Positions 1 to 64,000 of a DNA stretch of 64,000 nt are shown here, piece after piece; the stretch's first letter is position 1; each line of letters opens with the position of its first letter. Origin of the DNA: Diadema antillarum (taxonomy: Eukaryota); contig NW_027270906.1 of assembly GCF_040938485.1 (NCBI RefSeq), positions 124,001 through 188,000 of the forward strand, read 5' to 3'. Position numbers and translations under genes: made by a program. The notes beneath the pieces were generated by a model that saw only the letters and a program-made list of their open reading frames with translations, was not told the origin of the DNA and ran no database searches.

Positions 1-522
1 TGTCAGAAGTCCTTATTTGCTGATATTTTAACTCACTGAATTTGTGGTGTATACAGCTGAAGTGTTTAAGCTCCACTAGTTGCAAAGAAATGTCTAGAAT
101 ATATATTTGTTTTGTGGATCAAAAGTGACAAGTAATATCAGCATAACAAACAACCTTAGAATGATATATATTAGACTTTTGCCGTTTCTCCGTCACTTAT
201 TTTCATCATCCTGAAAGCTTGAGATAAATGGAGCAGCTGGTATTGGTATGGTATTTTGGTTTAATGCATCAAGAGCTCGAGTTCAAATTGATGGAGATAA
301 AATTCTTTTGTTACACTGTAATGGAGATGACTTAGAGACCATTTATCTATTGTTAATCATGAGATGGAAAATAAGTTAGAACAAAAATATTACCGTTGAT
401 TAGATTTGCAGACTGCCTTCTCAAAAGTCCAGGGGTTAGAAATCAAGACTAGGCACTCAATTGAAGTCATAGTATTTGGCTTCTGGACACATAGAGCTGT
501 TCATTGCCTCAGATCAAATAGG

Positions 523-720
523 CACTGAAAAAGTGGATATTTTCGTGCGAGCAATTTTTCGTGCTCAGCTGGGTAAGATAAGTTTCATGTGTTTTTAATT
601 CTGCGGAATCAAGACATGAACTACTGCAACATTTAGCAAGTAATAATATTCACATGCGTTTATTTTTGCCCTAGTTTCTGGTTGCGCGAAATGCACGAAA
701 ATTTCCACTATTTTACAGTA
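523..720. mobile_element. TA-flanked ~200-bp MITE (CTGTA...TACAG termini); same subfamily as 32309-32525
   Basis: CTGAAAAAGTGGATATTTT ... AAAATTTCCACTATTTTACAG-TA; body similar to 32309-32525. Confidence 0.65.
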
Positions 721-910
721 ATATCATATCCGCTGACGTGAAGGGTAATATGTAGAGCCATATCCAATGATGTGATGTCAATTTTTTTAATGATATCTCA
801 GTGATTTTATCATGTAGTAAGCAGATAATGATAGAAATAATCTGCACAGAGAATGGAGACTATCAGTGCATGACCTCTGACCTTGATGTGACCTTTGCCT
901 CTCACCCCAG

Positions 911-3900
911 GCTCTGGTCTGGTCTTGGACTGGGAGCAGGGGTCAGGGATGCTGCTGGCTTCAGGAGACGTGAGGACGATACGAGTCTGGGACACACAGC
1001 GAGAGCTCAAGCTACAGGTCAGTGAACTCCTCTCTCTGTCTACCACCTGATTCATAGTCACCCCCTCAGGGGAGCTCTTAAAGATGCCACTGTTACTTTT
1101 TTTTTGCAGTATTTTGTACTGTCTTGTACCAAAAATACTTCCAGCTCCTCAAAAAATACTGTGTATTCCCCAAATTCCATTACTATACATGTCTCTAGCA
1201 GCAAAGGTAAAGATATTGATATACTACCAAAGATATGCCTTTTATCGCTGTAAATACTGCAGTCCTCTTACGAAGTTTGGCATCCCTGAGCTCTGTTATA
1301 CAAGTGTAGAATGGTATTATGTAACAAGCTGTCTCGTGTGTGCTCTTTCAATCTTGGGGGGGGGGGGGGGGGGGGGGTAGGATTACGTAACAAAATGGAA
1401 CTTGCTGAATTTGTAGATGAAACCTACCAACATATTTAAGAAATAGCCTCTACATTATTTCTTGATTTTCCTCTGATTGTCTTATTTGCTTTAAGGTGAA
1501 TTCCAAAGCATAATTTGCTGCTGAAGAGTCTGATCTGTTTATTTTATGCGATATCATGATGATGATGATGGATTGATGGTGAGAGATATATAGGGCATTA
1601 GCCCTCAATACAGGCTGCAAGAAACCTGGTTCTTCTCTAGACTCTCTAAAGTGATATGCAGATAAAAAATATTGCTTTGTAATTTGCTGTTGGGGGTGAA
1701 GTGTCCATCCAATGTTCAACTAATTGCACTGCTGACTGAAGCACATGGAGTACATTTTGAAAGTGTATTATTATTGATGGAAAAATCACCATCATTTTGA
1801 CATCATAGAAAAATAATGAAACATGATATTTGTGAAGGAACCTTAAAGCTAGTATCTCACCAACGGAGACGTCTCCGCGACGTCTCCAACTTATCAGTGG
1901 CAGCAGTCGCGGAGACGTCTCCAACATAAAAATGTCTTGCGGTCTCACCAAGGAGACGTCTCTGAGACGAGTTATGGCAGGTGCCAAAAATGTCAAATAT
2001 GAGGGAGCCGTTGCAGGATCACCTGACTTGATCTAGGCAAGATGTCAGCACACGAATAGGTCACGTGGTTTTTAAGTAGGTCAAACAGCGTCAAATAGAG
2101 TCGCGGAGACGTCGCAGAGATGTCCCCGCGACCACTCACCAGTTTTTCTGGTCTCCAGCAGGTCTCGGGGACGTCTCTGAGACGTCTCAGAGACATCGCG
2201 GAGACGTCTCGCGACGTCTCAGCAGTCGAGGATATGATTAGTCTCCGCGACGTCTCCACAACTGATGGAGACATCTCGGAGACTTCGCGAAAAATCGAAC
2301 ATGTTCAAATTTCTTGCGACTAACTGGCGACTAATCGGAGACTCTATAATTTTCAGGAGACGTCTCTGCAACTAGCAATATCTAGAGTCGCGAACTAGTT
2401 TCAAGCCCGGTGAGATACCCCCTTTAGGAAGAACTAATTTCACTTTTGCTTTGTGACAACAAAATGGGTTATGATTTCCATATGTTAAGTCATATCCAGC
2501 ATAGAATATGGTGCATAAATAGATATAGGACTACATGTTCAAGACTGGATAGTCGAGACTGGATGGTCAAATATGATGAGTCTCATAACACCATGACTAA
2601 ACTTTGACTCGTTTCCTTTGCAGGACATTCCCACCGGTGCTGATAGCTGTGTCACTAGTCTTGCCTGTGACTCAGTGGGGAGATCGCTGCTGATTGCTGG
2701 CTGTGGAGATGGTTCCGTCAGGCTCTACGACAGGAGAATAGCGCCCTCAGAGTGGTGGGTTCAGAAATCAAAGACAGTCAGCAACTCTTAATGTGACATT
2801 TACAACTACATGATACATTCTTTGCCAAGTTTGTGTTTTTCCCATGAATGCTAAGGTGAAGAAACTAAGTGAAAGAAGCTCATGGAAAGCAATAAGGTGT
2901 GATATGATAGGCTAGTGTAGCCCATGGTGTTTGTCATGTATGTTCAATTGTAGCAGTCATTGAATTGTACTACTGTATACGCCATATATTTAGCGATTCT
3001 AAATTTTCGCGAATCTGGACTTCCCGCGATTTCAGAAGTGGTTAAATTTACAGTACTGAAAGGAGAAATATATGTGCACGTCACATTCATATCTGGATCA
3101 GAATCAATATTTTCATGTGTCTTTAAATTTGTGAATAGCACTTGACTTGCGAAGGTCGTGAAAATAAAAACCTCATGAAATATTCGGCGTATACAGTACT
3201 CTTGTTATGGACATGTGAATGTCAGTGTCAACTAACGTTTTAATCATTGAGATTTGACTGAAAGTTCTGTTATTCTGTTTCTAGTCGTGTGATGACGTTA
3301 CGTGAACACAACAGCTGGGTGGCCAATGTACACATACAGAAAGGAGCTGGAGACGGCAAAATCATTAGTGCAGGGTAAGGCCAACCACACCATTTCTCTT
3401 TAGCAGGTTGAAAGGACATGTTGACCATGATACTTTAAAACAGGCATATACCTAACTGAAGTGTTACTTGCTTAAGCTGTTATTAGCTGTTATTGAAAAA
3501 TTGAAATGGGCCCCGTTTTATCAAAAGATAAAATCAATTTTAAGTCCTATCATTAATCTCTCAAATCAACTATAAGTACATATATCAACGATTAACTCCA
3601 AATCAACCATAAGTCTGTTTTATCAAGAGACCCAAAGTTGAAATCAACTTTAACTTCCTCCCAAATCAACCATAAGTTTTCATAACTGCTCCAAATGCAT
3701 GATAACTTTATAGTTGATAAAAAATCAACTATAAGTAGAGAGAGTCTAGGTAGACTTAAGTGTAAGACAATTTACAGAAGAAAGATGACTGTCACACTTT
3801 CCTAGTCTAGCTGGGGTCTTGTCACAAATGTTTGTCTGTTAACTGCTCACTTTCTCTAACATTTAGTTAAATTTCTTTCATTTGGATATGGTCTTTTCCT

Positions 3901-6900
3901 TGCATGAAATTCGCGATTGGCATGCATTGCTTATGCGACTGCTGCACGCAAACACCCTAGACAGCAGCGGCAGTCTCAATCCCACCCTGCGCGCCCTGCG
4001 CCTCTGCCCGCCCATCCATCAAGCCATCGCCAACAAGGGCAAGTAACCGAGCGCTGGAACTGCATTTGTGTGCAATGCAATAAGAATTTCAACATTGTGT
4101 ATAGGTGTGCTAGATCTATCGACCTGTTTTCATCAATACAATAGTAGGCCAGCCAAGATGATTTTTTTTTTCTTCTTGGGACGGCGTATTTTGCGGTTCT
4201 GTTGCAAACATACTTCTAAATCAGCGGCTGTAGCACTACTGCGGCGCACTAGCAGATTACGCTTCCTTGGCCATGGCAAATGATCATGTACATTCGTGTT
4301 TTTTTTTTTTTTTTTTTGCTTTATATATTGTATTGTTTTTAAGCAGACAGTACTGGAAACCAGCCTCGTCCTGTGTTGTTTATTTTGACTGAATCAATAA
4401 TTAAGTCGTGGTGATCAGCTATAACTATAATCCACTATAAAGTCTCTTCGTAAAACGGAAACTTATAGTTGATTGAAAGTTATAGCGGATTTTAAGTCGA
4501 TCAAAGTTATCATTGATTTCACAATTGACTTTAACTTTATCTTGATAAAACGGGGCCCTGAAGAAACATTGTATTGTGCCCAGCAAATAACAATTGATAA
4601 ATCAGACTTACAGTATAGTATACCATGGACCTACTACACATGGACATTCATCGCTCGTTAATTAATTCGTGCACCTGTTTCTGTCAAAAGCGTCACAAAA
4701 ACATTTTGAACATGCTTTCCTGCTTTGATCCAGTGTTGTCCACCGACAGCCAGCCTGGATAAAAACAAGACGGCACTTTGAGAAATCTAAAAACTCTGTG
4801 CGCAGAAGATGATAACTCTCTTAAATCAAGAAAAATGCATGTGCAGTTGTAGTGCATATTGTGAAATCATCGCTAAAGCAACTTCATTTGCGAAATGCAA
4901 GTACTTTACAAGAAAAAGCAAGTAATTAAGCAGGTTGACTTTGCTTTGTAATCTATTTTCCCCCATTTGTCGCACACTGTTTCAGATTAAACATGGGCAG
5001 TGAAAGTAGACAACATGCTTGTCTTGCCATTCAGGGATGTGACATGCATGGCCGCAAGTGGCCGCTTCAGTAATTACAAATTTTGTGACGCAAAATTTGT
5101 CCTTGTTTCAGGTTTGCTGCTCCCCATCATTGGTGTTTATTCAAAGGCAGTTGAGTCTGAAAAGGCACCTCAGCCAAATAGGACCGAAATGAGGGAAACT
5201 GGGTTCTTTTGTCAGTGATGATGCACGATTACACAATCGTCACTGTCCAAACGTCTGAATGTATTCATTAAGATGCACATAATCAGGTGGCGGTGGTGAA
5301 CATTGGATCAAAGAAAGACCTCCGTTCATGGTCCATATGTGTAGTAGGTCCATGAGTATACTATAGTTAAGTACACCCATTCTAACAGGATTTTAAATGG
5401 CAGTATTACAATTGCCTTGTGACTATTAAAGACTGTACAGTCTTCTCTTGTACATTGTAAAGTTGCTCTATATTTGTATCGATTATGCTGAGTATTCTGT
5501 GATAACCATTGCCTGGTTGCCCTTGAATCCTTGCAGCCTGGGAGGTGATGTGAGGTTCTGGGACCCAAGGTTCACGGAGTCTGTTCGAGTAGTGAATACC
5601 GCCCCCGGACTCACATCTATGGCTGTTCATCCCCATGCTGGTATCTTTGCATGGTAAGACATCTGTTTCTAGGGTAGTAAAGCCTGCTGATACCATGGGT
5701 GACAGGTCTGTGTACAATGATGTTAACGGCATATTCGGAGATGGAGTTCCCAAATGGACTTGTGCGACAAACGCTTGCAGTATGCGCCAAAAACAACCGC
5801 ACTGACAGAATGAGAAGCAAGTACAATGTACTATCTCTATCAAGAGAAAAAATATCAATATCCCACGCTAGAGGGGATATGCAAAACATCTGTGTTATGG
5901 GAGGCATTATTTTTGTGAATTGCTTGTTTTGTTAATACTGGTTGACACATGAAATTTGCGAAAATAACAACAGCAAAATATGTCATGTGTACAGTATGTG
6001 ACATTGCCTTTTATTGGGGGGAATGACTTGATTTGTGTCAAAGTTGAACAAAACTTCCACAAATTTCTTATCAAAAGAGGCTGTTGATTCATTTTGAAAT
6101 ATGGAACCAAGTGGCAAGTCAAGTGAAATTACCGTGCAAATTTGGCTGTGCCAACTAGGTCCCTGTCATTGTCTTCCAGATTTACTTGAGGTGGGGAAGG
6201 TCAAATTCAGTCCTTTTATGCAAGATGATTTGCTCTCCAATTCATTCCTGGTTGACTTAGATCCATAGGACCCCCACCCCACTACAAAGCTTCAAACTTT
6301 GCCCCCTTACACCACCCTCCCCAGTACCACAAGGCTCAGTGTGCTTTATGTACTGGAAACAATGCTAAGTATTTTAAGCCCTTGTGATTCTGCAGGGATT
6401 AAAAGGAGGAAAGTCAATCAATGCCTTCTGACTCCAAGATCAGTGTGGCTGGTCCTTACTTTGTCTCTGGTATCTAGTCTCTAATCTCTTGTCTTTAGTA
6501 TCCAGGCTTGGGTGTTGGTGAGGGATTAGGGCAATGCCTCAAGCTCAAAAAGCTGTAGGCACAGGAAAGACGAATAATTGTTTGATTCTATGGGAGGATC
6601 AGGCATGCTGTTTCTTTCAAAGCATTGTAATCTGCAGTATTTTGCGGAAATGTAATGGGTGTACATGTACCATGGAATGTCTGCAGGTGGAGACCCAAAG
6701 AATATGTTAAAACACAGTGAAACCAGCCTGGGGGTAGTTTGTAGGAATATGTAGCAGTAGTGCAGTAGGCACAGCAGTGTTGTCCACTTCACCATATTCT
6801 ATTATCCCAAACTTGGTGATGAAACAAACAATCACACTTGCTGTTACATGAGAAAATTTTGAAGATGTCTAAGCCTTATACATTGTGGCAAAGAAGTTTT

Positions 6901-8861
6901 TTGTTTGAAGAAAGCTTGAATAAATATTTGGTAGTTCCATCAAGATACACTGTTCAAGTGGTGAAATGAACAAGATTTACATAGATTATTCATGTACCCA
7001 CAAACTCTGTACAGATTAAAAGCAAGAAAAAATGTATTTTGGTGTTCCTGGCATGATTTGTTTGATACAAAGTAGATATTTAGTTGTACTTGTCATAGTG
7101 TATCCTTTGTTGTTGTTGTTGTTGTCGTCGTCGTCGTTGTCGTTGTGTTTGTGTGTATTATGCATAATTTGCATTGACTTTATTTTATAATAAAGTACGA
7201 TTGGAGTTGAATGTAGATAGTGGTGATCCACCCTCTTTTGTATCAACTAACATGAACATTGGCATTTGAAATTGGATATTCCTTTCTTCATAGATAGTTT
7301 GCTTGAACCTGTGTTGAAGAAAATGTATCTACAGTTGATGATCAATAACAGAACAGTGAATTTTTCACATTAAACTTTTAGTCTTTACACTTCTGCTTTG
7401 GGGTACTCATTCTCTCAACATTTTATGTAAAAAGTCACCCACACTCATTTCATATGCCTTTGAAATGACAACACAACAAAAGATAATTGGTATGTTTATC
7501 TGTACAATGTATATGTTTTAAGAAAGTACAGGAATGATAGGATGTGTTACATCTCAGTTTCTTGATCTGTTCGATGCTTTGTCATTTGCGATCGGGCCCT
7601 TTCCACTATCATGTCATTGTTTTGGTTTGTGTTCCCTTGCAGCGGTTACAACTCCCAGCAAATCAATGTGTACAACACGCAGGGAGATACACTGAGCACC
7701 ATCAAGTACTATGAGGGCTTCATTGGGCAGAGAATAGGACCGGTTAGCTCCTTGGCTTTCCACCCGTACAAGGTAATATGGCTGTACAGTATACTGTAAA
7801 ACACATTATTTTCGTGGCATGAAATTTTCGCAAATTGGAGCCGATGGCCTTTTTCGCGGCATGAAATTTTCGCGAGTTGCCTCTAACATTCAATGAGTAT
7901 AGTGTAGACAAGAACTTTCACATGCATTTTAATTTCGCGAATCTTGGCCCTTGCGAAATTCGCAAAATTAAAATGCACGCGAACATTCCTCGTTTTACAG
8001 TATCCCCCCAAAAAAAATTACAATTGGATTTTCGCATTAATATCTTCCAATATGATGAAATTCTCTGAATGCTATTTCAGGGATAGTACAGTTTTGGTGG
8101 AAATGAGGATTTGGCTTTTAACTTTTTGTGAGATACCAAGAAAACACTTATGATATAGTACAGAGCATACTATTTTAAGAGGAATTCAAAGTTTATTTGA
8201 TGAAAATCGCATTTGGAATGACTGAAACATCCAAAAACAAAGTAAAACAAAGCGATCGTAATAAAGTGTGGGTCCCACACTTTATTAGAATCGCTCTTTG
8301 TGGATATCTCAGCCATTTCAAAACCAATTTTCGTCAAATAAGCGTTGAATTCCTCAGAGAATTACATGCTCTTTCATATTTCATAAGAGGTTTCTCATTA
8401 TCTCACCAAAAAATGTTAGAAACCTGAAACTAGGTCTCAACCAAAACTATACGATCCCTTTAAAATATAACATCTTTCCTATATTTCGTAGAAAACCCCA
8501 TTCAATTTGGTTAAGTGGTCACAGAGAAATGTGGATCGTTGTAAAGGATGTCATGGGTCTGATTCTTCCAAGTTTAGCACTTTGATGCTCTTGGAACTGC
8601 ACATTAATGTGTGAACATAGTGGACAGAACTTGGAGGGAAGGGATTCCTGACATGCTCTTCAAAACTCCTCATTTCTCTTTGACCACTGAACCAAATCGG
8701 ATGGGGCTTTCTGTAAAATGTTTGTTGTAAGATGTAGTTTCTTACCCTGAAATTGTATTTGGATCTATTCACTGTTTTTAAAGCTTTCATTACAGAGGGT
8801 TCCATTGTGATTTTTTTTATTTTTTTTATTTATTTATTTATTATTATTATCATTTTATTTT

Positions 8862-8892
<31 letters not shown>

Positions 8893-9474
8893 TTTTTTTT
8901 TTGGGGGGGGGGGTCATATGGTATAACGCCTAACCGTCCTATGTGATAGTTGCTTTGTGCTTTGTTACACCATAAAATTACTTTGTGAGAACTGTGTGTT
9001 AATCTATTTTTCTATACTTTCGTTGTGATATCATGGATTTTTAGTGGATTTACAATTAGTATAGACCTGCTATATCAGGGTACAACAATATAGAAATGTA
9101 AGGAGTTTAGACCTGCAAATCACCTTATTTTATGAGGGTTTTGTTGTACAGTGCACTCTTGTCATAAGGCACATGGTCACAACAAAATTCTTGTTACAGT
9201 GAAGTAAAATTCAGTTCCCAAAGTCATCATCTATATGTTTATATACTTTACTGTTCTGCTTTAATGAAATTTTGATACAACAAAAGAAAACTGCCAGTCC
9301 TAAGGACTTTGTTATAATGGGAGTCACCGCTATCTTAAGCCTCTTTGTAACTAGGTTCCACCATAATTACTACTAATCATCTCGAGTGCTGTTTCTTTGT
9401 TCTTTCAGCTCCATCTGGCTGCAGGATGCCGGGATTCATTCCTCTCCATCTACTCCACCGACAAGAAGAGATAA
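911..9474 (+). CDS. RPTOR: Regulatory-associated protein of mTOR (Raptor), 3' part: last six coding exons (C-terminal WD40 repeats); 5' part lies outside the window
   Basis: Exons with AG/GT boundaries and consistent phase: 911-1017, 2624-2754, 3285-3374, 5537-5653, 7643-7772, 9409-9474 (TAA). The spliced translation GSGLVLDWEQGSGMLLASGDVRTIRVWDTQRELKLQ-DIPTGADSCVTSLACDSVGRSLLIAGCGDGSVRLYDRRIAPSEC-RVMTLREHNSWV...[45 protein letters not shown] matches the Raptor C-terminus as I know it. Confidence 0.96.
1844..2426. mobile_element. MITE with GACGTC-palindrome-rich interior (PIF/Harbinger-like, tentative) in an RPTOR intron
   Basis: TIR core GTATCTCACC (1852-1861) / GGTGAGATAC (2409-2418), extendable to TAAAG...CTTTA; about 11 GACGTC copies inside. 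Confidence 0.65.
2971..3198. mobile_element. TA-flanked MITE (TACTGTATACGCC...GGCGTATACAGTA)
   Basis: 13-bp perfect inverted termini including the TA; ATTTTCGCG internal motifs shared with related copies. Confidence 0.7.
3508..4558. mobile_element. Non-autonomous DNA element with GGGCCCCGTTTTATCAA terminal inverted repeats
   Basis: 17-bp perfect TIR at 3508-3524 and 4542-4558; AAATCAAC(T/C)ATAAGT subterminal repeats inverted at the two ends; CpG-rich core near 3905-4270. Confidence 0.65.
7792..8002. mobile_element. TA-flanked MITE (TACTGTAAAAC...GTTTTACAGTA), 19 nt after an RPTOR donor
   Basis: Inverted termini and repeated AAATTTTCGC motifs. Confidence 0.7.
8076..8463. mobile_element. TTAA-type (Kolobok-like, tentative) non-autonomous element; relatives at ~19795-20128, 31550-31940 and ~53235-53580
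   Basis: Ends AGGGATAGTACAGTTTTGGT ... ACCAAAACTATACGATCCCT-TTAA. The body (GATATCCAAAAAC, GGTCCCAC, GAAAATCG, GCTCTTTCATATTTCATAAGAGG) recurs at the three other sites. Confidence 0.65.
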
Positions 9475-9701
9475 CCCCGCCCCTCCTCCTCCTCCTCCTC
9501 CTCTCTCCAGATACCAGGAGACGGTGGCACCAAACTCTAGCCAACATGGGTGGTGGGAATGGGTGCAGTCTGCTCCTGTTGTCTTGTGACACGCATCCTT
9601 GGCGGATATAGACAACTCTTCACTAATGACACTGTAATGAGAATATGTATTCAATGGGTGGATGTCATCGTTTTTGTTTTTGTTTTTGTTTTTAATACAT
9701 A

Positions 9702-9885
9702 CAGTCAACCTTGCCTAAGTCGAATCTGTTTGGACAGAAGAAATAGCTGCGACTTAGGGAAAATTTGATATATGGGGTATTAAAATCAATAGAATGTATA
9801 GAGAAGAGGACTTGAAAAAACCTTTGACCGAGGCGATTAGCTGAGTATTCGACCTATGTGAGGTTGACTTAAGCAAGGTTGACTG
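9702..9885. mobile_element. Tc1/mariner-pogo-like MITE downstream of the RPTOR stop
   Basis: TA|CAGTCAACCTTGC(C)TAAGTC ... GACTTAAGCAAGGTTGACTG|TA. Confidence 0.72.
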
Positions 9886-12800
9886 TATTTTTGTTTTTAT
9901 TTTGTCTTTGAAGGAGATGTAATATGAATATCAGTTTTGATATGAACAAGCAATCCTAATGAATTACAGGTACCCCATTAAGTCCCTCAATACATTTTCA
10001 TGTGCTTTCTGTGACAGTGTTCAAGCTGTTAGTGTAGAAGCAGAAACTTCTGTGCAATCAGATTTGTCCCAAGAATATATGCTCTTTATCATTCTTTGGG
10101 ATGTTGATGTGAAGCACAAAGTTTGAGAAAATTTCCACTCCATGAATTTGTTTCCCAAAGTATTGAATGCTATCCATAAAAATATGAATATATATCTACA
10201 GCTGGACAGTAGCATTTCAAAATTTACTACCCTCAAACTGCCCAAGTTCCTAGAGTGCTCTGATAATAGATCATTGCAGTGATTGTAAGTGATTGTCATA
10301 ATTTGAGTTTCTGAGGGGAAACAGTAAGATGAATTCATATTCAGATGCTCATAACTCTGCTGTAGTTTTCCCATTTGCGGGATGATTGTCAGCCAGGGCA
10401 CTGTTTCATGAAAGTTGTTAGACCTGACAAGTTCTCATTCTCTTACAGTTACCATAGTAACAGTCTGTAAGAAGAGCTTCTCAGCTAATCAAACCAAGAA
10501 GTTTTACTGAAATTGTCTGAATATGAAAACTTTCATGACGTGATGCCCAGGTCTTTAAAATCATTAGTGGACTGATATGAAACCAATGCCCTTTCTTGTT
10601 TAGATAGGTACCTACCGTACCCTTCAATTTTGGGTGTTCTGTTTAGAATTCATTTGCTTTTTTCCCCCAGTTCTTGATGATGGAGCATTATGGTAGTTAT
10701 CAATATGTCCTAAAACATGTCATCAGTGTGATGGTGCTAATGAATTAAACCTCTGTGAGTCTATCAAACTGAATCATGTACAGAATTTCTGTCATTTTAG
10801 CACAAATCTTCATCCACCATTCATATTACAGTGAATGCAGTTTTCCTGTGCCATATGCTGTTTCAGATATCAAAGTAATTGTTTTGGATATCAAAACAAT
10901 GCAGAATAAGGCTGCTATTTCAGGTTTCTGAAAGGACACATGTTAGAATCACATCATCAGGATATCTTCAAGTTGTGAATTTTCATCGAAGGTTTGGCTC
11001 AGCCTCGGCACATTTTCAATGTTTTTAGCAAAACACTGCAAAATGGTCTGGCTTGCAGGTGACATCTGACCTTTTGTGTCAAAGTTCAGACACAAGGTGA
11101 TTCCTGTATGACCTGAAGATCAGCAGTATTTTCATTGAAGGATAAATATTAATTTTGATCATAATTCTTCCCTGGTTTTCATGGTTCCATTTTGATGAAG
11201 TTCAGAAAAAAAGAATAGAAGTTAAAAGTTTGTAAAAATGTCAATATTGCCACGAATCAGTATAAACTGGATATTATCATCTCAATAAAACCTAATATCT
11301 ACTTTGAGACAGTGTTTTTTTTTAAAGGAAGTCACTGACTAGAGATCTTGACATCGAAAAAACTTTAACCATGATAATGTGTAGTCTACAATGATATCAG
11401 GTTGATTAGAATGAACTACCAAAGGTTAACTAGTCTTAACAAAATTATGTAGTGCTGTCTTGTGGTCTACTGAGAGATGCTTCCTACTCCTTTTAAAGAT
11501 ACTTGCAGCCTTAAAATGGGATGTTCCCCCTGCTTAAAAAAAAGAGTTGTCTTTATCTCCCTTGTGCATGAGCACTTATATTTACTTCAGTGTTTACCAA
11601 AATACTTACACTTGTCCAGAATGTGCTACACTTATTTCCAAAGATCATGCAATGTGTCAAACTTATCAAGAAGTAACGATAGTATGCGCCATTGTTTTAT
11701 TGCCAAATACATGACTTCACCTCTCGGCAGTACATCCAGCCACAGGATGGTTTGTATGGTGCTGTTATTGTTTTAATTAATGGTAGATGATTGAAATCAG
11801 TGGAGATATAAACTTTACTAAATATCATGGACACAATGTGACTATGTAACTACATGTACTGTGTGAAGTGTAACAGTCTTAATAAATTATCAGTAAAAAT
11901 GGACAGAACGCTGTAAACTGAGTTGAGTGTTAAAATCTAACCACAACTTCTCAGTTTTATTTGTGAACGTTGGTGAATGTTGTCAGAACCTTAGTCACTC
12001 AACCAAGGCACTATGTGATCCGAAATTTGTCGTGGGGCACTGGTGCCACTACGCTGAGGAGTGAGCTGCTTATATGAATTGCAACACCCAATTTTTGGTG
12101 GGTAAATGTTAGCAGGAAGCCTTATTACTTACTATAGCCCCATTTCATAAAGCACTTGCAATATCTATGGTTACCATGGCGACTGCTGCAGCAGTTGCAA
12201 GTATTAATCATCTGTGAATGAAGGTACGTGTATTGTACAATGGGGCGTTAAGCCAGAAGTCCACTGGTCTTGCATCATAATTGCAACTTTATAGTCCATG
12301 GACTTCACTTAAATGACGTTGTGTGGTAAAGTTTTCACTGTAGTAAATCGGTATTCAACATATGAGATGAGATACTCCTACGAGATGAGATACATGATCT
12401 TTTACATTGCAGCTTTCCATCTGTGCTAGACAGATTAGACATACCCATTATTGAAGACCTTGTTCTATTTTCCATGTTTGTTTGTTTTTTCTGGAAACTA
12501 TTCTTTCTCAATTACCACACATGGAAAAGATATTCAGTTTATTTCTTGAAACTATTAAATACCCAGAGTTCTTGAACAGCATCTCTGAAAGGAAAACTGC
12601 TGAGTATTTTTTTTTAAAGAAAAGAAAAGTATTCTGAATTTCTTTCATCTGGGCAAGAGAATTGTATTTGTATGTTAAATTTGACATCATGTGGATGTTC
12701 TGGAGAAGAAAAATATGACTTTGCAATCATTCTCAAGCCATTTGTCACGCAAATAATATCATGACAGGGAAAATGTCTTTCAACCACAAACATATCCTAA

Positions 12801-14084
12801 AGTCAGGTTATGACACTGATAAGTGTTACTATTTCTTTTATCTAATTCTGTTTATTTTCCTTTCCCAGTTGAAAGAAAAAAAAAATCTGCAACATGTTCT
12901 GAACTTATTTGAAAGGAAATTCCCATTCATGTTTTAATTGTACAGCTAGCTTTCTGTCGTATTTATCATCTGTTTCTTACATTTGTAAATGACCAAAAGC
13001 TGTTGTACATGTACAAGATCTGTTGATGTAGAACTGCGAAAACTTTGGGTTACTTTGACTTGAGTTGTTTTAATTTCATTGATGCTGCATGCCATTGTGT
13101 CGGGTGTGCTAGATTTGTCTGTTTGGACACGAAGGCACATTGATATAGACGTAACAAGTAGACACATTTCATCCAGTTTGTGCCAATCAAGACACTATTG
13201 CAAATGCATCAAATTACACATGCACAAACTGTTATGATATTAAAACATACTTTATGATTTTACACTACACAGTGTGTAATACTATCTCTTATCTACACTT
13301 GTTCAAGACATGCAATGATTTTTAAGGAAATATGATTATTTAATTTTTAAAGGGTTTTGTTTCTTCTGTGTTATTCCTATTCTTTACCTTGCCCTATGTT
13401 TGGGAAAAGTTTGTTTAAAAATGAGAAAACCAGTTCTCTATACCTGTATATACTAGAGCACATAAGGTGCATGTGCGTTTTCTGTGATTGTGCATACTCT
13501 AAATTTGTATGTATAGTACAGAATTTGTAATCTGTATGATAAAGTATGACGTGTAATGTGTAATAAAGTTAGACATGATCCAAATCTCCCGTGTGGTGTT
13601 AGAAAACATGGTGTAATATGGTGCAACATGTAAGAAGGAAATCACACCGTGAGTAATGCAAACTACCGTGAGTTTTGACATAATTATGTAAAGAATTATG
13701 ATCTTTGTAAATTGTACATAAAGAAGAGGAACTATGGAATGTTGGTGAGAATTATCTTTATTTGTACAAATGAGGTACCCAGTGCAAATTCACTCAAGTG
13801 TCTTTGTCTTAATAATAAAGGCAAGTTGAACATGATCCCTGCGCATGATGTTGCTTTATTGCCTTGACACAGACCTTGTTACGAAAACGACACAAAATGG
13901 AAGTACAAAATTATACACATCTACCCCTCCCTGCCTACAAATTTGAAGTCATATTCCATAAATAATTTCTACTGATTGCCAGCTTTAAGACAATGAGTAA
14001 ATTCAAATTATGCTTCATGCAGCCGTGCCTGAATATCAGAATGGACCACATCAAGATTATTGTGTACACATCTGATACACAGTA

Positions 14085-14275
14085 CAGTGGACTCCTGTCC
14101 CCTGAATAACAAACATGGTTATAACAAAATTCAGGTTACAAGAAAGTAAAAATTAAGGCTGCAAAATTATCCGCTCTTTGTTTTTTATTGTTTATTTGTT
14201 CGGTTATAACAACATTTCGATATAGCGAAAGAAAATTGCCGGTCCCGAGGACTTTGTTATAACAGGAGTCCACAG
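14085..14275. mobile_element. pogo/Tigger-like MITE downstream of MRM2
   Basis: TA|CAGTGGACTCCTGT ... ACAGGAGTCCACAG|TA; related fragments near 9150-9330 and 35300-35470. Confidence 0.68.
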
Positions 14276-14530
14276 TATCTCTATGTGAATCTTCATGGAA
14301 GAATAGACCAATTTGCAAATGAAGGTGTAGGCTACAGATCTTTCAACTGAAAATAAGAAGACAAGCAGACAGAAGAGAGGATCGACGTGATCACCAGGAT
14401 TAAGAGTCCACAGCAGTTGATGAAAGTTCACCCACAAAATTGCTTAAATTTGGTAGAAGCTGTAACCTCCTGTTACTGTATTGTATCATCATCCCCAACC
14501 GCTGAAAGTTTTCTGTATCATTGTTATCCG

Positions 14531-17500
14531 TTATGTGACAGGGTGTACCAAGTAGCGCTTGAATCCCTTTGCCAGCAAATATATCTCTGAGGAATCCTTA
14601 CGGCTTGCCTCGGGCCTGAGAATCTTCATAGTCCGGAAGCCCTGGGCTAAGTCCCTTTTGAGGAGCCCTGTATGGTGACCGTCCCACAATTTGGCCAGGA
14701 AGTTCCCATTTTCTCCCAGAACTTTGTAAGCAAACTCTGCAGCTGTCCTGACCAGTTCCACGATTTGCTCATGGTCCATGGAGTGGATTCCAGTGGCATT
14801 CGGTGCCATGTCGCTCAGGACCGTGTTTGCCAGCTTCCCGTCTAGACGAGCCAGGATCTCTTGTTGCGTTCCAGGGTCTGTGAAATCTTGCTGGGGTAGA
14901 ATGATGGCGCCCTCTATAGGCTGCATGTGCAACAGATCCACTGCTACCACAGTTCCCCCGTCTGTTCGTGAACAAAATTAAAGATACAATTATAGATTTA
15001 CAATTATGTTTACCATACGCGAGCATGTATGGTAGATTAGGAAGAAATCCCCCACTTCTCGAAAAACAAGCAAACAAAGAAAAACAGCAAGCAAACATTT
15101 CAAATGTTTCCTCCCCCAGTTCAGCATAGTAAGCTATGGGAGCTTCAGAAGCATTCTCAAGGCATAATTCTGGTACAGTCTAGACCCATGCTTTGAGATA
15201 ACCACTGAAAATAGCTACCAGTACATGTGTAATACTACTGCTGCATTCCTTTAAAAAAAAAGCTTATTTTAAAAATGTTTTTAAACTGGGGTAATAGGCA
15301 ACACTTCTGATGCATCACTAGTATTGTGAGATACACAGGGATAGCATACAAGAATACAATGTACATACATTGTATATAATATGTCAGGATTCTTGCAATA
15401 CTACTCAGCAGCTGCAGTTTGCTCAAATTTTCACTGTTCTGTTAAATGATCATTTCACTAACTACAGTTGAACCTCTCGTATCCGGACAAGTCGGGACCG
15501 GGGCTCATCCGGATAAGGGATTTGGCCGGATACGGGAGACTCAATGCTTTATACATGTACATGTACATATACATACACATGTACTGATGTAGCCCATTGT
15601 AGTACCACATGTAGTAATGTGTATACTGCAACCTTTTCATTGTTACATTTGGGGATGTTTCGGGATGTTGAAATGTCTGAAGGTAAGCAATTTGGAAGGA
15701 AATTTGATGCAACCAATGTATGTTAATCATATTGGAAGTAATATGTAATTCATGTGTGTTTGGGTAGGAGTTCTCAAGGAGTTGGGAATCCCCCTTTCTT
15801 CCCGTAATTATTTAAAAAAAATCACGGCGAGATTGCGTCCGGATAATAGAGAGATCCGGATAAAGGGAGGCCGGATAATAGAGGTTCAACTGTACTATGA
15901 TTGGGTGACAAGGGGTAGTGGTTACAATATACAACTTTAGATTTGTAATGTAGACAATATTTTATTATTTACAGTATTTGATGTGTCCTAATACAAGGGA
16001 TTAAGATGCTCTGAAAGTGTAATTGTGTAAGTGTGTAATTCCACACCATATTTTTAAAAGTAGGCTTATATACCTTCAGTAAAGAGTAAAATACATTGTA
16101 TCCTTCATATCAAATCATGGCAGTCTGGTAATTTAACCTTTACTGCAATATTGACATTCCGGGGCAAAGTGGTTTGAGGTTGCTAACACATTGACCAAAA
16201 CCACAACTTCCAAAATATGTTGTGTACAGACCAATGGAAGAGATGTGAGGTGTCATGACACTGCCTCTTCTCATTGCCACCAACACCATTCTTGAACATA
16301 GGTGAAAACATGTAAACATATTAAAATTCCATTCACTTTATTGTTTAATCAAAGTGATTCTTCAAACATTTTGTAATTGTACAGGGAATAATTTTCCAAC
16401 TCATATTTGATTAGCAATTTCAGCTGATGAACAATATTTTAAGTGGTATCCTGTACACTTCTATGGAAGAAAACTGCTACACAAAAGTTAGTTTGTATAG
16501 CAATGGTGTAAAAATGCATAGCAAATTGCGATGCGATACCAGGAAAATTATTCCCTGTTGTATACGTCATCTCATTTACTTCTGCGGTACTACAATTGAT
16601 TTTATTCAAATCACCATGACCATGAAATGGAAGTGAGCCTTAATAAGTCACCTGGATCATTTGCTCTTGTCTTCTCCACAGCGACTTGGGTCCAAGATCC
16701 AGGAGCTGCCCCACAGTCTATCACAGTGTGGCCAGGGTGAAGAAGTCTATATTTGGCATCAATCTCAAGCAACTTGTAGGCACTTCTGGCCCGGTAGTTA
16801 TCAACCTAGAGATAATGGGATACTAGTTAGTAGAAAGATGTGGAAGGAGGGGCTAAGGGATGGTACCAGGTAATACAATGAGTAATGATATAAAACAGAA
16901 GAATGCTGATGTTATTCATTCCTTCATGGAAACATGACAGAGAATTTACTTTACCAATGAAAGATTCTAAAATGTTGCTTTTTCAAAACACAGCTACAGA
17001 TTGACCAGAGCATTTGGTGCGTTGCAATGAATCCAATATAAACACAATATGCTTCAATATATTTTTAAGCAAGACATGGTCACATGACACAGTCAATAAA
17101 TGAGTATAAAATCACTGATACAAGACATTTGTCATTATACTGGGGTGTGTGTGCTGCTTCGTAATCTATGTCCGGGTCAGGTATTTGCTCAAATCAAAAT
17201 GTTGCTTTACCTTTAACGTTAGATATGATCCTGCTCACATGCATTCTAGATCTAATTACCTCTACATTTTCTTTATTGCGACCAAAATTGTTAAGTTTAA
17301 GCAATTTCCACAAAAAAAAAGTGCTCCACGATGGTGGTCTTAAAGAACCAATGTTTAAATCATAGATCTACATGTGAAGCAAACAGAATCTCATTGGCTG
17401 AAATCTACAGATGTGCCCGGAAAGCAGATGACAGGTTCAAGTCCCAATGGTTCCTTTTTTCCGACGTGTTTGTTAATTTATACAGATCGCATCTGAAGGT

Positions 17501-17804
17501 ATTGATTCCTTATGTAATAGCTAAATTGCATAAATGAGGATCCCTACACTAAGACGCTCTAGACATTTTGATCAAGTGGGTATAGTTTATATTCCGACGT
17601 ATAGTGGCTACATACCCGTGCCTGTTTAACAAATGGATCGTTGACATGTCTGTTCAACCACTGCTGTGAGCTGTGAGATTTTCCTTTCGTAGACGTACGC
17701 TGCTGCTTCTTGAGCAAGTGTCGACTCGTATGAAGAAGACGGTTTGTTGTGGCTAAAGAGCCGACAGTGTGGACAAAACTAGCACTATGTACCGAAGGAT
17801 ACAT
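14531..17804 (-). CDS. MRM2: Mitochondrial rRNA 2'-O-methyltransferase 2 (FtsJ/RrmJ family), complete, 257 aa
   Basis: Exons (minus strand) 17804-17616, 16805-16652 and 14961-14531 total 774 nt in phase. Motifs: [77 protein letters not shown]. The basic, Ser/Thr-rich N-terminus resembles a mitochondrial presequence. Confidence 0.95.
15465..15892. mobile_element. pogo/Tigger-like MITE in MRM2 intron 2
   Basis: TA|CAGTTGAACCTCT ... AGAGGTTCAACTG|TA with repeated CCGGATAA subterminal motifs. Confidence 0.78.
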
Positions 17805-19246
17805 CACAACGACATGCGTGCTGAGGATGATAATATTATGGAGTAATTTTCAAAGAGCATTTGACTAGAGTACGCCGTTGCCTGTACTATACTTCAACCA
17901 GCACAGAACTGAACGGATGGGACTATGGAAGCATAGATGCAAATGTACTTGCGGCGATAACCACCGATACATTCCGATTGCTGAGGTGAGCTCACGAGCA
18001 TGTTTATCGCATGGAACATGCGGTGCCAGGCCGCACAATCACTCAACATCGTCTTGTCACGCGTGATGGGCACAACGTGGCCAGGGTGGGCGTTCGACGG
18101 ATCGGAGGAGAGAATCGATGATGGAGGTGGCTGGATACCACTCAAGGTCGATGGGGTTGTAAGGATTTTGGGCGTGGTTGAAGGGGGAATCCCCTATTTG
18201 CACCTTGCGGCATGACTAGATAATATACGTCTTACCAGGGAGGTGGATCTCTTCCACCTCCCTGGTCTTACCAAAGAGCTACTAGTAATCCACGTAAGTA
18301 GTAGCTCTTTGGTCTTACACTTCCACGACAGGTTGCTTGTTATTTTCCACAACAGCGTTTATACTGTAATACAGGTTGAAAATTATTGCTAACAACATCT
18401 CAGGGAAATGAAAAAAAAAAAGTTTAAAGGGAAAAAGATGAACACACTTTGAAGCTTTTTCCTTCCGTATTCTTATATTGTTTGCTGTATTTTTCAAATG
18501 TGCGTGGGAAATTATGTAGAGTTTGGGACGGTGAAGGTAAATAAACCATAATGAGATGACCAAAACAAGAACAAACCAAACCAAAATGAATGTTTCCAAG
18601 ATAAATATAAAAGAGGGGGAAAATCGTATACCGTTTGGTCACAGTGTGATCTTGCCAACAGGGTGAGGAATTGTTCCACGTGGGCGCATATGAGTAAGTG
18701 TTACAGGGCTTCTTTCTCTTTCCCTAATATACAGTCCAGTCGCTGTACTTTTTTTTTTACAGCGACTGGGCTGTGTATAGTTACTCTTTCTCATGCATTT
18801 CACATTGCTATACAGTGTATAGTGTACAAAATCTGTGCATTACATGTTTTACCTTTTTTTAAACTTGCTTATTGGACCTAATAAACTTTCTCTCCCTTCC
18901 AAAGTTTTACATTAAACAAGCATTATTATCAATTTTCCATTTCGCTGTGTGTGGGCGTGATTATGTTGATAATTCGAGTTCGTGTTATTTGTTTTCTTGT
19001 TTTATTTTGTAATGTGTGATTGCAATGTAAATCTTCACGTATACTAATGTGACGCTAATCGATTTATCTTCAGAAGTGTAGCTGGTCTTTTGTTTTTTAG
19101 TGTGTGTATAGAAATGAAAAAGTTAAAAAAAAATCAGAAAGAGAACGGGAGAAATGGACTCTCGTGGACCTTTCTTTGCATTCACCTCGATGGATCATTT
19201 ACCTTCGACAGGGATGCCAAAGTAGGCCTACATTGTACTGTAGTAG

Positions 19247-19277
<31 letters not shown>

Positions 19278-20218
19278 ACAGTTCTTATACATGTATTCTT
19301 ATTCTAAGTAGGCATAAGCGCGCTGGTGACGGTAAAACCAAGTACATGTACACTTTGTACTAGGCTCGCCTAGTATCCTGGATAAAACAGAATTTCTGCA
19401 CTGCAGCAATGCAGTTTTGGAGATGGTGTTTTCTACGAGACCTGCAGTACTTTTGTCAAAAAAGTATAGAACACATTTACATGTACAATGTACATGTATA
19501 CTATACTGCTAAAGAGTAACAGGTAAAAAAACCTTCTGTGGCGTCATGGTGGTACGTTGACCGAAAGATCGGTCTGTATCTGTCCGTCGGGGAATGTTCC
19601 GCGGAGACTGCGTCTGGCTTCACGGATCCCCTCCGTATACGGAGGACAGCGTTAATGGCAAAATATAAAAAGAGTCCTCCGGACAGACGGATCTTTCTGT
19701 CTAGGTTGGTACGTAGCTCCATGATCGCGTCGAGGGGTTGGCATTTCTACGTCGTATTTTTTTTAATTTTTTTTTTTGGTCTATTAGATATTAAGATACT
19801 GAGAAACCATGCACTTACGAAATATCATCACAGAGCATACTAAGAGGAATTCAATGTTGTTTTTTTTTTCTTTAATGGAAATTGGTTTTGAAACGGCCGA
19901 GATACATGTATCCAAAAACGAAAGTAAAACAAAGAGAATCTAAATAAGTTGGGTCCCATCTTTTTGCTTGTTTTGAATATCTCAGCCATTTCAAAACCAA
20001 TTTCCATCATATAAACGTTGAGTTCCTATCAAAATTACATGCTCTTTCATATTTCACAAGGTTTCTCATTATCTCACCAAAGGAAATAGAGGGCTGACCT
20101 GAACCAGGTCCTAACTATACCATCCCTTCCATGTACTTCACTGTTCTATGCTACACGTCAAAGTTTAAAATCTCCAAGTTCTATGTACTTGCGCAGAAAA
20201 TTGAGAATATCTGAAATC

Positions 20219-20254
20219 TCTTTCTTGAATGTTTGGGTGGCTCTAAAAAGAGCC
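20219..20254 (-). terminator. H2B histone 3' processing signal: stem-loop plus U7-binding downstream element
   Basis: Minus strand GGCTCTTTTTAGAGCC (20254-20239), then ACCCAAACATT, then CAAGAAAGA (20227-20219). Confidence 0.96.
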
Positions 20255-20285
20255 GTTGGTGACCAAGAAATCGACAAAAGTCAAT

Positions 20286-20657
20286 TTACTTGGAGGTGGT
20301 GTACTTGGTGACGGCCTTGGTGCCCTCAGACACGGCGTGCTTGGCCAGCTCACCGGGGAGGAGAAGACGGACAGCGGTCTGGACCTCACGGCTAGTGATG
20401 GTCGACTTCTTGTTGTAGTGGGCAAGGCGGGAAGCCTCGGCAGCGATGCGCTCGAAGACATCGTTGACGAAGCTGTTCATGATGGACATGGCACGGCTGG
20501 AGATACCAGTGTCGGGGTGGACCTGCTTCAGCACCTTGTAGATGTAGATGCCGTAGCTTTCCTTTCGCCTCCTGCGCCTCTTCTTGTCCCCACTAGGCCT
20601 GGGGGCCTTTGCCTTCTTCGATCCCTTCTTTCCAGCAGCTTGAGCTTTGGCAGGCAT
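20286..20657 (-). CDS. H2B: Histone H2B, replication-dependent, sea-urchin late type (123 aa)
   Basis: Intronless [57 protein letters not shown]...TKYTTSK. The real ATG is at 20657; the ORF track start at 20822 is an upstream extension. Followed by a stem-loop and downstream element. Confidence 0.98.
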
Positions 20658-20709
20658 TATGAATGAGTTGTTCTGCAAAGTGAACTGATTTGCAACTAGA
20701 GACACGCAG

Positions 20710-20847
20710 TATTTATATGCGAGGGAGGATTCACCTACGCTGGTAGTATGTAAATTTGGATCCACTGCACAACGGCAAGCGCCAATCGATAAAGCTGTAT
20801 TCAGCGCTTTGGTAATGCACATGCGCAGAACAATTACGTATGCAAAT
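20710..20847 (-). promoter_or_regulatory. H2B promoter: TATA box, CCAAT box and octamer
   Basis: TATAAATA (minus, 20717-20710), CCAAT 20782-20786, perfect octamer ATGCAAAT 20840-20847 and a variant ATGTAAAT 20748-20755. The octamer is a known H2B promoter element. Confidence 0.7.
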
Positions 20848-22899
20848 ATATCCCGCCAAAATCATTGCACCGTTGGCTCGTTTGTCGCTTGCGATTGCTT
20901 CATGTGCGTACATGATGCATGGTACATGGTCGTATTATATACATGGTTTGTGTTTAGACTGATTTGTGTGATACAAGTGCACCAGTTTGTTGAAGGAGTT
21001 TCAGTTCTTATGCTAGTTACAGTAAATAACATCACTTCGTACGAAGTATGCAGTGGTATGGTAATAATGTCCATTATTATGGCAAAATTGTGGCAAAATA
21101 TGTGTGTCATTTTTGCAACTATGATGTCGATTCAAGCGCAAGTGAGACCAAAAACTCCAAAATGTTGGTCACGTTTATCCCCTTATCAGACCTCAAGGCA
21201 ATTTGAATTATGAAATTATGCAGTCTAATCAGAAAGAGGCTGAAATGAATTAAAGTCTAATCCCTGAGTATAACTATGTTTTATGAGTTGTCTGCACGGG
21301 GTAAATCATAACTGAACTGGTAAAAGTTGTGTGAATATGTTTTTGTGCTCCTATACACAGATTCATTGTGTTCACATAAACAAAATCTTATATGCCGATA
21401 AACAGAGGAACAGAGGCATATATAAATTTATAAAATGATTGATTTCAACACAGATATAGATAAGTGGATTGATAAGCAAGCAAACTATCGCGTATATATG
21501 ATGATAATGTATGCCTATGAGAAGAAGATAAAGATATAAAGAAGGACAGGTAATCATACTGAGAAAAGCGAAGGAAGCAGCTGGGTACCATGAGACAAAG
21601 GGCAGCCGTTGGGAGACTGCATTTTTTAGAGAACCAGTCTTCGAGCATATAGGGCGGCTGGTTCGAGGCAGAATTATGGTAGAACTGGAACTGTCCTCCT
21701 TATAAAAGGTCTACTATATTTCTCTCCTGTTGTAGATAGGAACGCGAGTATACAAGCGTTACGTACAATGAATTGGTAGCCACATGTGTATAGTACATGG
21801 TATGTGCAATGTGCACATTCAACGAAGGTTGTTCGTTCCGCATTTCGTTGCAGTATACAGCATATGGTTTCCGCACGTGGAAGTTCGCGGTCTCTTCTTT
21901 TGTACAGTAGCTCCATGGCAAAAGTTTCTGTGTGTGCTACAATACGGATGTTCATCACACTCCACCCCACAGGCCACATGGCGACAGCAATGCCGATGTT
22001 CTCACCACACATGCAGCCGTTGGTTATTGCATTATATCCGTGATTATGAAAAATACAGTACACACGTTTGTATACTTCAACATTGAGCATACTGTGCATC
22101 AGGACAGCTATCATGTATAGTATAGTGATTAAACTCGGTGTTGATTCAGATAATAAATGTGGGTTGAACTTGTAATCAGTAAAGATGTTTTAAATATGTA
22201 CAATGTAGAGCATTCGCAGTCGTATTAAGCAAGCATAATCATAAACATGTACACAAGTTTCTAATTGACTAATCATAATGATGATAATTATATCTTTAAA
22301 AATTGTTTGTGTTGAATACAAAGATACACGTTGAAAGATACACGTATAATGACGAAAATCATTGGAGTTTTGATAATTTCGATTTTGATAATTGTCAAAA
22401 TAAACCTAATTATGAGTATTATATGAGTTTCAACAACAACTGATATCAATTGTCAGTAAGCATAATATAGACGTGCTTTCATTTTTATTATTGTTACTAT
22501 ACCATTACACATTTAGCAAATATTCACGATCACCAGCATTTACCAGTTTGCCTGAGTGTCTGTAACCGTATTTTATTAATCATATACTAGTACTTTTAAT
22601 TAACTTGTATTGTTGCCTTATTTTCAACTGATGCAATGTACCCATCTTTTCCCACATGTATCACATTGTTGTTGTTCCTTTTTATTCGTGTATGTTTATA
22701 AATGTATATTTTCTCCCTCATCTGCTTATTCTTTGCGACGTATTGGACATAATTATTGTTTCTAAAATGCTGTTCTTCATGCATAGGCCTATATAGCTGT
22801 ATCACCGCATCGGTATAGATATCAATCAAAACATACAATGTACGTCATGCTTTTTTAAAAGAACCTCTAGACCGCTACCTTTTAAATTTAAATTGACAA

Positions 22900-23215
22900 T
22901 TGTTAACTGTATATAAGTATATTGTTTGTTTTTGTTATTATATCTTCTGTGATACTCTGCTGTAACTTATACATTATGTATACTCTGTTCTACTTGCAGC
23001 GCCTATGATATCTTTTTAGGTATGACCGCTTTATAAGAGTCTCTCTATACCCATTATTATTATTATTATTATTATTATCATTATTATCATATTATTATTA
23101 GCATTATTGTTATCATTATCATTAGTAGTAGTGGTATTATTATTATTATTATTATTATCATAATTATTATCATTATCATTATTATTAGTAGTAGTAGTAG
23201 TATTATCATTATTGT
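22900..23215 (+). repeat. Second retroposon-like 3' tail with (ATT)n microsatellite
   Basis: GCAGCGCCTATGA...CCGCTTTATAAG followed by about 150 bp of degenerate (ATT/ATC/AGT)n. Confidence 0.5.
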
Positions 23216-23220
23216 TATCA

Positions 23221-23697
23221 TATCGGTTTAAGATACTTCTTTTGGTTTATCACGTTATTGAGGGAACAGCTCCTGATTACAATGTTTGTTTGTTTCGTCA
23301 ATACCAACCTTCACGAACTCTTCGATCCTCAACTTCAGGTCTCTTACATATTCCGTTTTCTAGGAAATCTTGGGAGGAGGAACGAGCTTTCGCTCACGCT
23401 GGACCAACACTGTGGAATTCACTTCCTCGTGAGCTGAAAGACTCAAGCTCTATAACATCTTTCAGGAGTAATTTAAAATCCTATTTGTTTAGCAGTGCAT
23501 TTTGAAGACCAGTGTCTTTTGGAGACAGACTTTCATGTCTTTTTTATTTTCTGCTTCTTCATCTTCTTCTATTACGGTGACTGTACTTGTATCTTCAGTC
23601 TGTTTGCTTTGATGTACAATTGTAAAGCGCCTTGAGCATTTAATCAAAGTGGAGAACGGCGCTATAGAAATTGTATGTATGTATGTATGTATGTATT
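23221..23697 (+). mobile_element. 5'-truncated L2/CR1-group LINE 3' end
   Basis: ORF2 C-terminus FKILLLVYH...APDY...YQPSRTLRSS...RAFAHAGPTLWNSLPRELK...SFRSNLKSYLF*; 3' UTR with AAAGCGCCTTGAG...GGCGCTATA and a (TGTA)n tail. Confidence 0.85.
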
Positions 23698-24476
23698 CAT
23701 TATAGAGTGGAGGCGCCAGAGCTTTGATTGTCCACTGATATCTGACAATACTGGCTGTAACGACGATGGCGATGATTTTACAATGCTAGTAATTAATAGA
23801 TGCGTAAATTGCATTGAAGGACAAGTTCACCTTCATAGACAATACGCCATGTGGATTGAGTGAATGCGGCAATATCAGTAATATAGAACACAGTCATCAA
23901 TGAGAGAGTTTGAGGAAAATTGGACAATCCGTTCAAAAGTTATGATTTTTTAAAGCTTCTGCTCAGTCACTACTACACAGCTTGTGATGTCACATTAATG
24001 ATATACAGAAAATATGAAGAAAATTCTACATATTTTTACCTTTCTCGCATAATAATAGAGCACTTGACTCGCCTTTTTCAGAAGGTATACGGGGAATTAT
24101 ATATGTATTACCTTTAATATACGTCAATGACAAGTTGAGGAAATGTGCACTTTTTTCAAAACATAAAATTTTGTGAAATTCTCTTATATTTTTCCTTATG
24201 ACACCATACACTGTAATAGTCTTCTCACCCAGTAGTGACTGTGCATATACTTTAAAAATCATAACTTTTGAAAAAGATTTTTCCCCAAGACGTTTACTGG
24301 TGTGTTCTATATACTAACAGAGCTGCATTCACTCAATCCACATTTAGAAGGTGGACTTGCCTCTTTAGGGAAAAGATGCCGTGTATAAAAATTTGCTATA
24401 CACGTGTATCAAATTCATGAGTGCAATGCATCGTTATACATCATATTCCTCATCAAACTTACTTGTGTGAAGGCAA

Positions 24477-24518
<42 letters not shown>

Positions 24519-26258
24519 TTTTTTGTTGTCTGCCTGTAAAATCTGAGCTGTGACGATCAGTGTTTGGCGAGTTGCCAGCAGACTGGTTGTTCATATCAGG
24601 CTATTACACAAATGTACCAGCAAATTGACGTCATTACTTCCGCAAGAAGTTTCAGAATGCGGTGTATAGTATACATGATTACGAGAAACATGATTACGTG
24701 TAGGCCTACAGCTACAATGTATGCTTGGTATATACTTGTGTATACTTATATGCGAGTTTTTTTTTCACTCAGTTCATATATTCTTTTATTTTTGTTCCTC
24801 CTTCTTTCTCCCTCGTTTCTTTTGCTTCTTTTGCCTTGGTACCTTACTACAAAATTGTATTTTAGCTTTCATATGATACACATGTACTGTCTATCAGTAT
24901 TGTGTCCTATCTCACTGCAAAATGTATTCACAATGGTTGGAACCCGCGGTTACAAGCTTTGCTTTTGCGGTTCCTTCATATTTCACATGTTATTGAGAAA
25001 TGTCTTTTATGTAGATGATATGCTGATATATACACTTTCCAGTCATGATCTACTTTATATCATATTTTGTATCTTGCTTGATTGTACACTGTATTTTTTC
25101 TCTAGTATAATATTGTATATGTTTGACATAATCTGTCAAGGGAAATATAGGTGTCTCGAGTGTAAGACCGGTGCAGTCTCAGTAATTCAATTAAAAAAAG
25201 AATATGTACACACTCCAAAAAATGAAATGATAACCCATCATTTTAAATGTTGTCTCTCCTCCAACCTTCTGTAAAATGTCAAATGATCAAATTTAACGCT
25301 CAAAAATGATAAATTCAGCACTCAAAATGTTGAACTATTTCAGAAATGATATACTGGATCCAACATATTGTAACATTTACAAGAAGGTTGGAGAAGTAAC
25401 AACAGTTAAGATGTTGATTTACCATTTCATTTTTTAGAGTGTGTAAGTACACGCACTGTAGTTTACTCGTACAGTGTATACGATTTTCAGGGGGAGGGGG
25501 CCCTACGGGAAGAGGGGGGGGGGGGTGGGATAAAGTTAATGGTATATTATACCCTGATCAAGATGGGAGTTATACTTCAATTTTCTTTCCAAGTCCAAAA
25601 AGGAAAATGAAAACTGTCGATTCCCTGCGAATATTCATTTTTTACTCTCCCGATGTATCACGTAAAATGTCTGATGTTTCTATATTAATTCTAGTATAAT
25701 CTTTAAACAAATACAATGTACTCTATACAAAAAGCCAAGTTTTCGTTGGTTCCTTTTTCTCCCTGTCTGCCTATGTAACTGTAAAGGTATTGCGACACTC
25801 TATCTACAAATCCAAATATTCGTCTACTGAGTTACGTCGCGACGGCGTGTCATCGGATACCACTAATCACTATATCTTTCAACAAATCCAGTCTGGTTTT
25901 CCCCATGGGCAGGGAGGCGTCAACAGATCTTTGGGTTTTTCCCAAAGGAAAAATGCAGAATTCTTGCGTCGAGCTGTGTTTATTGCTAACCGATTGACAA
26001 ATTGCCCTTCATCGATGCAGCCGCAGGGAGGTGACTGATGTAATTTACGAGTTAGGACAAATTGCCCTCTATCGATGATAATTTATGCGCCAAAGTACAC
26101 CAACCCAGCACCTATGATTTACGCCGATGAAGGGCAGGTTGTCAATCAGTTGTTACTTGTGAACCCATCATGGACCACAACGTAGGTCCATGATCCTAAA
26201 ATGCCACTATGTTTGCGTTGCGTTGTTATACATAAAAGATGCGAGTTTTAATTTGAAC

Positions 26259-26957
26259 AATGCTAGTTCAGCATTTCCTGAATTCTGATGTTGTTCAACA
26301 GTTTGGGGTTCGCACATCTCTTAATTATCTCTTTATGTATGATTTTTGCTTTAGAATATCAAATCCTGGAATTATTGAACATGGATTTAACATATTATCT
26401 GCCTTGCACTGGCATTATTTGGATTCGTGCAACTGCCCAATTTGACAAGTAAAAACACCCAAATGTAGTTAGAAACGAAATAAGTTAATCTACAAGTAAT
26501 TATGACCTTGACGAACAGGGAGATTTGAAGGGAGTAAAGAGGAGGGATCAAAGGAGTATAAGGAATTAAGGACTAGTGAATATGGAGTCATCACTAAAAT
26601 TTATTTCTTGAATATTTGCGAATGCTATACAGTTGAGCATTTTCTGAATTCTGATAATCACAAGTTTGGGGATCGCACAAATTTAGAACAATAAATTCTG
26701 GCATTTTGGGAATCACTTATAAAAGGGATTAACTCGTATCTGCTTTGCACTGCACTGGCATTATTTTGTATTCGTGCAATTGCCCAATTTGACAATAGTA
26801 AAAACACCCATATGCAATTAGAAACGAAATAAGTTAATCTACACCAAATGACCATGATGACGAACAGGGGTAGAAAGAGTATATAGAGGGAGAGATCAAA
26901 GGAGTAGGTACTAGCAAATATGGAGTAATCACTCAAATTTCTTTCTTGAATATTTGG
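26259..26957. repeat. Diverged tandem duplication of the H4 3' flank (26259-26618 and 26621-26957)
   Basis: Co-linear shared blocks: GCATTT(C/T)CTGAATTCTGAT, TGCACTGGCATTATTT, TGCCCAATTTGACAA, AGAAACGAAATAAGTTAATCTACA, GACGAACAGGG, TTTCTTGAATATTTG. Confidence 0.85.
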
Positions 26958-26974
26958 TGGCTCTAAAAAGAGCC
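26940..26974 (-). terminator. H4 histone 3' stem-loop plus downstream element
   Basis: GGCTCTTTTTAGAGCC (26974-26959), ACCAAATATT, CAAGAAAGA (26948-26940). Confidence 0.96.
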
Positions 26975-27018
26975 TTTGAAATCCAGTGTCGAGTGAGAAC
27001 TGGAGCGTTGTCAGCTTC

Positions 27019-28500
<1,482 letters not shown>

Positions 28501-28531
28501 GTCGCTAGATCTCTGATCTGACGCAACAACC

Positions 28532-28566
28532 GGCTCTTTTTAGAGCCACCAAATATACAAGAAAGA
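28532..28566 (+). terminator. H3 histone 3' stem-loop plus downstream element
   Basis: GGCTCTTTTTAGAGCC 28532-28547, ACCAAATATA, CAAGAAAGA 28558-28566. Confidence 0.96.
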
Positions 28567-31500
28567 ATTCTGAGATTCTCTTTATAGCCTCTTTATCTAT
28601 CACAGGTGCAGTTTATATGTGAAATTCCCGACTCTTGTTCAAGGTTTGAATTTACAGAACAAACAGCACATTATACCTGCCAATATAACGTACAAGTACT
28701 ACATAATGAAGATAGGTAACTGGATTCGTCCCGTAGTCCTCCCTGGATTTCATCTCCCTTTATAATCAAGCCAAGATTAATTTGGCCCATCCCTAAACCC
28801 AGGATTACCATTATATGCTGCTCTAGTGCAGGAAAAAATGATTACTAATAAGTAGACACCAATTAAATAGGTCTACTCAATGCAACCTAATCTGCAGCTT
28901 CAAAGTCAGAAGGTAAATAATGATCCTGAAGCTGTACATTTTGTTCAATGGTAGGTCCTACAATCATGGACCTGTAATAACTGGTAACATTACAGTTCGT
29001 AGCAGTATGGTAGTGGGTTACCATGGTAGCGCGCGGCGCTCTATCATCTTTGATATCTTTGATGAGACTATCCTCGTTCAGAGCTCCCTGGGATTTCCCC
29101 ATCCGCCATAATAAATGCGCGCCAGTTCCCGCCTTTAGACACACCCCTACTTTGCTACCATGGCGACCCCTCCGGTCCTCTCATCTCGTCCCCCTGTAAG
29201 ATTCTGTGTACGGAGTGATGGGGTGAGGGATACAGTACATTATGTACCCAACTACCACGTGTTGGAGAGCGCAGTTAAACTCCTAATAGTTTGCTGTGGA
29301 AAATAAGGTATAAAATTTATAGTCTTGCATTAAAGAAGGCTCATCATCACAAGTTACTAGTAGGCCTATTCTACAACGTTACACAGCCACAAGAGGGCAA
29401 GGTCACGTGGTTGTGGGACCACGATTTGACTGTCACCTGGTACATTGCTGTTGTAATCCATGAATCGGCTGGTGATATCCCATTCCCGATCCGAGGGCAG
29501 CGCAGAGTGTGCGAGCTCTCTTCACTTTCTCCACGCTCTCATCTCTACAATGTGCGTGCATGCCTTCCACCATAAGCAGATAAGGAGCTTCAAAGCTTCT
29601 GTTTCCACGTACTAGACCTCGTTGCATGGTGCGTGGTCACGGGGTAGGAGTGGTGGTAAGGAAATTTATGAAAATTGTCATTATTTTGAGCATGCTGTAC
29701 ATCGGTTGCGGTGTACATATGTCTCCTAAGTCTTGGAAGTGCCAAAGTACAATGTAGTTTGCAATCTACTGCACTGAATAACGTCAGAATGAAGAGTAAT
29801 TGTCTTGAATTTTATGAACGGGCTGAGAGTGTGCTGGTGATGGTCGATGGTGGTGGTTGCTGCTGCACTCCAGTGCACATGTTTATATAAAACTAGAGAG
29901 AGACTGATAGAATGTGAGAGAAGAGCTAACTCACAGATAGCTGCTGAGTCCATAATGCAGCCATTGCACCCCCCCCCCCCCCTTTAAAACTTTTGCAGGT
30001 GTTATTTGTTATGCATGGCCTTTTTGGGGGGATTAATGGCTGGACCCATTTTTGTTTCTCCTCTCTCCGAAAAGGCCCTACTGAGTACTGTATGTGTGGG
30101 TTAACTTGGCTTAACAGGTAAACTCGGCTTAACAGGTAAACTCGGCCCCTCGTAATGGGGTCGAGAGGGGCTGCTTCTTCCAAACAATTTAATAGGTAAA
30201 CGGTATTTTTTTTGGGGGGGGGGTGGGGGGCTGCCTCCTGTGTAAGCAGTGTACATTGGAAGGAGCAGGGAGCGTCCTCTCACCTCCCTGGAAGGAGCGA
30301 GCAAGGTCTAGCCCCAAATAAAAGTCGTACCAAAGGAGTTATTAGTAAGTCAGTCACATTGATATCATAATACCCAGTTGGGGGGCTTATAGTTGCTTGA
30401 GCATTGACATTTGATGGGTCATTCTTCGCAAAGTGTGTTTTTGGTCTTACAAATTATTGAAAGAAAAAGTCTCAGAAATGGAAATCTCTTTCATGAAGTG
30501 GGAAAATCATGATGAATGTTGACTTCATTAAATACGGGTGCAATCTTTGTGGGGTGTTTCCTCATTTAAAATAACTCAATTTTTTAGTGCTGCGCAGTAA
30601 TAAGTATATGCAAAATGTAACGTGACGGAGATGACATTTTGTAATCTAATATGGCATAAACAAATTTAAGGATGAATATTTAGTGCAACTGAAACAAAAC
30701 AAAAAATAGCAGTGGTTAAAGGAATTCCAATATGATTAACACCATGCATTTTTAATATCACTTTATTGTTATTTTGAAAGAAAGAAAATAAATCCATCAA
30801 CGTCATCTCCGTCACTTTTTGTGACGGAGATGACGGGTCCAACAATTAATGGCCTCATATCATCTTCCTAATCCATTCACCTGCGGTAAGAACCGTGTGT
30901 ACTGGTAGAGGGTATGATCTTCTCTCCCGTTATGCCACCAAAATCATAAATTGATTTGATTTGATGTGTAATCTTAAGCATGCATTTGGAGATGATGCTG
31001 AATAAAGGTAAGACCTGGCTTTTGTCACAAAAATTTCAAAAAAATTGCAACTTTCTTGATTGAAATAGGGGGAAAAGCAGGTGAGTTCTTCAACGTCAGC
31101 TGGTAACTGTTGTGTAGCACTAAAATCGATACTTGGGGTACCGGACATTTTTAGTTAATGGCGCCCTAAATGTTCGTGACGGAGATGATGCAAATTTGTG
31201 GGACACACAATTTTGAATTATTTTTTTTCATTTTTTTCTTAAATCGTTTGATATTGGTATATCTTATGCTAATTATTTAATAGTACCGGTACACTCTGAA
31301 GTGAAATAAAAAAGCATTTAAAAACATTTCAACATGCTTCCATCTTGAAATGTGACATAAGGATATGTATTTGTAGTATCACCGGGACATGGGGTTTTCA
31401 GTGGTATACGGATACAGGAAAATTGAAATAATAGGTTAGGATAAACAATTTATCCCTTTTTTGTATGTTATCTTAATAACATGAATGTAAGTCATTGTAA

Positions 31501-32308
31501 ACAGAACAGAAAGTAATGAAATGACCTTTTATTTTTGTACATATAACCTTTGAAGGGTGTGTACAGTTCTGGTTGAGGTGAGGATTTAGCTTTTAACGTT
31601 TTGCGAGATACCGGTATTCAGAAATCACTCTATGAGATGTCAAAGAGCATGCAATTCTGAGGGGTATCAAAAGTTTATTTGATGAAAATCGGTTTTGAAA
31701 TGGCTGAGATATCCAAAAACAAGGTGAAACAGAGATCCTAATAAAAGGCGTGGCCTGTCGCCTTTTATTATCACATTTTTGGATATCGTAGATATTTGAA
31801 AACCAATTATCATCAAATAAATGTTGAATCCTTCTTAAAATTACATGCTCTTTCATATTTCATAAGAGGTTTCTCATTATCTCACTTAGGAATGTTCAAA
31901 ACATGAATCCCCACCTGAACCAGTACTCTAATCCCCTTAAACTAGAGGGACACAGAACTTAGTGAAGAATGACCCTGATATGGCTAAGTGCAGGGGTAAA
32001 AGTGTGCAAGTATACTCTCAGGAGGTTCTGCACAGTGTAGGAAGAAGAAGAAGAAGAAGAAGAATAGGCCTACCTTTTGCCTTTTAAATTGACACTTTGA
32101 CACTGAGCTGCCGTTTCTTGTATATTTTTGGCATTTCTTGTGCCTTTACTGATTTACAAATCTCCATTAAAGGGGAAAAGTTATAAAACTCAAATAGCTA
32201 TATCCATTGTACCATTGAACAGTGCCTGACGTTTCAGTGTATTTAACCATGTTGAGAAGGAATAGTATGCTTCAATTGTGCTGTGACATGGACAATTCTA
32301 AACTGATA

Positions 32309-32525
32309 TACTGTAAAAGTGGATATTTTCACATGATTAATTTTTCGCGCTCGGCCGGATAAGAAGAGTTTCGCATGTTTTTAATTCCGCGGAATCAAGA
32401 CGTTAACTACTGGAACATATGGCATGGAGAAATATTCATATGTGCTTTTATTTTTTCGTGCTAGTTTCTCGTTGCGTGAAATGCGCGAAAATTTCAACAC
32501 TGCAAAAATTTCCACTTTTACAGTA
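32309..32525. mobile_element. TA-flanked MITE (TACTGTAAAAGTGGA...TCCACTTTTACAGTA)
   Basis: 15-bp perfect inverted termini; related to 523-720. Confidence 0.72.
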
Positions 32526-32604
32526 GATTGAATCCAATCTGAGGAAAAAATTACTCTGAAAACTCCTGAAAATAATCTTCCTGAGTGATTAAATAGTTTC
32601 AATA

Positions 32605-32696
32605 TTAACCCATTGAGGACAAGCCCCGAGTATACTCAGGCAGGTCTTTATGGGAAATGTGTTTGTTTCAAAATTAGCCCATCCTCAACGGGTTAA
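32605..32696. mobile_element. Miniature (~90 bp) TTAA/CCC...GGG piggyBac-like element; relatives at 36220-36312 and 41736-41833
   Basis: TTAA|CCCATTGAGGAC ... TCCTCAACGGG|TTAA; shared core AGTATACTC(A/G)GGCAGGT...ATGGGAAATG. Confidence 0.7.
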
Positions 32697-32932
32697 AATG
32701 AAGAAACCCCTATACCACCACATGGATCATAACCCCCCCTCCCACCCCCCCCCCCCCATCCACTTCCTTGTAACTTTGCACTGTCTCACCCTTGTCTCTT
32801 CTTTAGTGTTGGCAACCATGTGAATATACATTTTTATTTCTATTTTATGATACTGGAGAGATGTTATCGCTGATGATTGAAAATGTTGCATTCCCATTGT
32901 TTCAAATTCAGCTGTGACATTATTTGTATATG

Positions 32933-33097
32933 CAGGGCTCCACACTAACTTGTATTTTTGGTGGCCCAAAGGCAAACACCCGACCTTTGTTGGTGGCCCG
33001 ATCAGGCCACCAAATTCTTCTTTTCTGAAATTTTGGTGGCCCGACGTGCGTTTTTGGTGGCCCCGGGCCACCGGGCCACCGTTAGTGTCGAGCCCTG
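32933..33097. mobile_element. Small hAT-like MITE
   Basis: TIR CAGGGCTCCACACTAAC / GTTAGTGTCGAGCCCTG, GGTGGCCC subterminal repeats, flanked by the direct repeat GTATATG (7 bp). Confidence 0.68.
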
Positions 33098-34047
33098 GTA
33101 TATGGAAGAGATAGTTCAGGCTTACAGCTGAGGTCATTTAAAAAAAGAAATATACAACTTTTATAATATGGAGGAGAATGTGTAGGCAGACATTGAATTT
33201 GAGGTTTATCTGAAACAGCAAATGAAAAGTGAAAATTTAATTTTATTAGATATAGTAGCTCCACTCTCAGTGTGGTGTCCACAGCAGGCTGGCTCATACT
33301 AGATGCATATGACTTGTTTCTACTGAATGATTAAAGTTCAAAGTGATGAAACACCAAATTTTTCCTCTGTAGAAACATGTTGGTAGTGGATGATGCGAAG
33401 TTTTGCACAGAGGGATGATTATCAGTAGAAACAGTGTGGGTAACAACATTCTTGAAGTCTAAAATTCCTATGGGATGATTCTGCATGTCATTCAGTGGAT
33501 CATAAGGCACGCCATTGACCTTATCTGATCTTATCTGATTTGCAACTTTCTGGTTCACTACATTTTGCAAGTTCCCTCACATTACCTGCTGTACCTGGCA
33601 TCACCGCATATTTTATTGCTCAGTAGAAACATGTTGGACAGAAGCAAGATACAAGGTGATGCAGGGGACAAAATTGTAGGTGATGCGAGGTGATACGGGG
33701 TGTCCATAATAGAAACACACACTTAAGTCAGAATAAAAACAGAAACAAACCTCGAGAAAAAGAAAATGTCCAAACCTTCAATAATGGTTGTAAACATTAG
33801 GTGTATGGAGATATATAATACAGTATTTTCAGAAAGTGCCCTTTTTTAGGAAATGTTTGAAATGTCAATTTGTAAAGGCTTTTTCTTCCTGTTGATTGTA
33901 GAACTCCCTTTATGGAATATCTTCATTGCATCCAAATCATTTTTATAAGAACCTAATTCTTCAGAACGTTGTCACACCTATACACCACTGCTGTAGAAGG
34001 ATTTGGCTTTATGATACAGTATCCGTATGTGCTAAATCTGTTTCCAG

Positions 34048-34160
34048 GTTGACACATAAGCATCTGTAGGCTTCCTACCAGCAGGACACTACTGAAAAAG
34101 GGAAGAAGAGTGAACATCTCGACAAACTGTCCAGGAAGGATGAGGCTTCCAAGCAAGCAG
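34048..34160 (+). other. Candidate upstream DNMT3 exon (possible start ATG at 34140)
   Basis: Acceptor tttccag at 34047 and donor CAG|gtactt at 34160/34161. ATG 34140 has an in-frame upstream TGA and splices in phase 0 to 36101 and then 37262. No transcript evidence. Confidence 0.4.
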
Positions 34161-34362
34161 GTACTTGATGAATATAACTGGTCTCCCGACTCCTAAACAA
34201 GTAGCTTTTCATTAAGATGATTGAATAAAGGAACAGAAGTCAGGGTTTTTTAATATTAAAGCCAAAATGGTCTGCTGTGTTTGTAATGAACTTTTTAATT
34301 CAGTAACTTGTCTGTGAAGGCATGCTATTAGAATCTGCTGATGTCTTGACTTTTGATACGTT

Positions 34363-34702
34363 CCCATTCCACAGAGATTTTCTCTCATCGGTCACTCATC
34401 AGAAGCTAAGTTTATTGCTTCCGGCCACACACTGAAGTGTATCAAATCGCAGTCCGATAGGTCCGACTTGTGTTGGTCGACTATCAGTTCAGTGTCAGAT
34501 ATGTCGGGGGAGGGGGGGGGGATGCGATGAGGCAAGATAGTCTGATGAGGATCACGGGTGACATGTCTGATGCTTGTGTGATAGTCGACCAACCAAGTCA
34601 GATTCATCAGATTGCAATCCGATACACTTCGGTGGGTCGCCGGAAGCAATGCAAACTTGCTTGAGACAAATGACCAATGAGAAAATCTCTGTGGAATTGG
34701 GG
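34363..34702. mobile_element. MITE with ~30-bp TIR
   Basis: CCATTCCACAGAGATTTTCTCTCATCGGTCA / TGACCAATGAGAAAATCTCTGTGGAATTGG; internal GTCGACTATCA/TGATAGTCGAC inverted pair. Confidence 0.68.
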
Positions 34703-36100
34703 TATTATGTTATGCCCGTCTTCTAATGACACCTTACTAGTACCATTGTCGTAACTTTTCACATATAATATGCTTCGTTGAACTCATAAGGTTTGCTTTA
34801 GAGGAGCAAAAGTACTGAAGGTGAAACCATTTCTTCTTAGGTAGTGGATAAGAAAATGGGTAGATAGCGTGTTGATGTGAAATAGGGTGTATTACAGATC
34901 GAAAGAAATCATGCAATGACTACATAGGTAGAGAATTCACTGAACAGGATGCCCTGCTGTTTATATGGAACATCAAAACTATGAACTTGGAAGCCCCTAT
35001 TAGCAAACATGACCAGCTTTCACTGTCATGTGGCATTGTGTGGTGTTCTCCGAGATTTTGTATTGGCAACATTCAATCGGTCCTCATATTCACTTACTTG
35101 TCATGTTGCCTCTACCTAAATATTGGGAATGAGTTCTCATATGTGACTGTGGGATTATCCAGGCATTTACTGTCAATTTGTACAAAGAATTTGAATTATG
35201 AATATAGTCAAAATATCTTCATTTTGCCCTAATGCAAATGAAGTATAAGCAACTCCCACTAGAACAAATTCCTCAGGACTGACAGTTTTCTTTCATTATT
35301 TTGTTAAAGCCGAACAGTGATCCATACAAAGACATGAAGATGATGATTTTGGGACCTGAATCTTTGCTTCTTTGTAACAAGAATTTCATAATAACCATTA
35401 TTGTTATAACAGGAGCACACTGTAATGAAGTACAGTGGACTCCAATTATATAACAAAGTCCTCAGAACAGGCAGTGTTCTTTCATTATATTGAAATTTTT
35501 TCTTGAACAAATTAACTACTAGAAAAGCACTCTGAGAGCGCAGACCTCCACCAAGCAGCTACTTTCCACCGATGATCTTGCTCTTCCATAGAGATCAGTG
35601 ATTACCACCCACTGAAAAATCGCCCGATTTCCCAATATAGAAGCCTTTGTTATGTCACAAACCCTCAGCTGCGCAGTGCGCCTCGCCCTATCGGAAACTA
35701 GAGCACGCACTTAAGTGCGCACATGAATACCGGTACCTCAAAAATATGCATCTTGAACTCCCAAGTTCATTGACCCTTCCTGCCAAAATATCGAAAATCC
35801 TTCATAAGATCCATAAACATTTCCGGATCACTACCAAAATTTAATAATTGTTCCTTGTGTCATTCTCAACCTTTCCTGCAAGTTTCATCAAAATCTGTGC
35901 TCAATTTTTTTCAGTTATTTTGCACACAAACAAACAAACCAACAGTAATGAAAGCATAACCTCCTCCCTTGGCGGAGAGAATAAAAATACAAATAGAGCT
36001 GATAACGTTGCGGCTTGAATTTTTACTTTGTTGTAACCGGAATTTCATTATAGCCATACGCCGTTATAACGGGAGTGTGGATAATTTTTACCTACATCAG

Positions 36101-36202
36101 GTGTTGCTGAGGGTATTCCCCACCTGGGACAGGACGAAACAGAAGCACACAGCTCTCCGCATCTCTGTCAAGTATGGACCGGCCTTCCTGCGTCTTCTAA
36201 AG
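36101..36202 (+). other. Candidate upstream DNMT3 exon (102 nt)
   Basis: Acceptor ctacatcag and donor AAG|gtaaat; length is a multiple of 3; stop-free in two frames. Confidence 0.4.
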
Positions 36203-37276
36203 GTAAATTGTGGTGTTTATTAACCTGTTGAAGACCAGTCCCAAGTATACTCGGGCAGGTGTCTATGGGAAATGCATGTTATAGCAAAATCAGCTCGCCC
36301 TCAACCGTTTAATTTTTGGGAATGCTCCTCCACACCTGGGGTGCAGGGTGGGTGCGGGAGCAGTTATCACCTATATCATTGAAAACTTGACCAAAATGCA
36401 AGTGATCATATGACAAATTAAAATGAATGTTTATTATTTTATTTGCAGAATATGTCAGAACTATCATTGGCATCATTCCCGGACAAAGTTTAATTTATGG
36501 GAGTCTACACGTGGTCAGTTGGTCATTTAGGGTCAGTCCGTACGTTGGGTGGTTGGTCTGTTGCAAAGTCCATGTACATGTTGTTCAAATACTTTGTTGA
36601 TCGCATTGCCTCGAAATATAGATGTACAAGACTTCAATTTTGTTTCTGTTTTTTTTTCCAACCAGTGCAATGGTAACCACAGTATTCATAGAACTGTGGA
36701 ACCAACCTTTTTTCTTTTTTTTTACAGAGTTTTATGCAGTTGGAAATTTGAGGTAACTTTGCATATATTTGAGTTACCAGCCTTTGAATTTTACATTTTA
36801 AGTCTTATAGATTTGGAATCCGCATTTCATTTCCCTCTTTGAATGGGGTTAATTCTAGTTTCACTGTGAGATGGTAGGTGTCAATGTGCGTATGTATTCA
36901 GAGAACAAAAAAGAGAAACAAATGCACCAAATTACTATAGCAGAAAGGATGGCTCAAATCTATATGCAACCTGCCTCACCTCCTACCCCAACTTCCTAGC
37001 TTCTCTCCAGCAAATGGCTACAATAGTCACTACTTTTTAATTATTTTGTATTATTTGATAAACTTAATCTGTTTTAATGACTAATTGTCGACAGAGACAT
37101 TGTTTGGGTCATATAATGAAATATACCAGTGCATCATGGATATTTTAAAACACAGTGTTGAGTTCAATGAAAGATGTTTCTGTAGTATTGATATCTCCCT
37201 CTTGATTAGATCTCATATGTTTAATTTTGCCACAACGTTTTTTTTTTTTTAATGCTTTCAGAGTACTTCCTCAAAG

Positions 37277-40200
37277 ATGCAGTCACAGATAGGAGACTCT
37301 CTCCCTGAAGTCAGGAAACGAGAACTAGAAGACGATGTGGTTGTGCTAAGAAGCTCCAAGAGATTGAAAAGATCCTCCAGTGCTTCCAGCCCCGCAACAC
37401 CCCTGGCTGACTCACCTTCTGCAGTGGTGGAGGATAATGGTGGAGTTCGCGAAATGCACTTCGTGGGAGCATCGCCATGCAAGCAATCTACTACCCAAAG
37501 TGCAGCAGACATTCCAAAGGGAGCTGCAGGGAAGATTCCGTCTTCCAAACCAGATGGTGTAAAGGGAGAGAAGGCATCATCTGATGATCACATTCCAAGC
37601 CAAGATGTGAGAGGCAAAGAGCATTCACTATCATCTTACGGACTGCGGGAAGACGTCCAGCGGCAGCATGTCTCAGAAATATCACGCGAGGATAAACTTT
37701 CTACAAGTGATGAAGCAGCAGACATGGAGGCAAGGAAGACGCCTAACCCAGCAATTTGGAAGAAAAGAGAACTTAGAAGCAGACACAAGTCATTACATTC
37801 CATGAGGGAAGCTTCGGGAAAGAATTATCACCCTTGTGAGTCTGAAGATAATCAGGAGGAACTCAATGTGAGAAGATTTCCATTCAAGGAGGGAACAAAT
37901 GGTTTGTCCTCTGCAGGAGGTAGTGTGACAAGCATCTCGAGAAATGATGGGACAGTTTGTGTCAGTGAGACATCAGAGGAGTGTGAGGAAATCAAAGCCT
38001 ATCAAATTCAAGTTGGATATGTGGAGTCAGATGAGTCCAGTGATAATTTGAGGATTGCAATGAACAGCGACCCCATGCTCTCTGCAGCGAGCTCAGTTGG
38101 TAAGAGCCAAGATCTTCAAGGCAGTGAAGACTTGGCTTCTCACGTTGCAGGTCTTCGCTTCCAGAGTCTTTCAGTTTGCTCTTTGGAGGAAAATGAGAAA
38201 GCTCAAGATGGAGAGAAGACCTTGCTTGACTCCTCATCACCTGTAAATAGCTCTCTGGTGGAAGATGTTTCCCCAATGTCTGCCACCTTTGACAGTCTTC
38301 TTCCTGGACTGGAAATACTGCAAGTCTGTAGACGGTCACAGGATGCCTCTCGCCCCCAAGACTTGGCTTCTCGACTGGAGGTAAAATGTGACAAGGTCAA
38401 AAAAAGTCCCATGAAAAAGAAGAGCAAAGGGAAGAAGTCCAAACAGGAATCTATGATGTCCCCTTCAATGACTGCAGCAGGCAAAGGGTGTCACAAAAAG
38501 CCGAAGCAGACTCCATCTCCCGTGAAAAGCCCGGTTTTTGAGATGGGGCCTCCAGTGAGTAATTGGGCTAATCTGAACAAACCAGTCACTTCTCCATGCC
38601 ACGTTTTCCTCAAGGACAGTCTGAAGTACCCAAGGATGGGTGAACTACAGGAATTAGGTCCATTGGAAACTTCATCAGAGCCACAGGATAAGGGTCTTTT
38701 GACCTTTCAGGACAATCCAAGCACAAAGACCTCTCCATCCAATGCTGGAGATGGTACTCCAGCAGAATGTAAATGTCCAGCTGTCACCCAGGAGAAAGTG
38801 ACCAACGAGAGACCAGGTCAGGACACACAGGAGCAAACTAAGGGCAGCAGGCTCCTTTCTCCAAAAATGTTTATCGATCAGTTCTTGGATTATCTGGAAG
38901 GTGAACCTGATGCTATGGTCGGCAAGACTGCGAACAGTGGGGAAAGTAAGAGCACAAGGAAGGACTCGGTACACAGTGAGCCTAAGAAGCAACCCAAGAA
39001 AGAATCACATTCTGATGGTCGAAGGGGGCGGGGTGGATGGGAGGCATCTCTGAGACAGTGTCCTCAGAAGATCACCTTGTTTCAGCTTGGTCAGACACCT
39101 GGCACCAACGGTAGCAAGTCCACAACCAAGGACGGCCTGAACTCTCCAGGCAAGAAGGGAACCCCATCCAAGAAAAAGATGGTCTCGGAGGTAAGGCTCA
39201 TTGCTGTACTTATAGCTTTCTCAGCCTACTTGCTAGAAATCACTTCTTCAAGGTAGCCATACCAAAAATGATTTTTCAGTATGATATGCCTGTGATTGTA
39301 GGAGCCAGAGGGATGTAATATGTCAGTGTACACGTTTTATTTTGACCAACTACACTGATACAACTTGTGATTATATTTTGGAAGGTGAAGATAGAAAAGG
39401 ATCTTCCATCTGAGACGAGTGCTGTGACACCAAAGTTGGAACTTATAAAACGGAAGAAGCCCAGGGAGGTGGCCAAGGTAATTCGATCCTGAAATAAATG
39501 TTTTCAAATTTGATATATTTTACATAGTAGCTAGATAAGCCAGGGCTGTCTGTCAAACCAGTAGGTACCCAATTTTTCAATTTTTTACTTGTCCATTCCG
39601 GAAAAAGTTACTGGTCCGACAGTGATTTTTACTGATCCTGGACCTTCGGACTAGTGCCAGTGTGCAGAATTGGATAAGCAATACACACCTGTGAGCACAC
39701 AGCCATGAGACATTGTCCCCTCCTATGGACTGAGCAGTGAGGTTAGAGTGCATATAGGTATAGCTTCTGCTATCGAGAGGCTTGAACCAGGGACCTTGTA
39801 ACTGATATCTCTTGGTCTTCTCCACCAAGCCACAGCAGCTCCTAATAGTGTCATGGTGGACTGTATATCATACATACCTAAGCAATGCATTCTTTGTGCT
39901 GAATTATTATAAGTGATATAGCTACTGTAGGATCTGGAGTGCGCATCCCATGAGCTATTTCTGTGATGCTTTACTATTGATAGTTAAATCTTCAGCATTC
40001 AAGCCTCGTAAGAACCAGTGTTGCCATACATCTTTGACAGTTTACTCTTTTATGTGACATATACCACAAATTATATATTTGAAAGGAAATTTGTGAATAC
40101 GAAAATGAAAGCCTGCATTTTGCATTTAGATTAGCAAGAAAATTCAATTAATATGTTTTGTTTGATTCATAGGAATTAGGAATGAGTGTTTCGATAATGA

Positions 40201-43200
40201 AAAGGCTCAGACTGATTCACAAGTATAATCCTGAACTGCATGCTTTTTGTTTCATTTTTATTTTGCAGCCATCATCACTGGACAAAGATGATAAGGATAT
40301 GACAGCTAAGGCAAAGGCTAACCAGAAGAAAACCTCCACACCAGTACAAGAGAAAGAAGATGCAGCAAGAGATGAGGTGATAAATCAAATTGCACCTGTA
40401 AAGATTATGATCAAGAATTCAGTCTTTGTGGATCATAGGGTGTCCCCTGAGGGGCCCTGGAAGGGGGGGGGGGCAAAATTGGAGCCCAATTCCCACTTTT
40501 CAACTTCTTGATAACTTCATGATAGATTTTCACCAAACTTGACAGGTTATTCAAATTCTCAGTGTGATAGGATCATCTTTTTTTTTTTCAATGAGCACCA
40601 TGTTTCCCAAATCCAGGAATTAAAAAAAAAAAGAATTTATCTACAACCAGCATGATGTGTGGATCCAATTTTCATCGTCTTTTTGAAAATGCATATGATG
40701 GTAAAAATTTACGTTTAACTTAGGCAAGAATTTTGCTAGGATCATAGAAATATATATTTCACAAATTGGCCCATGCTGTACATGGGGGCCTAGAATCCTC
40801 AAATTAGAAAATGTCGATAAAGTTGTCTTCTATAAAACCAGAAATATTCTTGAGTAAGTACAATATACATTAGTGAATGTGCTTTTAAGTTTGTTTATAG
40901 CAGATCCAGGGGTAGCCCCCTTGTGGCCAGGACCAATTTTGTAACCAGATTTTATAATTTGATCTTCTTTCTTTTTTTAATAAATCAAATTTCCTATGAA
41001 CTTGGTACTAGATTTAATTGCCTGTATGATATAGAATATACAAATGGACACCATGCCCACCTGGAGTACAATCCCCAAAAGCTCCCCGAGTTTTTGATGT
41101 TCTTCATGGGTAATAGTCTACAAGGTTGTGTGGCAGGTGAATTTACAATACTCGTTGAGTGCGAGACCCCCAAGTCTCTTGTTGAACTATCCAAGTTGAT
41201 TAATGTGTATATTTTCAATTGCATTTTCTGCGCATTTCTTGTTGTCACTTCCTGTAGTCCTTCCCAAGAGGCCAGCTGGTACTGGGCAAGATGAAGGGCT
41301 ACTGCTGGTGGCCAGGGAAGGTCATTCATCACTATGACCGCAGCATTCCAGACTCGCCCCCTCCGCTCGCCAGATGGGTGCAGTGGTATGGGGACAACAA
41401 GGTTTCTCTTGTAAGTATATTTTAAAATCCACCTTGTTAACATGGTTGTGTGTGTGTGACTGATTGTTGAAACAACATGCTACTCAAATACTTTTCAGCT
41501 TTACTGCTCAATTACCTTATTTTACTTGAATCTAATACCAACTGTAAGTGACAAATACTTGTCACAGTTGTCTTGGACTGATTTTTTTAAATTTTGTTCC
41601 TTTAAGCGGTCTGTGCTGTATGTATGTGTGGAGTGATGCCACCCATGCTAACATTAAGTAAGGATATATTAATACTCCATTTGCATATACATGTATATCA
41701 ATGAGAATCATTACTTTGGGTATTGTAAATATATTTTAACCCGTTAAAGACTACCCCTGGGTATACCCGGGCAGGTGTCTATGAGATATGCATGTTACAA
41801 AATAGCAAAATCAGCTACTCAGTCATGGGTTAACTATCATCAGTCACATTTTGCAGTGAGTTATGATATTTGTTCCAACTGCAATGTATGAGTGAGTGTG
41901 GTTCGTAATTGTATTTAATATGCATTTTTTGTCTCGCCCACCGGAGGTGAAGGCGAGACTATAAGGGATCCAAATGGCGTCCGTCGTCCGTCCGTCGTCG
42001 GTCACAAATGTTAAAGTTTCCCTGCAAGACTCTCTTATGATGCATAACTTGGCAACTGTTACAGCAATGGCAGCCATGCTTGGGTGATAGAGGCATTAGA
42101 GGTATCTTCATGTTATGGTGTTGTCGGAGGTCATGTGATGATGTCAAAGGTCATTTGAGGTCATATATTAAAGAGTATGTGCAAGACTCTTTTCTACGTT
42201 AAAGTTTACCTGCAAGACTCTCTTTTGACAAATAACTTCACATAAGTTGCTTGGATTACAACCTAACTTGGGTCATAGATGCACTAGGGGTACCTTCATG
42301 TCATGGTGCTGTTGGAGGTCACAGGATAAGGTCAAAGGTCATTTGAGGTCATACGTTAAAGTTTACTTGCAAGACTCTCTTATCACACTTAACTCGACAC
42401 ATGTTGCTACAATGGCAATCAAACGTGGATGATAGATGCACTGGGGATACCTTCATGTTATGGTGCCGTAAGAGGTCACATGACAAGGTCAAAGGTCATT
42501 TGAGGTCATACGTTAAAGTTTACTTGCAAGACTCTCGATCTTATCACACGTAACTCAGCACATGTTGCTACAATGGCAATCAAACTTGGGTGATGGTAAA
42601 TGTCTCTTAGGAAGTTGAAGGTAACCACAAGGTCAAAGATCTCAGACAGGGGTCAACGAACTTTTAAGGCCCAGTGTTAAGTTTTTAGGGCGCATTTCGT
42701 TTATGGCTCATAACTTTTGATCCCTTTGTCCGTTTGTGACCAAACTTGGATGGAAGATGTCCCTTGGGGAGGTGAAGGTCGTCACAAGGTCTAAGGTCAC
42801 AGACAGGGGTCAACAAACTTTAAGGGCCCAATGTTATGTTTTTAAGGCGCATTTTGATTGTGGCTCATAACTTTTGATCCCTATGTCCGTTTATGACCAA
42901 ACTTGGACGGTAGATGTCCCTTGGGGAGTTAAAGGTCATCACAAGGTCAAAAGTCACAGAAAGGGGTCAACAAATTTTTAGGGCCCAATGTTAAGTTTTT
43001 ATGGTGTGCTTTGATTATGGCTCATTACTTTTGATCCCTTTGTCCGTTTGTGACGTAACTTGGATGGTAAATGTCCCTTGGGGTTTTGAAGGTCACTACA
43101 AGGTCAAAGGTCATGAGCAGGTCAATTAACTTCTGGGAGTTATAAAAGATATTAATTCCTAGTACGCGAATGGGCGAGACACAATTTGGCACTTGCCTTG

Positions 43201-44241
43201 TTTTTTCCTTGGGTATTTATATTTTTCATTCCAATCATGATTCAGAGTATGAGACCAAATGATCTCTCTTTGTTGTAACTGACATACATCTTTTGTATAT
43301 TAACTAAAGTGCAGATGCTTCATATTTGCCTATTAGAAAAAAAAAACCCTTTAAACTTTTTCATCTAAGGAGGACATCTTATTTCAGGAGATATCATAAT
43401 ATTACGTGATTTGAGGAAAGTTATCAAATGACATGTCTTTCGATTTTGCAGTCATTTTTGTCTTTAATTTGTTGTGGTTAAGATTAAGGTTTGGCCACAT
43501 TTTCATCATTCTGTCTCTTTACAGCTGAGCCTTGGTCAGATTGTGGACTTTGAAAAGTTTCCCGAGTACTTCAGCAGCTCATCTTTTCAAAAACTCTCTC
43601 TGTATCAGAAGGCCTGCTACCAAGCTCTCAATGTAAGTCATTCACCTAACCCCTCCCTGATACCTCAAACCAATAACTCATCAAACCATCACCCCACCAT
43701 TCCCACTTCTTTCCATTGTTATGTCATGCCATCACTTCATAACCCTTATTACATAATCTTATCTAACTCATCACGCATATCCATTCCCTCATCTTTCCAC
43801 CATGCCATCATCCTCTTATTATGTTTCAGCATTACTGAATTACCCCATCACACCCTCGTCACACCCTCCATCATCTTTTTTTTTTTTCAATACATCTTCC
43901 CATCATCCTATCAGCTAGACCATTACCCCACCCCTTCCTCCCAGAACAAGATGTGTATATTTGACCCATTACCATCGGAACAAGGTCTACCAAGTATCAA
44001 ATGAATGGATATCATGTCTCATAAGCACTGAGTTGAGTCAGTCTTCAAAAATGATCTATCTTGGCGGCTCAAAATGAATTTTCCTTCTAGATATTGAAAA
44101 AAACAAAAACAAACCCAGTTCATTGAATTATATGTGTCATAATATCATTTTGCAGTCCTAGTGTAGCATTACTGCAAACATTCAGTCGTAGGGTAGTAAG
44201 AAAACATATTTAGCAGCTAGGTATTTCTTCCAGCAACCTGC

Positions 44242-44272
<31 letters not shown>

Positions 44273-47200
44273 AAAAAAAAAAAAAAAAAACAGAAACAAA
44301 GAGAGGGGGAACTTCAAGGATGTCATCCCCATTATCCCATTATATTTCAAAGCAGAGGATGCTAATTGTTTATGAATTGAACATGAGCTTTTCCAATACC
44401 AGCAATCATCTAGCTGCCTCAAGAATTTTGTGTGTAAGTCAATGTAGGGCCTCTAGCTCCTCTATTGCTCTCCTTTTTTTTTTCCTCCAAAGGTTGCGGC
44501 AGAGAGATGTGGCAAGGATTTCCGCAATGCCAAGCCTGACGACCTCCCAGCCGGGGCGGGGGCCAAGGAGAAGCAGGAGAAGAAGACCAAGATGCTGCTA
44601 CGGTTCCAGGAGATGAAGGAGTGGGCCTTTGGGGGATTCCCCTCAGGGGGAAGTACAAGCATCAGACCCTCAGAAGGTGATGTGGGCATGTACTGTGTGG
44701 ACTATATCATGTAGTGTGACTCCATTCCTAATCCTTGCCAGTGATGCCGTTGTGGTATATGGCATGATTTTGTAATAAAAAAGGTTTAGCCAACCAAGTT
44801 CATGCTCAAAAGGTGAGACTCAAAAGTCTCATATCACACAGTCTGAGAGAACCATAAAAGCAGGATACAAATCAATTATATATTACAAATCTCGCAAAGA
44901 TTTCTTGAAACATACATTCCATCTGTGTAATCTTTAGACACTGACTAGAAGTATACACTATGTAACCAATATCAGAAAAGTAATAACACTGAAGACATTC
45001 AGAGGGCACAGAGAAGCGTTCATGGCCATTGTTATGCAGGAGATTTTCTCTCACTCATCGGTTCGTGGTATGCAGTTCAATGATGGATTACTGTAGAAAA
45101 GGTGTTTGAGAGTTAAATTCTGACTGTCAGTATGCAAACAGGAGATTTAGAGTTTAATGTTCATATTCTTTGACCTCCTGCAGAGGAAAAGCGACCACCA
45201 CTGCCGCCTCCAGAGAGCCCTGCCCCATCCAGCCCGGTGGGAGAGAGAAGTGGGACCACACCCTGCAAGAACAGCAGCAGGAAACCAACTGAAAAAGAAG
45301 TTTTCCTGGATGTCAGAGGTTAGACTGTTAAACTTTTATTGGTGAAGTAAGTTTGAAACTCCCTGATTTGATTTGTGACATAGAGCAAACTTCTGAATCA
45401 CAAGAAGGTGGCCATGGGTTATATTATCTATGCTAGAGTGCAGATGGAAGCAAAATTCTCAAAAGTTTGAACTATTTTTAATCATGCTTGTCTGTGTTGC
45501 AGGCTGGTGGGGGAAATGTGGAAAATAGTAACCTTTGTACTAGTGCGTAGTCACCCTTGTATATTTTTGTCACATGGTTTGTTTAGAAAAAGAAACACTA
45601 TACTAAATGACTAATGTATTTGTAGTTACAACAATAAATTGTATTTGTGTCTGTGGTGTTTGTGTTTTAAATCTCTATAAATAAGTAGCAGCTCCAGCCA
45701 GACAAATCATGTCTGTAAACTTTAAAGATGATTTACTTTATTGTAAAAAGAATTTTGAAAATTAATTGCAGCAGTTAGGATTTCATAGATGATCATCCAT
45801 AAATGAAGGCATAACATATTCCATCAATGCCATTTAACCCTGTTGCACAAGGTTGACTAAAAGGCACCTTTGATACACATGACTCTATAATCTGACATTA
45901 TGACAGTTACATTGATTATCACAACAAAGACAAATCTGATGACTCAATCCCAACTAGTAAATAGATGTATTCAAATGTGAGCAAGGAAGACTCAAGCAGC
46001 AAAATGTGTCATAAGTTGACTCTCAGCTGATTCCATGTTTGCTACATTATTCCCAGTCAGATATATGTGAGATTTAAACGTGTGTGTACAATGTAGTAAT
46101 CATTGGCAAATGTATAACAATATGCATGTTGCAGAGTTGTAATATCTCACGAAAACATGCTTTATTTCCTGTATTTTCAGAAGAAAGAATGAAGGAATTG
46201 CGGGATAGGAAGTGGACAATAGAAGGTATGTAATATTAGGATCATTCAGACTATCTTAAAGTTTGCTATTCTAGAAAATTTCACAGAGGTGTCAGTAAGA
46301 TATGGAAACCTGGTGAAAGGCTGAAAATCTGAACAGTTCTTTATAAAGCTGATAATTGGAATTTTTCAGTGTTTTTACATAATTGTTCATCGATTATTCT
46401 GATTGATAAATCTCAAATGCATTCAGGAAGTGGGTTCGAGGGAAGGTATGGAGCTTGCAAATATAAAGAAAGGTTTGTATATGGTTGCACATGCCGTAAT
46501 ATATTTAACTTTTTCTGTTTCCCATATTTAATGTGAAACTGGCACAAAACTTTTTAGAACAATTGGAATCACTCAGAATGTCGTTCTGTAGATTGCTCAT
46601 CTCAATTAGCACTTCGTAATTTTATTTATTATTTTTATTCATTTGATTGTTAAAGTTGAATGTACATTGTATTGTGTAATTACACTAAAAGTCTTATTTA
46701 AAGACTTCCAAAAAACCAACCCAGATATTTCAGTGAAAATGCTTGACTGTTTAAATATTTTTTTTTTTAAAAGCTGTGAGTTTTTCTAAATAACTGTAGC
46801 TTTTTACATTTTCCAGAGATCTGTATTGGGTGTGGAAGTCTGTTGCTATCAACCAAGCATCCGCTCTTTGATGGTGGTCTGTGTGAAGTCTGCAGGGTGT
46901 GTAAACTCTATTCAACCTGGCACTCTTGATGAATGCAGCATAAAGGGAGCCGTATATGTAGCTGTAAAAATATCGTCCAAAGATTCTCAGATACTCATTG
47001 GTTCTCTTTGTGACCTTCCACAATGTCTATTTTCAGACACAACACTGCAGAGATCTTTTCATGATCACTGGAAAATTAAGGCCACCTCCTCCTCAGTGTG
47101 TATGGTCTATCTGAATTCCAGTACAATTTAAACACACTGCAGTTTATTCACAACAGCCTAGATTACAGAAATATCATTGTGGTTGACCCTTTGTTACCCA

Positions 47201-48633
47201 TTAGACACTTGGAAAGTGGATAAATCCAAGTGATATTTTTATGCCTCCGCAACGAAGTGGCCGGAGGCATTATGTTTTCGGGTCGTCCGTCCGTCCGTCC
47301 GTCCGTCCGTACGTCCGTACGTCCGTACGTCCGTACGTCCGTCCGTACGTCCGTCCGTCCCGTTTTGTTTTTGTCGATATCTCAAGAACCGTGTGGTGGT
47401 TTTACATCAAACTTGGTATGAGGATATATCCTTGGGGGATAATACTTTGTGTGGATTTTAGGGTCACAGGGTCAAAGGTCAAAGGTCACAGGTTTATTTT
47501 GTGAAAAAAATTGAAATTTCATGTTTTTCTCCATATCTCGCAAATGGTTCAAGGTATCTTCATGGAACTTAGTATATATGCTTGTACCGATGGGCAGTGA
47601 TTATCTAGGGAAGTTGGGGGTCATGGGTCAAAGGTCAGGGGGTCAAAGGTCAAGGTCAACTCCTCAAAATATCACTACTTTCCTTAAAATGCAATAGGCT
47701 GAAGGTTTTTTTTTTAAACTTGATGTATGGCATGTATTACCCAATATATATTTTTGGGGAAGTTTCTTGCCAAAAGGTCAAAGGTCAAAAGGTAAAAGGT
47801 CAAGTGAAAGTGCTAAATTGCACTTTTTCCTCCATACAATTTTGTATCTCGAAAGTAACTCAAGGTATCGTCATGAAACTTACATATTTATGCATGTTCA
47901 ACCTAACAGTGATTCTCTTTGGAACTGTGAGGTCAAAGGTCAAAGGCCAGGTTTAGATAATGCTATTTTCCCATTTGATACTGAAATTATACTTTTTCTC
48001 AATACCTTGAAAATTACTCAATGCATAAACTGATAAAAGGGTCAAAAGTCAAGTAAAAATCATCAGTTCCCCAAATACCTGCACTCTGACATTTTAATCA
48101 TTCATCCAATTGAACCTAGTTCTAGGAAAGTGAACATTCAGCACATTTGTGTCAAACCTGTCATTTTAATATTTTGCCAATTGTGTGAAACTGTCATCAC
48201 ACATTGTCAAGACATTGTACTATAGACCTATTAGGAGAACCATGCATTATGGCGGAGGCATATCAGTAGCCGTAGCGATATATCTAGTTTTTTCTTATTC
48301 GTCAAACTCTTATATTCCTGCTATTATAGTCTTATTCGCTCATTGTTAATGATTTGCAACACTTGAGTGATAATGAATTACACTTCATTGTCAACAGAAT
48401 TCACCGTCTCTTAATAGCTTCCACATAATAGTATCTGTGAGTGTTAGTATTCAATGTTGATTCTTTATGGCTAGCATTGATTGGACTTCATTATACATGT
48501 TCATGTAGACTACAATTTAAGGTGATTTTTGCACAATTTGACAGATTTCTACATGTATTTTTTTTCCCAGATCGAGTACCTTGAAGTGGCATACCTTTAT
48601 GATTGTGAAGGATATCAGGTAAGCTGGAAAGAC

Positions 48634-48682
<49 letters not shown>

Positions 48683-51600
48683 ATTGTACAGTTGCGTCTG
48701 TCAACAACACTTTGAAAATCATCTCAATCCATTCATGATATGTGTGTTTAGCTAAGCAAGCTTATTACTTACGAGATAAAAATGGAAAGTCACAGTGTAT
48801 TTGAGTGGCATTTCTGTGAGCTAAAGTTCATATGGAGCATATTGCTTGATGTTTGCAAAGACAAGGACAAAGAAAGCGTTCATTATATGATATTAATTTA
48901 TATCTTAATAGATGTTGAGAATAATTGTAGAGTGGTACATGTTCCTATCTCAGGCTCATTGCTGTATTTGTGCTGAGGGCAAGCAGATCACCCTGTGTGG
49001 CAACCTTGGTTGCTACCACTCTTACTGCACTGACTGCATGAACTTCCTTGTTGGACCACTGGAATCAAGGAGGGTAAAGAAACACACACCATGGATCAAT
49101 CTTTCCACCTTTCCTTTTCATTCCTCTCTTGATTCTCGTACCAGACTTTAGAAGTCAAAATTTTGATATTAGCATTGGTTATCAGTTTAATGTCATGCTC
49201 AAGAACAACACCTAAACAACAAAATGTCAATGATTAATACATCATGGCTTATACCAGACAACTATGGTCCCAGGGTACCTCCATGTCAGACATTTTTCCA
49301 TGTGTTTATCCTAGTTTTTTTTATAGTTTTTTTAATAGTTTTTTTATTGAATTGTCCATTTTGTTCCATGTTTTATCTTCTAGTGCTTGATAAAGAAGGC
49401 ATTATAGGGCCTACTCTACCCCTGTTGCTTAGATGGATAAGGTTATGTTATGTTTCTTCCATGTGCCTTATTGCAGTCATGAAGGTGTTTTTTTTTTTTC
49501 AACCAGAAGTGCAACACATATATTTTATTTAAAGTCAAGCACTTGTAGACCTATTATGTAAGGTTACACAAGATTTTCATTTCATTTACTCAAATTTCTT
49601 CTATCTTCCAACATCAAACACCCCCCCCCCCAAAAAAAAAAAAAAACAATAAAAGGAAATCAGGAAAGGAAATATTGATGGTTGCTAGCATATTCATGAT
49701 TAATTCCTCCCTTTTTGATTGTGATTTTTTATCAGAAAGGTCTTGATAAATCTTTACCCTCCCCCTACAAATTTCCGTAAAAGCACTTACCTCATACCAT
49801 CTTCCTTTTCTATGATCTACCCAATTCAGGTATCACAACAAGACCCCTGGTCCTGCTACCTGTGTTCATCAATAGATTGTCATGGTTACCTGAAGAGACG
49901 GGTTGACTGGCAGGAAAGACTAGTGGAGTTCTTCAACCAGGACCAGTTCATGGAGTTCCCACCCCTCCGTGTGTATAAGCCACACCTACCTGCAGAGAGA
50001 CGGCCAATCAGAGTGCTCTCGTTGTTTGATGGCATCGGCACAGGTGAGCCACCGCTGATGAAGTATGCACGAACATCAAAGGTGTCAAAGTATTGAGTGT
50101 GTGTGTGTGTGTGTGTGTATCACACCCTCTTGTGAGTTTTTGTGCATGGCTCTGTGTTTGTAAGTTATGAACCATGAAATGATGGCTCCATACAGTCAAA
50201 ACAAAGGTCCCATTTGTGATCTCCAGTACTGTCTCTTGTTGCATTTTGTTACTCAGGCTGGAATTACACACTGAGATGTAACCTTCTCCAGGTATACAGG
50301 ACTCATCTCCCTTTGTACTACTACCTCAATCCAACATTTACAGGGCAAGGTGTAGATCTTTTTTATGCCTCCACCAACGAAGTGGCCGGAGGCATTATGT
50401 TTTCGGGTCGTCCGTCCGTCCGTACGTCCGTCCCGTTTTGTTTTTGTCGATATATCAAGAACCATGTGGTGGTTTTACATCGAACTTGGTATGAGGGTAT
50501 ATCCTGGGGGGATAATACTTTGTTTGGATTTTAGGGTCACAGGGTCAAAGGTCAAAGGTCACAGGTTATTTTGTGAAAAAAAAGGTTGAAAATTCATGTT
50601 TTTCTCCATATCTTGCAAATGGTTCAAGGTATCTTCATGGAACTTAGTATATATGCTTGTTCCAATGGGCAGTGATTATCTAGGGAAGTTGGGGGTCATG
50701 GTTCAAAGGTCAGGGGGTCAAACGTCAAGGTCAACTCCTCAAAATATAACTACTTTCCTTATATTTATGCAATGCCTGAAGGTGTTTTTTTTTTTTTTTT
50801 TAACTTGATGTATGCATGTATTACCCAATATATATTTTGTGGGAAATTTCTTGCCAAAAGGTCAAAGGTCAAAAGGTCAAAGGTCAAGTGAAAGTGCTGA
50901 ATTGCACTTTTTCCTCCATATCTCAAAAGTAACTCAAGGTATCATCATGAAACTTACATATTTATGCATGTTCAACCTAACAGTGATTCTCTTTGGAACT
51001 GTGTGGTCAAAGGTCAAAGGCCAGGTTTAGATAATGCTATTTTCCCATTTGATACTGAAATTATACTTTTTCTCAATACCTTGAAAATTACTCAATGCAT
51101 AAACTTATAAAAGGGTCAAAAGTCAAGTAAAAATCATCAGTTCCCCAAATACCTGCACTCTGACATTTTAATCATTCATCCAATTGAACCTAGTTTTAGG
51201 AAAGTGAACATTCAGCACATTTGTGGCAAACCTGTCATTTTAATATTTTGCCAATTGTGTGAAACTGTCATCACACATTGTCAAGACATTGTACTATAGA
51301 CCTATTAGGAGAACCATGCATTATGGCGGAGGCATATCAGTCGCCGTAGCGATATATCTAGTTAAAACTTTCTTCCAGGAATGCTTGTGCTGAGAGACCT
51401 TGGGTTCGACGTCGACTGCTACGTGGCGTCGGAGATCAGCGATGAGGCCATTATGGTGGCCGCTGTTCGTCTGCAGGGGGAGATCAAGCAGATCGGCGAT
51501 GTCCAGAAGATCACCACGAAGGAAGTCAGTTGTTTGGTCTCGTATTTTAAATTTATTCTGCTGTTTAGAATTTGAAGCTTTCAGTGCTCATTTTGTCATT

Positions 51601-54600
51601 TTCTGGGAATGTTAAGACTGCAGAAATGATCAGAGGAAAGAATGTACTGTTTGAATCGTAATAAACGGCATTCTGTTTCTTTGGTGACAAATAAACACGT
51701 ACAGTATTCATGTTGTTGTGACTACCAGACATGGTGAGTGTATGGTCTTCTTAAAGTTGCCATAAGTTATCAATGTTAAAAATTTTAAAGTGCTAGGTAG
51801 AGGGAAGGTATAATTTACTGTTGAAAGTGTTGCCTTCTTAATTTTTAACAGTTAGCCCATTGAAATTGATATTAGCTTGTGATCTTATGGGTGAACAAAG
51901 TGCTAGGTAGAGGGAAGGTATAATTTACTGTTGAAAGTGTTGCCTTCTTAATTTTTAACAGTTAGCCCATTTAAATTGATATTAGCTTGTGATCTTATGG
52001 GTGAACAAGGAATATCCCAAAAATGCATGAAATATGCACTGCAGAGAGTGATTCTGAGAATTTGTTCATATTATACTCATAACAGCTTCATGTCACATTT
52101 TGCAGAAAGTTATTATGTTAGTTACTGAACATTACTTTATTTACAAAAATACAAGTATATTGGATGTACTTAACCACTCTCCTTTGTACATTAATTTTGA
52201 CACCAGTTTTGTGTATAGTGCAATACAATACTGAATATACCCCTGTATGTATGTTATATAGCAATTGTATGGCCAAAGAAATANNNNNNNNNNNNNNNNN
52301 NNNNNNNNNNNNNNNNNNNNNNNNNNNNNNNNNNNNNNNNNNNNNNNNNNNNNNNNNNNNNNNNNNNNNNNNNNNNNNNNNNNNNNNNNNNNNNNNNNNN
52401 NNNNNNNNNNNNNNNNNNNNNNNNNNNNNNNNNNNNNNNNNNNNNNNNNNNNNNNNNNNNNTGCTTAACATATGATGACCTTCCCCACTTCCTGTCCTAA
52501 AGCTGGCTTCCTGGGGACCTTTTGACCTCCTGATTGGAGGAAGTCCTTGCAATGACCTCTCGGTGGTCAACCCCGCCCGTAAAGGTCTGGAGGGGGGCAC
52601 GGGTCTCCTCTTCTTTGAGTTTTACCGCATCCTCAAGGCCCTGGAGCCAGGCCCAGATGACCCCCGACCTTTCTTTTGGCTCTTTGAGAATGTGGTGCAC
52701 ATGGGTCGTAAGGACAAGCAGACCATCTGTCGATTCCTGGAGGTGAGGTTGGCAGGCTTTGACCCCGCTGTCATTAGAGATACTGTTTACAGGGGGAGAA
52801 GGTGATAAGGGGGTTGGGGTTTAGGCTGATATCTGGGCTCCACATGCATAGAATGTTGCTGCATGGTAGTAAGTAAGAATGCTGTTTTTGCAATAGTTTT
52901 CAAAATGGTATCAAAATATCAAGTTTGAGATGGCTTACCTAATCAGTTCTTTTTTCTTTTTCTTTTTCTTTTCTTTTTTTTTTGTTTGTTCCAGAGCCTT
53001 CTGATGTATACAGCAGTGATAGATAAACAACATTATTATGTATACATCAACTGGTCATTATGTGCAATTACGGTTGAAAGTGACATTTTACCAAAGCCCA
53101 TGTTACAGGAATGCACAATTCTTGGTTTTTGTGAGCAAACTTTCTTTGTAACGTAGAACCTTTTGTTTCCTGTTTGAAAATAATGATTTGCCTAAGACAG
53201 TGAAAAAAAAGAGGAAAAAGTTGAAAATGGTATTAGCTTTTCGTGAGATAAATAGAAATCACATTTATGACATATTAAAGAGCATACAATTCTAAGAGGA
53301 ATTGAAAGTTTATTTGATTAAAATCGCTTTTAAAATGGCCGAGATATCCAAAAACAAAGCAAACAAAGTGGTCCTAATAGAAGGTGGGTCCCACCTTTTA
53401 TTAGGACCTCTTTGTTTTTGGATATCTCAGCCATTTGAAAACCAATTTTCATCAAGTAAAATTTGAATTACTCTTAGAATTGAATGCTCTTTGATATTTC
53501 ATAGAAGTAGTTTCTAATTATCTTGCAAAAAGTCAAAACCTGAATAATCATCTCAACCAAAACTATACCATCCCTTCAAAGGTAATTAGAAGTAATTGTT
53601 GATTTGTGTTATCCCAAATCCAACTTACTTGATAGAAGTCAATATTACTGTGAAATAGATTTTCAAAAATGACCCGTAAAAAAAAATAGTAGTGAAATGT
53701 AAAAATAATAGTAGTGAAATGTTTAAAAAAAAGTATATCAAAGTTTTTGTTCTTACCAATGTATATTGCAAAGTGCGGTGTGTAGTCATAAATGCTGTTG
53801 GTTGATTGTTGTGGAGTAGCCCAAAATAGGGCATACCAGTGTGGACTTACTTCTTTCTTGCTTTCATCTTGCCTGTAGTGTCATCCGGTGATGATTGATG
53901 CCCGCCATGTCTCCCCGTCACACAGAGCTCGCTACTACTGGGGAAATCTTCCAGGGATGCATCGGTAAAACCATCACAAATTTTATTGAGGAAGAAAGAT
54001 TTGCGGTGACACCATGTGTATGTAGTCCTTAATCGGATCGCTGTTTGGCAGAAGAGCCTAGAAAGAGGAGAAACGAAGAGGGAAGCGACATATGGGGGTT
54101 GTGAGGAGGGCAGAAAGTGAAGAGTGGGAGACAGTAATGGGCTAGAGGTTGAAGTTGCACTAGTGGAGACGGTAGAGAAAGGAACACAGAGAGTGGTAAG
54201 GAAGAATAGTGTGAGAATCAAGTAGGATGTTCGGACATCGTTAGAAGGGGAAAGATGAAATAGAAGGGAAGAGGAAGAGGAAGGAGTTGAATGTTGGAGA
54301 ATCATGGAGATAGGAGAGAGCAGTAAAGATTCATCAAACCAAGAGAAGAAAAAAAAAAGAAAAACGAAGTCGGCGAACAGTGTGACTATGGAATGCGGAA
54401 TCAATGGAGAAAGGACGAATAATCCCTCGAAGGAAGGGTAAGTAGAGGAGAGATGAGAATATGTTGATAGAAGGGAGATAGAGAGAGAGAGAGAGAGAGG
54501 CGGGGGGGGGGGGACAAAGAAAAGAAGTAGAAAAGAACAAATTGAAATTCAATACGTAAATCAGAGGGAGCTAGTATGGATCCTAGAATGAAATGCTGCT

Positions 54601-56576
54601 GAGAGGGAGAAAAAAAAATGGAAAGGAAAATTGATGACAGTTAAGTCCTGAAAAGGTTCCTGTGGGAGAAAAGCAAAAATAAGAAATCAAAATGAGGTTA
54701 AAGTGTAGACCTGAGGAGAGAAGACAAGAGAAATAACCTGTGGAGAAATGTGTAAATTAAGTAGTGGTCCTGAAAAGGACCGTTGGGTTGTATGGAAGGA
54801 AGAAATAAAACAAAAAGAAGAAAGAAGAGAAGAGAACATATACTCCGCCATCAACACACTCCGAGAACAATAGAACGCATCAACGACCGCAACACTCCAC
54901 CAACAGCCGACGCTCAGCTCGCCTGCGAGCCCGCCTCAACCGACCACTTCCTTCTAGGTCCGCATTCTCCATATATAGCCCGCCTCTTCTCAGATCACGC
55001 TTCACTTCTGACGAAGGACAGTCAACCTGCCCGAAACGTCAAGTTCCTCGGTTCTCCTAGTTATTCTTATAACTAGATTTCTTGCGCTACTTTCACTAGC
55101 ACCTTTACTCAGTGTTTCATTTCTCTTTCCTCTCTCTCTCTCTCTCTTACACTTTTGTCTGTTTCTACACTACTTATCTTTTCTTTTCTTTTCTGTTCTC
55201 TTCTCTTCTTTCTTCTTTTTGTTTTATTTCTTCCTTCCATACAACCCAACGGTCCTTTTCAGGACCACTACTTAATTTACACATTTCTCCACAGGTTATT
55301 TCTCTTGTCTTCTCTCCTCAGGTCTACACTTATACCTCATTTTGATTTCTTATTTTTGCTTTTCTCCCACAGGAACCTTTTCAGGACTTAACTGTCATCA
55401 ATTTTCCTTTCCATTTTTTTTCTCCCTCTCAGCAGCATTTCATTCTAGGATCCATACTAGCTCCCTCTGATTTACGTATTGAATTTCAATTTGTTCTTTT
55501 CTACTTCTTTTCTTTGTCCCCCCCCCCCCCCCGCCTCTCTCTCTCTCTCTCTCTATCTCCCTTCTATCAACATATTCTCATCTCTCCTCTACTTACCCTT
55601 CCTTCGAGGGATTATTCGTCCTTTCTCCATTGATTCCGCATTCCATAGTCACACTGTTCGCCGACTTCGTTTTTCTTTTTTTTTTTCTTCTCTTGGTTTG
55701 ATGAATCTTTACTAAATTTTATTGACTTGTACAGTCATCAGTTCCTCTTTCTCAAATTTAAGTACAATCTAATAACTATTTTGTTAGTGCAGGTGAATTT
55801 ATTGAATCTTGAATGAACCCATGAATTTCTTGAAGCATGGATGTGTATTGCGTGTTGGCAGCAAGAATTCACTATCAATAATAATCTTTACCCACATGCT
55901 GTTTAGCTCACCTGAGCCAAGAGCTCAAGTGAGGTATTGCGATGATCGTCTGGCTTCTGGCGTGTGTTGTGCATAAACATACAATTTCACCATAATGTCA
56001 AAATCCCATGACAAATTTTCACCGAACTACACATGTAGTATCCCTAGGGTAATAGGCTCTTAGTTTCTCCAAATGGGCACCATAAGCCCTAAAAGGATTA
56101 ACAGTAAAATAACCCAAAATAAAATAAAATTAAACAAAACAAAAGCTCCCAGCTATCAAAAAGTGATACAGCTAAGTTAGTACTATGAGAACCAAATTTG
56201 GATGTATGTACCACACAATTGTCTCCCTATTGCTCCTTGGAATCTTTGTAGGTTTAATGTGTGAATGTTGCCACTGTTGTGATTATGAATTATTTCACTT
56301 TTTATCTTTTTTTTAAGGGGGAGGGGTTAGTGTTAATGGTGTGAAGGGTTGAATGGCTGCTGTGAATCTCTAAGTGAGCCTGTATGAGATGACATGTACA
56401 ATATTGTACAGGCCTCGAAATAGGATTTTGGAGGGGCAAGGCCATTTAGAAAAGGGCACTTTTTCCAAGAGGCCAGGGCACTTAAGTCAGTCAGAGGGGC
56501 ACCAAGGCCACATTGGAAAGGGCATGTTTGGTGTTTATGAAAAAAGAAAGAAGAAAAACAAACCGAGAAAAACAAA

Positions 56577-56622
<46 letters not shown>

Positions 56623-59107
56623 GCAACACACAACAAAAACCTCTTCCCTACAGCTGTAACACATTCCCGATCTCCGCGTTTCTATCAGGTGAAACGACAT
56701 TTTTTAAAACAGGAATAAAACAACAGTAGGTATTGATTGAAACTCGACACCCTTTCAGGCCAGCCAGGCCAGGCTGCCATGAAACTTCAAAGCACATTCC
56801 GACAGCTGGCTGGCAAAACCACAAGGCAAAGGAATTTGCACACGCGTGTAGATTGCTATGATTAGTCTGTGACAGACAGTTCATGACCTCCAAGAATGCG
56901 CCAGTACGCGCGGTTTCTTCTGTTGATTGGTCTCTCTCTCTCTCTCCACCCCTCCCCATTCCCCAGTCTGGCACACCTTGGCATCGTGGGATTTTTCTTT
57001 TTTCTTGGTGAACTTGGAGTTCACTCTTTACTTCTCTATCTGAATATGCGCTGCCTAGCTAGTACATACTCGCGGCCGCTGCGCTGCGGAGGCAGTCGGG
57101 ACGGTAAAAGCCGGTCGGGCGTACATGTACGTACACGTCGTCTCGTAACTCGGGAAGATACTTTGAGTTTGAATCAGATATATCGGGACGCGAGTGAACT
57201 GAAGGTATGATATTTGAGATCAGGAAAGTTGTTCAAGCTTATTAAAGAGACTTTGAGAAAGGGCATATCATACGTCATAAATAATAACTTTCATTCTAAA
57301 AGGGCACCACGGCCCCAAGAAAAAGGGCACATTTTTTTTGGCCGTAACTTCGATCAAAAAACAAAAGGCATTGCGGCCAACGAGAGGGGCACCGACGGCC
57401 ATGGCCATCGGTGGCCATCGGTTAATTCGAGGCCTGGTTGTATATCTCTCTTCATTACAGCCCTTATGTGGCGGCCGCAGGGAATCCCCTCATCCTTCAA
57501 GAGTGCCTTGAACCTCACTGTGACAGACAGGCTCAGGTATGGTTAGTGATTGAGAGTGTCTGTCTTTACATTTCCATATGTACTACCAGGAGGAGATAAA
57601 CTGAAAGTCAAACTTACTGTTTTCTTTATGGCAATTAATGATTAGATATCTAAATATAGAAACTAGGCTTGATTCCTGGAAGATAACTTTTGATATTTTT
57701 TGTAGAGACACTGCTGTGCTTAATGTTTTCTAGTGGTTGCATGGATTACAGGATTGATCAAAATGCCTGTCAATGCAATCTTACTCTGAATTATATCAGT
57801 TAATTGTATGAAGAGAATGTGAAAATGTTTTTACAGAATATCGTCAAATTCTTTCCCGTGACAGATTGTTTTTGATGAACGTTAATGCTGTAGATTGAAT
57901 GAAAAATGCAGATAGCGTTATATGACCCTTTAACACTCATCTGTTATTCTGCTTGCCATGGATGGTAAGAGAGAATATATGTGGAATGCCCTTCCATAGA
58001 TTACAAGTGTAAAATAAATAGGTACGGGATAAACAGTTTATGCTGTGATGTTACTTTCTGTGTGAACAGTTCTCCAAGGTTGCCACCATCACGACGCGAT
58101 CTAACTCCATCCGACAGACCAAGGATGCAATCCTACCAGTCATCATGAATGGCAAGGAGGATGGACTCTGGGCCACAGAGCTTGAGAGGTACAAATTAAA
58201 GTACAGACACAATTTTTCATGTATGTCATATATGAAATTTTAAAAAAAAATTGTTATTTTTAGCTAATACAAGTAAAAGTGTGTTCCCATACCAAGATAT
58301 ATTGAAGTTAACATTTGTTCTTTTTTATTTTGGGTGGTTTTAAGACAAATTTTATGTTCATACAGCTGAAATATGAAATTTTTGACATTTCTGTCCTGAA
58401 TAAGAAATTGTGAGAGCAGAGTCAACTTGCTGATTTGAATATTTGTAAGGACTGGTCAAGAAATGCTTTTCGAAACCATGAAATATCAATATGTCATAAC
58501 TTCTTATTTCGTATCTGATTTTTGTCATATTTGTATTGTTCTGTAGGGAATATTTTTCTCTATCCTTTGAAGTTTATTTATTTTTGGGGTGGATTTCCTG
58601 TGTATGTATAAACATAGGCAGCATACATTTGTGGGGGCATAGTGGATAATATTCTTGACTCCCAATCAGAGGACCCAAGTTCGATTCTCGCCCAGTGCTT
58701 ATATGTCCTTGGACAAGATGTTTTTACCCACCATGTCCCTCTTGACCCAGGTGTATATTGAATGAGTACCTGGCAACACTAGGGTAATAATAATAGCAGG
58801 GCCCTCTGGTAGAGCATTGGCAACACTGAAGAGGCTACCTGCCCTGGGTAAATATGACCTTATGATGATGATTATCATTATTATTATCATTATTATAAAA
58901 TTATTATTCTGCATTGAATCACTATGCATGCATTTTGTCTCTGTGTGTCTTCCCAGGCTCTTTGGTTTCCCAGATCACTACACCGACATCGGTAACCTAA
59001 GTCGCACCAACCGACAGAAGCTGTTGGGAAAGGCTTGGTGTGTGCCAGTCATCAAACACCTGATGGCACCACTCAAGGACTACTTCTCCTGCAGGCATCA
59101 GGAATGA
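37277..59107 (+). CDS. DNMT3: DNA (cytosine-5)-methyltransferase 3 (de novo; PWWP-ADD-MTase), about 1339 aa from ATG 37277; possibly extended by upstream exons
   Basis: Coding exons with GT/AG boundaries and matching phases: 37277-39190, 39385-39477, 40269-40376, 41258-41410 and 43525-43632 (PWWP, GYCWWPG), 44493-44676, 45184-45318, 46181-46225, 46817-46896, 48571-48618, 48954-49073 (ADD Cys-rich), 49830-50043 (ends in motif [11 protein letters not shown]), 51379-51524, 52503-52742 (GSPCND, FENV), 53879-53964 ([13 protein letters not shown]), 57461-57536, 58070-58188 (TITTRSNS), 58957-59107 (FGFPDHYTD...[16 protein letters not shown]). Total 4020 nt with an open frame. Confidence 0.95.
39690..39842 (-). 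mobile_element. tRNA-derived SINE head (fragment)
   Basis: Minus strand TGGCTTGGTGG (A box) and GGTTCAAGCC (B box) at tRNA-like spacing. Confidence 0.55.
41925..43203 (+). mobile_element. HINE-like element of a second subfamily with internal ~160-bp tandem core repeats
   Basis: SubTIR TGTCTCGCCCA (41930-41940) / TGGGCGAGACA (43171-43181), GTCC/GTC microsatellite near 41990, two families of tandem core repeats containing AGGTCAAAGGTCA, T-rich ends. Confidence 0.72.
47236..48289 (+). mobile_element. Helentron-associated non-autonomous element (HINE; DINE-1/Tsp/pearl-like), copy 1
   Basis: T-run, subterminal IR ATGCCTCCGC with a nearby inverted partner GGCCGGAGGCAT, (GTCC/GTAC)n microsatellite, TCAAAGGTCA-rich core, 3' subTIR GGCGGAGGCATA, short 3' palindrome, ends in TT. 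Confidence 0.8.
50359..51363 (+). mobile_element. HINE/Tsp-like element, copy 2 (near-identical to 47236-48289)
   Basis: Same termini and body as copy 1 with a shorter microsatellite; ends about 15 nt before the acceptor at 51378. Confidence 0.8.
51787..52006. repeat. 110-bp direct tandem duplication (2 copies, 1 mismatch)
   Basis: 51787-51896 matches 51897-52006. Confidence 0.9.
52284..52461. other. Assembly gap (178 N)
   Basis: Run of N ending 41 nt before the acceptor of the catalytic PC-motif exon. Confidence 1.
53990..55713 (+). mobile_element. Truncated Penelope-like (or retrozyme-like) retro-insertion with inverted duplication and 12-bp target-site duplication
   Basis: AAATTTTATTGA at 53978-53989 and 55714-55725 flanks the insert. 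Inverted arms at 54322-54838 and 55194-55713. Hammerhead motif at 55004-55044. Confidence 0.75.
55004..55044 (+). ncRNA. Minimal type I hammerhead ribozyme motif (Penelope-type)
   Basis: ACTT-CTGACGA-A-GGACAG-TCAAC-CTGCCC-GAAAC-GTC-AAGT. It has the CUGANGA and GAAA core boxes, stem II with one mismatch, stem I ACTT/AAGT, a GUC cleavage triplet ending at 55040, and a loopless palindromic ACGT stem III. Confidence 0.75.
56409..57436. mobile_element. hAT-like non-autonomous element in a DNMT3 intron
   Basis: TIR CAGGCCTCGAA / TTCGAGGCCTG, repeated (A/G)GGGCAC subterminal motifs at both ends, (CA)n and a CpG-rich interior. No perfect 8-bp TSD seen. Confidence 0.6.
58631..58895 (+). mobile_element. 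tRNA-derived SINE in the last DNMT3 intron
   Basis: A-box-like TGGGGGCATAGTGG, B box GTTCGATTC (58679-58687), central TGTCCTTGGACAAG...GACCCAGGTGTA...GAGTACC domain typical of deuterostome SINEs, and an (ATG/ATT)n tail. Confidence 0.75.
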
Positions 59108-59134
59108 CACTATATTGTGAGTCCTACTGCATCA

Positions 59135-60145
59135 TTGCACTCACCTCCACCTGACCCTACCTCTACCAGACCCCACTGCCACCATACTCTAATTCCATTC
59201 ACTCAACCTCCACCTGACTCTACTTCTACCTGATCCCATCTCCACTTGACCCCACCTCAACCTTACTCAACCTCCACTTGACCCCACCTCAACCTTACTC
59301 AACCTCCACATGACCCCACCTCCATCTTACTCAACCTCTACATGACCCCACCTCCTGACTTCACCTTCACCTAACCCATCACCTCCACTGAACCCACCTC
59401 CACCTAACTCAACCTCTATCAAACCCCACCTCAACCTGACTCTTGATCCTTTACTAGACCCTACCTCTAACTGACTCCTCCTCCACCTGCATGACCTGAC
59501 CTCATTTCTACCAATCTCAACCTCCACCTGACTCCTCCTCCACTGATACCACCTCCACCCAACTCAACCCTTTCTGGACTCACCTCAGCCTGACTCATCC
59601 TCTGTCAGCTCCACCTCTATTTGACTCTGCCTCTTCCTGATCCCCCTTCTTTTGGTTCAACCAAACCCCTTTTCACCACCTGACTCCACCTCTAGTCATC
59701 CTCTACCAGACTCCACCTAACCCTGACTCACCCTCTATGAGACGTTACCTCCTGACCCAACTTCTACCAGACCCCACCTCAACCCGACCCTACCACTTGA
59801 CTCCATGCGTTTTCACCTGACCCATTACGTCCACTGATTCCACCTCGATCCACCTGACTCAACTTCTAGCAGACCCCACCTCTACCTTACTCAAACTCCA
59901 ACTGGTCCATCACCCCCACTGATCCCACCTCCACTCAACACAACCTCTACCAGTCCCCACCTCAACCTGACTCCATATACTTCCACCTTACCCATTACCT
60001 CCACTGACAAGGCACTTCTACCAGACCCCACCTTAACCTGACTCGCCCTCTACCAGACCCCACCTCTACTTGGTTCAACCTCCTCCAGACCCCATTTCCT
60101 CCCAATTCAACCTCCACCTGACCCTCTCTTTACCAGACCATATCT
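59135..60145 (+). repeat. Degenerate C-rich minisatellite directly after the DNMT3 stop codon
   Basis: 32-bp unit CTCCACTTGACCCCACCTCAACCTTACTCAAC, perfect at 59240-59271 and 59272-59303, then degenerate; G is scarce on the + strand. Confidence 0.85.
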
Positions 60146-63100
60146 CTACATGACAAATCCCATTCTAGACCTTGTCTTAGATTCATACTGCCCACACTTG
60201 CCTGCTGCCAAACTCAATTTGGCCCACATCATAGCAAAAAAAAAAAACAGCCACTCTTCACAATAGCACATCTTGCCACTGCCACACCTTGCCCCATATA
60301 TTTAACCATTGTACCTACTGCCTTCATGCTGACATTGTCCATAGAAATGAAGATATTCAACATTTGCAGGGAGTCTTGAATGATAGTGCACCAAACCAGC
60401 TCACTTTATGCGTACAAATTTTCCAAAATAGTGTTATGATTTCACTTCTTCTGTTTTGTTTTGGTTCAGGCAGTCAGAATAGCTGCCATTTCTTTGTTCT
60501 TTTACTTTGTTTGCTGTAGACTTTGCTAGATTTTTTAGACACACTGTATTGTTTACAACTGGTTTTCTTTTAGAGTTCCTTAATCATGCGGGAGATGCAA
60601 ATTGCAATCTCATATAGAAGATTTTATCATTGGGCATTTTCTCAAGTTTTTCTGTTGTTTATTTGCATCATTGCCATCATTTTCGCTGCCACGATGTAGG
60701 CTCTACATGAATACAATCCTCAACTTGATTTCATAAAAGTCACAAGTTGTCTTTACCTGTTGCAAAGTGTCAGTCACTATACATGACGAAGTTGAAACAT
60801 TATTTTACCTGACCTTTCCTCATCTGATGCTGAGTTCTTTCTGATTTCTACAATTCTAAAAACCGAGATCAAAATGGCTACACTTCTGCTTCTGTTACTG
60901 CCCAATGTGATGATATCTGTTTGATTTGATGAAGCCCTCTTTCTCTTCATGATGATATGATTTTTTTTTGTGTGTGTGTGTGTGATTGAAACAGAAGAAC
61001 ATGTAAAATTATCTCAAGAAATAGTGAAGAGCTATTACACAGAAGTGTAAAGGAAATCTATTATCAAAAATTTGGCTGTTTTCATGTGAACATAATTATT
61101 GATCAGTACTTACCATTAGAGTGTTTGTATTTTCTACATAAACATTCCAGTGAGATAACCATACCAAGGGTATTTCTCACCATAAGTTTGTTATCTGTAT
61201 TACCAGAAGTGATTGATGTGACATGCTTAAACCAGCTGTCAAAAGGATTAGAGCTGATTAGCATTTTGGTTGGATTCACAATTCTCTCATGATTTGGGCT
61301 TTTTCCATGAACAGAATAAAGTTCAATAAAAATGCACCTTTGTGATCAGAAATAAATGAATAGTTGCAGTAGAAGTGACCTCAGACCTTGGCTTGAGCAA
61401 CAAAACAATCATTTCCCCAGAACTATCGTGATCTCAGATTTAGGTGACAAGATAAGGTTCTGGTTCTCAAACTTGGATGCAATCATAATGTTACTGTTAG
61501 CAAGTTTTCAATCTAGATCTAGATGAATAGATACATAAATGATAGGTGTATGAAGTAATGAACAAGAACCAAAATAAATGAGCTGATTCTCTATATTAAA
61601 AAAAAAAATAGCATGTACAAGACACTGTTTTTTTCACCAAATTGCAGAAATAGATTATGGATTGCCATGTGACGTAAGTTTTGGTTTGGGCTGTTCACAT
61701 TAAAATTGCTATTTTATGTTTCCATTTTGGCATCCTCTTTCCCATTTGCTTCTAGCATTACCTATTGCTGACAACTACTGTTTATGTGGAGGTCACTGTA
61801 TGATTGTACTGTGGCCATGTCTCCAAAATACAGTGTAGGTGTGATTTTGGAAACATATTTTGGAACATTGCCTTGGTTAGAAAGATCCTATGTATGTCTT
61901 GTAACCAATAACTGAAATGTTGTAGTGTATGTACAGTGTCGGGGGGGGGGGGGGGGGGGGGAGGAGCCACTGGAAAGTGTGTGTGATTGAGAAAGTCATT
62001 ACAAGGCACAAACGTATCGTTAAAGATGTGGGAAGATAAAAAGATCTTCTTTGGGGAGAAATGAGAAAATGACTACATGCCTGTTGGTAAAAATGACTGG
62101 GTATACTTGTTACCAGAATCAGTACAAACTTTGCCTGTTGCGGTATAGTGCTTTATGTGTTTTGACACAGGTCACCAGTATGCTTCTTTAATGATGGTCA
62201 GTTTAGCCCCGTGTAAAGGCTGCCTGAATTCGTTTGCTTTTTTCTTATTCATCTGGTCAGGATTGCAAATCAAGTAAGCATGTCAGTTGAGTGGATGTTA
62301 AATCAAAAGCCAACAAAAATCAACTCTTCTGCTTGTAACATGTGAATCTGAAAGAACTTCATTTGTGGCACTTTTATGTTGTTTTGACTTAAATTGTGTG
62401 TTAATCTCTTTTCTGCTTAGTTCTTTATTTTTGCCTGTTATATCTCAGTAGTTAGTTTCTTTGTCATTATTCTTATGTCCTTTTAGCTTCAGCCAGGTTA
62501 TGGTCTAAGTTTTCATGACCGAGATGACAATGCCTACGTTGTTAAACCTTCTCTTTGACAGGGTTGCTGGTTTATGTTCTGAGTGGCAAAGGCACTGTAT
62601 GAGAAAATTGGGTCTGATGAGAATTATACCGTACTATCAGCTCCTCAAGGCTTTCTGCTCTATTTCAGATGTATCCGTCTAGTTTGCTTAAACTGTGGCA
62701 ACGTTTGGTACCAGTACTAAACTAAGTATGAGTTGTTTGTTCATTTTATTTAAAAACAACAGGCATTCTGCATCTCAGCTTTTACAGATTTCATATCAGA
62801 TGAGCTACTGTCACTCTGGGCTTGGTGTATTGGACAGCACCAAACAAAATGCAACTGAAAGACTGGTTAAATATGTTATATGTTGCCTTAAAGTACCTTG
62901 CAAACCTTTCAAATTTGCAGCTGTTTTTATATTGTGATATGTTTTCTAATAAAAAGTATTTATTAGCATACAGTTGTTTGCATCCAGAGTTCTTTGTATT
63001 CAGTCTGTCGATGATATAAAACAAAAGCCTTGGAGCAAGTTAAGACTAATGATTAATTTGAACTTGTGCGTCTGTAACAAGAAGATGCTTATAATTAAAA

Positions 63101-64000
63101 CAAATGTAGGCTGTGTGTGCATATGAAGTCTGAAAGCACTTTAAAATAACTTATGTTTTGATTCACAACTTCACAGGCAAAACTTGAGTGTCTCTGTGTT
63201 TTTTTTTTCCTTTAAAGATGCACCTTACCATCAATGGTAGACAACCCCCCCCCCCTTCGTTTTTAGAGGGACAATTTTTCTCAGTGGCAAGTGCCCCTCC
63301 CTCAATTGATTCAGACTAATAATGTTCAGAGGTATAAGAAAACAGAAAGAATTCCGACATCTTGCCTCCAGTAGTCTCGTTCTTGAAGTGTGATGTTCAT
63401 CTTGCAAAGTTTCACCATGTATCTGTGTGGATTGAATGAATGCAGGGTTATTAGTAGAACACATCAGTGAATGTTGAGGAAAATCAATCTGTTCACAAGT
63501 TGTGAATTTTAAAGTTTTGGTTCTGCCATTGCAGATGAGAAGACTGAGTTAGTGACAATACTGCAAAACAAGGAAATAAAGATAATTAAAAAAAATAATT
63601 CCTTCAAAATTATTTTTTTTTAATGATAAGTAATTCCTTTCACTTGTTACTGATGTATTTTAAAAGGTAATATTATTTCCCCTTCTTTCTATGAAAGGTA
63701 AGTCAGATTCTCTTTCATTATGCCAGAAAAATGAAATTATGCAGATTTTAAAAAAATATTTTCTTTATATAGTTGTCTTGCAGTAATAACTGCAGTAGTC
63801 TTCTCATCCAGTGATTGTGACACCAACACTATAAAAATTCAAAACTTTTGAATGGATTGTCCAATTTTTTTCTCAAAGTTCATTGATGTGTTCTACTGAT
63901 ATTGTTGTGTATGCTAAATTACCCTATTTTTGCTGGGTGACAAGACCTTGTATCTCAACTATTGGTGAATGTCACTTTATGGATTAGTTGTCAGATAATC

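Follow-up and report, generated by a model that had tools for sequence, protein, structure and literature searches.

We consider it likely that the catalytic-domain intron of DNMT3 in Diadema antillarum carries a recent insertion of an EN+ Penelope-like element (PLE), produced by priming at two nicks, and that the minimal hammerhead ribozyme (min-HHR) within the insert is a passenger with little or no activity. The evidence was obtained from the 64-kb window, meaning the whole stretch of 64,000 nucleotides analysed, and from searches of the genome and of related sequences; the part of L081 equivalent to a run of N in the window (52284-52461) was left out.

Host gene and structure of the insert

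The host gene was identified as DNMT3 from an ADD zinc finger (PF21255, 51.1 bits for 48912-49151) and C5-methyltransferase motifs, all on one strand and in the DNMT3 order. The domain searches were run exon by exon with single exons as queries, and matches to DNA_methylase fragments were weak because the DNMT3 exons are short. The exon at 53879..53964 (+ strand, donor GT at 53965-53966) matched the DNMT3A/3B/3C catalytic domains among PDB chains with E values of about 2e-10. An open segment at 58049..58240 (+) contains a downstream DNMT3 exon, and the last exon lies within 58817-59107.

The insert is 1724 bp long (53990-55713) and is located between two exact direct copies of the 12-mer AAATTTTATTGA, at 53978-53989 and 55714-55725, to which no strand is assigned. 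Relative to the splice donor, the 12-mer begins at +14 of the intron and the insert itself at +26. These values agree with the initial annotation, which had described a 1724-bp insert with a perfect 12-bp target-site duplication close to the donor of a DNMT3 exon. The inverted-repeat arms of the insert (54322-54838 and 55194-55713) differ by only two substitutions and three short indels over about 520 nt and enclose a unique centre of 355 nt, while the left arm extends another 332 nt outward to reach 53990.

The element unit was numbered so that unit position 1 corresponds to window position 54839. The left part of the insert (53990..54838, - strand) is a reverse-oriented, 5'-truncated PLE copy covering unit positions 355-1204, and the canonical short-form 3' end of the family directly adjoins the left duplication. 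The right part (54839..55713, + strand) is a second, forward-oriented piece covering unit positions 1 to about 880. It contains the last part of the element ORF, the hammerhead and some of the untranslated region, and it stops at a non-canonical 3' end about 325-360 nt before the usual termini. A 1-nt overlap is present at the internal joint.

The ORF tail (54839..55060, +) comprises the last 73 codons and the stop TAG at 55058-55060, encodes a low-complexity C-terminus 3' of the putative GIY-YIG domain, and contains the hammerhead. A putative TATA-like box was recognised by eye at 54970..54978 (+), about 30 nt upstream of the hammerhead, and similar boxes were seen, also by eye, in the relatives from S. 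purpuratus and L. variegatus. A 6-bp hairpin with a UCUU loop (55059..55074, +) begins one base into the stop codon.

An empty site on a second contig

The flanks of the insert recur at 99.5-100% identity on another contig of this assembly (C951), where a single 12-mer joins them. Coordinates on the two contigs differ by 1736, equal to 1724 + 12, and three DNA searches showed the contigs to be colinear for at least 21 kb. Since the flanks on C951 meet at one 12-mer, the 12-bp repeat is a genuine target-site duplication, and the empty site therefore demonstrates that the insertion is real and recent. The second contig indicates that the insertion is probably hemizygous, although C951 could be a recent segmental duplicate instead of the other haplotype. 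Given that the insert is missing from C951, it is no fixed regulatory feature.

An abundant and young Penelope-like family

A genome search with the 355-nt centre (54839-55193), which had been proposed as a way to find full-length relatives with reverse transcriptase and GIY-YIG, returned at least 164 candidate copies, of which the 40 that were scored were 96-100% identical, and full-length relatives with reverse transcriptase and a probable GIY-YIG domain do exist. Tandem units of the element measure 3850-3857 bp (roughly 3.86 kb) and contain a 1064-codon ORF. The reverse transcriptase of a full-length copy matched RVT_1 (E 1.8e-11, 44.6 bits, cutoff 29.6). Among 8000 candidates scored, 940 homologues were found at E <= 1e-10, and those listed carry RVT_1, DUF8422 and HTH_animal. 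The nearest relatives come from sea urchins, starfish and a crinoid and are uncharacterised proteins; those at 99% identity bear the names of Diadema antillarum and D. setosum.

The family ORF also presents a DKG motif and the GIY-YIG/CCHH motif ...YRIPCECGKVYIGETGRSLETRLKEH.... No direct Pfam GIY-YIG match was found on the Diadema segment. The segment aligns at E 1e-27 to residues 462-609 of a relative (P0094), whose residues 505-562 matched PF01541 with 25.5 bits (cutoff 22.6); it is only by way of this relative that sequence similarity suggests a GIY-YIG domain in the Diadema family.

Across 30 loci, the 3' ends of the copies fall into two classes, around unit positions 1204 and 1240, and thereby define an optional tail of 36 bp that fits the published 30-40-bp tail. 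Partial tandems forming pseudo-LTRs, inverted 5'-truncated copies and this optional tail are all features that the family shares with canonical PLEs. Head-to-head pairs occur at 7 of the 30 loci, the window included, and the target-site duplications at other insertions measure 12 bp in four cases and 11 bp in one. The insert is 97-99% identical to the autonomous element, part of the ORF included. It is an ordinary member of an abundant, young PLE repeat family. Its identification as a truncated, inverted Penelope-like element is supported, and the earlier view that inverted pseudo-LTR arrangements are typical of truncated Penelope copies agrees both with the head-to-head loci and with the literature, in which inverted 5'-truncated copies and a 30-40-bp tail are described as typical of PLEs (PMC8557442).

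These results also bear on the reading that the inverted structure is an assembly artefact, produced by a fold-back or by a chimeric read. Two points would favour it: inverted repeats are difficult for assemblers, and C951 lacks the insert. Against this, the insert consists of foreign element sequence and does not duplicate local DNA, the left end is the canonical terminus of the family, the exact duplication has the 12-bp length seen at other insertions of the family, and the head-to-head design recurs at six other loci. We rejected the artefact on the target-site duplication and the canonical terminus, and regard it as exceedingly improbable.

The Diadema family resembles canonical EN+ PLEs of the Penelope/Poseidon type, as known from Penelope of Drosophila virilis and from PAc (PMC11167929; PMC8557442), in its partial tandems that form pseudo-LTRs, its inverted 5'-truncated copies, its tail, its AT-rich target, its 3' termini at the ORF start and its hammerhead within the pseudo-LTR. 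It differs in that the PAc hammerhead overlaps the ORF start, whereas that of the Diadema family lies inside the ORF end and finishes 13 nt before the stop; moreover, its untranslated region is expanded to about 1 kb and is CT-rich. The extra CxxC motif in the linker of the Neptune and Nematis clades was not seen in the Diadema family when inspected by eye.

Origin of the insertion

The structure of the insert suggests that both staggered nicks of the 12-bp target primed reverse transcription of element RNA in a single event. The outcome of such two-nick priming would be two 5'-truncated copies placed head to head, with the 3' ends on the outside; the left one would have been initiated at the normal short-form terminus of the family, the right one at a non-canonical position inside the element. 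The event is atypical, as the right 3' end near unit position 880 fits neither class of terminus. Sequence comparison of the target with this right end showed no microhomology. Purified PLE protein is able to nick and extend both strands and prefers AT-rich ATT sites, and PLE reverse transcription can begin internally without homology to the target (PMC11167929). The empty and filled sites represent a clean before-and-after pair for one PLE integration: the 12-bp duplication is exact, reverse transcription would have begun once at a canonical and once at an internal position, and the internal joint shows a 1-nt overlap. This picture agrees with the recent biochemistry in which both strands are nicked and extended.

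Alternatively, two successive insertions or a later rearrangement could have generated the inverted insert. This is unlikely, as the intact flanking duplication speaks against both routes. Two independent nested insertions are also unlikely, given that there is no internal duplication and that the head-to-head design recurs across the family.

In LINE-1 twin priming, reverse transcription is primed from the two ends of a staggered break, leaving inverted 5'-truncated segments within one target-site duplication. The insert shares this arrangement with human LINE-1, but its two segments overlap, and it is therefore a true inverted repeat, unlike the products of LINE-1 twin priming. The enzyme also differs, being here the PLE reverse transcriptase/GIY-YIG protein that nicks and extends both strands in vitro (PMC11167929).

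Animal non-LTR retrozymes likewise carry a type I hammerhead related to those of PLE pseudo-LTRs. They are, however, short non-coding tandem units with a hammerhead in each, whereas the insert has one hammerhead and part of the element ORF; the single hammerhead and the ORF sequence rule out a retrozyme.

The minimal hammerhead motif

A minimal type I hammerhead was located at 55004..55044 on the + strand, the sense strand of DNMT3. Helix I is formed by 55004-07 with 55041-44 and helix II by 55016-21 with 55027-32, the latter containing an A.C mismatch. The core CUGACGA (55008-14) is followed by an extra A at 55015, and GAA (55033-35) by the palindrome ACGU (55036-39); C17 corresponds to 55040, with predicted cleavage at 55040/55041. 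The catalytic boxes of the class are all present, namely CUGANGA at 55008-55014, GAAA at 55033-55036 and a cleavable H17 (C55040), as are the further features described for min-HHRs (PMC4209133), including A55015, the G55016-C55032 pair and ACGU at 55036-55039. The motif shares with the published class the core boxes CUGANGA, GAAA and GUC, one unpaired base between positions 9 and 10.1, the G10.1-C11.1 pair, a 6-bp helix II, a 4-bp helix I and a palindromic ACGU with no helix III loop (PMC4209133). It differs from that class in the A.C at the third pair of helix II, which is family-wide in Diadema. As all of the published features fit, the assignment of the motif to the minimal type I hammerheads of pseudo-LTRs, on the DNMT3 sense strand, stands.

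The hammerhead core pattern gave 228 matches in the genome and 13 for the reversed control. In a set of 19 distinct sequences, gathered with a search pattern in which the core and the 10.1-11.1 pair were already specified, helices I and II were paired in 88.4% of cells as compared to 22-42% with slid partners; nine of the ten hammerhead pairs were changed on both sides, and none of 500 shuffles reached the observed score. The two helices covary across several families in the genome and across echinoderm relatives. In the relatives from S. purpuratus and L. variegatus (64-68% protein identity) the motif is retained; helix I has undergone a compensatory change, and an A-U pair stands at the position of the A.C in helix II of the window. 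The starfish, crinoid and weevil relatives carry the motif as well. Each unit contains a single hammerhead, within its repeated part, in copies from Diadema, S. purpuratus, L. variegatus, Patiria, Asterias, Anneissia and Sitophilus, and the motif thus occupies the pseudo-LTR as expected of a canonical PLE.

The Rfam hammerhead models (type I/II/III, HH9 and HH10) gave no match to the window motif at the gathering score or at E <= 10, no match to the other Diadema families at E <= 10, and no match to the min-HHRs of other species at E <= 1. We take these misses to reflect the missing helix III. Since the models missed every min-HHR tested, an absent Rfam match refutes nothing, and the proposal that the lack of a covariance-model hit would overturn the hammerhead is not valid. 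The models are blind to the min-HHR class, and a missing match is no argument against such motifs.

Proposed effects on DNMT3

The initial annotation had proposed that the sense-strand hammerhead, alone or in trans, might cleave the DNMT3 pre-mRNA after C55040; on this reading, expression of the retroelement would reduce the output of the de novo methyltransferase. The orientation and the intact catalytic core are compatible with this, the family is young and numerous so that partner transcripts may exist, and dimeric min-HHRs show some activity in vitro (PMC4209133). However, only one min-HHR was found in the 64-kb window, the inverted arm ending before the motif, and no dimer can therefore form within the pre-mRNA. 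The predicted monomer fold (-9.8 kcal/mol) sequesters the core and is favoured over the hammerhead helices (-4.9 kcal/mol), helix III could form only between two molecules, as an ACGU duplex of 4 bp worth about -1.7 kcal/mol, and the family-wide A.C weakens the case at a helix II position where relatives are paired. The published activities point the same way: monomers are inactive and dimers have low activity (PMC4209133), only one of nine Xenopus dimers was cleaved (bioRxiv 10.64898/2026.07.22.740005), and the PAc hammerhead of Anolis carolinensis requires the element protein, with cleaved ends absent from RNA-seq in vivo (PMC11167929). The other assembled copy of the locus lacks the insert altogether. 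An intronic location is not special either, as about 44% of Xenopus retrozyme copies are intronic. On these grounds a role as a cleavage or feedback switch of DNMT3 was not upheld, and we judge it very improbable.

The min-HHR probably functions only when dimerised or when assisted by the element protein, in the processing of the element's own RNA. In the DNMT3 pre-mRNA, it would most likely be a passenger with little or no cleavage activity, and the insert most likely has no effect on DNMT3. As a retroelement insertion it is of minor importance, intronic PLE fragments with min-HHRs being common in invertebrate genomes.

Other routes to an effect were also weighed. The inverted repeat of about 517 bp might form a long dsRNA within the pre-mRNA and contribute to small-RNA silencing of the element family, or the promoter-like region or stem-loop might give rise to aberrant DNMT3 transcripts. 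The nearly perfect arms, the sense orientation of the TATA-like box and of a histone-like hairpin, and a splice donor just 26 nt from the start of the insert would favour such routes. On the other hand, no downstream element could be recognised for the Diadema hairpin, whose score falls short of the Rfam gathering score, and head-to-head pairs are common in the family, so that this pair is not special. We consider these routes improbable.

A histone-like stem-loop

A hairpin resembling the histone 3' stem-loop was found at 55246..55289 (stem-loop 55251-55266) on the + strand, in DNMT3 sense, and again in the inverted left arm at 54743..54786 (-). With RF00032 both window copies scored 29.1 bits, less than the 34 bits of the gathering score; the homologue in the Asterias element, at 35.6 bits, exceeds it. 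The insert hairpin shares with RF00032 a 6-bp stem (GG...U-A), a UUUC loop and CCAAC / AC flanks. RF00032 normally follows a histone ORF, whereas this hairpin lies inside a retroelement, with no evident downstream element in Diadema. A literature search for a link between histone stem-loops and retroelements returned nothing relevant.

The positions conserved in the element hairpin are presumably those read by the stem-loop binding protein (SLBP), and the histone mRNA machinery is abundant in eggs and early embryos. It is conceivable, although rather doubtful, that an echinoderm-wide PLE lineage placed a histone-mRNA-type stem-loop directly 3' of its min-HHR and thereby recruits the histone machinery. 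If so, expression or storage of these elements would proceed without polyadenylation, and the DNMT3 pre-mRNA from one assembled copy would gain a sense stem-loop, a hammerhead and a 517-bp double-stranded hairpin. With the insert on one assembled copy and missing from the other, the locus would then provide a natural allele-specific test.

As a separate observation, the histone-like stem-loop adjoins the hammerhead in the sea-urchin, starfish and crinoid elements.

Insertion Site and Empty Locus

The initial annotation had placed a 1724-bp insert in a DNMT3 catalytic-domain intron, and this placement was borne out. The upstream exon (53879-53964, + strand) encodes a peptide with PDB matches to the DNMT3A, 3B and 3C catalytic domains (E ~2e-10), and the 12-mer AAATTTTATTGA was found at 53978-53989 and 55714-55725, with 1724 bp between the copies. 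Counted from the donor GT at 53965, the first base of the duplicated 12-mer is intron position +14 and that of the insert +26; the insert left the donor consensus unaltered. The DNMT3 features were tested exon by exon on + strand segments from 37277 to 59107, where an ADD zinc finger (PF21255, 48912-49151, +, 51.1 bits) and weak DNA_methylase fragments (52563-52805 and 58817-59107, +) were identified. The window contains a run of N at 52284-52461.

A search of the same genome with the left flank as probe revealed a second locus on contig C951, in which the flanks were 99.5-100% identical to those of the window and joined through one copy of the 12-mer. Two more probes extended the colinearity to at least 21 kb (G000:C951:101054-119015, G000 being the window's own genome, against window 37300-59300; 95-100% identical, the lower value in the first large exon), and the offset between the two sets of coordinates across the site was exactly 1736, that is 1724 + 12. 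The empty allele sought by the initial annotation is therefore present as the C951 locus, and its single 12-mer proves the target-site duplication. The insertion is real and recent. C951 is probably the second haplotype, left uncollapsed, of a marine invertebrate with high heterozygosity, so that further single-copy genes of the assembly may occur twice; it may instead be a very recent segmental duplicate.

Other repeats were observed in the gene. A ~200-bp repeat (58702-58912) immediately precedes the coding part of the last DNMT3 exon. The genome has over 3000 candidate copies of it, 88-90% identical, and it is probably a SINE or miniature element. The introns also hold two copies of a repeat of peptide-repeat type, as read from its translation (47230-47504 and 50313-50589).

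Element Family and Architecture of the Insert

For the 355-nt centre of the insert (54839-55193), at least 164 candidate copies were identified across the 1.75-Gb assembly, and the 40 scored copies were 96-100% identical. Some copies were spaced in tandem at 3850-3857 bp, and these units carry a 1064-codon ORF with an RVT_1 match (E 1.8e-11), a DKG motif, YVDD and a C-terminal block containing YRIPCECGKVYIGETGRSLETRLKEH. The Pfam GIY-YIG model gave no direct match on this block; the block aligned (E 1e-27) to a relative in which the aligned part includes a PF01541 match above the cutoff. Homologues of the protein, all uncharacterised, were found in sea urchins, starfish, a crinoid, fish, insects and corals, and the 99%-identical ones bear the species names Diadema antillarum and D. 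setosum, which makes a Diadema sea urchin the near-certain host. The element is a Penelope-like element (PLE) of the canonical, probably endonuclease-bearing type, and the insert, found together with its empty site, is a young, ordinary member of the family.

On a numbering in which window 54839 is unit position 1, unit 355-1204 makes up the left arm (53990-54838, - strand) and unit 1 to ~880 the right piece (54839-55713, + strand), which agrees with the earlier description of a truncated, inverted copy. Head-to-head pairs with their 3' ends outward occurred at 7 of 30 family loci, the window included. Across these 30 loci the 3' ends lay near unit 1204 or near 1240, two classes that correspond to the optional 30-40-bp tail of PLEs (PMC8557442). 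The canonical short terminus forms the end of the left copy and abuts the left duplication; the right copy stops 325-360 nt before either canonical terminus, and no microhomology to the target was detected at its end. The internal joint consists of a 1-nt overlap, and the arms differ by two substitutions and three short indels within simple repeats. Duplications of 12 bp flanked four other family insertions and one of 11 bp a fifth. If both nicks of a staggered cut primed reverse transcription, the head-to-head geometry would be produced, and we infer such a single-event, two-primer origin.

A conserved block, ACATGGTGT.ACCG.AAA, lies just before the ORF start and marks the 3' terminus region of echinoderm elements. 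It was located at window 53995-54025 (-), in S. purpuratus (L082:6124-6142), Asterias (L085:4900-4918), Patiria (L084:5015-5033) and Anneissia (L087:4526-4541), and, in shortened form, in a weevil (L089:4908-4920). The block is likely the start site of reverse transcription.

Conservation of the Hammerhead

The hammerhead reported on the DNMT3 sense strand was recovered at 55004-55044 (+), with C17 at 55040. Helix I is formed by ACUU with AAGU and is followed by the core CUGACGA and one unpaired A; helix II pairs GGACAG with CUGCCC around the loop UCAAC, and the 3' part comprises GAA, the palindrome ACGU and C17. These features agree exactly with the minimal hammerhead (min-HHR) of metazoan PLEs (PMC4209133), in which positions 9 and 10.1 are separated by a base, G10.1 pairs with C11.1, helix II is long and helix I short, loop 3 is lacking and 15.2-16.2 is palindromic. 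The family copies carry the motif unchanged or almost unchanged, which makes the A.C mismatch in helix II (third pair) a trait of the whole family; A-U or G-C occupies that pair in rarer variants of the genome and in the relatives from other species.

The core pattern matched the genome 228 times and its reversed control 13 times, and the matches of the pattern belong to several families with unrelated helix sequences. Among 19 distinct sequences, 88.4% of cells were paired against 22-42% with slid partners, and 9 of 10 pairs changed on both sides; the observed score was reached by no shuffle. These values are subject to the caveat that the core and the closing pair were already fixed in the pattern used for gathering. 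When a covariance model was made from these sequences, it gave one match in the window and at least 150 in the whole genome, with more in related elements of S. purpuratus, L. variegatus, Patiria, Asterias, Anneissia and a weevil. In the S. purpuratus and L. variegatus relatives (64-68% protein identity), helix I showed a compensatory C-G for U-A and helix II was perfect. This comparative evidence upholds the reading of the insert as a PLE fragment bearing a hammerhead. The Rfam hammerhead families matched neither the window motif nor the other Diadema families nor the min-HHRs of other species; as they miss every min-HHR tested, the refutation that the initial annotation attached to a lacking covariance-model hit does not apply.

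Some relatives carry core changes, namely CAGAAGA in place of CUGANGA in Asterias (L085:4801-4850) and C for G12 in one L. variegatus copy (L086:5476-5524); these are probably dead ribozymes. In three sea-urchin elements a TATA-like box (window 54970-54978; L082 ~5829-5838; L. variegatus L083 ~5450-5459) precedes the hammerhead by ~20-30 nt, a hint that the ribozyme or its vicinity is where transcription of the element begins. Other min-HHR families of the genome form head-to-head pairs, with two ribozymes 25 to ~210 bp apart on opposite strands (contigs C9:3040931-3041021, C39:3757208-3757392 and C323:445429-445706; loci L037, L048 and L077), and Rfam scores these palindromes as weak microRNA-precursor look-alikes.

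Possible Effect on the DNMT3 Transcript

The proposal that the hammerhead feeds back on DNMT3 found nothing in its support, and we regard it as very improbable speculation. The inverted arm goes no further than unit 355 and does not include the hammerhead (unit 166-206), so the pre-mRNA would contain one hammerhead, the sole one detected in the 64 kb by our covariance model, and the C951 copy of the locus lacks the insert. The best predicted monomer fold (-9.8 kcal/mol) pairs the core with the cleavage-site region, against a predicted -4.9 kcal/mol for the two hammerhead helices and about -1.7 for an intermolecular ACGU helix III. Published data also count against feedback: monomers of the min-HHR show no activity and multimers little (PMC4209133); among nine dimers of Xenopus retrozymes only one cleaved, and ~44% of such copies are intronic (bioRxiv 10.64898/2026.07.22.740005); the anole PLE hammerhead cleaved only with the element protein, was dispensable for in vitro insertion and left no detectable ends in RNA-seq (PMC11167929). 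The insert may have other effects, through a 517-bp double-stranded hairpin, a sense-oriented element promoter or aberrant 3' end formation.

Histone-Like Stem-Loop beside the Hammerhead

Each arm of the insert contains one hairpin (55246-55289, +, ~200 nt after the hammerhead; 54743-54786, -) that scored 29.1 bits with the Rfam histone 3' stem-loop, below the gathering score of 34. The same hairpin was also located in related elements, ~95 nt after the hammerhead in S. purpuratus (L082:5999-6043, 18.9 bits) and L. variegatus (L083:5625-5654), ~80 nt after it in Patiria (L084), and 3 nt after it in the crinoid Anneissia (L087:4479-4534, 19.9 bits, larger loop); those of L. variegatus and Patiria had no Rfam match at E <= 1. 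In Asterias (L085:4851-4897) the hairpin scored 35.6 bits, above the gathering score, and abuts the hammerhead directly in both inverted copies. The histone-like hairpin was present neither in the weevil and coral relatives nor in four further hammerhead families of Diadema.

The L083 hairpin has CAAGAAAGA, which we take to be the sea-urchin histone downstream element, 5 nt downstream, and the same element lies 3' of the window's three real histone stem-loops. When five element hairpins were aligned with these three, every sequence formed all six pairs, three of which varied at both partners; no change was seen in the second G-C, the fifth C-G, the top U-A or loop positions 1 and 3. A literature search for a link between the histone stem-loop and retroelements found nothing. 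One idea is that the hairpin recruits the stem-loop binding protein; another, suggested by the conserved 3'-terminal block just downstream, is that it is read by the element's own protein.

The three histone stem-loops (20214-20259, -; 26934-26979, -; 28527-28571, +; 39.7-43.9 bits), each followed by CAAGAAAGA, indicate a histone gene cluster 9-17 kb upstream of the DNMT3 gene. A second hairpin of 6 bp (55059-55074, AGUUAU-UCUU-AUAACU) lies 14 nt 3' of the hammerhead; its start falls one base inside the stop codon of the element ORF, and in general shape it resembles the Patiria hairpins.
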